Positions 1-40,257 of a stretch of 40,257 nucleotides of DNA are shown in pieces; position 1 is the stretch's first letter, and every line of letters begins with the position of its first letter. The notes under the pieces are model-generated. The model did no database searches, had not been told where the DNA came from, and saw only the letters and a program-made list of their open reading frames with translations. Source of the stretch: Candidatus Anstonellaceae archaeon (GTDB lineage: Archaea; Micrarchaeota; Micrarchaeia; Anstonellales; Anstonellaceae). A program made the translations under genes and the position numbers. The stretch covers positions 1-40,257 of the forward strand of contig JAWBPP010000002.1 in the NCBI GenBank assembly GCA_038824715.1, read 5' to 3'.

Positions 1-316
1 CTTCGGCAAAATAGACTGTCTGCGCTGTCGAGGTGAAGTCTTCCTCCATTTTCTTCGTCAGCTTCTTATCAGCAAAGGCATTCCACTGAAAGACAAGGAC
101 GTAATAGAAGCATACACCCATCTTTTCGAGGTTCAGGTTTGGCGTTGCGCCAGCAAGCAGACCCTCTTCGGTGAATTTTTTCCTGATGCGTGAGACGGTT
201 GCCTTGCTGACCTTCATCTCCTTGGCTATCTCCGAATCGTTCTTGTCGCCGCCCTTTGTGAGGCTGATTAAGAAGCTTCTCTCTGTTTTTGTCAGCTTGA
301 TGGAACTTTGTTGCAT
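1..316 (-). CDS. Lrp/AsnC-like winged-helix transcription regulator (C-terminal part runs off the window)
   Basis: Hand translation of the minus strand from ATG 316-314 gives MQQSSIKLTKTERSFLISLTKGGDKNDSEIAKEMKVSKATVSRIRKKFTEEGLLAGATPNLNLEKMGVCFYYVLVFQWNAF... This has an HTH segment followed by the start of a small effector-type domain. It is absent from the ORF track because no stop lies inside the window. Confidence 0.6.
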   Translation of the reverse strand, partial: MQQSSIKLTKTERSFLISLTKGGDKNDSEIAKEMKVSKATVSRIRKKFTEEGLLAGATPNLNLEKMGVCFYYVLVFQWNAFADKKLTKKMEEDFTSTAQTVYFAE

Positions 317-336
317 ATTACTTGTTTATTATGGAA

Positions 337-347
337 CATATTTTAAA
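337..347 (-). promoter_or_regulatory. TATA-like box for the regulator gene
   Basis: The minus strand reads CTTTAAAATAT, centred about 26 nt upstream of ATG 316. No Shine-Dalgarno motif is present, which fits an archaeal leaderless transcript. Confidence 0.3.
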
Positions 348-443
348 GATATCGAAACAGGCGACGCAGAGGCCTAGAGGCTCTTGCACCATCGAGAGGG
401 AGAGCTGCGCTGAAAAGTTGTTTAAATCCTATTCCCGAAATAG

Positions 444-659
444 CCTTGCCTCTGGCCGTTTTCATCTTCCACAAATTTGATTACGGGTGGGAGGCAGGCG
501 CACTGCTCAGGACATGCAAGCAAGGAGGATTTGGCTGACCTCATAAAGGCGATTAACCCGAAGCTGCTTATACCGATTCATACTGAAAAGGCGGAGGATT
601 TCAAGGGGCTGCACGCAAACGTGAAGATACCTGAAGAAGGGAAGACGATGGAGATTTGA
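444..659 (+). pseudogene. C-terminal relic of a metallo-beta-lactamase / beta-CASP (RNase J-like) gene
   Basis: The frame opens just after a TAG at 441-443. The translation ...AHCSGHASKEDLADLIKAINPKLLIPIHTEKAEDF... resembles the last conserved motifs (H-x-SGHA ... P-x-H-[GT]-E) of MBL/beta-CASP nucleases. Only about 60-70 codons remain out of an expected >400, and there is no room for the N-terminal part. Confidence 0.55.
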
Positions 660-677
660 TTCCAAATTTGAGATTAT

Positions 678-2150
678 TTATATATAAAATTTAAACCTGG
701 GACTACGTTCTTTTACAGAGGGATTAGAAACCAATATCTCTCCAACTGCATTTGAAAATCCTATTGTAACTGGTTGTGAATCTCCAAACTTACAGCTATT
801 ATAGTTAAGTTTTGTAAGCCCTAGGATGTCTTTTGAGACTTGCACGATGGAAGCTTCGCCATGCTGTATGTCTATTCTTAGTGGTACGGGGACTTCCCAA
901 CCATCATAGGAGTTAAGAGACGGCTTGAAACCCGATGTCCAAAGAAAACCTGTCCTTGGACTTGCCTTTAGGAATGTGCCTCGCATAACAGGATATTTCC
1001 CTAGACGGAAAAGGCGCATTGATTTATCAGCCCTAACCCGGATACCGACTAGTTTTACTCCAATCGGGCAAGCTTCTTGATACCCTGAAAACTCGTCCGC
1101 GCTTATATCAGAGCGTGCATGTAAGAAGATTTCTGTAAGTTTCTTTCCCTCTAATTGCTCGTAGGTGGCCAAAACACCCTTAAGTAAATTCTTTGCGGCT
1201 ATGCTAGAGAGATGAAACTGATCGTCTTTTTCAGAATACCATGGACCTTCATCGCCAAGAAATACGACGCCATCGCCTGAATCTAGAAACATTTGCGCTG
1301 CACAACATGCTGTTTTGCTAGCCATTTCAGCATTAGTCTTTCTAAAAGAGATTCCAACATAACATACACCTTCTCTCGCAGAAGCCAATTTCCATGGTTT
1401 CCCGCCTGCCTTGTAAAAGAGTGTTGTGCAGAGGTTCCATGCACGATCAGACAATGGAGTCACTTTTCGTTCGTCAGTTAGTGTAGATTCCCTTACTATT
1501 TGAATAGGTACGCCATATTTCATTGTCCTTGCCTTAATCTGACGACGAAAATCAACCGATAGTTTATATGTTTCGATATCCCATGCACCGCTTATAGAAG
1601 TTTGCCCTGCCGCACGGTCTTTTCGGACACTTAGAGGGACGGACTCGCCCCATCCATCAGAAACACTGGACAAAGGACGACAATTTAACCACACTTCATC
1701 TGGAACGACGCAAACAAGCACATGGAAAGCTTCATCTTTTTTCTCTATAAGTGATATACCGTCTATATATTTTTGGACTACATCAAAAGCACGTTGATTG
1801 GGGTCGCGTTGATGTGAAGCTTTGATTAGCTCAGCTTCATCTATCTCGAACTGAAATGCGGGAGTTTCAGGCCACGTCGAATCTAGAGCTTCTCTAAATC
1901 CTGGAAAGAGGGGCCAAAGTTTCTGATTCTTTAGATTAGGATATATTGGAAAGTTGATTATCTTGGACCAATTAGCAAATTCACGAATGCCACTAGGAGT
2001 ACCAATAACACCGTATATTATATTTTTTGGATGCGAACTCATATCTGTATCGTGTGGTCCAAACAACGATAATCCGTCATGAGGATCAAAAAGTTTTTGG
2101 TCATACCTGAAGGAAAGTAACGGCTCGCTAAATATAGTGGTGGTGCTCAT
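678..2150 (-). CDS. Short prokaryotic Argonaute (MID-PIWI only, predicted catalytically inactive), the SPARTA-type pAgo subunit
   Basis: The 490-aa product starts EPLLSFRYDQKLFDPHDGLSLFGP. It contains YKAGGKPWKL, ACCAAQMFLDSGDGVVF, GPWY and LTKLNYNSC, and ends RFKFYI. No N or PAZ domains are present. Its ATG overlaps the upstream TIR-APAZ stop (ATGA at 2147-2150). Confidence 0.9.
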   Translation of the reverse strand: MSTTTIFSEPLLSFRYDQKLFDPHDGLSLFGPHDTDMSSHPKNIIYGVIGTPSGIREFANWSKIINFPIYPNLKNQKLWPLFPGFREALDSTWPETPAFQFEIDEAELIKASHQRDPNQRAFDVVQKYIDGISLIEKKDEAFHVLVCVVPDEVWLNCRPLSSVSDGWGESVPLSVRKDRAAGQTSISGAWDIETYKLSVDFRRQIKARTMKYGVPIQIVRESTLTDERKVTPLSDRAWNLCTTLFYKAGGKPWKLASAREGVCYVGISFRKTNAEMASKTACCAAQMFLDSGDGVVFLGDEGPWYSEKDDQFHLSSIAAKNLLKGVLATYEQLEGKKLTEIFLHARSDISADEFSGYQEACPIGVKLVGIRVRADKSMRLFRLGKYPVMRGTFLKASPRTGFLWTSGFKPSLNSYDGWEVPVPLRIDIQHGEASIVQVSKDILGLTKLNYNSCKFGDSQPVTIGFSNAVGEILVSNPSVKERSPRFKFYI

Positions 2151-3478
2151 GAATCTTCATCCTCAATTTCTTCTTCATATTGTTCGAGTTCTAAGGCTAC
2201 AGAAGGCGAAACGCCGGGCGCAGGATCACGAACAGATAATGGAACGGAGTCTTCTATCAAACTGCTCGAAGCTATAACTTGTTTTTGTACATCGCCGCCA
2301 ACGATAATCTCGCTTTTTCCATTAGACAAGAACATCATCATGGCAAGATAGCGCTTTAGCCATTCTTCATTCCACCATTCTTTGCATACGCTCTTTCTTC
2401 GTGAATTTACACCTCTTCCTCGTATTGGTTCGCCGCCAAGGTTAGTTATGTGTAAGTGGATACTGATAGAAGATATGAAGGAATCATGCCCAGTCTGAAT
2501 TATCTTGAATTTTGGCGCGAGATGAAAAAGAAATTTTGTGTCTCCTTTTATGGTGTGTCTTACTCTTTCTCCCCCATATCCAATCGAAATGGGATGACCC
2601 ATATATTCGATACGAATTCTTTTGGGAGTTAAGGAACGAGGCATGTAGATAGCCCCAGTTTCGGCGCATAACTTCATTCCCCTAGAGAAGCATGCAACAT
2701 GAAGCGACTTCTGGAGGAGATTCGTAACTACATTTCTAGTTGGAATGCCGCATATTTCCTCGACTGTTTTCCAATCAAAATCAGTAACTTTTTCTGCATC
2801 AGAATCAATTGATGCAGGAGGATCAGTAAAAGCCAATACGTTCTCATCATTAACTGGATAAAATGCCCAATTCTCGTCTATGCCTGCAATTTGATGGCCA
2901 TTTGGTAGATAGAATTGTAGAACGTTTTCAGGTATTTTCAGGAATTGAAAACGATTTGAGATAACCTTTTCCGGGCGCCCGATTGTCGATTCATTATGCA
3001 TAAAGGGAGTAGCAACGATGCTCTTTCCATTTGACAGGAGGGGCTTTGGCGCATCTATAGATGCAAGTTTTTCCATAAGTTGATCAAAGCCATTTGCCCA
3101 ACCCTTATGAAATGGTATAAATGTCAAGTCGCTAATCATCCAGTTTAGCTCAGAAGGTTTCACTCCCCCGATATTCACGGGGATTATAAAATCAATTTTT
3201 CTTTCTTTAGACAGATTGACGGCTAAAGTTTGTTCTTTTTGAGGGTTTTCTTTCTGTAAGTATGCCTGGGACAGTACTGCTAGAAATCGAAAGGTCCTAT
3301 TTTTAATCGCATTATCTATATCCTTTGGGTAAGACTCTCCTCCGAGCTGGTTTAGTTTTGCACACCAAACGGCATATCCCTGTGCTGTTAATTTACGTGC
3401 CAACCATAAGACAAATTGGAGGTCTTCTTCTGCGTAACTTAAGAATAGATGATTTCGAGATTGCTCATCACTCTCCAT
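2147..3478 (-). CDS. TIR-APAZ protein (N-terminal TIR NADase domain plus APAZ), the SPARTA-type effector subunit
   Basis: The 443-aa product has TIR-like residues at about 9-140 (HLFLSYAEEDLQFVLWLARKLTAQGYAVWCAKL...FRFLAVLSQAYLQKENPQKEQTLAV...FIIPVNIG). The following ~300 aa have no other obvious motif and fit APAZ. The gene is 4-nt coupled to the short pAgo gene. Confidence 0.9.
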   Translation of the reverse strand: MESDEQSRNHLFLSYAEEDLQFVLWLARKLTAQGYAVWCAKLNQLGGESYPKDIDNAIKNRTFRFLAVLSQAYLQKENPQKEQTLAVNLSKERKIDFIIPVNIGGVKPSELNWMISDLTFIPFHKGWANGFDQLMEKLASIDAPKPLLSNGKSIVATPFMHNESTIGRPEKVISNRFQFLKIPENVLQFYLPNGHQIAGIDENWAFYPVNDENVLAFTDPPASIDSDAEKVTDFDWKTVEEICGIPTRNVVTNLLQKSLHVACFSRGMKLCAETGAIYMPRSLTPKRIRIEYMGHPISIGYGGERVRHTIKGDTKFLFHLAPKFKIIQTGHDSFISSISIHLHITNLGGEPIRGRGVNSRRKSVCKEWWNEEWLKRYLAMMMFLSNGKSEIIVGGDVQKQVIASSSLIEDSVPLSVRDPAPGVSPSVALELEQYEEEIEDEDS

Positions 3479-3507
3479 ATTAATCAGAGTATATCAGCTT
3501 ATTGGAG

Positions 3508-3516
3508 ATATTTAAA
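3508..3516 (-). promoter_or_regulatory. TATA-like box upstream of the TIR-APAZ/pAgo operon
   Basis: The minus strand reads TTTAAATAT, centred about 34 nt upstream of ATG 3478. No clear SD motif is present. Confidence 0.3.
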
Positions 3517-3739
3517 CATGCTTTGCGTAAGTCGATTTTAGGCAAGTGCGAGACTATAACACATTCATATCACGCAGAAATTTCTTAGGAAATCTACTGC
3601 TGCAACATTTTTATCGCCGTTCCACCGGCATCGTACTGGAGAAAGGGATATAAATGCAGAATGTTCCATTTATCGACGGTTGAGAGGGTCCAAAAAGGGG
3701 CACCGCTCTGGCACCAGCCATCTGCGTCCGATGGGAGCG

Positions 3740-3853
3740 CTATTTTTTCTTTTCCCTTCGCTCGTGCCAGGAATCCTTTTTGCGCGCAAGCTTCCTAAGG
3801 CTCGGATAGGGCTTCTTCTTTTCTTTTTCGGGGAATTCGTCCTCAATTGTCAT
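3740..3853 (-). CDS. Possible 37-aa lysine-rich small ORF downstream of phoU
   Basis: Hand translation gives MTIEDEFPEKEKKKPYPSLRKLARKKDSWHERREKKK*. It starts 18 nt after the phoU stop and is followed by a T5 tract. It is below the ORF-track size cutoff and has no recognisable family. Confidence 0.2.
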   Translation of the reverse strand: MTIEDEFPEKEKKKPYPSLRKLARKKDSWHERREKKK

Positions 3854-3871
3854 TGCAACCGCCCGAACTGC

Positions 3872-4528
3872 TCAGTCCAGCAGGTATTTCCTGTCGCCGG
3901 TCACCATGTAGCCGGTGGCGTTCGTTATGCGGATGGCGTTGTCAGCCGCGCGCTCTAGGTACTTTGATATCATATATGCGCGGAAAGCTACTTCTGCAGA
4001 CTGCCTTCCTTTCTGCGCCTGCCCCTTCAGCTTTTCAAGGAGGATGCGCTGGGACTCGTCGTTCTCCTTTTCAAGCTCCACCACTTCCTTAGAAAGCGCC
4101 ATGTCTTTTTCCACAAAGCCCCGTACGGCTATCCTGAGTGCGCCTTCGGCAGTCTTGCCCATGCTGGAAAATTCAGGCAGGCCAACCGTTATTCTCGTGC
4201 GCAAGAGCAGCATGGTCTGCGCGATTTCGGATGCGTAATTTGCACACCGCTCCAGCTTTCTTGCTGCATGAAGCGAGGAAGTTATGAATCGCAGGTCTGA
4301 AGCCACAGGCTGCTGGCGCGCAAGCATCTGCAGGCATTTTTCCTCAATTGAGACAAACTTCCTGTTGGCCTGCGAAGCCATGGCAACCACCTTCCTCTGC
4401 CCTGCCTTGTCCCATTTTTCTATGCACTTTCCGGAAAGAGAAAACATGCTGCATACCTGCTCGCCAAGCTCAGCCAAATCATCCTTCACGGAATCGAGCT
4501 GCTGGACGTATTTTTCGCGCACCATCAT
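3872..4528 (-). CDS. phoU: Phosphate transport regulator PhoU
   Basis: The 218-aa product has a two-repeat helical PhoU pattern (...VASDLRFITSSLHAARKLERCANYASEIA... / ...AFRAYMISKYLERAADNAIRI). It lies directly downstream of pstB. Confidence 0.85.
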   Translation of the reverse strand: MMVREKYVQQLDSVKDDLAELGEQVCSMFSLSGKCIEKWDKAGQRKVVAMASQANRKFVSIEEKCLQMLARQQPVASDLRFITSSLHAARKLERCANYASEIAQTMLLLRTRITVGLPEFSSMGKTAEGALRIAVRGFVEKDMALSKEVVELEKENDESQRILLEKLKGQAQKGRQSAEVAFRAYMISKYLERAADNAIRITNATGYMVTGDRKYLLD

Positions 4529-4548
4529 GACACCTCATTTGAACATGC

Positions 4549-5322
4549 TTAGCCGAACCTTCCAGTCAGATACATCTCCGTGCTCTTTTCCTTCGGGCGC
4601 TCGAACATTTCGTCCGTCCGGCCATATTCCACCAATTTTCCAAGGTAGAAATAGGCGGTGTAATCCGAGACGCGCGCCGCCTGCTGTATGTTGTGGGTGA
4701 CTATCACCACAGTATATTTCTCCTTGAGCCTGCCAATCAGGTCCTCTATCTTCGCCGTTGATATCGGGTCAAGCGCAGAGCAGGGCTCATCCATGAGGAG
4801 GACTTCCGGCCCTACTGAAAGCGCGCGAGCAATGCACAGCCGCTGCTTCTGCCCGCCTGAAAGCTCCATAGCCGATTTGCCAAGGTCGTCTTTGACCTCG
4901 TCCCAAAGGGCAGCTTCGCGAAGAGAGCTTTCCACGATGGAATTTATCTTGGCGCTGTCCCTCTCCCCGTGTATTTTGGGGCCATACGCCACATTCTCAT
5001 AGATGGATTTCGGGAACGGGTTTGGGAGCTGAAAGACCATGCCGACCTTTTTCCGAAGCAGCACCTCATCTGTCTGAGGAGAATAGACATCTGTTCCCCC
5101 GATCTTTATCTCCCCCTGAACCTTGCACGATGGGATGAGGTCGTTGAGCCTGTTTATGCAACGAAGGAAAGTCGTCTTGCCGCAGCCCGAAGGGCCGATT
5201 AGCGCTGTGGCGCAGCTTGACCTTATGTCAAGTGAAACATCGTAAAGCACGCGCTTTTGCCCGTACCAGACGCTGACGCCTTTTGCAGAAATTTCCACAT
5301 TGCTGCCTGATGGTTTCACCAT
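4549..5322 (-). CDS. pstB: Phosphate ABC transporter ATP-binding protein PstB
   Basis: Walker [13 protein letters not shown] signature [15 protein letters not shown], Walker [12 protein letters not shown]. The length and end motifs are typical of PstB. Confidence 0.95.
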
Positions 5323-6308
5323 TGGTATTTCCTCCGGTAGTGCGACCTTAAGATGATTGCTGACAGGTTGAGCAGGAGCACGAGCACAAGAAGCACGAGA
5401 GCAGTGCCATACTGCATGGGCTGGGTTGCCTTGAGGTTGAAAGATTGCGTGGACAGTATGTAGAGGTGGTAGGGAAGCGCCATCGTCTGGTCGAAAATCG
5501 AGGAAGGGAGAGAGGGGAGGAAATAGGCGGCGGCAGTGAAGAGTATTGGCGCGGTTTCGCCCGCCGCCCTTCCGAGGGCGAGTATGGCGCCCGTGAGTAT
5601 GCCAGGCATCGCATAGGGAAGCACGTGGTGCCAGATTGTTTCTAGCTTCGTAGCTCCGAGAGCAAGCGAGGCTTCCCGGAATGAATAGGGAACTGAGAGG
5701 AGAGCCTCCTCGGATGCCTTGATGATGACCGGAAGCACCATGACTGCAAGCGTTAGGCTGCCTGCCAAAATCGAGGCGCCAAAGCCGAAGAAATTCACGA
5801 AAAGGGCGAATCCGAAAAGCCCGAAAACAATGGATGGCACGCCTGCAAGATTGGAGATGGCGCTGTTCACCAATCGGAGAGCTTTGCCTTCCTTTGCGTA
5901 TTCGGTCAGGTAAATCGCGGTTATTACTCCCACAGGCAAGGCTGCGGCTATTGCCCCAACTGCAAGCGCCACTGTCCCGAATATGGCGGGGAAAATTCCG
6001 CCTTTGCTCATGCCTGCTGTTGGGCTTTCAGTCAGGAAGCCCACTGAAATCGCAGATGCGCCCTTGGAGATGATGTCAAGAAGGACGATGAAAAGCGCGG
6101 CAAGGACAATAATCGCGCACAGCTTCAGGAATGAGAATGCGGCTGCCTGTTCGAATTTCCTTTTTGCAAGGCTGGATGCGAATTGCGGCGAGATCACGCT
6201 AATCCCCCCCACGAGAATTTGCGGGCATTTGCCCGAAGGCAAATGGGCATGTGGATCTTTGCCCCTGCCCCCCATTTGTTCTGCTGGCGCAATGTTTGTT
6301 CGTACCAC
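5316..6308 (-). CDS. pstA: Phosphate ABC transporter permease PstA
   Basis: Polytopic membrane protein with the EAA-type loop ([22 protein letters not shown]). It overlaps the pstB start by 7 nt and abuts pstC. Confidence 0.9.
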
Positions 6309-7193
6309 TCATGCAAATCTCTGCCTTTTTATGAATATGTTGGCGGCGATATTGACAGTAAAGCTTATCAGGAAGAGCAGGCAGGCAATCATGAAAAGAG
6401 CCTGGTAGTGCGCGCTCCCTATGGCTACCTCGCCCATCTCGGCAGCGATTGTCCCGGTCATGGTCCGCACGGGGTCAAAGAATCCTGTGGGGATTACCGC
6501 CGCGTTGCCTGTTGCCATGAGCACCACCATGGTTTCCCCGATTGCCCGCCCGAAGCCGAGAAGGACTGCAACTGCAATTCCGGGCAAAGCAGAGGGGAGG
6601 GTAACGTGCCATATCGTCTCCCACTTAGTGGCACCCATTGCAAGCGAGGCCTCGCGAAAACCCTTTGGGACCGCGCGCAGCGCGTCCTCCGAAATAGTCT
6701 CGATTGTCGGGACCACCATGAGCGCAAGCACGAGCGCGCCATTCAGGGCGTTCAATCCGCTTGGCAGTCCGAAAACCTGGGAAATCGCAGGCGAAATGAC
6801 CACCAGCGCGAAAAAGCCGAGCACCACAGAAGGTATGCCTGCGATTATTTCTATGGTTGGCTTGAGTATTTCCGATATTTTCGGGCTTGCAAGCTCAGAG
6901 AGGTAAACAGCGCAGCCTAGCCCAAGCGGTATGGCAAGAAAAAGGGCGCCCGCAGTTACCAGAATGGAGCCGGACAGGAGCGCCAGCATGCCAAAACGCG
7001 GGTTGGCGGAGGTTGGCTGCCAGTCGGCCCCGAAAAGCATCTCGGAGAGGCTTTCAAACTGCAGAAGCTTCAGCCCTTCGGAAAAAAGGAAGAGGAAGAT
7101 GAGGGCGACCGCAAGCACTGAAGCGAATGCGATGAGCATCACTGCCCTTTTTGCAGCCCATTCGAGGCGAGTGTTTTTCGAGATAGCAACCAA
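6309..7193 (-). CDS. pstC: Phosphate ABC transporter permease PstC
   Basis: Polytopic membrane protein with FREASLAMGATKWETIWHVTLP. It sits between pstS and pstA. Confidence 0.9.
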   Translation of the reverse strand: MVAISKNTRLEWAAKRAVMLIAFASVLAVALIFLFLFSEGLKLLQFESLSEMLFGADWQPTSANPRFGMLALLSGSILVTAGALFLAIPLGLGCAVYLSELASPKISEILKPTIEIIAGIPSVVLGFFALVVISPAISQVFGLPSGLNALNGALVLALMVVPTIETISEDALRAVPKGFREASLAMGATKWETIWHVTLPSALPGIAVAVLLGFGRAIGETMVVLMATGNAAVIPTGFFDPVRTMTGTIAAEMGEVAIGSAHYQALFMIACLLFLISFTVNIAANIFIKRQRFA

Positions 7194-7222
7194 CCCTTAA
7201 CCAGCAATTTTCCTTCGCGGCT

Positions 7223-8074
7223 TCAGCCAACCCCGAAGTATCCGGTGCTTTCCGCTATTGACTGCCCTTCACTGCCAAGAACGAAATCAACGAATGCTTT
7301 GGCATCCCCTGCCGGTGCCTCGTTGGTGTAGAAATTGAGGGAGCGCGCAATCGAGTATGCACCTGACTTTACGTGTTCCTTGTCAGGCAGATAAGCAATG
7401 GCCGCCTCGTCTTTTGCAACAGGGATTATCTTCACATCTTTCCTCTGCCTTGCATACGCTACACCGGTGTAGCCTATTGCCGTCTTGCTTTGAGATACCG
7501 ACTCGACCAGCACCGCGCTTCCTGAAGAGTACTTGACCGCAGATGCATAGTCCTTATTGGCAAGCACATGCTCCTTCATGAATTCATATGTTCCGGAAGA
7601 GGATTCACGCGAGTATGCATCGATTTTCTCGTCGCTGCCGCCAAGCTCCTTCCAATTTGTAATTTTGCCCGTGAAAATGTCGCGAATCTCTGCAATGGTT
7701 AGCTTCTCTATCGGGTTTTCCGGGTGCACGATTATGGCAATGCCGTCGTATGCGACTATGGTCTTTACCGGCTCCACGCCTTTCTTCCTTGCAGCATCGA
7801 TCTCTGCGGGCTTCATGTCTCGCGAAGCCTCCGCTATGTCAATCTTGCTTTCAGTGAGAGCAGTGATGCCGACGCCTGAGCCTCCCCCGGTTACAGAGAC
7901 TTTTTTGCCCGGATTTTCCTGCATGTACTTTTCAGCCCATGCCTGCCCCAATATGACCATGGTGTCCGAGCCGCCAATCTTCAATTGCGAAGACTGCCCC
8001 TTTGCCGCGCAGCCGAAAAGCAGAAGGGCAATGGCGAATACTGCAGACAGTGCAACGAATCTTTTTTCCAGAAT
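7223..8074 (-). CDS. pstS: Phosphate-binding lipoprotein PstS (start codon uncertain and non-canonical)
   Basis: The mature part matches the PstS/PBP pattern (GGSGVGI..., SRESSSGTYEF). The frame upstream of the track's TTG start (7984) encodes (I)ILEKRFVALSAVFAIALLLFGCAAKGQSSQ, a signal peptide with a lipobox. GGAGG lies at 8081-8085. Confidence 0.8.
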   Translation of the reverse strand: MLEKRFVALSAVFAIALLLFGCAAKGQSSQLKIGGSDTMVILGQAWAEKYMQENPGKKVSVTGGGSGVGITALTESKIDIAEASRDMKPAEIDAARKKGVEPVKTIVAYDGIAIIVHPENPIEKLTIAEIRDIFTGKITNWKELGGSDEKIDAYSRESSSGTYEFMKEHVLANKDYASAVKYSSGSAVLVESVSQSKTAIGYTGVAYARQRKDVKIIPVAKDEAAIAYLPDKEHVKSGAYSIARSLNFYTNEAPAGDAKAFVDFVLGSEGQSIAESTGYFGVG

Positions 8075-8089
8075 AATCTACCTCCAAAT

Positions 8090-9196
8090 TCACGCAAATT
8101 TCTTCCCTTCTTTTACGATGTTCTCAAAAAAGCGCAGGCTGTTTTTCTCGTGCGAAACCCCGGCAGTCCAGCGTGGGAAAGTGAATTTGCGGACAGAACA
8201 TTCAGGATGAGGCATGAGCGCGAATATTTTCCCAGTGGAATCGCATATTCCTGCTATCCCGTTTGAGGCACCGTTTGGGTTGAGGGGATACGGAACATTG
8301 TCAGATAGTTTTTCATCCGAGTATTTGAGCACGACCAGCCCTCTTTTCTCAAGCTCGCGCAATGTTGCATCGTCCTTTGCGACAAACCGCCCTTCGCCGT
8401 GCCTTACAGGGCAGTGGATGAACGGGACGCCTTCCAAGTATTTGCACACCGATTTTTGAGGCTTGAGATATACCCACCTGTCCTCGAATTTTCCGCTTGC
8501 ATTGTGCTCAAGAGTTGCCTCCTGCTGGAAGGAAAGCCCGATGTTTGGAAGCGCGCCGAATTTTGCCAGGACTTGGAAGCCGTTGCAAATCCCTATCACC
8601 GGCTTTCCCGAGGAAACGAATGCCTCAAATTGCGACCTGAAGGAAGATTTGAGCTTGTTGGCAAGCACTTTGCCGCTTGCAATATCGTCTCCAAACGCCC
8701 AGCCGCCAGGTATTGCGAATATCTGGTAATCCTCAAGCTTCTCTTTGCCTGATGAAATGTCCGAGAAATGCACTATGGAGGCGTCTGCGCCTGCGAGGGT
8801 GAATGCGTGAGCCAGCTCTGCTTCGGAATTCAGCCCGAAGCCGGAAAGCACGAGCACTTTGGGCTTTCGCTCTCCTGCCTGCGCGCTTGGCGTTGCCTTG
8901 TATGGAGTTTTTGTTTTCATTTGAACGACCTGGGCTGCTGCGAATTGTTTTTTCATCTTTGCTCTCGCAACCGGTTTTTTCAATGGAAACGGTTTGCGTT
9001 TTTTCATTTTTGTTTTCGTCTGTTTTTTCTGCGCCATTCGTTTTGATTTTGCCATGTTCGTTTTCTGAATCGGCTTTTTCTTCGATTCGGCGTTCGTCTG
9101 TTTTTTCTGCGCGGCGTGCTTCGCCTTTTTTTCCGTTGGCTTCGTCTGGGCCTTTTGCTTCATTTTCCGTTTCATTGCTTTGTTCCTCTTTTTCAT
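8090..9196 (-). CDS. purQ: FGAM synthase glutaminase subunit PurQ with a ~100-aa lysine-rich N-terminal extension
   Basis: The GATase core runs from about residue 112 (KVLVLSGFGLNSE..., nucleophile GICNGFQVL, LMPHPE). Residues 1-100 are K-rich and low-complexity. Confidence 0.85.
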   Translation of the reverse strand: MKKRNKAMKRKMKQKAQTKPTEKKAKHAAQKKQTNAESKKKPIQKTNMAKSKRMAQKKQTKTKMKKRKPFPLKKPVARAKMKKQFAAAQVVQMKTKTPYKATPSAQAGERKPKVLVLSGFGLNSEAELAHAFTLAGADASIVHFSDISSGKEKLEDYQIFAIPGGWAFGDDIASGKVLANKLKSSFRSQFEAFVSSGKPVIGICNGFQVLAKFGALPNIGLSFQQEATLEHNASGKFEDRWVYLKPQKSVCKYLEGVPFIHCPVRHGEGRFVAKDDATLRELEKRGLVVLKYSDEKLSDNVPYPLNPNGASNGIAGICDSTGKIFALMPHPECSVRKFTFPRWTAGVSHEKNSLRFFENIVKEGKKFA

Positions 9197-9261
9197 CTCA
9201 ACCGCCGATGTTCGGCTTCCAGAATCTCGCGTTCTTGTTGAATCTTGCTTTAGCTATCCAA

Positions 9262-12200
9262 TCACCAATCCATTGTCTTTTTCCAAGCCTCGCGCAGTTT
9301 TGAGACAGGGCAAACTATTTTTTCCCCGTCAGCAAGCGAGACCTCGAAGCTTCCGCCTGCGGAAACTTCCCCAATCCGCTCGCACTTCGCGCCGCGCATT
9401 GCCAGCCTGAATTTCTGCTCGTCCTTTTTCTTCACCGAAACCACAAACCGTCCGGAAGACTCGGAGAAGAGGACTTGCCTCGCAGTAAGGCTGGGCGCGG
9501 ACGCCGCGCCTTTCTTTGCAGTTTTGCCTGCCGAGCCACTCTGCGCATAGAAAGACAAGTCAATTTTTGCGCCCACCGCGCCTCCAATGCAGCATTCGGC
9601 AAGCGCAACCCCAAGCCCGCCGTCAGAGCAGTCGTGGCACGATGCAACGAGCCGTTTCCTTATTGCCGCCTCAATCTTCCTGTAAAGCGCGAAATTCTTC
9701 CGGAAATCCACTTTCGGGACATTTGCCCCGACAAAGCCTTTCATTGCATAATACTCCGAAGCCCCAAGCTCGTTTTTCGTCTCGCCGAGAACGTAGATTG
9801 CGTCGCCCGAATCCTTGAAGTCCGATGTGACTGCAAGCGAAATGTCGTCTATCCTTCCGATTGCCGTGATAAGAAGCGTTGGCGGGACCGAAATCCTCCA
9901 CTTGCCGTGCCTGTAGTCGTTTTTCATGGAGTCCTTTCCAGAAATAAGAGGGATTTCATAAGCAAGGCAGATGTCATGCAAGCCCTGGCACGACTGCACG
10001 AGCTGCGCGAGCTTGTGCTTTCCGTCTGGATTGTCAGGAGAGTGGATGGGGTCTGACCAGCAGAAGTTGTCAAGGGCAGCCAATCTAGCAAGCGAGCCGC
10101 CTGTTGCAACATAGTTCCGCACCGCCTCGTCAACTGCGTTTGCAGCCATCTGGTAGGCGTCAATGTCCGAGTAGCGCGGGCAGAGCCCGTTTGAAATTAC
10201 CAGGCCTTCGTTCCTGTCAAGCAATGGCGCGACAACCGCAGCATCGGACGGCCCTTCTGCAGCAGCGCCGCACAGGGGCTTTACAACAGAGCCCCCCTGC
10301 ACCTCGTGGTCGTATTGCCTTATCACCCATTCCTTGGAGCAGATGTTCGGGCGCGAAAGGAGCGCGAGCAGGTCGCCTGCAAGGTTCCCTTCTTCTTTTT
10401 CCAAATTCGGCTCGGAGAGTTTCGCCTCCTTAAGCTCTGCTTCAAGCTCAAGCTGCGGCACGCCCTTGTGCAGGAATTCCATATCCAGGTAAGCGACTGT
10501 CTTTGCGCCGTATTTCACGTGAAGAAAGCCGCTTTGCGTGAATTCCCCCAAGTCCCAGACATCCACATTGCGAAGAAGGGCAAGCTGCACAAACGCGCCT
10601 GCCTTGGAAGGCGGAACGGCAACGCTCATGCGCTCCTGCGACTCGGAAACGAGGATTTCCCAGGGGTCAAGCCCGGGATACTTCAGAGGCGCGCGGTCAA
10701 GGTGCAATATTGCGCCGCCTGCGGATTGCGCCATTTCGCCAATTGAGGAGGATAGCCCGCCTGCGCCGTTGTCCGTTATTGAATTGCAAAGCCCCAAGTC
10801 GCGGGCCTCGAGCAAAAAGTCGCTCATTTTCTTTTGCGTGTATGGGTCGCCGAGCTGCACTGCAGAAACAGGCGAGCCCTCGTGCAGTTCCACCGAAGAG
10901 AATGTGGCGCCGTGTATGCCATCCTTGCCAATCCTGCCCCCCACCATGAAAATCCTGTCGCCAGGGATTGCGCGCTTCTCGTGCGTTTTCCTTCCGTTTA
11001 TTTCAGATGGCATCAAGCCGCCCGTGCCGCAATAGACAAGAGGCTTGCCAAGATAGCGGTTGTCAAAGACAATTGCCCCGTTCACTGTGGGAATCCCGCT
11101 TGCGTTCCCGCCTGCAGCAACGCCTGCGCGCACGCCCTCAAGCACTCGGCGCGGGTGGAAAATCCTCGGCGGGATTTCGCCCCGGTAAAACGGATCGGCA
11201 AAACAGAACACGTCGGTGTTGAAGATTGGCTTTGCACCAAGGCCGCAACCCAGTATGTCGCGGTTGACGCCCACGATGCCGGTGATTGCGCCTCCGAACG
11301 GGTCAAGCGCTGAAGGCGAATTGTGCGTCTCCACTTTCATTGCCGCATTCCAGCCGGGCACGAACTCAAATATTCCTGCGTTGTCCGAGAAGACCGACAC
11401 GAGCCATTTCTTTTTCCGCATGAGCTTTTCAGTGGTGCCCTTTATGTAGAGCCTGAAGACGGAATCGATGCGCCGCTTTTTCTTCCCCTCCTTGACAAGC
11501 ACTTTTGCGTTGAATATCTTGTGCTTGCAGTGCTCTGACCAAGTTTGCGCGATGCACTCAAGCTCAACATCTGTCGGCACGAGCGGCAGCCCCATACGCC
11601 TCCGTTCAGAAATGACGTCCGGATCGGAATAGTATCTCTTTATCGCCTTCATTTCTGCGAGCGAAAGCGCGAGCACGTTCTGCTTGGAAAGCTCCAAAAG
11701 CTCCTTGTCAGGGACGTCGAGGTTGATTTCTTTCACCAGCCCCCCGCCGGCTATGTCAACTTTCGGAACAGCAATTGCAAAACCTGCCGCGCCAAACTCC
11801 TGTGCTGATTTCACCTCGAATTTTTCAATCAGCTCGTTTGCCAGCAATTCCCTTGCTATCCGTTCGGCGTCCGCCTTTTTTATCTTGCCCGAAATCAGGT
11901 ATTGCTTTGAAGTATAAACTGCGCCTGAAAGCTTTTTTCCGAACAGATCCTCCATTGCCTCCTTGGAGGTTGCGCCCACGTTGTCGCGCACTCCCGGGCG
12001 AAGGGAAACCGAAATTGCAAATGAGAATTTTGCTGCAGGTATAAGAGGCACGTTCACCGAGAAGACCTGCGTGATTGGGTCTGAGAAAAGCTCCGCGCCA
12101 GCCTGCTGAAGCTCAAAATCGGCAAGCTCGCAGTCTATCGTATAGCAGGAAAGCACGCGCACAGATGAGATGCCCTTTATTCCGAGAAAAGAAGCGGCCT

Positions 12201-12270
12201 TTTTTTGCAGGGAGTCGCCAGACGGGTCAAGAAGACCGGGCTTGTAGCCTACTTCTATCCTGCTAGCCAT
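9262..12270 (-). CDS. purL: FGAM synthase PurL fused to two N-terminal PurS-like modules
   Basis: The 1002-aa product has PurL motifs WSEHCKHKIF, VETHNSPSALDPFGGA and DNGAGGLSS. The first ~170 aa contain two PurS-like repeats (IEVGYKPGLLDPSGDS... and ISVSLRPGVRDNVG...ELLANELIEKFEV). Confidence 0.9.
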   Translation of the reverse strand: MASRIEVGYKPGLLDPSGDSLQKKAASFLGIKGISSVRVLSCYTIDCELADFELQQAGAELFSDPITQVFSVNVPLIPAAKFSFAISVSLRPGVRDNVGATSKEAMEDLFGKKLSGAVYTSKQYLISGKIKKADAERIARELLANELIEKFEVKSAQEFGAAGFAIAVPKVDIAGGGLVKEINLDVPDKELLELSKQNVLALSLAEMKAIKRYYSDPDVISERRRMGLPLVPTDVELECIAQTWSEHCKHKIFNAKVLVKEGKKKRRIDSVFRLYIKGTTEKLMRKKKWLVSVFSDNAGIFEFVPGWNAAMKVETHNSPSALDPFGGAITGIVGVNRDILGCGLGAKPIFNTDVFCFADPFYRGEIPPRIFHPRRVLEGVRAGVAAGGNASGIPTVNGAIVFDNRYLGKPLVYCGTGGLMPSEINGRKTHEKRAIPGDRIFMVGGRIGKDGIHGATFSSVELHEGSPVSAVQLGDPYTQKKMSDFLLEARDLGLCNSITDNGAGGLSSSIGEMAQSAGGAILHLDRAPLKYPGLDPWEILVSESQERMSVAVPPSKAGAFVQLALLRNVDVWDLGEFTQSGFLHVKYGAKTVAYLDMEFLHKGVPQLELEAELKEAKLSEPNLEKEEGNLAGDLLALLSRPNICSKEWVIRQYDHEVQGGSVVKPLCGAAAEGPSDAAVVAPLLDRNEGLVISNGLCPRYSDIDAYQMAANAVDEAVRNYVATGGSLARLAALDNFCWSDPIHSPDNPDGKHKLAQLVQSCQGLHDICLAYEIPLISGKDSMKNDYRHGKWRISVPPTLLITAIGRIDDISLAVTSDFKDSGDAIYVLGETKNELGASEYYAMKGFVGANVPKVDFRKNFALYRKIEAAIRKRLVASCHDCSDGGLGVALAECCIGGAVGAKIDLSFYAQSGSAGKTAKKGAASAPSLTARQVLFSESSGRFVVSVKKKDEQKFRLAMRGAKCERIGEVSAGGSFEVSLADGEKIVCPVSKLREAWKKTMDW

Positions 12271-12305
12271 GATGCCACTCCCACGAGGTAAAGGCTCGCA
12301 GAGGG

Positions 12306-12312
12306 TTTAAAA
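12306..12312 (-). promoter_or_regulatory. TATA-like box upstream of purL
   Basis: The minus strand reads TTTTAAA, centred about 39 nt upstream of ATG 12270. Confidence 0.25.
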
Positions 12313-12424
12313 GCTCTTCGAGAAAAAGCGTAGCCTGCAAAGGCAAATCGTGGCAGAAATTGGCTTTGGACCTGCGCGTGATTTTAAAACAGAGCGCGAA
12401 ATAGCCGAACCGGCTTTTTTTATT

Positions 12425-12497
12425 GGGGGAATGGGCCAACCTGGTATGCTTCCAGCTTTGGGAGCTGGAGATCTGAGTTCAAATCTCAGTTCCCCCA
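12425..12497 (+). tRNA. tRNA-Pro: tRNA-Pro (anticodon UGG)
   Basis: Hand-folded cloverleaf. Acceptor stem GGGGGAA/TTCCCCC is a perfect 7 bp. Anticodon arm is CCAGC-TTTGGGA-GCTGG (TGG at 12459-12461, G37). T arm is CTGAG-TTCAAAT-CTCAG. Discriminator is A and no CCA is encoded. Confidence 0.85.
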
Positions 12498-12501
12498 TCT
12501 G

Positions 12502-12513
12502 TTTTTCTTGTTT
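12502..12513 (+). terminator. T-rich tract after tRNA-Pro
   Basis: TTTTTCTTGTTT lies immediately 3' of the tRNA, which matches archaeal oligo-T termination. Confidence 0.35.
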
Positions 12514-12868
12514 AGCAGCCATCCAGAGTTGCGATGCTGCCTTCGTTGAGAAGTTTTGTGGAAAGAATGCCAGAAGACACTGGCCGTGGTTTGGACAGAC
12601 TGATTGGAGCCGGTTGTTTCCACCAGCACTGGCCATCGCTTGGAGGCTCTGGAGAGTGCGTGTCGCGCAACTGCGCAGCTAGTTTCATTGTGCCAGGCCG
12701 CATAGAGCCAAGGACAGAATTGTCAGGGCGAATATTCCAGAAACACTTCCCAGTAAGCCCATCGCCAACATGAAGCACTCTTGATTTCAGACCTTGGTTC
12801 ATCGATACACCTCAGATGGAATTTGCCACAATCGGCTGGCAACTGCTTTTATTGCTTCGTCACGTTTC

Positions 12869-12885
12869 TTCGGCAATTGCAGAAG
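12869..12885. repeat. 17-nt direct repeat, copy 1 (TTCGGCAATTGCAGAAG)
   Basis: Exact match to 13249-13265. It contains the palindrome CAATTG. Confidence 0.8.
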
Positions 12886-12888
12886 CCC

Positions 12889-13185
12889 CTACCGCAGCAT
12901 TCTGGCGCGCTGAGGAAGGATTAAGTTTACAGGAGAATGCGGCTGGCTGTGCTTTTGGCGAACGTTGGGAAAGAATCCGCGGGTGTTTTCTGCCCAGACC
13001 GTAGAAAAGTTATCGCACACGCCGATATTTGGCGTTTGCGGAATTGAGATACGCGGCAGGATACCTTTTAGGTCTGGATTGTCCATTCGCGCAAGAGTAT
13101 CGTGAATGATGCTTTCCGTGAGGACCTTGTTGGTTTTGTCGAATTTTCCAGCCATGGCAATCGCCTCTTGGTGATTTTGCGCCAT
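12889..13185 (-). CDS. Hypothetical 98-aa ORF (doubtful, possibly a gene remnant)
   Basis: Only the N-terminal ~65 aa look protein-like (MAGKFDKTNKVLTESIIHDTLARMDNPDLKGILPRISIPQTPNIGVCDNFSTVWAENTRGFF). No family was recognised. It lies between the two copies of the 17-nt direct repeat. Confidence 0.25.
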   Translation of the reverse strand: MAQNHQEAIAMAGKFDKTNKVLTESIIHDTLARMDNPDLKGILPRISIPQTPNIGVCDNFSTVWAENTRGFFPNVRQKHSQPHSPVNLILPQRARMLR

Positions 13186-13248
13186 TTCCCCAAGCAGACC
13201 TTTTAAGCGTTTCTCGCAAATGTTCGACGTTCAAAGAAGACTTTTTTG

Positions 13249-13265
13249 TTCGGCAATTGCAGAAG
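13249..13265. repeat. 17-nt direct repeat, copy 2 (TTCGGCAATTGCAGAAG)
   Basis: Exact match to 12869-12885. It ends 16 nt upstream of the dus-like ATG. Confidence 0.8.
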
Positions 13266-13280
13266 TTTTGGTGCATCTGT

Positions 13281-14249
13281 ATGAAATACGGCAACACCGA
13301 ATTGGATGGAAAATTCGTCCTTGGGCCTATGGCAGCCTATACAGACATTGCGTTCCGCATTCTTTGCAGGAAGCGCGGGGCAGCCATGTGCTTCACAGAG
13401 TTTTCCAATGCCAATGCAATCGTGCGCGGAGTGCCGGTGAGCTGGAAACTGATGCGCACCTGCAGGGAAGAGATGCCTGTTGGCATACAGATATTCGGCT
13501 CGGATTCGAAAATAATAGCCGAGGCTGCGAGAATGATAAGCGAAAAGGCCGCTTCCGGCGAAATGTTTGCCTCGTGCATTGACCTGAATTTTGGCTGCCC
13601 TTCAGGAACTGTTATTCGGGCTGGAGCTGGCTCTGCGCTGCTCAAAAAGCCGGAGAAGGTGGCTGAAATAGTTGAGGCGACCGTTGCAGCATCATCAATC
13701 CCAGTAACTGCAAAAATACGCGCAGGCTGGTCATCTGACAATGCAGTTGCAATTGCGAAAGTGATTGAAAAGGCTGGCGCATCCGGGATAACTGTCCATT
13801 GGAGGACTGCTACTGAGGGGCGGAAAAGGACGAGCGGCTGGTCTGTTGTTGGAGAAGTAAAACGGGCGCTCGGGATTTCGGTTATTGGGAACGGAGGGGC
13901 ATCCTCGCCTGAGAGGGCTGTGCAGCTCCTGCGCGAAACTGGCTGCGATGCGGTGATGATTTCTTCTGCTGCGCTTGGCAATCCTGGGATTTTTGAAAGG
14001 GCAAGCAGATTGCTGCAAGGGAAGATGGTATCGCAGGCAACCTGGGACGAAAAACTTTCTGATTTCCGAGAATACGCTGCGCTTGCGGAAAAATTCGGCA
14101 TTCTTGCCCCCAAACCATTGCGCGCGCATGCAATTGAATTCCTCACCGGCTTTAGCGGAGTGAAGAAAGCAAGAGGGGAACTGAATCAAGCGAAGACTGT
14201 GGAGGAGATAATGCAGGTGATGGAGGACTTTTCGCCTTCTGAAAACTAG
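13281..14249 (+). CDS. tRNA-dihydrouridine synthase (Dus family, FMN TIM barrel)
   Basis: MKYGNTELDGKFVLGPMAAYTDIAFRILCRKRGAAMCFTEF..., IQIFGSD, IDLNFGCPS, VTAKIR, ITVHWRT. ATG 13281 is preferred over the track's TTG 13257 (GGTG lies 8 nt upstream). Confidence 0.85.
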   Translation: MKYGNTELDGKFVLGPMAAYTDIAFRILCRKRGAAMCFTEFSNANAIVRGVPVSWKLMRTCREEMPVGIQIFGSDSKIIAEAARMISEKAASGEMFASCIDLNFGCPSGTVIRAGAGSALLKKPEKVAEIVEATVAASSIPVTAKIRAGWSSDNAVAIAKVIEKAGASGITVHWRTATEGRKRTSGWSVVGEVKRALGISVIGNGGASSPERAVQLLRETGCDAVMISSAALGNPGIFERASRLLQGKMVSQATWDEKLSDFREYAALAEKFGILAPKPLRAHAIEFLTGFSGVKKARGELNQAKTVEEIMQVMEDFSPSEN

Positions 14250-14556
14250 CGCAGGCTCCTTTTGAATTCCGGCGTTTCTCCGAAGTGGCAATTCCTGCAC
14301 ATTGGGAAGATGACTGCTGTTGCCTTGCTGTGCCACCATGGGCCCGATTTTGTGGGGTTTGCACATTGCATTTGCGAAACTTTCCTGGCAACCGGCTTGT
14401 TTGGCATGCGCGCCTCCCGGAGAGGGAGGATGTAAGGGCAAGCGTAAGAGCAGCGATGCGGATGAATTGCTTGCGCTTTTGAGCAGGGTATGCGTAAGGG
14501 GGCATTTTGAGGCCGTTTATCATGCGCCTTGCAAAGTGTTGCAGAGATGATAAAGG

Positions 14557-15099
14557 CTATTCTAGCTCCTCTGACAGAAAGACGTAGTTTGCCTTCTCGA
14601 ATTTTTCGTATAAGCGCTTCTTGTTCACTGATTCGAACGGCTCGTCTATGACTTTCCCGATTCCTGTGAACATCCCGTACCAGCCCGCAGGCACAAGCAT
14701 GACCGATAGAAGATGGTATTCGACAGATTCCCCAAGAAAGCCAAAAGCCAAAGCATCCCCAATAAGGACGACTGCCCCTATGAGCACATAGAGGTAGCCG
14801 CGCGTGCGCGTGTGCTTTATTGCCTCTGCCTCATGCTTGACCATGAAGGCGAAGTGCTCGCGCAGCCTGCGCTTTATGAGCGCCTCCGCTTTCGTGTCCC
14901 TCTCGGTCGAGGGGATGGTGAAGTGCACCTCGAACCTGCCGCGCTTGTCCTCCATGTAGCGGCGCTGTATTTCCTTCAAAAAGTCATCAGATAATTCGCG
15001 CTCGTTGTAGGGCCGCGGGTCAAAGTCTGAAAAGATGTCGTCGTAAACGTCGAGTTGTATAGTAATTTCGCGGAGCGACTGTGCAGGCTCTTCTGCCAT
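14557..15099 (-). CDS. Hypothetical membrane protein (two predicted TM helices)
   Basis: The 180-aa product has a charged N-terminal half followed by YLYVLIGAVVLIGDALAFGF and LLSVMLVPAGWYGMFTGIG. No family was recognised. Confidence 0.55.
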   Translation of the reverse strand: MAEEPAQSLREITIQLDVYDDIFSDFDPRPYNERELSDDFLKEIQRRYMEDKRGRFEVHFTIPSTERDTKAEALIKRRLREHFAFMVKHEAEAIKHTRTRGYLYVLIGAVVLIGDALAFGFLGESVEYHLLSVMLVPAGWYGMFTGIGKVIDEPFESVNKKRLYEKFEKANYVFLSEELE

Positions 15100-15145
15100 G
15101 GAAAGCGATTCGCGGGCAAGCTAAATAAAATATCGCATCCAGTAT

Positions 15146-15850
15146 TTGCCCATGAAATTTGAGCCGTTTGTATTGAAGAGCATTGCCAACGAATCCCAGG
15201 AAGTGCGCACATTCAGGTTCGCCAGGCCAGATGGAAGCACCCCTGCTTACCAGCCCGGGCATTTCTTCCTGCTCCGCCTCCCTGATGAAAACGGCAAGCT
15301 TGTGCAGCGCTCCTATTCAGCTGCTTCGCACCCGTCAGAGCCATTGCTTTCCTTTTGCATAAAGCTCAAAGGAACATTCACGCATTTGCTTTGGAAACTG
15401 AAGGAAGGCGACACAGTGGATGTGGACGGGCCTTACGGCGTTTTCCTTCTCCGCGCAGACGACACCGAGAGGATATTTGTAGGCGGAGGCGTGGGCGTTT
15501 CCGCGCTTAGGAGCCACCTAATCCAGACAATAAAGGAGGGCAAGCGCTGCTTCTTGTTCCATTCGGCAAAAACATTCGAGAACCTAACTTACTACACTGA
15601 GCTGAAGAATCTGGCCGAACAGACACCGGCTTTCACATTCATCCCGTCCATAACAGGCGAGGTCAAGCCCGAGAGATGGGGCGGCGGGGTGCAGAGAATA
15701 AGCGTCGAGATGATAAAGAACCTTACAGGGGGCGTTTCAGGGAAGACTTTCTATCTTTGCGGGAGCAAGGAGATGGTTGCGGAGCTTGCGAATGCGCTTA
15801 TGGCTGAAGGGGTGCCCAAAGAGCTGATACTGAAGGATGACTGGGCTTGA
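15146..15850 (+). CDS. FNR-like FAD/NAD(P)-binding oxidoreductase
   Basis: RSYSAAS (the R-x-Y-S FAD motif), GGGVGVS (the NAD(P) motif) and a C-terminal YLCGSKEM. The 234-aa size fits a two-domain FNR fold. Confidence 0.8.
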   Translation: MPMKFEPFVLKSIANESQEVRTFRFARPDGSTPAYQPGHFFLLRLPDENGKLVQRSYSAASHPSEPLLSFCIKLKGTFTHLLWKLKEGDTVDVDGPYGVFLLRADDTERIFVGGGVGVSALRSHLIQTIKEGKRCFLFHSAKTFENLTYYTELKNLAEQTPAFTFIPSITGEVKPERWGGGVQRISVEMIKNLTGGVSGKTFYLCGSKEMVAELANALMAEGVPKELILKDDWA

Positions 15851-15857
15851 AAAAGTT

Positions 15858-15881
15858 TCAACTAGGCTTCTTCCTGACCAG
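15858..15881 (-). repeat. Relic copy of the last 7 codons plus stop of the adjacent GNAT gene
   Basis: The minus strand reads CTGGTCAGGAAGAAGCCTAGTTGA, which translates LVRKKPS*. The real gene end at 15911-15934 reads TTGGTAAGGAAGAAGCCGAGCTGA and also translates LVRKKPS*. The two are 20/24 nt identical and all differences are synonymous. Confidence 0.6.
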
Positions 15882-15910
15882 AATCGACAATTGCTTTGTC
15901 TATTCGCTTT

Positions 15911-16345
15911 TCAGCTCGGCTTCTTCCTTACCAAGACCAGCGTGTCGCCCCATCTCCTTTCGAAAAATCCGAAATTCAGGTAGAGCTTTGCCGCGTGGTT
16001 GAGCGCCCGAACTTTCAATATCGTTGTCTGCACGCCTTTCTTGTCAATCCTGTAAAGCGCCTCTGCCATCAGCTGCGAGCCCACGCCGTGCTCTCGGTAG
16101 TGCGCAAGCACGCCCAAGCCAGCAATGTATGCCTTCTTCTCCTTCCAGTGGATTCGGTAGTGGCAAAAGCCGACCAAGATTCCGTTCTTTTCCGCGACAA
16201 GGTAAACGTCTCCTGGGAGAGAGCGCATTTGCGAATTGGGAAAAAGAAGGGCGGCCATTTCATGCACTGCTGCCATGTCAGATGATTTTGCCTTGCGAAC
16301 GGATAGGCTTGGCGGAAATGGAGGATGCAGAGTCTCTTCTGCCAT
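15911..16345 (-). CDS. GNAT family N-acetyltransferase
   Basis: The 144-aa product has the acetyl-CoA motif HYREHGVGSQLMAEAL (R/Q-x-x-G-x-G/A). Confidence 0.8.
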   Translation of the reverse strand: MAEETLHPPFPPSLSVRKAKSSDMAAVHEMAALLFPNSQMRSLPGDVYLVAEKNGILVGFCHYRIHWKEKKAYIAGLGVLAHYREHGVGSQLMAEALYRIDKKGVQTTILKVRALNHAAKLYLNFGFFERRWGDTLVLVRKKPS

Positions 16346-16354
16346 TGCAATACC

Positions 16355-16984
16355 CTAGAGGGAGATGAAGTCCACTTCTATCTTGTCCCCTATCTCTATT
16401 TCGGCTGCGCGCAGGTTCTGCGCTGCGCCAAGTTTCACGATGAGCGTTTCGCCAAGGATTTGCTGGCCTTCGTGCTCATGTATGTGCCCGCAAATGAGCA
16501 TGAGCGGCTTTTTCTGCTCGACAATTTTTCTGACAGCGCTGCTCCCTGCGTGCTTCCCTGCAACCATGTCGAAAAAGCCGAATGGGGGAGGGTGGCACAA
16601 CACTATGGAGAAATGGTCCACTCCTGCGGAATTGAGCACCATCTCTATTTGCTCCTCGGAAAATTCGTTTGGAGTGCGGTAGGGAGTGGGATTGCTTCCT
16701 CCAAAGCCCACGATATTCCAGTCGCCGAACGCTGCCTTCTTGCCATGCATCATGACGCCTTTGCGCCGAAGCGCTTCGGAAACATCAGGCGTGTCCATAT
16801 TGCCAGGAACTGCAAAGGAATTCGGAAAAAGGGAGATGACTTCTTCTGCGTATGAGGCCGGCCCTCTCGTCGTTATGTCTCCAACGAAAAAAACCGCATC
16901 GTATCCCTTGCTTGCAGCCCTTACCTTGAGCCTGTCAAGGACATCCTCCTCTGCATGAAGGTCTGAGAGAGCTAAAATGCGCAT
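16355..16984 (-). CDS. Metallophosphoesterase (MJ0936/YfcE-like)
   Basis: MRILALSDLHAEE, GDITTRG, GNMD, LCHPPP, GHIHEHEG. ATG 16984 is preceded by AAGGTGG and is preferred over the track's TTG 17005. Confidence 0.85.
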   Translation of the reverse strand: MRILALSDLHAEEDVLDRLKVRAASKGYDAVFFVGDITTRGPASYAEEVISLFPNSFAVPGNMDTPDVSEALRRKGVMMHGKKAAFGDWNIVGFGGSNPTPYRTPNEFSEEQIEMVLNSAGVDHFSIVLCHPPPFGFFDMVAGKHAGSSAVRKIVEQKKPLMLICGHIHEHEGQQILGETLIVKLGAAQNLRAAEIEIGDKIEVDFISL

Positions 16985-17025
16985 GAGAACCACCTTTGCT
17001 TGCAAATCGCTTCGTAAACGGCACG

Positions 17026-17160
17026 AGAAGGCGTTGCGATTGCGCCCTCTTGCAGCGGAATTTTTGCCATTGTTGCTTGTGTTCGCTCCCCTTATTGCTT
17101 TGGCACGTTTGCCATCGCCGTTTGCGTTCGCTTCCTTTATTTCTTAGGAGTCTTTGCCAT
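17026..17160 (-). repeat. Degenerate 45-nt tandem repeat (about 2.5 units) spanning the nop5 stop codon
   Basis: ATGGCAAA recurs on the minus strand at exactly 45-nt spacing (17160, 17115, 17070). Units 1 and 2 are 32/45 identical and each contains TAA followed by a purine-rich block. Unit 3 matches mainly in its first ~26 nt. Confidence 0.6.
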
Positions 17161-17937
17161 TATCCGCTGCACTTGCGCCTCGAACTTTGCCTTCAGCTTC
17201 TCTGCTATGAAATTGTGCGAGATTGCATCAGCCTTGGAGGCTATGGCAAGCTGCGCGGCAAGCGTGCGGGCAATTTTTCCGCGCACATGGCGGGGGGACT
17301 TGCCCACAAGCGCATGCTGGAAAATCAAGCCGTGCTTGGGCGGGCGGCTGCCTGACTTCAAATGCTTGAAGAGCGCCTTTTCCGCTCCGAGAACCTGAAT
17401 AGTGCTTGCGGGAAATGAGGCGATGCGCTGCAAGCCGCCTGCCTGCGCCACCAATTTTGCTGCCAATTCAGGCCCTGCGATGTAAGATAGATTGGGGCAA
17501 AGCTCGTTTGCTATTTTTGCCTCGTATTTCTCTATTTCGTCGCGCAATTTCCAGAGCGACTGTATCTGCGAGGCAAGCGAGCGCACCTGCTGCAAGTCTT
17601 CTGGGGATAGGTCGGTGCCCACTGAAACTTTCGCCCTGCCGGCTATGGTAGGCGCCTGCGGGCCGAGCGCAGCCTCAAGCGACTTTACATCGGGATTTTT
17701 CCGGTCAAGCAAAAGCACCGCGGAAACATACTTTGAATTGTCCTGAAGCTTGAGCTCGGGAAAGTGCATGCCATACCATTCGGTGAGCCGCTCAAAAAGC
17801 AGGTTGGATGACTTGTTCAGCTCATCCACTGCCGCAACTGACTGGATGAGCAGGTTGTCGCGCGAGCTTATTGCTACATGGATTTTCTTTTTCGCCTTCT
17901 TGAAAAACTCCTCTCGGGATTTTGAATCGAATGCCAT
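17137..17937 (-). CDS. nop5: Nop5 (Nop56/58-like) C/D box snoRNP protein, short form lacking the N-terminal domain
   Basis: NOSIC/Nop motifs LTEWYGMHFPEL, IAGPELAAKLVAQAGGLQRIASFPASTIQVLGAEKALFKHL, PPKHGLIFQH and RGKIARTLAAQLAIASKAD. ATG 17937 is preferred because the track's extension overlaps the divergent glyS region. Confidence 0.85.
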   Translation of the reverse strand: MAFDSKSREEFFKKAKKKIHVAISSRDNLLIQSVAAVDELNKSSNLLFERLTEWYGMHFPELKLQDNSKYVSAVLLLDRKNPDVKSLEAALGPQAPTIAGRAKVSVGTDLSPEDLQQVRSLASQIQSLWKLRDEIEKYEAKIANELCPNLSYIAGPELAAKLVAQAGGLQRIASFPASTIQVLGAEKALFKHLKSGSRPPKHGLIFQHALVGKSPRHVRGKIARTLAAQLAIASKADAISHNFIAEKLKAKFEAQVQRIMAKTPKK

Positions 17938-17971
17938 AACTATTGCCCCCCGAACTATTAACCTCAAAACG

Positions 17972-17977
17972 TTTATA
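17972..17977 (+). promoter_or_regulatory. TATA box for glyS (leaderless geometry)
   Basis: TTTATA is centred about 27 nt upstream of ATG 18002, with no SD motif. Confidence 0.35.
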
Positions 17978-18001
17978 GAGCTTCGCCAGAAGAATAACGC
18001 T

Positions 18002-19588
18002 ATGGCTGATGCGAAAAAACCTGACATGAAACTTGCAGACCGGCTGATGGACGTTGCCATCCGCCGCTCCTTTCTCATCCCTTCAAGCGAAATCTACGGC
18101 TCGCCTGCGGGCTTTTACGATTACGGGCCTGTTGGCGCTGCCATAAAGCGCAAGATTGAGAACCTCTGGCGGCTGGAATTTTTGCAGAAGGAGGGCTTCC
18201 ACGAGATAGAGACTTCGCTTATTGTGCCCGAGGCTGTGCTGAAAGCTTCAGGGCATGCCGAGAATTTTGCTGACCCTCTTGTTACGTGCTCGAATTGCAA
18301 GAACAAATTCAGGGCAGACCATTTGATTGAGGGGAATGAAAAGGCGAAAAAGGACGGCATCAAGGCAGCAGGACTGCCACCACAGAAGCTGACCGAATTA
18401 ATCCGGCAGTATGAAGTGGCGTGCCCTCAATGCAAGACAAAGCCGCCTGCTGGCGGCATGTCGCCCGATGCTTCGCATCCTGCGAAAACCACCCTTTCTG
18501 ACGTCGGCTGGTTCAATATGATGTTCCGCACGAACATTGGCCCGATTGAGGGGAACACCGCTTATTTCCGCCCGGAAACCGCTCAGGGGATTTTCCTTGA
18601 CTTTGCGCGCGTGGTGAGGAATTACGGAAGCAAGCTGCCCATCGGGATTGGGCAGGTGGGCAAAAGCGCAAGGAACGAGATTTCCCCAAGGCAGGGGCTT
18701 GTGCGGATGCGCGAGTTCACGCAGATGGAGCTGGAGTATTTCTTCAACCCGAAGGACCAAAGCTATCCTAAGTATCCGAAAGTGAAGCATGAGAAGCTGC
18801 GGTTCGCGGATGGGAAGGGGCACGCGCACGAGGAAGAAATTGGCAAGCTGGTGTCCTCTGGCGTGATTGCCAACGAAATAATGGCGTATTTCCTCTGGAA
18901 GGTGAAGCAGCTCTATCTTGCTGCCGGTGTGCCTGAGGGCAAATTTGCGTTCCGCAAGATGCCGAAAGAGGAGACGCCGCACTATTCGAAAGGCAACATA
19001 GATTTGGAAGTGGAAACCTCTTATGGAATGATTGAGACCGTGGGAGTTGCCTACAGGACGGATTATGATTTGTCATCGCACGCGAAACTGTCAGGCGCGG
19101 ACCTTGCCGTTTTTGTCGAGGAAGAGAAAGCGAAAATCGTGCCGCATGTTGTGGAGCCTTCGCTTGGCGTGGACAGGATGTTCTGGTGCGTGCTGGAGCA
19201 CTGCTTCAGGGAGAAAACGCCTGGAAAGGACTGGGAGTGGTTTGACTTCCCGCCTGCAATTGCGCCTTACCACGCGTGGATTTTCCCCTTGATGAAAAAG
19301 GACGGGCTGGATGAGAAGGCGAGGGAAATTGAGGAAGGGCTGCGCGAGGCTGGCTTGAGCGTCTATTACCAGGATTCGGGCAGCATCGGGAGGCGCTACG
19401 CAAGGGCAGATGAGATAGGCGTGCCTTACTGCATAACTGTTGATTACGAAACGCTTGAGAAAGGCGGCGACAAGCACGATACTGTTACTGTGCGCTTCCG
19501 AAACGACGGCAAGCAGATTCGGGTAAAGATTTCCGAGCTTGCAGAAAAAATAGCGAGATACGCGAAGGAAGGCAAAGTCAGCGGCTAG
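18002..19588 (+). CDS. glyS: Glycyl-tRNA synthetase (archaeal/eukaryotic-type class II)
   Basis: MADAKKPDMKLADRLMDVAIRRSFLIPSSEIYGSPAGFYDYGPVG..., FRPETAQGIF, REFTQMELEYF, and a C-terminal anticodon-binding module. The track's upstream extension was rejected. Confidence 0.9.
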   Translation: MADAKKPDMKLADRLMDVAIRRSFLIPSSEIYGSPAGFYDYGPVGAAIKRKIENLWRLEFLQKEGFHEIETSLIVPEAVLKASGHAENFADPLVTCSNCKNKFRADHLIEGNEKAKKDGIKAAGLPPQKLTELIRQYEVACPQCKTKPPAGGMSPDASHPAKTTLSDVGWFNMMFRTNIGPIEGNTAYFRPETAQGIFLDFARVVRNYGSKLPIGIGQVGKSARNEISPRQGLVRMREFTQMELEYFFNPKDQSYPKYPKVKHEKLRFADGKGHAHEEEIGKLVSSGVIANEIMAYFLWKVKQLYLAAGVPEGKFAFRKMPKEETPHYSKGNIDLEVETSYGMIETVGVAYRTDYDLSSHAKLSGADLAVFVEEEKAKIVPHVVEPSLGVDRMFWCVLEHCFREKTPGKDWEWFDFPPAIAPYHAWIFPLMKKDGLDEKAREIEEGLREAGLSVYYQDSGSIGRRYARADEIGVPYCITVDYETLEKGGDKHDTVTVRFRNDGKQIRVKISELAEKIARYAKEGKVSG

Positions 19589-19613
19589 CAGGCGAATTTT
19601 CTCTTCACCCCAG

Positions 19614-20981
19614 CTATTTATTCTTGCCTAGCCTTGCCTTTTTCTCAATCTTTGGGGGAAGCGTTCCGGTTGCCACCACATATTCCACCTTGCCGTCCTT
19701 CATCATCGGGGTCGCATCCAGAACCACCTTGTAGGTTTCCCCGTTCTTCTTCACAAGCTCCACTTCCAGCCCCTTGACTGTTTTGCCCCCGAGCACGCGG
19801 TTGAAAGCAGAGATGATATGTATGAGCGAGGTTTCCTTTACGAATTTGGAGAAGTGCTTGCCGGCAACCTCGGAAAGGGGGTAGCCTGCGAGCTTTTCGG
19901 CGAGCTTGTTGATGACTACGATTTTGCCTTTGGTGTCCACAACATAGGTGGCGACCGGCGACTGGGTTATGACATTCTGGAAGAAATCTTTATGCTCCAT
20001 CAGCTCTTTCTCGGCCTTTTTCGTTTCGGACAAATCCGCGAACAGCGGGCGGAGGTGCCTTGACACCGCGTAGGTCTGCAGGATGCCGATTGCCAGCATC
20101 ACCAGGGAGACCAGAATGGAGAGTTCCAGCAGCGTCCTTACCCTCTCGTCCTTCAGCTGTTCAGCCTCGGCTGCCTGATGGACCACTGCCACGGTGAAGT
20201 ATTGGCTGCGCCGAAAGCCGACAAGGTCGCCTTCGAGGTCAAGGATGCCTGAGGCTTCCCTGTTGCCGGCTATTGCCGAATAGGTGCGGTTGTTCGAATC
20301 GAGCGCTGTCTCCTCAAGCGGGATGCGGGTGTCGATGAGCGTTTTTCCGTCTTTGTCGAAAAGCAGCGTGTATCCTGCGCTGGAATTGCTGTGGATTTTG
20401 CGGAAGTATTCGTAGAGGAACTTGGTGTTCATCGCTGCAAAGGCAAAGCCCGCGTATTTGCCTTCAGTGTCCTTCACCTGCGCAGTGACACCGAACGTGG
20501 GGACGGCATAAAGCAGGCTGATGAAGCCGCCTGAAACATAAATGTCGCTTTTCCTGGAGCCTGCACAGTAGTCGCGGAACGAGAGGTTCCTGCCCACCAG
20601 CGCACGGGCGTTTGAGCTGGATGCAACCAATATGCAGCCAGAATTGTAAAGGCCAACGCCCTCGAATGAAGGCTGGAAGCGCAGCATGGAGTCAAGGTCT
20701 GAGGAGACTTGCCCGACACGATATGCGTCGGAGCTGTTCGCAACCGCCCTTGCAACTGAGCGCGAGATTGAAAGCTGCTGCAAGTTGGACATTGCCGTGG
20801 AAAGGTAAAACTGGGCCAGCTGGTCTGCCTGCAGCACCTCTCTTTCAGTCTGGTCTGCAAGCGCCTGGCGCACCAGGAAGTCTATCTGTGCGCCCCTGCC
20901 ATAGAAGAAGACCGCTCCCACCAGAAGCATGGTGACGATTGTGGCGAAGAGCATCAGTGTGCGCAGCTTCATTTTTATCAC
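19614..20981 (-). CDS. Membrane sensor protein: extracytoplasmic Cache-like domain plus cytoplasmic PAS domain, with no output domain
   Basis: An N-terminal TM helix is followed by a ~260-aa external region. Then come a second TM helix (LLELSILVSLVMLAIGILQ) and a PAS-like region (FFQNVITQSPVATYVVDTKGKIVVINKLAEKLAGYPLSEVAGKHF...). The protein ends about 25 aa after the PAS-like region. Confidence 0.6.
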   Translation of the reverse strand: MIKMKLRTLMLFATIVTMLLVGAVFFYGRGAQIDFLVRQALADQTEREVLQADQLAQFYLSTAMSNLQQLSISRSVARAVANSSDAYRVGQVSSDLDSMLRFQPSFEGVGLYNSGCILVASSSNARALVGRNLSFRDYCAGSRKSDIYVSGGFISLLYAVPTFGVTAQVKDTEGKYAGFAFAAMNTKFLYEYFRKIHSNSSAGYTLLFDKDGKTLIDTRIPLEETALDSNNRTYSAIAGNREASGILDLEGDLVGFRRSQYFTVAVVHQAAEAEQLKDERVRTLLELSILVSLVMLAIGILQTYAVSRHLRPLFADLSETKKAEKELMEHKDFFQNVITQSPVATYVVDTKGKIVVINKLAEKLAGYPLSEVAGKHFSKFVKETSLIHIISAFNRVLGGKTVKGLEVELVKKNGETYKVVLDATPMMKDGKVEYVVATGTLPPKIEKKARLGKNK

Positions 20982-21014
20982 TCAGGAGCATTTCCCGTTT
21001 GCGCAAGTTGGCAT

Positions 21015-21863
21015 TCAGATTTTCCCTATTTCTGCGTTCAGCTTTTTAATCTCCTCCAGTGCGGCTCCTGCGAAGTCTTCGGTTCCGGCTTTTTTATAGG
21101 CATACGCTATGCCGCTCGATGAATTTATCCTGTGCAGCGGAAAGGTTTCCTGCCAGATGCTGCGCAGGGTTTTCGCTGTTTCTGATGCCGAGCCGCCCTG
21201 CGAGCCCACGCCAGGGATTAGGAGGGGAAGCTGCTTTTTCGAGTCGTAGAAGAGCCACAACACCGCTTCCAGCTCCTCAAGCGCGGTTGCCCCCAAAACC
21301 GCGCCCATGCCAGGCACGTGCCACTTTGCCATCTTGTGCGCCACTTCCATGTAAAGCGGCTTCCGATTCTCGGTCAGCTGGGTCTGGAAATCCGCCGCGC
21401 CTGAGTTTGATGTCCTGCAGAGTATGTATGCCCCTCTCCCTGCCTTGCAGCGCTCAAGGAAAGGAGAGACGCTGTCAAAGCCCATGTAGGGGGAAACTGT
21501 GAGTGCGTCAGCGTTCCAGAAGTCGAACGCCTCCTTTGCGTATGCCTCTGATGATTTTCCAATGTCGCCCCGCTTTGCGTCAAGGATGATGGGCAGCTTG
21601 CCTTTGTACTTGTCTATGAGCGATTTGAGCGCCCGCAAGCCGTCGAAGCCGTATTGCGCGAAGTATGCATAGTTTGGCTTGAGTGCGCCGATGGATTTCG
21701 GCTGCTGCAGCGAAGCATCGATTATTTCGGAGAAGAACTGCACTATGCGCTCCTCTCTTCCAAGCGCGGAGTGCGGCATTTGCTGCAAGTCTGGGTCAAG
21801 GCCGAAGCACACGATGCTTTGCCTTTCCTTTGCTGAATCGGACAAGAGCTCCAAATACCCCAT
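21015..21863 (-). CDS. pyrF: Orotidine 5'-phosphate decarboxylase (type 2)
   Basis: VCFGLDPD, ILDAKRGDIGKSSEAYA and LLIPGVGSQGG. It is contiguous with pyrE. Confidence 0.85.
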   Translation of the reverse strand: MGYLELLSDSAKERQSIVCFGLDPDLQQMPHSALGREERIVQFFSEIIDASLQQPKSIGALKPNYAYFAQYGFDGLRALKSLIDKYKGKLPIILDAKRGDIGKSSEAYAKEAFDFWNADALTVSPYMGFDSVSPFLERCKAGRGAYILCRTSNSGAADFQTQLTENRKPLYMEVAHKMAKWHVPGMGAVLGATALEELEAVLWLFYDSKKQLPLLIPGVGSQGGSASETAKTLRSIWQETFPLHRINSSSGIAYAYKKAGTEDFAGAALEEIKKLNAEIGKI

Positions 21864-22535
21864 CTAAACACCGTATTGCTGCTTGTAATCTTTGTAAGCC
21901 GCAAGAATTTCCTTCGTGATTATTGTTTTCCCCCCAATCTGGTGGGTGGAAAGGTACTCGAATATTTCCGACGCAGTCACAACTGCATGCACTTTGGTGC
22001 CGTGCTTTTTTTCGAATGCGCCAATCGCGTTTTTCCCTTCGGCATCCTTTTCCTGCCTGTCAAGAAGGATGAACACGCCTGCAATTTTCACTTTTGCAAC
22101 CGAGGAAAGCTGCTCGATTGCCTCCTCTTTTGCGCCCCCGGTTGTGAATACGTCGTCGAGAAAGATGAGGCTCATCCCGTCCGTTATTGGCGCGCCCACA
22201 AACACGCCCGCCTCGCCGTGCCCCTTTGCCTCCTTCCTGTTGAAGCACCAGGGCAAATCAAAGCCCTTTTGCGCAAGCGCCATGGAAACCGACACGGCAA
22301 GCGGGATGCCCTTGTAGGCTGGGCCGAATATGGCGTCGTATCTGTCTGGCCTGAGCTTGTGGCTGATGAAATCTGCGAATATGCTCGCCAATGCCCTGGT
22401 GGTCACCCCTGTGTAGAAAACGCCCGAATTGAAGAAGTATGGCGACTTCCTGCCCGATTTGAGGGTGAATTCGCCGAATTTGAGCGCGCCTGCGAAAACC
22501 GCCAATTCGATGAAGTCGGACTGGTATTTTTCCAT
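21864..22535 (-). CDS. pyrE: Orotate phosphoribosyltransferase
   Basis: FKFGEFTLKSGRKSPYFFN and the PRPP motif LIFLDDVFTTGGAKEEA. Confidence 0.9.
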   Translation of the reverse strand: MEKYQSDFIELAVFAGALKFGEFTLKSGRKSPYFFNSGVFYTGVTTRALASIFADFISHKLRPDRYDAIFGPAYKGIPLAVSVSMALAQKGFDLPWCFNRKEAKGHGEAGVFVGAPITDGMSLIFLDDVFTTGGAKEEAIEQLSSVAKVKIAGVFILLDRQEKDAEGKNAIGAFEKKHGTKVHAVVTASEIFEYLSTHQIGGKTIITKEILAAYKDYKQQYGV

Positions 22536-22557
22536 CGGGAAGATTAGGCGGAAGGGT

Positions 22558-22564
22558 ATTTTAG
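22558..22564 (-). promoter_or_regulatory. TATA-like box for pyrE (leaderless geometry)
   Basis: The minus strand reads TAAAATA, centred about 26 nt upstream of ATG 22535. Confidence 0.3.
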
Positions 22565-22582
22565 GGCTTTCGCTGAGGGATG

Positions 22583-22608
22583 AAAAATAAAGAAGAAAAA
22601 GAAAAAAT
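22583..22608 (-). terminator. Oligo-T terminator region after the TRAM gene
   Basis: The minus strand reads TTTTTTCTTTTTCTTCTTTATTTTT, starting 9 nt after the TRAM stop. Confidence 0.4.
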
Positions 22609-22616
22609 TTGGAAAT

Positions 22617-22835
22617 TTAGACCTTCTCCGCAACTGCGCAGGATGCCTTGACCGCTGTTATGCGGATTTTGCACGCCTCGCCTTGTGCGGTTCCGGGAAC
22701 GAATATGACGAACCCGTCCTTCTTGGCGATTCCGTCGCCTTTCGCTGCGACTGCCTCGATTGTCACGTCCAGCTCGTCGCCGACCTTGACCGGCTTTGGC
22801 ATGTCGCCGTAGTTCCCTCTTCCACCGAATCCCAT
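22617..22835 (-). CDS. Small TRAM-domain protein
   Basis: The 72-aa product has PKPVKVGDELDVTIEAVAAKGDGIAKKDGFVIFVPGTAQGEACKIRITAV. An AAGGAG SD motif lies upstream. Confidence 0.85.
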   Translation of the reverse strand: MGFGGRGNYGDMPKPVKVGDELDVTIEAVAAKGDGIAKKDGFVIFVPGTAQGEACKIRITAVKASCAVAEKV

Positions 22836-22996
22836 TGCATCAGCTCCTTTCTTTCGTTATTTATTGCATTCACAGAGATACGCGTGCTTACAAGGAGAAT
22901 CCAGACCTTTCAGCCAGAAGCCTCAAGTAGAGCATGCATCCTCTGAAAATACATGGGAGGGGACGTGTTTATAAATGGATGGGCAGAGGGAGCGAG

Positions 22997-24709
22997 TTAT
23001 GCAATAGGGAACAGCCCGGCTGAAGCTGCTGCGAAGAGCATTTGCGAAAGGGGCGCGATTGCCGCAAAGTAAAGCACCGATTTTTTCGGGTCGGACTCGA
23101 GAAAGCCGAGAGCAGAGGAAGACAGGGCTGCGCAGATGAGGAGGTAGAATTGCGCTGCTGGGAGAAGAATTGTAATGGGCGCATCGGACTGCTGGCTCGG
23201 ACTGCCACCCTCTTGAAACGCCATCGCTGGAACAGACGAAACCAGCGTGCCCAGAATCATAGGCACGAGGATTGCGGAGGATGCGAATATCGTGTAGCGC
23301 TGCAGGGCAAGCGATGCCGAGCGCTCGCGGAGCAGCGCGAAGAACGAGGCAATGTCCTGTGCCGTCTCGCGCAGAGCAGTATGCATGTCCGCTCCCGACT
23401 GGTAGGCCACGATTAGAAGGGAAAACGCCCGCTCAGCAAGCTGAGAGGGAAATTCTGCAATGGCAGCCCTCATGGAGCGCTCGAATGAGTCCCCTGCTTT
23501 TTGCCTGCGCAATGCGACTGCGAAGGCGGAAGACAGCCGCCCGAAACCGCCAGCCGCAAGCGAAGAGAGCATTTTTTCTGGAGAGAGGATTTTGTGCACT
23601 GCGGCTGCGCTGTAAAGGGCGTCTGGAAGGAAGCTTTCTGCTGCCGAAATTTCCCTTTGCGCAGCATAAAGCGCGCCGAAATAGAGTATTGGGCCGATGC
23701 ATAACGAAAGAAGAGCAAATGCGATTTGGCTGGAAAGGAAGAAAAGCGCGAATGCAAAGAGCGAAGCCCCTGCTGCAAATAAGACGAAAATTCGATAAGA
23801 AAACGGGAGCTTGGCCCTTGAAAAGTAATTGGAGAGCAATTGCCGCTCAGGCGGCTGTTGGTTTTTGGAAGAAGGGAGAAGAAGGTAAATTGCAAGCAGG
23901 ACTGCGAGGTTGAGAAGCGGGAAGACAAATGCGAATGCAAGCCATATTTGCCAGCCTTTCATCTGCTCGCCTGAAACGAATGGCGATACCGCAGCATATA
24001 TGCTGAAAAATGACGGGATGAGAGCTGAAACCGCGATGAAAATTATCGCAAGCACGGAAAATCTTCCTCCTTGCGTGCGCACTGAGGAAAGCTGCGATGC
24101 TGAAAGCTCCTCAGCCGCACGCTTGAGCGAATCCACGCCTGCCCCAGTCTCGTAGATCGAGGCAAGAAGGAAAATGCAGCGCTTGAGCGCAAGCGAGCGG
24201 CTGCTTTTGGAAATTGCAAGCAGGCCGGATTGAACGCTTGCGCCTGATTTTGCCTGCTTGAAGGCAATCGCAAAATCCTGCGAGAGGGAATAGTTCCTTC
24301 CAGCGATTTTTTCCATGCATTTTTCGAACGGCACGCCAATCTGCAGATAGACTGCGAACTCGCGCAAGAGAATTGGGAGCTCGGATTCGATTTCAAGCGC
24401 ACGGCGATAGGCAAGAAATCTGGGAAAATTGAGAAAGAAAAGGAGAAGGACGCCAAGTGCGAAGAGAGACAGTACGAATGCGTCTGTTGCTGCCAGTGCT
24501 CCTGCTAGGGAGAGAACTGCGAACAGAAGAAGCGAGCCTGCAACTGAAAGAATGAGCGAGCCTGACAGGTATTTGGAGGCGTTTGCCTCTGGAATGCCTG
24601 CTTGCAAGAGGGCGAGCCCTGTTTTCTCATATTGCTTTGGTGAAAAAAACTTGGCGCCAAATGAGAGGGAGCAGGTAGCAGCAATGAGACTGCCTCCTGT
24701 TGCCATCAC
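22997..24709 (-). CDS. FlaJ/TadC-like polytopic platform protein of an archaeal type IV pilus/archaellum-type machinery
   Basis: The 570-aa product has many TM helices and two T2SS-F-like repeats. It overlaps the upstream ATPase gene by 4 nt. Confidence 0.75.
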   Translation of the reverse strand: MMATGGSLIAATCSLSFGAKFFSPKQYEKTGLALLQAGIPEANASKYLSGSLILSVAGSLLLFAVLSLAGALAATDAFVLSLFALGVLLLFFLNFPRFLAYRRALEIESELPILLREFAVYLQIGVPFEKCMEKIAGRNYSLSQDFAIAFKQAKSGASVQSGLLAISKSSRSLALKRCIFLLASIYETGAGVDSLKRAAEELSASQLSSVRTQGGRFSVLAIIFIAVSALIPSFFSIYAAVSPFVSGEQMKGWQIWLAFAFVFPLLNLAVLLAIYLLLPSSKNQQPPERQLLSNYFSRAKLPFSYRIFVLFAAGASLFAFALFFLSSQIAFALLSLCIGPILYFGALYAAQREISAAESFLPDALYSAAAVHKILSPEKMLSSLAAGGFGRLSSAFAVALRRQKAGDSFERSMRAAIAEFPSQLAERAFSLLIVAYQSGADMHTALRETAQDIASFFALLRERSASLALQRYTIFASSAILVPMILGTLVSSVPAMAFQEGGSPSQQSDAPITILLPAAQFYLLICAALSSSALGFLESDPKKSVLYFAAIAPLSQMLFAAASAGLFPIA

Positions 24710-26067
24710 AACACCCCCTTGCCGAAGCAGAACTTCTGTATTTCATCAAAAGCTCGCGTAAATGGCATTCCGGCTTTCTTTCCCCGCAGGAATTTTTCGC
24801 GGAGGGAAAGCTCGCGGGAAATTTGCGATGGGGAGAGGCCTGAGCCTGCTGAGATTTTTCCGAACAGCGAAGAGAGCGCGGGACTGGAGAACGAAGTTCC
24901 ATTGAAGATTGTCCTTGGATGCAGCGCATCGCTTCGGGAGGATACGGCAATTTCCGTAAGTTTTCTTTCCTCCCCTATCTTGCGCCTGCGCGAATCGTAT
25001 GTTGAGACCCTCCGCTGCACCACAACCAGGTCGATTCCTTCCAAATCAGATTCAAGGCAGCCCATCATGCGCATGCGAAGAAGTGCATCGCGGGCAGACT
25101 GCGCGTGGAAAGTTGCATAGCATCCCTTTGCCTGCCCTGAAAGCGCTGACTCTGCAAAAGCCTGCGCTTCCTCTGCAGTGCGGACCTCGCCTATCACCAC
25201 GCGGTCAGGCCTCATGCGCAGCGAGTCGCGCACCAGCTCCACCATGCCGATTTTCGATTCTTCGAATGGGAGCAGACGGATTTGGTGCGGATGGGGAATT
25301 GATATTTCGGGCGTTTCCTCTATGAGAAGGATTCGCTCCGAGGCAGGAACGAACGATAGCATTGCGTTGAGAGTGGAGGTTTTCCCGCTTGCGGTGTTGC
25401 CTGTGAATATTACCGAGAGGTCGGATTGCATGGCAAGCGAGAGGAGCGCAAGCGATTTTGCCTCGAATGTTTTCGAGGAGAAAAGCCGGAATGGGGAGAA
25501 TGGCTCTGCGCCGAATTTCCTGATGGTAAGCTCGCATCCGGAGACAGGAGGCATGGAGGCGTGCAGCCGCGAGCCATCCTCAAGCACAGCGTTGATACGA
25601 GGCTGCTGTGCAGTTAGGCGCCTTCCGAGGTTCCTGCCCATCCGGTTGACAAGGGAGACAAAATAATCCTGGCTGTCTATGCAGACATTCGTCTTGAGCC
25701 AGCCTTTGCCCCGCACGAAAATATAGACAGGAAGCCCAAGCCCGATCACTGCTATTTCCTCAAGGGAATTGTCAGAGAGAAGCTGCTGGAAAAATCCGAG
25801 CCCGAATGTTTGCATATAGGCGGCTTGCAATAAGTATGAGGACTGGTCGGCATCAAGTTCTATTCCCTGTTGGTCGCAGCACGAGGACAGCAGCCTCTCG
25901 ATTAGTTTACGCGCTTCCTCTTCACTTTGCACGTCTTTTCTCTGCGCCGCGTCCCTGAATGCTTCAGAGACATCGGAAACAAGCTGCGATTCTTCTGAGG
26001 AAAGATGGGGCACGCTCAGCTTGTAGTCGGCTTTCCAATTGCCGGTTTTCCAGCCAAGCGACTGCAT
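24706..26067 (-). CDS. FlaI/VirB11/GspE-family secretion ATPase
   Basis: Walker A GNTASGKTSTLNA, ILLIEETPEI, and RMRPDRVVIGEVRTAEEA. Confidence 0.85.
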   Translation of the reverse strand: MQSLGWKTGNWKADYKLSVPHLSSEESQLVSDVSEAFRDAAQRKDVQSEEEARKLIERLLSSCCDQQGIELDADQSSYLLQAAYMQTFGLGFFQQLLSDNSLEEIAVIGLGLPVYIFVRGKGWLKTNVCIDSQDYFVSLVNRMGRNLGRRLTAQQPRINAVLEDGSRLHASMPPVSGCELTIRKFGAEPFSPFRLFSSKTFEAKSLALLSLAMQSDLSVIFTGNTASGKTSTLNAMLSFVPASERILLIEETPEISIPHPHQIRLLPFEESKIGMVELVRDSLRMRPDRVVIGEVRTAEEAQAFAESALSGQAKGCYATFHAQSARDALLRMRMMGCLESDLEGIDLVVVQRRVSTYDSRRRKIGEERKLTEIAVSSRSDALHPRTIFNGTSFSSPALSSLFGKISAGSGLSPSQISRELSLREKFLRGKKAGMPFTRAFDEIQKFCFGKGVL

Positions 26068-26086
26068 GTGTAAGCGCCTTCATAGG

Positions 26087-26452
26087 CTACTTCGCACTAT
26101 TCCAATTCATTTTGTCCTCTTCTTCAATGGCAAGCTTGCGAGTCATTTCAGATGGCAATTCCAGCAAGTATTTTGCTTTTTTCTTAGGTGTGACCAGTGG
26201 CGTGCCGGGAGGGATGCCCCGGAATATTTCAGTAACGGCCTTATCGACGGACAGATAGACTGCATCGAACTTGCCTTTCACGAAGTAGGAATGTATCGGG
26301 AAGATGCCTTCTGAATCGAAGATGAAAAGCATTGGGATTACTTTTTTGCGGAACATCAGGCCGCGCATGCGGGAAAGCTCGCTGTCGGCTATTTCAACAT
26401 CAGCACGGAGGGATTTCTTCTTCGAGATGTTGGAAAGCTTCATGCCCACCAC
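26087..26452 (-). CDS. DUF192-like small protein
   Basis: The 121-aa product has ...RMRGLMFRKKVIPMLFIF...FPIHSYFVKGKFDAVYL, resembling COG1430/DUF192. Confidence 0.5.
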   Translation of the reverse strand: MVGMKLSNISKKKSLRADVEIADSELSRMRGLMFRKKVIPMLFIFDSEGIFPIHSYFVKGKFDAVYLSVDKAVTEIFRGIPPGTPLVTPKKKAKYLLELPSEMTRKLAIEEEDKMNWNSAK

Positions 26453-26458
26453 GCAATC

Positions 26459-27130
26459 TTATCTCCCATATCTCCTTTTCCTCTTTGAATAATCCGCAAG
26501 CGCGCGTCTGAACTCTTTTTCGTCGAAATCTGGCCAGAGCTTTTTTGAGAAATAAAATTCGGAATATGCAGACTGCCATGGGAGAAAGCCGCTTGTGCGC
26601 ACTTCCCCAGAAGTCCTGATGACGAGGTCGGGAGAGTCTGCAAGGTATAGGAGAGAGGAGAATTTCTTTTCGTCCATTTTTTTCGCTCCAGAGCGCAGCG
26701 CAGCGTTTACTGCGTCGATTATCTCGTTCCTGCCGCCGTATGCAAGCATCAGGTTGAGGAGGTATTTGCCGTTCTTGGCAGTTTCGCGCTCGGCTTTGCG
26801 CATTTTTTCCTGCACGTCCTTCGGGAAAGATGAAATCCTGCCCAAAAAGCGCACGCGCACTCCGTGCTTTGCGTAGTCTTTCTTGAGCTCTTCGGAAAGC
26901 TTGCGGTTGAAAAGGGAGAATAGGCTGCTCACTTCGCGCTTGTCGCGCATGAAATTCTCGGTTGAAAAGCCCCACATGGTAAGCGTGGTTATGCCGTGCT
27001 TCCTGCACCATTTCAGCACGTCGCCTATGTGGTCAATCCCTATCTCGTAGGCAGAGGCAGCGTCCATGCCGTGCCTTTTTGCCCAGCGCCTGTTTCCGTC
27101 GGGTATGATTGCTATGTGCTTCGGCTTCAT
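26459..27130 (-). CDS. uppS: cis-prenyltransferase (undecaprenyl/di-trans,poly-cis-polyprenyl diphosphate synthase)
   Basis: HIAIIPDGNRRWAK, TLTMWGFSTENF, RTSGEVRTSGFLPWQSAYSEFYF. Confidence 0.9.
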   Translation of the reverse strand: MKPKHIAIIPDGNRRWAKRHGMDAASAYEIGIDHIGDVLKWCRKHGITTLTMWGFSTENFMRDKREVSSLFSLFNRKLSEELKKDYAKHGVRVRFLGRISSFPKDVQEKMRKAERETAKNGKYLLNLMLAYGGRNEIIDAVNAALRSGAKKMDEKKFSSLLYLADSPDLVIRTSGEVRTSGFLPWQSAYSEFYFSKKLWPDFDEKEFRRALADYSKRKRRYGR

Positions 27131-27156
27131 TTCCCTCCCGCACGGGCTTCTGCTGG

Positions 27157-27168
27157 AAAATATAAATT
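27157..27168 (-). promoter_or_regulatory. TATA-like box plus SD motif upstream of uppS
   Basis: The minus strand reads AATTTATATTTT about 33 nt upstream of ATG 27130. GGGAGGG lies 3 nt upstream of the ATG. Confidence 0.3.
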
Positions 27169-27244
27169 ACTGCGCCTAGGGGATTTTGCGAAAGCACCTG
27201 CAGCAGCAAGCTTCGCACAGAGAGTGGCCACGCAAAAAGCCAGC

Positions 27245-28081
27245 CTACGAGGTCCCGAATAGGACTGAGGCTATTGCGGCGAGCAGGAATCCTGCGAAGA
27301 TTGCCTTGAATATCCTTGAGGCGAGTTGTTCATCCGGGCGGGCCACTGCAATAAGGAAAAGCGCACTGCAGAAAACAAGATAGGCGTTGATTGCCGGGCT
27401 TCGTATTCCTGCGAATGCAGCAGTGGAGGCAACTGTCAAAAAGGCGAATGCGGCTGCTGCGCGCTTGCCGAAAACTGTAGAAAACGTTTTCTGCCCGGTT
27501 TTTTTGTCCGGAGAAAAATCCATGATTGTGGAAAATGCGTGCACGCCAACCACGCAAAGCGAGGCAAAGTATGCCTTGAGAGGTATGTCGGAAAACGAGC
27601 CGCCAAAGCTTACCCCAAGGCACCCAACTAGGAAAACCGCAAGCCCGTTTGATATCGAATCAAATGGCGGGCGCTCCTTGAGGCGCACTGGCGGCACCGA
27701 ATAGAAATAGGAGAAAATTAGGAGGAGGAACATTGCTGATATGTTGAATGCGCTGGCAGTCGCAAGGGAAGACATCGCGAGCAGTGCTGCGCAGGCCAAT
27801 GCCGCTTTTCTGACAATCCTCCTGTTGGCTGGCAGAAGCACAGGGCCAAAGGCTGAATTTTTCCGCTTGTTTATGCGGTCGGATTCATAATCATAGATGT
27901 CGTTGAACCCCAAAAGGAACAGGTTGTAGGGGAAGGAAAGGAGAATCGCTTGCACAATTGCAAGAGGGGTGATTGCTGCTTTGACATACTGGAGGGAAAA
28001 AAAGAAAACTAACGGGCCTATTGCCCATCCTGCTGGCCTACTCACCTGCACGAGAAGCTTGGCATCCGAAAACCAACCCAT
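27245..28081 (-). CDS. UbiA-family prenyltransferase (possible DGGGP synthase-like enzyme)
   Basis: The 278-aa polytopic protein has the FNDIYDYESDRIN (NDxxDxxxD) motif. Confidence 0.8.
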   Translation of the reverse strand: MGWFSDAKLLVQVSRPAGWAIGPLVFFFSLQYVKAAITPLAIVQAILLSFPYNLFLLGFNDIYDYESDRINKRKNSAFGPVLLPANRRIVRKAALACAALLAMSSLATASAFNISAMFLLLIFSYFYSVPPVRLKERPPFDSISNGLAVFLVGCLGVSFGGSFSDIPLKAYFASLCVVGVHAFSTIMDFSPDKKTGQKTFSTVFGKRAAAAFAFLTVASTAAFAGIRSPAINAYLVFCSALFLIAVARPDEQLASRIFKAIFAGFLLAAIASVLFGTS

Positions 28082-28085
28082 CCTA

Positions 28086-28781
28086 TCATCTTTTTGCCAG
28101 GCGGAAAAGCTTTTTCCTTAGCACGGCGTATCTTGAGAATGCGTGCACGTATTTGGGCGAGAGATTTCCTGAAAGCGTGCGCTGCGCCGAGAGGATGTTG
28201 TTTGCATCGAGTTTTTTGATGCCAGAAAATTCGACGAATGCTGCACCCACTTCGGAGGGATGGTGCGCGTCGCTTCCTGCAAGAACCGGCTTTCCGTGCG
28301 AGACCGCGAATGCGAGAGCGCGGGCATTGTGCGAAGGGACAGTGATGCGGGCGTTGAATGCCTCTATTGCATCTATTTTCGCAAGCAGGGAAGGCGCAAG
28401 CTGCTCAATTTTTATCCCGTGGCGGATGAAGTCGTACGGGTGGGCAGCGGAACAGATGGCACCTTGTTTTTTCACTTCAGCGAGAGCTTCGGCGAGTGGG
28501 CCTGGTTTGATTCTGCGCTTCAGGAAATAAGTAAGCAAATCCCCTTCGTCGGTTGAGACTTCCTCGCCCACAACCACCTGAAGCGGCAACTGTTCTTCTG
28601 CAGCAATCGTCCTTGCTTCGAATGCGCCTGAGATCTCGTCGTGGTCTGTTATCGCTATTGCAGAAAGGCCGCGCTTGACAGCAGCATCAAGGACATCCTT
28701 TGGCTTGGAGAGCGAGTCAATCGAATAGTGCGTGTGCATATGGAAGTCCGCACGGAACGCTGCGCCCTGCTTGCCCTTCAC
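28086..28781 (-). CDS. PHP-domain metal-dependent phosphoesterase
   Basis: DFHMHTHYSIDS, ITDHDE, AAHPYD, GSDAHH. A GTG start at 28781 overlaps the GGR stop (GTGA). The track's longer start would overlap GGR by 82 nt. Confidence 0.75.
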   Translation of the reverse strand: MKGKQGAAFRADFHMHTHYSIDSLSKPKDVLDAAVKRGLSAIAITDHDEISGAFEARTIAAEEQLPLQVVVGEEVSTDEGDLLTYFLKRRIKPGPLAEALAEVKKQGAICSAAHPYDFIRHGIKIEQLAPSLLAKIDAIEAFNARITVPSHNARALAFAVSHGKPVLAGSDAHHPSEVGAAFVEFSGIKKLDANNILSAQRTLSGNLSPKYVHAFSRYAVLRKKLFRLAKR

Positions 28782-29869
28782 GCCAACGCACCCGCAAGCC
28801 GCTTGGCGACAATTTCCGCATAGGAGATTGGAAGCTCTGGCGCAAGCATTTGGCTCCACCTGTCCATTTTACCCTTTTCAGAGATCAGGTCCTCGAAAAA
28901 GAGCGCCTTTGCTGCTGAAAGAAGGAGAGAGTGCGGCTCGCCCCCGCCAAAATTTAATAATGTGCGGAAGTAGCGGTGCATTGTCAGGTCAAGTCCGAAT
29001 TTATTTTTCCATTCGCGCTCGTATGCAGACGGGTTGTCGAAATTCTTTCCTGCAAGAAGGCCGCAGGAAGCGCCGAAGAATATGCCGCCGCCAGTTGTTG
29101 CCTTGACCTGGCCTGCAGCGTCTCCTGCGAGAAGGACGTTGTAGCCGCCCTTGTGCATGGCGGTTTTTTTCCGCACCGAAGTTGGAATCACTGCTGCAAA
29201 TTCGTGAGTGGGGTGGGAGGAGATGCCAAGCGAGGAGAGGAACCTCTTGTAATATTTTAGCGGGTGGTTTGGAAGAGAAACGCCAAGCCCGATTTTCGCT
29301 TCTTCCTCATTTATGGGTATCACCCAGCCGAAAAAGCCAGGGAAATTTTTCGAGGAGAGATAAACTTCCGTCTGGTGGGCGTCCTCGCATTTGTACTTGA
29401 AATCCCCCTGCATGCAGGCAACATAAGAGCCTATTTTTGGGAAACCGAAGCGACCGGCGATGAATGATGCTGGCCCGTCCGCGCCTATTATGTTCTTCGA
29501 GGCAAACCCGCCAGTGATCTTTTTGCCAAGCTCTATTTTCCCGCCTTCCTGTTCAAGCCTTGCGGCTGCAAGAGAGTCAAGGCCGCAGCGCGAGACGAGG
29601 ATTGCAATTTCGTCCTTTGGGGCTATTGTGAAGCGCTCGCCGCCGCAGATTATTTTCGCTGAAGAAATCGTGTTGAGCGTTATTTCCTTGTAATTGATGT
29701 ACTGACGAAGAGCATCCAGTCCGCTTTTCGAGACAAGGCCAGAGCATGCCTCAGGCTGCCCGATTGCCTTGTGCTCTTCTGACAGGAGGACGGAATTGCC
29801 CTGCATGCAAGCAGCTATGCCGGCAAAGCAGCCAGCAGGCCCGCCCCCCACGATATGGACATCGGCCAT
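28778..29869 (-). CDS. Geranylgeranyl reductase family FAD-dependent oxidoreductase
   Basis: MADVHIVGGGPAGCFAG (GxGxxG), LLAGDAAGQVKATTGGGI. ATG 29869 is preferred. Confidence 0.85.
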   Translation of the reverse strand: MADVHIVGGGPAGCFAGIAACMQGNSVLLSEEHKAIGQPEACSGLVSKSGLDALRQYINYKEITLNTISSAKIICGGERFTIAPKDEIAILVSRCGLDSLAAARLEQEGGKIELGKKITGGFASKNIIGADGPASFIAGRFGFPKIGSYVACMQGDFKYKCEDAHQTEVYLSSKNFPGFFGWVIPINEEEAKIGLGVSLPNHPLKYYKRFLSSLGISSHPTHEFAAVIPTSVRKKTAMHKGGYNVLLAGDAAGQVKATTGGGIFFGASCGLLAGKNFDNPSAYEREWKNKFGLDLTMHRYFRTLLNFGGGEPHSLLLSAAKALFFEDLISEKGKMDRWSQMLAPELPISYAEIVAKRLAGALA

Positions 29870-29893
29870 GCAGCCTGGATTTCCTATGGCAGC

Positions 29894-29904
29894 TTTATAT
29901 ATTT
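29894..29904. promoter_or_regulatory. Near-palindromic TATA element in the 66-nt divergent GGR/aglB spacer
   Basis: TTTATATATTT lies about 30 nt from the GGR ATG (29869) and about 37 nt from the aglB ATG (29936). The aglB ATG is preceded by GGAGGT. Confidence 0.35.
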
Positions 29905-29935
29905 GGCGCAATACGAAATGGCGGGAGGTAAGAGG

Positions 29936-32900
29936 ATGGTTGCGTTCACTTTTGACCCGCTATATCACTCGCTTTTGGTTTTCCTTTCCGCAATGATACC
30001 TGGAATTGCACTCGGATGGCCATTCTTGAAGAAGAGCGAACTTTCTGTTCTTGAGAAGCTTTTGTTGTGTTTTTTCATCGGGCTGATCGTGCCGCCTTCC
30101 CTATTGATTGTGGAAAATATAGTCGGGCTGAAGTTCTCTTTTGCTCTTGTTATTGCAAACCTGCTGCTTGTCACTGGAGCAGGAATAGTTTATGGAATCC
30201 GCGAGGGTGCGTTTTCCTTTTCCATGCCAAAGCCGGACTTTGACAGCATGCTGAGTTTGGAGTTTGCAAAAAAGCATGCGGCAACTTTTTTCCTGCTTCT
30301 TGCCGTCCTGCTTTCATTCTGGATACGCATACAGTCGTACAGCCCGATTTACTCTGAGCTTGACCCGTATTTCTATGTATATGGGAGCGGGCAGTTGATA
30401 CGGCTAGGGACCAATCCGGTGAGAGAGGACACTGCATGGTGGCCTGAGGTGACGACTGCCGATCACCGTGGATTTCCATCCCTTAAGATGTATACTGAAG
30501 CGCAGTGGTATTCACTATATACAAAAGGGGGCGAATACAACAACTACTTAATGTTTGTGACTTCTTCCTGGCTGCCCCCTATTTCTGCAGCGCTGTTGGC
30601 ATTAGGAGCGTATTTGCTCTTTTCAGCCATGTACGGAAAACGTTATGGAGTATTGGCGGCGTTTCTAGCGGCATTCTTGCCAGTCACCATATTCAAGATG
30701 TCTGCCGGAGTGAACGAGGCTGCGCCGTTTGGCATGGCATCGATATTCCTTGTTTTTGGAATATACTCGCTGGCTCTTAGGAAAAAGGATCTTGCTATAG
30801 GGGCAGTTGCCGGCTTGGCGTTCATGGCTGCAGTGCTTGGAACGAACTACGAATCCGTTCTTGCTATCCCTGCAGCTGCTTTCATAGTGCTGCAGGCCGC
30901 AGATTACTTTGTGAGGGAGAAGAAAAATGGGATTTTCCTAAATACCAGCCTGCTGCTTGTTGCAGGGCTGGCAGCTGGAACGTTCATCGAAGGGATTTAT
31001 GCTCGCTGGCTCGATGGGGCACTTGATATATTTGCTGCAGATCGGCTCCCAGTTCTGGCTGCAATTGCACTCGCTTACGGCCTTGCGAACGTGGAGAGAT
31101 TTGCAAATGTAACCAACCAGCAGCGCAAAGTTGCCATTGCAGCATGTGCCGCAATATGCCTGGCAGTCCTTCTAGTGCCCAATCCCATCGGGAACTACGC
31201 AAAAACCTATGTAAAAAATTACATAGGAGCAGCAGATTTCAACTTCCCACTCCAGCGCACCATCGCGGAGCAGAACGTGGCGGGGGCAATTTTTGAAGGA
31301 GAAGGCGGCTTTTTGGCATTCGTACCCGCGGCTCACGAGATAGCTGCGCCGAAGGACCTGAAGGAAAGCGCCTGGAATCTTTTGGATGCCGTACTTGGCG
31401 CAGTCGCCGCAGTTTTCTCATACATTGGCAATGCAGCCATAGGCCTTGTAAGCGCGACATCCAACATGGCACTCTGGACCAACATCAATACTGTGCCGAA
31501 AGCCGACTCATTACTTTTCTTTTTTGTCGAGGTTGCAAGCATCGGGATTGTGGCAAGGCATTTTGCAAGAAAAGGAGAAGGGAGAGAAGAACCGAATACT
31601 GGAATGCTGGTGCTCCTGCTCGCCCTGCCGATACTTTACATAGGCCTTAACAAGATAAAATTCACCATTTTCGTTGGCCTAGCACTCTTGCTTGCAGCAG
31701 TAGCCGCGGTAGCCGAGCTTGAGAAAGCGCTGCTTTGGCTTGCGCGCAAGGCGAAACTGCACGAGCACATTGAGCGGCGCATAAGGGCTGCTTTCATTGT
31801 GGCAATAATGCTGCTTGCCTATGCACAAGTGACTACCCCCTCCTCCTACCCAGTGATGATACTCAAAAAATCATTCGAGCCTCGCTATCAGGACAATCCT
31901 GCCGCACTGATGCCAAAACTTGCAAGCACCTGCGAATCACTGCGCGCGCTTGGTTATTACGATGCGGAAATTTGCGCTGCAGGCTACAATGCGAGCTTTG
32001 CAGACAGCATCAATAGCCAGTTTGATTCAAAGGTTTGCCTTGTTTCGCAGCTTTCCATGAAAGAACTTGTGCCGGGCCAAAGCGTAGAAGAGCAGCAAAT
32101 CTCATCTGAAGCTAAGGCAGGGGCGTCTTTCAGGTGCAACCGCCTGGCAGATTACTGGATAGACAGCATGGAATGGATAAACAAAAATTTGCAACCTGAA
32201 GACCGCGTAACTTCTTGGTGGGATTATGGCCACTGGATAAATTACTTTGGCGACCGCAAAACCGTGCTGCGCAACGAGCACGCGTCTACCGGAATGATAG
32301 GGCGCGTGGCGCACGACTACATAGATGGCACTACGCAACAACTCATAGATTCAATGAACTACTTTGACAGCCGCTACGTGCTTTTCGACGTAGAGCTTAT
32401 CGGTGGCAGCAGCTTTGGTGGCAAGTACGGAGCGTTGAATTATCTGGCATGTGCACATGACAATGGAACATCTGTTGCTCAACCGCCAGGCACATCAGAC
32501 TGTGAATTTGAGCACAGCCCAGAAAGAGTGGCAATACCTAAGATCCGATTTCCAGGAACAGAGTGCGCCATATCCGAGTCACAGCAACGCATAGGCGTAA
32601 TCGCTTATTCTGTTAAGAAAAATGGCATAGACCAGACGAAACCAGTGTATTGCGTTGGCGAGACCACGCTTGTTAACGGAGAAAAGGTGTCGGCGACATA
32701 TTATATTGACAGGAAAGACGAAGACGGTGACTTGGTGCTTTCCAAAGGTTTCCTTAGGCAAGTGGAAGACAGCGGGCAGGTCGGAATCTACGAACTTGTG
32801 TACAACGAACTTCCGGTCTGGCCAGGGAAAAACGGGACTTTTGTTGGAGGGATGGAAGATGCCAAGACAAAATTCTACACGTCCAATCTGTACAGGGGTT

Positions 32901-33037
32901 TCTACCTTGAAAACCTGCCAGGATTTGACTTGGTTTACAAGAGCAAAAACGGGGAGGTGAAAATTTACAGGTTGCAGAATTTCACCGGAAATAAAGAAGG
33001 TCGCATAGACCCGGTTTCAGCAGCGAAAAATTATTAG
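29936..33037 (+). CDS. aglB: Archaeal oligosaccharyltransferase AglB (STT3 family)
   Basis: The ~1033-aa product has a polytopic N-terminal half, the catalytic-site motif SWWDYGHWINYFG, and a large soluble C-terminal domain. The alternative start is 29918. Confidence 0.9.
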   Translation: MVAFTFDPLYHSLLVFLSAMIPGIALGWPFLKKSELSVLEKLLLCFFIGLIVPPSLLIVENIVGLKFSFALVIANLLLVTGAGIVYGIREGAFSFSMPKPDFDSMLSLEFAKKHAATFFLLLAVLLSFWIRIQSYSPIYSELDPYFYVYGSGQLIRLGTNPVREDTAWWPEVTTADHRGFPSLKMYTEAQWYSLYTKGGEYNNYLMFVTSSWLPPISAALLALGAYLLFSAMYGKRYGVLAAFLAAFLPVTIFKMSAGVNEAAPFGMASIFLVFGIYSLALRKKDLAIGAVAGLAFMAAVLGTNYESVLAIPAAAFIVLQAADYFVREKKNGIFLNTSLLLVAGLAAGTFIEGIYARWLDGALDIFAADRLPVLAAIALAYGLANVERFANVTNQQRKVAIAACAAICLAVLLVPNPIGNYAKTYVKNYIGAADFNFPLQRTIAEQNVAGAIFEGEGGFLAFVPAAHEIAAPKDLKESAWNLLDAVLGAVAAVFSYIGNAAIGLVSATSNMALWTNINTVPKADSLLFFFVEVASIGIVARHFARKGEGREEPNTGMLVLLLALPILYIGLNKIKFTIFVGLALLLAAVAAVAELEKALLWLARKAKLHEHIERRIRAAFIVAIMLLAYAQVTTPSSYPVMILKKSFEPRYQDNPAALMPKLASTCESLRALGYYDAEICAAGYNASFADSINSQFDSKVCLVSQLSMKELVPGQSVEEQQISSEAKAGASFRCNRLADYWIDSMEWINKNLQPEDRVTSWWDYGHWINYFGDRKTVLRNEHASTGMIGRVAHDYIDGTTQQLIDSMNYFDSRYVLFDVELIGGSSFGGKYGALNYLACAHDNGTSVAQPPGTSDCEFEHSPERVAIPKIRFPGTECAISESQQRIGVIAYSVKKNGIDQTKPVYCVGETTLVNGEKVSATYYIDRKDEDGDLVLSKGFLRQVEDSGQVGIYELVYNELPVWPGKNGTFVGGMEDAKTKFYTSNLYRGFYLENLPGFDLVYKSKNGEVKIYRLQNFTGNKEGRIDPVSAAKNY

Positions 33038-33040
33038 CAG

Positions 33041-34033
33041 CTACACAGAGGAACTTTTCTTTTTGCAGTATGCTTCATCGATTATGGATAACGAAGATAA
33101 CGCATCTTCTAGTTTTGCGCCTACAGATTTTTTGCCGTTTATGCTGCCAATAAAGTCCAGAATCTCGTTTTTCCAGCTCCAGTCTTCGCCGTCGAATTTT
33201 ATCACTTCAACTTCGGGAGGCCCCATTTCCGGCTTCATTTTGTATATTGTGAGCGTTTCTGTGCCGTAACTTCGACCCAAGCCATCTATGTTCACTTGCG
33301 CGCGCTCAAAGAAAAGCTCGAATGAAAACAGGTTTTTCCACTGGACACAGCTGGTGGAAAGAAGGAAGGACACACCGTTTCTTGACTCCAGAAAAAGCGA
33401 TGCAGTGTCTTCTGCGGCAGCCTTCCAATAATAGTTCCTGCACGCGGCGAACTTGAGCGAAAGCTCTTCCCCTGAAAAAAATCTAGACAGATCGAGGAGA
33501 TGGCTTCCCTGATCGATGAGCTGGCCGCCGCCTGAGATTTTCGGGTTGAAGCGCCACTCTTTTTCATATCCAAGCCTTCCGCCATGGCCGTACCTTGCTC
33601 TGGCATACAGCAGTTTGCCATATGTTTTCGACTCACAGATTTTTTTTGCCTCCAGAATTGCCGGGTGGAAGCGATGGTTGAAACCTACACACACCATCTT
33701 GCCGCTTTTTTTCTGTGCAGAAAGTATTGCCCTAACTTCTTCCTGGTTCCTGCCAGCAGGCTTTTCAACCAGAACGTGCTTGCCATGCTCAAGAGCATCG
33801 ATGGATATTTCAGAAAGGAAATCATGCGTAGTTGCAACAACTACTGCATTGATTTTTTTGTCGCACGTTACTTCTTTCCAATCTGAATAGGACTCCGTCC
33901 CGTACTTTGAAGCGAGCGCCCCTGCCCGATCCTTGTTTAAATCCGCAACAGCGGCAACCTTTTCACCAAGGCTTGACAGTGCTTCTGCTCTTTTTCCACC
34001 TATCAGCCCAGCCCCGATTATTCCCCATTCCAT
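33041..34033 (-). CDS. Gfo/Idh/MocA-family NAD(P)-dependent sugar oxidoreductase
   Basis: MEWGIIGAGLIGGKRA, VLVEKPAG, VGFNHRFHP. Confidence 0.85.
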   Translation of the reverse strand: MEWGIIGAGLIGGKRAEALSSLGEKVAAVADLNKDRAGALASKYGTESYSDWKEVTCDKKINAVVVATTHDFLSEISIDALEHGKHVLVEKPAGRNQEEVRAILSAQKKSGKMVCVGFNHRFHPAILEAKKICESKTYGKLLYARARYGHGGRLGYEKEWRFNPKISGGGQLIDQGSHLLDLSRFFSGEELSLKFAACRNYYWKAAAEDTASLFLESRNGVSFLLSTSCVQWKNLFSFELFFERAQVNIDGLGRSYGTETLTIYKMKPEMGPPEVEVIKFDGEDWSWKNEILDFIGSINGKKSVGAKLEDALSSLSIIDEAYCKKKSSSV

Positions 34034-34050
34034 AAGACCACTTTTTCTAC

Positions 34051-34809
34051 CTACGCTTCCATGCGCCTAAGCGTATACCTGTCGGAATTTGTAATCTCCC
34101 TAGTGAAATTTTCCCATCTGTCATTAATGTGTATGAACTTCCCAGATATGCCATCTGATTTTTCCGACAGAAGATAGGAAACCAGTGCGCAAAACCTGCC
34201 CTTGTCCGCCCATTTTTCAGGTGGCTTGTCGTGGGTTTCGGTTTCCCATATGCCGGTTTTGTGCGCCCCTGGAGCAATTATATTGGCATCGATTTTAGGA
34301 TATTCTGCAGCCAGAATTTCTGTGAAACGCACCATTGCTGCCTTTGAGGAAGCATAAGCTGTGTGCTGCACTCGCACTCCCGCCGCACCTCCTCCTGCAA
34401 AATTCACTATTTTCCCCCTGCGCGACTTGAGCAGCGCTGGAAGGACCGCCCTGCAGACTGCTGCGTTGCCTATCAGATCGATATTGACTGCCGAAACCCA
34501 GTCTTCCCACTTTCCATCCCCAAACCTTGCCACTGGACCCAAGATAGCCGCTGCATTCACCAGGCCATCGATGGTTTGGAAAGGAGAGAGGGAATCTGAG
34601 AGGCTATTAAAATCGGAGATATCGGCAACTGCCAGGTGTAATCCTACGCCAGGATTGCCAGCGATTGAGGACGCTACTTTTGCGAGGGCGTCCTTTTTCT
34701 TCCCAAGCAATATTATCTCAGAAAAATTCTTTGACTCTGAAGAAGCGACAAGCGAGCCTAGCCCGCCAGAAGCACCGCTTATCAGAAGAACCTTACCCAT
34801 GTCAGCCAT
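34051..34809 (-). CDS. Short-chain dehydrogenase/reductase (SDR)
   Basis: KVLLISGASGGLGS (TGxxxGxG-like), NAAA, and YASSKAA (YxxxK). The start is ATG 34809 or 34800, beside the GT2 stop. Confidence 0.8.
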   Translation of the reverse strand: MADMGKVLLISGASGGLGSLVASSESKNFSEIILLGKKKDALAKVASSIAGNPGVGLHLAVADISDFNSLSDSLSPFQTIDGLVNAAAILGPVARFGDGKWEDWVSAVNIDLIGNAAVCRAVLPALLKSRRGKIVNFAGGGAAGVRVQHTAYASSKAAMVRFTEILAAEYPKIDANIIAPGAHKTGIWETETHDKPPEKWADKGRFCALVSYLLSEKSDGISGKFIHINDRWENFTREITNSDRYTLRRMEA

Positions 34810-35680
34810 CCCGCCTGACCACGAATTTAGACCTAAGCTTTTCCAGGAATGTCCTGCGCAGACTGTCAGGGAAGAAAAGCGATATAAACTGCAGCATGTT
34901 GACCACAAAATCTGCTGGCGTGGGAACCATCCGGAGGGAGCCCATGGCGCGCCATTTCACTGAAAGGGATGAAAAGTAAAGCTGCAACCTGTATCGCGAT
35001 GCGCCACCCCCAGGATGCACTCTGTATTTCACCAAAGGAGATGATATGTTGTGAAATTTGGTTATTTTGGCCATTCTCACCCAAAGGTCGTAGTCCTCTG
35101 AGAATTCGCCCTCCCTGTAGCAGCCGGCTTGCTCCACCAGCCTCTTCCTAACCATGACAGTAGGCTGAGGGACAGGGTTGAACTGCAAGAAGTGCTTCCT
35201 TATCTCTTCATCAGTTTCAAAGGCGCTCCGCAGGCCGACTTCAGCGCCGCCCTTGTCGATAAGAATCATGGATGACCCCACAGCTCCAATGTCCCTGTGC
35301 GACTGCAGGAACTTCACCTGCGTCTCCAGTCTGCCAGGAAGCGAAATGTCGTCGTAATCCGCAAATGCAAGAAGCTCCCCCCTTGCCTTGCTTACGCACA
35401 CGTTCCTTGCCGTGACGATCCCATGCAGCCGTTCGGAAAGCGGGCGGGCCTTGCCTTCGAATGGAGGTTGGTTGAAGAAGAAGACCCGCGTCTTTTTGGA
35501 GCGCTTCGCAAGTTTTTTAGCAAAATCGGTTTTTCCAGAGACCACCACGACCGCTTCAAAATTCTTGAAAGTCTGGGAAAGAACACTTGAGAGTGCCTCG
35601 GAAAAATGCCTGCGAACCTGCGCCGAACCGTCATCGTAGAAGGGCATGAGCACTGAGACAAGCGGCTTTTTGGAAGGCAT
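34802..35680 (-). CDS. Family 2 glycosyltransferase
   Basis: VSVLMPFYDDG, SQTFKNFEAVVV, FADYDDIS (DxD). Confidence 0.85.
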   Translation of the reverse strand: MPSKKPLVSVLMPFYDDGSAQVRRHFSEALSSVLSQTFKNFEAVVVVSGKTDFAKKLAKRSKKTRVFFFNQPPFEGKARPLSERLHGIVTARNVCVSKARGELLAFADYDDISLPGRLETQVKFLQSHRDIGAVGSSMILIDKGGAEVGLRSAFETDEEIRKHFLQFNPVPQPTVMVRKRLVEQAGCYREGEFSEDYDLWVRMAKITKFHNISSPLVKYRVHPGGGASRYRLQLYFSSLSVKWRAMGSLRMVPTPADFVVNMLQFISLFFPDSLRRTFLEKLRSKFVVRRDG

Positions 35681-35689
35681 GTGATCCCC

Positions 35690-36289
35690 CTACTTCATCT
35701 TTTTCGCAGCATCGAGAATGCTTTTCGCAATTATTTCCGGCTTTTTTCCGCCTTTCAAGTACTGCCACAACTCCGGCTTGAACGCGCCGATGAAAACTGT
35801 CTTGCAGCCAGCTGCATGGCCTGCCTTCACATCCACAATGCCATCGCCTGCCATGTATGAGCTCTTCAGGTCAATGCCGTGCTCCCTGGCAGCCGCAAGC
35901 AGCAGCCCTGCCTTTGGCTTTCTGCACCGGCAGTTCTTTCTGTATTTCGCAAGCTTTGAGCCAGGATGGTGCATGCAGTAATATTTCGCATCAAGCTCGA
36001 TGCCATGCTTTGCAAGAAGCGAATCAAACCGATTACATACTGCAACAAAATCCTTCTCGCCCATGTTGCCTTTTGCAACACCAGGTTGGTTGGAAACAAG
36101 CATTAGCATGAAGCCCTTTCTGCGAAGAATCTTGAGTGCTTCTGGCACCCCTGGAAGGAGCCCCAGTTGCGAAGGGACAAACGGGCTGTCCACTATTCCA
36201 TGGTCTGGATAGTAGACCATTTTGTTGAGCGTGCCATCACGGTCAAGGAAGACTGCACGCCTGAGTTTTTGCTTCAATGGATGCACCAT
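35690..36289 (-). CDS. gmhB: D-glycero-D-manno-heptose 1,7-bisphosphate phosphatase (HAD-IIIA)
   Basis: AVFLDRDGTLN, SNQPGVAKG, the Zn-finger-like CMHHP...CRCRKPKAG, and MAGDGIVD. Confidence 0.8.
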   Translation of the reverse strand: MVHPLKQKLRRAVFLDRDGTLNKMVYYPDHGIVDSPFVPSQLGLLPGVPEALKILRRKGFMLMLVSNQPGVAKGNMGEKDFVAVCNRFDSLLAKHGIELDAKYYCMHHPGSKLAKYRKNCRCRKPKAGLLLAAAREHGIDLKSSYMAGDGIVDVKAGHAAGCKTVFIGAFKPELWQYLKGGKKPEIIAKSILDAAKKMK

Positions 36290-36290
36290 T

Positions 36291-36893
36291 TCAAGGAGAT
36301 GCTGCGATTTTTTCCTTCAGACAGAAGACAATGAGGTGGTGCAGCACCACATGGAACGCCTCCACTTGAGGCGTGCTGTTCGCAGGGACCACCACGCAAA
36401 CATCAGCCATCTGCTTCATTGCCCCTCCGTCAAAGCCTGCAAAGCCTATTGCCTTGCCGCCGTTGTCCTTTGCATACTGCAGAGCTTTGAGCAAATTTTG
36501 CGACCAAGCGCCAGCCTTGTCCTTGCCAGCGCCGCCGTGCACTGAAAACGCGATTACCACGTCGCCTTTGGAGAAGTAATTCATGAGCTGCTCGACGTAG
36601 ATGTTCTCCCATCCGTTGTCGTTCGTGAGCGCAGAAACCATTGGAATGTTGTCCACAAGCGCAAAGGCCTTGAGGCGCTTCTTGCCCTCAACGTTCATCG
36701 TCTTTGCAAGGTCAGCAGCCATGTGCGTGGCTGTGGATGCCGAACCGCCGTTGCCGATTAGAAAGACAGTGCTGCCATTTTTCCATGCAGAGTAAAGCAT
36801 CTCGATTGCCGCATCCACATCTGCGCGCGGCATTTTCTCGATTATTTTTTGCGACTCGGCAAAAAAGTCATTGATGTATTTTGCATTTTTCAT
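36291..36893 (-). CDS. gmhA: Phosphoheptose (sedoheptulose-7-phosphate) isomerase, SIS domain
   Basis: FLIGNGGSASTATHMAADL, IAFSVHGG. It is 1 nt from gmhB. Confidence 0.85.
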   Translation of the reverse strand: MKNAKYINDFFAESQKIIEKMPRADVDAAIEMLYSAWKNGSTVFLIGNGGSASTATHMAADLAKTMNVEGKKRLKAFALVDNIPMVSALTNDNGWENIYVEQLMNYFSKGDVVIAFSVHGGAGKDKAGAWSQNLLKALQYAKDNGGKAIGFAGFDGGAMKQMADVCVVVPANSTPQVEAFHVVLHHLIVFCLKEKIAASP

Positions 36894-36905
36894 CCGGACT
36901 ACCTC

Positions 36906-37889
36906 TTATGGGTTGAACACTATCTTGCTTCCTTCGAAATCGAACCTGAACTGGAATTCCGGCGCATTTTTGGTTTTCATTGCAGCGCGAAGCTTGCTCT
37001 TGTCGGACGGGCAATAGAATACTATGAACCCGCCGCCGCCCGCGCCTATGAGCTTGCCGCCTGTAGCCCCGTTGCGCATGCCTGTTTCATAAAGCTCGTC
37101 TATTGCAGCGTTGGATACTTTGCCAGAAAGCTTCCTCTTCGCCATCCAGTGCTGGTGGAAAAGCGGCCCGATGTCGTCCACCTTGCCATCCTCAAGCGCA
37201 GTGCAGATTTTCGCGCCTATCTCCTTTATCCGATGGAGGTTTTCCACCACTGCCGACTCGTCCTTTTTTGTAGCCTCGTTCTGGTCCGACAAGACATCGG
37301 ATGCGCTTCGCTGGTAGCCAGTATAGAACATGAGAAGGTTATTTTCGAGGCGCTCGAACGAGTCCTCGGAAAGCATGGGCGAGGAGACAGTGACCTTGCC
37401 GTCTTTTTCAATGTCAAGCTTGGTGAGGCCACCGAATGCAGCCATGTACTGGTCCTGCTTGCCTATAGGCTCCTTAAGTATGTCAATTTCTATTTTGCAC
37501 GCTTCGTCAGCAAGCACTTGGGGCGAGGCGTGCTTGCGCCTGTAAGAGTAAAGGGCATTCAGGAGGGCAACTGTGTATGCCGAAGATGAGCCGAGCCCTG
37601 TGTTTCCTGGCGCATCTGCCATGGAGAATATTTCTATTCCGCCTAGGACGCCTGCAAGCCTGAGGCATTCGCGCACTAGGGGGTGCTCGAGTTCTTCTAC
37701 GCTGGCGACGTTTTCTATTTTCCTGTAGCTTGCCTTTATGCCGCTGTCGAAATTCTTGTTCACTATCACATAAACGTACTTGTTTATGGCCACTGAAACA
37801 AGCGAGCCGCCGAACTTCGAGTAGTAGGAAGGCAAGTCCGTCCCGCCGCCGCCCAAAGGCAGCCTGAAAGGTGCGCGTGCAACTATCAT
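36906..37889 (-). CDS. hddA: GHMP kinase, D-glycero-alpha-D-manno-heptose 7-phosphate kinase-like
   Basis: MIVARAPFRLPLGGGGTDLPSYY, PGNTGLGSSSAYTVALLNAL, GGKLIGAGGGGF. Confidence 0.75.
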   Translation of the reverse strand: MIVARAPFRLPLGGGGTDLPSYYSKFGGSLVSVAINKYVYVIVNKNFDSGIKASYRKIENVASVEELEHPLVRECLRLAGVLGGIEIFSMADAPGNTGLGSSSAYTVALLNALYSYRRKHASPQVLADEACKIEIDILKEPIGKQDQYMAAFGGLTKLDIEKDGKVTVSSPMLSEDSFERLENNLLMFYTGYQRSASDVLSDQNEATKKDESAVVENLHRIKEIGAKICTALEDGKVDDIGPLFHQHWMAKRKLSGKVSNAAIDELYETGMRNGATGGKLIGAGGGGFIVFYCPSDKSKLRAAMKTKNAPEFQFRFDFEGSKIVFNP

Positions 37890-37900
37890 GAAATCTCCAG

Positions 37901-38608
37901 TTAATTTGATCCTCCCGTTTGTATGTGTTTTGTGAACCTTCTTAATCCTTCTTGTGAGCCAACCTCATAATACCCGGCTTTTGTCTCGAACGCGGCTAAC
38001 TGGCCGGCAGCTATCAGGTCTGAAAAAATCGTATCAGTGGAGAAATTCTTGAGCCCGTATTTTTCCAGCGCCTTTTTTTTGAAAAAAAGCAGCCCGTAAT
38101 CCATATATGAAAAAGTGCCTTTTGGCTGCCCTTTCTGATAGCGGACGACCATGCCGTTTTTGATTTCGCAGTTGTTTTCAGAAGTTCCGGATTCCTGCCT
38201 AAGGACAGACATCAGTGCAAGCTTCCCGGATTTTTTGAAGGAGGCGCTGACCGGTGCAAAAGGCTGCAGAAGATAGGAATCGCCATACGTCAGGAAGAAC
38301 TCTTCCGGAAGCATTGGGAGCGCATTTATTATCGAGCCACCGGTGCCAAGCAGCTCCTTTTCGTGGCATACCTCTACTCTTATGCCGTGCGTCTCGCTTG
38401 AGGCAAGGTAGTCTTCGATCTTGTGGCCAAGGTAGCCTGTTGAAAGAACGATCCGCCCCACCCCGTAGCCTGCCAAAAGCTCAAGCTGATAGTCGAGAAA
38501 AGGCCTGCCTTTGATTTCAATCAGGCATTTGGGCGTGTGGAGAGTGTATGGCCGCATGCGCGTGCCCAGCCCGCCAGCAAGGATGAGACCGATCAATCCG
38601 TCAGACAT
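37901..38608 (-). CDS. hddC: Sugar-1-phosphate nucleotidyltransferase, heptose 1-phosphate guanylyltransferase-like
   Basis: GLILAGGLGTRMRPYTLHTPKCLIEIKGRPFLDY. Its position lies inside the gmhA/hddA/gmhB set. Confidence 0.75.
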   Translation of the reverse strand: MSDGLIGLILAGGLGTRMRPYTLHTPKCLIEIKGRPFLDYQLELLAGYGVGRIVLSTGYLGHKIEDYLASSETHGIRVEVCHEKELLGTGGSIINALPMLPEEFFLTYGDSYLLQPFAPVSASFKKSGKLALMSVLRQESGTSENNCEIKNGMVVRYQKGQPKGTFSYMDYGLLFFKKKALEKYGLKNFSTDTIFSDLIAAGQLAAFETKAGYYEVGSQEGLRRFTKHIQTGGSN

Positions 38609-38617
38609 GGTTTTGCC

Positions 38618-39592
38618 TCAGAAGTGCTGCTTGTGCTTGTCAGAGATGTCCTGCGCAGCGAGCATTTCTTTTGCAGCGGAAAAGACAGCCTGGGCAGAAG
38701 TCATAGATGGCTTCCATCCGCAGGCGCGCAATTTCTTGTTGTCAAGGAAGACGAATGGCATGTCCCCGAGCCAGCCGCGCTCCCCTCCAGTGTAAGAGTA
38801 CTCTACACCAGAAAGTCCCATCGCAGAGGATACCTGGTTTGCGATTTCGTCCACAGTCACCCAGTCGTCGTTGCCTATGTTGTAGAAGTTCGTCGTTTCC
38901 TTCCCGTGCGAGATGCCGGCAAGGATTCCTGAAATGCAGTCGGAGACATGCACGCAGGATTTCCGTTGCTTTCCGTTGCCGAGTATTTCAAGCCTTTTTG
39001 AATCGCGCGAAAGTTTTCTTATGAAATCGCCGACCACACCATGGTTGTTTTTCGCCCCAAGCACATTGACGAACCTGAATATCCATGACTGCATGCCGAA
39101 ATCCTCGCAGAAGGCAGAGATATACCCCTCTGCTGCGAGCTTGGACGCACCGTAAAGCGAAGTCGGCCTGAGAGGCCCGTAGGTTTCAGGAGTGGGGAAC
39201 ACTGAAGGCTCGCCGTATACTGCAGACGAAGATGTAAATGCGACTTTCTTTGCGCCCGAATGCCTCATTGCCTCAAGGCAGTTTATCGTGGTTATCGTGT
39301 TGTAGTCCAGATCCATCTTGGTATTTTCCATCCCGCCACGTATGTCCGCGTTTGCAGCCAAGTGGTAGACGACATCGAAATCCTCGCCCTGCATTGCATT
39401 TTTGACCTCGGCCAGATTCCGCATGTCTCCCTTGACAAAGGTAAAAATCGCCTTGCCTTCGCAATCATCTAGGTTTTCCATCTTGCCAGTGTAAAGGCTA
39501 TCGAAAACCGTGACTTCGTTCCCATCGGAAATGAGCCTTGCGACAAGCTCGCTCCCTATGAAGCCTGCCCCGCCAAACACAATAGCGCGCAT
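38618..39592 (-). CDS. NAD-dependent nucleotide-sugar epimerase/dehydratase (extended SDR)
   Basis: AIVFGGAGFIGSEL, YGASKLAAE, 324 aa. Confidence 0.85.
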   Translation of the reverse strand: MRAIVFGGAGFIGSELVARLISDGNEVTVFDSLYTGKMENLDDCEGKAIFTFVKGDMRNLAEVKNAMQGEDFDVVYHLAANADIRGGMENTKMDLDYNTITTINCLEAMRHSGAKKVAFTSSSAVYGEPSVFPTPETYGPLRPTSLYGASKLAAEGYISAFCEDFGMQSWIFRFVNVLGAKNNHGVVGDFIRKLSRDSKRLEILGNGKQRKSCVHVSDCISGILAGISHGKETTNFYNIGNDDWVTVDEIANQVSSAMGLSGVEYSYTGGERGWLGDMPFVFLDNKKLRACGWKPSMTSAQAVFSAAKEMLAAQDISDKHKQHF

Positions 39593-39666
39593 ATTGATAC
39601 CGTCTGATTAGTGCTGTCAAAAAGGTTATATCTACATATCCCCATATTACGTCGAAAGGTGATGGT

Positions 39667-40257
39667 GTGAAGATATTTGCTGACACTTCAAAGGTAGAAG
39701 AGATACGCGAATTTGCCTCGTGGGGGGTAATAGATGGGGTCACCACCAACCCGAAAATAATCGCAAGCGACGGGAACGAGCTTGAGCCCACTGTCAAGGA
39801 GATATGCAAAATCGTGCCCGGCCCTGTAAGCGTGGAGGTCACCACCAATGATTATGAGGAGATGGTGAAGGAAGGCACAAAATATGCTGCGTGGGCAAAA
39901 AATATCGTTATCAAGGTTCCAATAATCCCTGCAGGATTGAAAGCTGTTGTCGCGTTCAAGGCAAAAGGCATAAAGACAAACGTGACTTGCGCCATGAGCT
40001 ACAACCAGGCAGTGCTCGCTGCAAAGGCGGGAGCGACATATGTGAGCCTGTTTTATGGGAGAATTGGAGACCTCGGCTACGACCCGTTCATTGTCATCAA
40101 GGACACGGCTGACACTTTTGCCAAATGGAACTGCAGGTCTGAGATAATCGTGGGCTCCATGCGCTCGCTTTTGGATGTCAACCGTTCCATGCAGGCTGGC
40201 GCGCACATAGTCACCGTGCCGCCCAAGTTCATCCGGCAGATGGCGGAAAATCCAATG
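39667..40257 (+). CDS. Transaldolase / fructose-6-phosphate aldolase family protein (3' end outside the window)
   Basis: Hand translation from GTG 39667 (AGGTGA lies 5 nt upstream) gives VKIFADTSKVEEIREFASWGVIDGVTTNPKIIA...NIVIKVP...TNVTCAMSYNQAVLAAKAGATYVSLFYGRIGD. It is not in the ORF track because no stop lies inside the window. Confidence 0.85.
   Translation, partial: MKIFADTSKVEEIREFASWGVIDGVTTNPKIIASDGNELEPTVKEICKIVPGPVSVEVTTNDYEEMVKEGTKYAAWAKNIVIKVPIIPAGLKAVVAFKAKGIKTNVTCAMSYNQAVLAAKAGATYVSLFYGRIGDLGYDPFIVIKDTADTFAKWNCRSEIIVGSMRSLLDVNRSMQAGAHIVTVPPKFIRQMAENPM

Follow-up and report, generated by a model that had tools for sequence, protein, structure and literature searches.

A two-gene operon close to one end of a contig from a Micrarchaeia (DPANN) archaeon is very probably an intact, horizontally acquired SPARTA system, composed of a short prokaryotic Argonaute (pAgo) of clade S2A and a TIR-APAZ protein. 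The contig makes up the whole stretch of DNA analysed here (the window, 40,257 nt) and comes from a MAG labelled "Candidatus Anstonellaceae archaeon" at NCBI. Direct observation covers the structure and domain make-up of the genes, the conservation of their functional residues, their fold and conserved synteny, the archaeal contig and the foreign composition of the operon. The features discussed below are the following:

660–3650, no strand: low-GC cassette carrying the operon, with GC of 0.36–0.47 compared with 0.50–0.57 in the rest of the contig
678–2150, minus strand: short pAgo gene, 490 aa, MEM2137516.1
681–1379, minus strand: predicted PIWI domain with broken slicer tetrad, about residues 258–490 of pAgo, from hhalign against TtAgo
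1113–1115, minus strand: codon of slicer position R346 of pAgo, aligned with TtAgo D546
1347–1349, minus strand: codon of slicer position S268 of pAgo, aligned with TtAgo D478
1410–1547, minus strand: predicted MID 5'-phosphate guide pocket (R202, K206, Q217, K247) with RNA-guide contacts R220 and T223, from residue mapping
2147–2150, minus strand: ATGA stop/start overlap of TIR-APAZ and pAgo (translational coupling), read from the sequence
2147–3478, minus strand: TIR-APAZ gene, first in the operon, 443 aa, MEM2137517.1, from ORF and profiles
[quoted passage not shown]
2234–2986, minus strand: APAZ domain, about residues 165–415, the PNTD1-PNTD2 part of a full-length PADLOC match
2954–2956, minus strand: codon of invariant N175 in the APAZ domain, aligned with the essential SPARTA Asn
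3074–3445, minus strand: TIR (NADase) domain, residues 12–135, Pfam TIR_2 with E = 1.9e-21
3233–3235, minus strand: codon of predicted catalytic E82 of TIR, aligned with MapSPARTA E77
3509–3516, minus strand: candidate TATA box of archaeal type, TTTAAATA, whose end lies 31 nt before the ATG of TIR-APAZ

Both ORFs begin with ATG and contain no internal stops, and TIR-APAZ directly precedes pAgo in the same orientation. The plus strand reads TCAT at the junction, which gives ATGA on the coding strand, where the stop codon of TIR-APAZ (TGA) and the start codon of pAgo (ATG) overlap. A preliminary description of this DNA had reported two intact minus-strand genes with this overlap, and the sequence bears out their coordinates and sizes as well as the overlap. 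The amino acid strings that it had singled out were likewise all found in the translations, namely HLFLSYAEED, GYAVWCAKL, FLAVLS, KEQTLAV and FIIPVNIG in TIR-APAZ and LSFRYDQKLFDPHDGLSLFGP, YKAGGKPWKL, CCAAQMFLDSGDG, LTKLNYNSC and the terminal FKFYI in pAgo. The TATA-like element that had been noted upstream of the operon is also present. TTTAWATA occurs 4 times in the 40-kb window compared to 1.2 expected, and TTTAAATA is a plausible candidate for a TATA box. Scans for sigma-70-type promoters and for terminators gave nothing above chance.

The TIR-APAZ protein was recognized by the PADLOC model Aga_TIR-PNTD1-PNTD2 over residues 7–419 (E = 2.3e-63), and its family profile aligned with the SPARTA chain 8qlo_A almost from end to end (positions 5–435 with 2–432, E = 9e-51). 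The TIR-like N-terminus described earlier is substantiated by the Pfam match together with the alignment of E82, which corresponds to E77, the catalytic residue of MapSPARTA, and does not vary among 34 homologues; the E77A mutant of MapSPARTA is inactive (PMC10899771). The APAZ domain, previously proposed from the size of the region that follows TIR, is borne out by the PADLOC match, the match of the family profile to SPARTA chains and Foldseek, where the AF2 model of the protein matched SPARTA TIR-APAZ chains with E~1e-26 and APAZ taken alone gave TM scores of 0.64–0.68 (normalised by target length). The APAZ region of the family profile also matches HNH-APAZ (9om4_A) and DREN-APAZ (9jsb_D). 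N175 is in register with the residue changed in N174A, a mutation that abolishes the NADase activity of SPARTA. Asp and Glu account for 10 of the last 28 residues (36%), within the reported range of 21–45% for the acidic extension with which APAZ proteins of the S2 clades end, and the AF2 model places a helix at residues 425–434 followed by disorder. In BabSPARTA, the acidic tail sits in the nucleic-acid cleft and reduces guide affinity (PMC10899771).

The second protein was matched over its full length by the PADLOC model pAgo_I (E = 1.3e-170), and phmmer comparisons with the SPARTA chains 8qlo_B, 8fex_B and 8ifk_B yielded E-values between 1e-98 and 1e-101. Residues 7–490 align with residues 7–507 of the SPARTA pAgo chain at 40% identity, and the AF2 model superposes on SPARTA pAgo chains with TM scores of 0.79–0.86. 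The end-to-end alignment, the full-length pAgo_I match and the length of 490 aa agree with the earlier view of an Argonaute that has no N or PAZ domains. NCBI annotates MEM2137516.1 as "hypothetical protein". Pfam Piwi and the NCBIfam models gave no match to pAgo. The lack of a PIWI profile match had been put forward as a sign that would speak against the assignment; this sign is misleading because Pfam Piwi fails to detect a pAgo that the PADLOC, PDB and fold searches identify.

Both proteins found solved SPARTA chains as their best PDB matches, and Foldseek searches with their AF2 models (pLDDT 84 and 78) likewise returned SPARTA chains first. Every sequence- and fold-level test that was run, whether by profiles, PDB sequences or fold, agreed with the SPARTA gene pair and order claimed at the outset. 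The E-values of the profile and structure searches for the two proteins span 1e-21 to 1e-170, and the matches can be taken not to be due to chance. With respect to the closest short-pAgo family, which the preliminary description had expected to be SPARTA, the SPARTA chains rank first with 343 bits, followed by SPARHA with 191, SPARDA with 108–125 and the next short-pAgo chain, 8in8_C, with 82. By this ranking of scores, pAgo is nearer to the S2A clade than to S1 or S2B.

In the alignment of pAgo with TtAgo, the two slicer positions D478 and D546 of TtAgo are occupied by S268 and R346, and the PIWI domain is accordingly predicted to be catalytically dead, with its DEDX tetrad broken at both. 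The register was checked by hhalign with the family profile, in which the MID residues R418, K422, Q433 and K457 of TtAgo align exactly with the MID pocket of pAgo; the position of the Glu finger is unreliable in this alignment and the fourth tetrad position lies beyond it. R202, K206, Q217 and K247 conform to the canonical (H/R)-K-Q-K pocket for the 5'-phosphate. Relative to MapSPARTA, R202, K206, Q217, K247, R220 and T223 correspond to H207, K211, Q222, K263, R225 and T228, and these positions are invariant or nearly so in 30 homologues. At the C-terminus, where pAgo (...KFYI) closes with the carboxylate end of Ile490, residues K487, F488, Y489 and I490 are paired in the alignment with Bab K504, Y505, Y506 and I507. 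Besides E82, N175, the tail and the MID residues, R158, D139, Y246, K487 and the C-terminal Ile are conserved in register, as are the pAgo dimer-interface residues of SPARTA (residue roles from PMC10899771 and PMC10355822).

The oligomer interface of the TIR domain may differ from that of the characterised systems because R114 of MapSPARTA, an essential TIR tetramerisation residue whose R114E mutant is inactive (PMC10899771), is replaced by D117. This charge reversal is nearly invariant across the clade, while the replacements of MapSPARTA R54 by K59 and of SPARTA K395 by R379 are conservative. One could read the interface as a sign that the SPARTA architecture is here combined with a modified activation or assembly or with a different output, be it oligomerisation of this RK-type clade through another TIR interface, the use of DNA guides in addition to RNA ones, or a different NAD-derived product. 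The low identity to the characterised systems (28% for TIR-APAZ and 40% for pAgo) would fit such a reading, as would the existence of CrtSPARTA crystal structures with guide DNA and the activation of SPARTA NADase by ssDNA guides reported in one paper. We nevertheless consider it unlikely, as the catalytic Glu, the essential Asn, the dimer-interface residues, the contacts of R220 and T223 with the RNA 2'-OH and the acidic tail are all conserved, the entire fold superposes on SPARTA, and a charge swap at a single interface position can be compensated by the partner residue.

Taking the operon as a regular SPARTA, we infer from the characterised systems its complex formation, type of guide and target, oligomerisation, NADase output and role in abortive infection. 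By homology with MapSPARTA, CrtSPARTA and BabSPARTA, the co-translated TIR-APAZ and pAgo would form a 1:1 heterodimer, in which the MID pocket of pAgo would take up a 5'-phosphorylated small RNA from the transcriptome and the acidic tail of TIR-APAZ would dampen the binding of guide and target. Pairing of the guide with complementary ssDNA of a highly transcribed or replicating invader, such as a plasmid or virus, would lead to dimerisation through pAgo and then to TIR-mediated tetramerisation. The tetramer would build composite TIR active sites around E82 that hydrolyse NAD(P)+, and the resulting depletion may arrest or kill the cell.

The archaeal nature of the surroundings, stated in the preliminary description, was confirmed by the NCBI label of the MAG and by genes on the same contig that encode Nop5/Nop56 (PF01798, E = 2.7e-59) and an AglB core-like domain. 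The operon lies beside housekeeping genes, 677 nt from the contig end, and differs from its surroundings in composition (GC 0.414 compared with 0.523 for the remainder of the contig); in the composition profile, the cassette breaks off sharply on its right near 3600–3650. To the right the cassette is flanked by a pst-phoU operon, and to the left by a decayed metallo-beta-lactamase (MBL) gene, present as an RMMBL fragment, and an HTH gene that matches only the wHTH part of the Csa3/CARF models. The sole homologue of the RMMBL fragment among 80 related loci adjoins the SPARTA operon of another Micrarchaeota genome. One locus (L001) alone shares a flanking gene, MBL-RMMBL, with the present one, and the cassette there has the opposite orientation; at another (L002), an integrase-family gene adjoins the operon. 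MBL/beta-CASP was considered as a conserved third component of SPARTA and rejected, as MBL occurs in L001 only and the beta-CASP protein of L002 is 22% identical and encoded ~1.7 kb upstream. No convincing att-like direct repeats or terminal inverted repeats bound the cassette. A 20-nt inverted repeat (522–541 and 4467–4486) was discarded as a boundary, consisting of two stretches that encode K[ED]DLA[DE]L in the RMMBL fragment and PhoU. The 40-kb window contains neither tandem repeats nor CRISPR arrays, and PADLOC found no match for the 9 other window ORFs scanned; the locus is therefore not a multi-system defence island.

A GC content 11 points under that of the host, together with the decay of the MBL neighbour and the inversion of the cassette relative to its closest relative, which indicate recent rearrangement, could also suggest a recently acquired passenger that is not expressed or does not function in this host and is intact through recency alone. 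We regard this scenario as highly unlikely, given that neither ORF is broken along 2.8 kb and all key residues are kept, the genes are still coupled by their start/stop overlap, the rare TATA-like element is suitably spaced, and the three Micrarchaeota copies group together (65% bootstrap in NJ trees), which suggests retention within the lineage. It is extremely improbable that assembly or binning produced a chimera in which a bacterial cassette terminates an archaeal contig. Although the source is a MAG and the operon has a deviant GC content close to a contig end, the cassette is flanked on both sides within one contig, the only homologue of the RMMBL fragment among the 80 loci is next to a Micrarchaeota SPARTA operon, and the nearest relatives of both pAgo and TIR-APAZ are from Micrarchaeota.

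Archaea contribute 16 of the 80 closest species-representative genomes with a related locus, among them other Micrarchaeota, Pacearchaeota, methanogens, ANME-1, Thermoplasmata and Bathyarchaeia, and the gene pair is kept in 77 of the 80 loci. In all, the genome scan gave roughly 310 hits. A RefSeq assembly of Methanocella conradii carries the same pair (WP_283167671.1 and WP_283167672.1). The preliminary description had regarded the archaeal setting as unusual. This holds for the solved SPARTA systems returned by our searches and for those in the literature consulted, which are all bacterial, but not for the closest genomes, given the archaeal share among them and the Methanocella conradii pair. 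The phyla listed with SPARTA in Koopal 2022 are exclusively bacterial, and no archaeal SPARTA was described in the literature searched or present among the solved or characterised systems found. PADLOC is already in use for surveys of archaeal defence, and its standard models flag the present operon at once.

Sequence comparisons place the operon within a large sister clade of the characterised SPARTA that comprises Acidobacteriota, Planctomycetota, Chloroflexota, Poribacteria and archaea. Within it, the archaeal copies show a moderately supported tendency to group with one another, which we state as a tendency alone because the exact archaeal clade has weak bootstrap values (13–46%). Homologues are also carried by 102 plasmids and by 8 viral contigs of IMG/VR, which fits with mobility. 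These patterns allow a more speculative scenario, which we find rather doubtful, of an archaea-adapted SPARTA lineage that circulates mainly among archaea (Micrarchaeota, Pacearchaeota, methanogens, ANME-1 and Thermoplasmatota) with a re-wired TIR interface (R114 to Asp), and that perhaps acts differently from bacterial SPARTA in a genome-reduced DPANN episymbiont. If this were so, the activation threshold, the assembly geometry or NAD+ depletion in a symbiont dependent on host metabolites might differ, and the operon would be the obvious choice for the first characterisation of an archaeal SPARTA.

Overall, the operon is a fairly ordinary SPARTA find, with close copies in many archaeal and bacterial genomes, and reveals no new mechanism or new kind of system. 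That the operon recurs in 16 or more archaeal genomes at the species level shows SPARTA to extend beyond bacteria. The carriers include several DPANN lineages with very small genomes, in which one can ask how suicide by NAD depletion would work for an obligate symbiont. Public records under-annotate such loci, as exemplified by a pAgo that has no functional name at NCBI and is missed by Pfam Piwi yet found by PADLOC. The operon offers a concrete candidate for a first biochemical test of archaeal SPARTA, with control residues identified (E82, N175 and R202/K206).

MapSPARTA, CrtSPARTA and BabSPARTA (Koopal et al. 2022; 8fex, 8isy, 8qlo and further PDB entries) have the same order of TIR-APAZ followed by a short MID-PIWI pAgo and share full-length sequence and fold homology with the present operon. 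They also have in common with it the catalytic Glu, the essential Asn, the acidic tail, the MID pocket for the 5'-phosphate, the RNA-guide contacts, the pAgo dimer-interface residues and the broken slicer tetrad. They differ from it in host, which is archaeal (DPANN) here, in the residues at four positions (R114 to D117, R54 to K59, K395 to R379 and Y505 to F488), and in the MID motif, which is HK in the characterised systems and RK in the present pAgo; HK and RK are the two normal types of short pAgo (PMC6299218). SPARSA, SPARDA and SPARHA likewise pair a short pAgo with an APAZ-effector activated by guide-dependent target binding, and their APAZ and pAgo folds are similar, whereas the effector is SIR2, DREN or HNH in place of TIR. 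In the SiAgo/Aga1/Aga2 system of Sulfolobus islandicus, which has been characterised, Aga2 is a membrane effector and not a TIR-APAZ NADase, and this system has no entry among the PDB sequence matches of TIR-APAZ or pAgo. Like the present operon it is an archaeal short-pAgo system, in which, according to PMC11788926, SiAgo works with the associated proteins SiAga1 and SiAga2 in abortive infection. Close counterparts are the archaeal loci of Micrarchaeota (JAHJBM010000070.1 and JAJZZO010000018.1), Methanocella conradii, Methanomassiliicoccales, ANME-1, Pacearchaeota and others, which carry the same operon with 55–65% identity in pAgo and 38–45% in TIR-APAZ and cluster with it in NJ trees, but in different genomic neighbourhoods.

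The operon consists of two intact genes on the minus strand:

2147–3478, minus strand: TIR-APAZ, 443 aa, intact (MEM2137517.1, labelled "TIR domain-containing protein" by NCBI)
678–2150, minus strand: short pAgo, 490 aa, intact (MEM2137516.1, labelled "hypothetical protein")

Both reading frames, and all peptide motifs quoted from them in the preliminary description, were found in the translations. The plus strand reads TCAT at 2147–2150, so that the TGA stop of the upstream gene overlaps the pAgo ATG, as the proposed ATGA junction implied. The TIR and APAZ assignments of the first protein are borne out by profile searches: Pfam TIR_2 matches residues 12–135 (E = 1.9e-21), and TIR-PNTD1-PNTD2, the TIR-APAZ model of PADLOC, matches residues 7–419 (E = 2.3e-63). 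Solved SPARTA TIR-APAZ chains match the single sequence with E ~ 1e-27, and a profile of 34 homologues aligns with 8qlo_A at full length (E = 9e-51, 5–435 on 2–432) and additionally detects APAZ within HNH-APAZ and DREN-APAZ proteins. The top fold matches of the AlphaFold2 model (pLDDT 84) are likewise SPARTA TIR-APAZ chains (E ~ 1e-26, ~440 aligned columns). The global TM-score is low because of how TIR and APAZ are oriented towards each other in the monomer model; the APAZ part alone gives TM 0.64–0.68, normalised by target length.

The 490-aa protein has no match in Pfam or NCBIfam, including the Piwi model with which the preliminary description had proposed to check it. The PADLOC model pAgo_I covers it at full length (1.3e-170), phmmer aligns residues 7–490 with the SPARTA chains 8qlo_B, 8fex_B and 8ifk_B (E 1e-98 to 1e-101, 40% identity), and its AlphaFold2 model (pLDDT 78) superposes with TM 0.79–0.86 on the pAgos of the characterised bacterial systems CrtSPARTA, MapSPARTA and BabSPARTA; all three agree on a SPARTA-type short Argonaute. 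The bit score is 343 against SPARTA versus 191 against SPARHA, 108–125 against SPARDA and 82 against 8in8_C. Since the pAgo is identified by PADLOC, PDB and fold searches alone, comparable loci are easily missed in standard annotation.

Residue roles were taken from Finocchio et al. 2024 (PMC10899771) and the MapSPARTA activation paper (PMC10355822), and were mapped by alignment.

Functional residues of SPARTA proteins and their counterparts in the archaeal operon
TIR-APAZ E77 (Map/Bab, catalytic): E82, invariant in the 34 homologues
TIR-APAZ N174 (Map/Bab, essential): N175, invariant in the 34 homologues
TIR-APAZ R54 (Map/Bab): K59, conservative
TIR-APAZ R114 (Map/Bab): D117 (codon 3128–3130), charge reversal; Asp in nearly all 34 homologues
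TIR-APAZ acidic C-terminal tail: last 28 residues, 10 D/E; predicted helix 425–434
pAgo H207, K211, Q222, K263 (5'-P pocket): R202, K206, Q217, K247; RK variant
pAgo R225, T228 (RNA-guide contacts): R220, T223, conserved
pAgo R152: R158, conserved
pAgo D133, Y262, K504 (dimer interface): D139, Y246, K487, conserved
pAgo K395, Y505: R379, F488, conservative
pAgo C-terminal Ile: I490, conserved

By alignment, the change from R114 to D117 is the sole notable departure among these residues. R114 lies at the tetramer interface of MapSPARTA, where R114E is inactive (PMC10899771), and D117 suggests that TIR domains of this operon's clade may oligomerise through an altered interface. A modified assembly or output owing to D117 is considered unlikely. 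Short pAgos come in two standard forms of the MID motif, of which RK is one (Ryazanova et al. 2018, PMC6299218).

The slicer site was compared by aligning TtAgo (from pTT27) with the pAgo family profile in hhalign. In the literature numbering of TtAgo, R418, K422, Q433 and K457 land exactly on R202, K206, Q217 and K247, and we therefore trust the register. D478 lies opposite S268 and D546 opposite R346, and the DEDX tetrad is therefore broken; the Glu-finger position is unreliable in this alignment and the fourth tetrad position falls outside the aligned block. Near the expected fourth slicer position, N467 (codon 750–752) is Asn versus the family-consensus Asp in the motif GFSDAVGEIL.

On sequence evidence, the operon is compatible with a functional SPARTA system. 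Beyond domain content and residue conservation, we infer all steps of the pathway by homology: the heterodimer would take up a 5'-P guide RNA, pairing of the guide with invader ssDNA would displace the acidic tail and set off pAgo dimerisation and TIR tetramerisation, and the sites around E82 would hydrolyse NAD(P)+, causing growth arrest or death.

Both proteins are encoded on a contig whose 40,257 bp make up the whole window; the MAG it belongs to bears the label "Candidatus Anstonellaceae archaeon" (Micrarchaeia, DPANN). The surroundings are archaeal, as first described, with Nop5/Nop56 and AglB-like genes, and include housekeeping genes (pstSCAB-phoU, purL/purQ, tRNA-Pro and others). Immediately upstream, across a spacer of ~390 nt inside which the GC content changes, comes a complete phosphate-uptake operon (pstS, pstC, pstA, pstB, phoU; 3872–7984, minus strand). 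The SPARTA operon has a GC content of 0.414 versus 0.523 in the remaining contig, and this drop, with its abrupt boundary near 3600–3650, indicates horizontal acquisition. The octamer TTTAAATA (3509–3516, minus strand) ends 31 nt upstream of the TIR-APAZ ATG and belongs to a rare motif (four TTTAWATA matches in the window versus 1.2 expected). The archaeal-style TATA box of the preliminary description is thus present as a motif, and its position fits a candidate archaeal promoter with a short leader. That the acquired operon is a silent recent passenger appears less probable still than an altered assembly. Two of the four matches come from the palindromic TTTATATAAA at 677–688, across the pAgo stop codon, which is probably just the coding sequence of ...YI-stop.

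PADLOC found no further defence genes among nine other ORFs examined, and the window contains no CRISPR arrays or tandem repeats. A wHTH/MarR-type regulator gene (1–316, minus strand), truncated by the contig end and divergent from an RMMBL fragment, has a weak PADLOC match (E ~ 1e-5) to the HTH portion of Csa3/CARF proteins; the sequence present shows no CARF domain. Two neighbouring genes (22997–26067, minus strand), one T2SSF-like (570 aa) and one for a T2SSE-like ATPase (453 aa), presumably make up an assembly module of the archaeal type IV pilus or archaellum type.

The RMMBL fragment is a 60-aa ORF (477–659, plus strand) 18 nt from the pAgo stop, comprising the C-terminal RMMBL domain alone (PF07521, 1e-8); lacking the N-terminal ~400 aa of an MBL/beta-CASP protein, it is a gene remnant. 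In L001, the SPARTA locus of another Micrarchaeota genome, its homologue (63% amino-acid, 69% nucleotide identity) forms the 3' end of an MBL gene of full length (455 aa), which stops where TIR-APAZ begins. The cassette has opposite orientations relative to the MBL 3' end (window 496–639 and 679–3453 versus L001 3241–7497), likely because the cassette was inverted, or was inserted independently at one hotspot, and the MBL gene decayed in the window. The MBL gene was rejected as a system component because no other locus among the 80 closest species-level loci has it. In L002, a third Micrarchaeota locus, a phage-integrase-family ORF (PF00589, 1.7e-10; 3797–4561) directly upstream of the operon hints at integrative elements as carriers of the cassette. 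Homologues of the pAgo lie on 102 plasmids, 52 of them conjugative and some haloarchaeal (Haloarcula, Halorarius), and on eight IMG/VR viral contigs, which fits mobility. Among the matches listed, identity is 38–41%; a further plasmid record has 60–80%.

The archaeal setting had been regarded as unusual. Koopal et al. 2022 found SPARTA in bacterial phyla only, among 283 RefSeq short pAgos, and all SPARTA structures retrieved by matches to the query are bacterial; the wider database, however, holds many archaeal relatives. More than 4,400 pAgo homologues have E below 1e-10, and when GTDB was scanned with a single genome for each species, 310 genomes proved to carry a relative. Archaea account for 16 of the 80 closest (52–65% identity): three Micrarchaeota, one Pacearchaeota, three Methanomassiliicoccales, one Methanosarcinales, ANME-1, a Halobacteriota MAG, two Thermoplasmata or Thermoplasmatales, two Bathyarchaeia and two unclassified. 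In 77 of the 80 loci, TIR-APAZ immediately precedes pAgo on the same strand, and the gene pair also occurs in a Methanocella conradii RefSeq assembly. With so many archaeal genomes sharing it, the operon is not surprising. Large surveys of archaeal defence already use PADLOC and DefenseFinder and list "short" argonautes; one of them (PMC12988326) does not mention SPARTA by name.

Neighbour-joining trees rooted on BabSPARTA were built from concatenated proteins or pAgo only, with 100 bootstrap replicates. The concatenated tree places the query with L001 and L002 (65% bootstrap), and an assembly chimera is scarcely credible. In 81 of 100 concatenated replicates the query sat in an exclusively archaeal clade with at least 11 members; in 60, such a clade took in 14 of the 16 sequences from archaea. 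With pAgo only, an exclusively archaeal clade around the query had at least nine members in 75 of 100 replicates. As bootstrap of any exact clade is weak (13–46%) and the taxon sample is biased towards relatives of the query, we go no further than a tendency towards an archaeal sub-lineage without Bathyarchaeia.

The original identification as SPARTA was correct on sequence, profile and fold evidence, and the operon is a useful first archaeal candidate for SPARTA biochemistry. Carried by a DPANN archaeon, it is a divergent SPARTA from the uncharacterised clade of RK type and no new kind of system.
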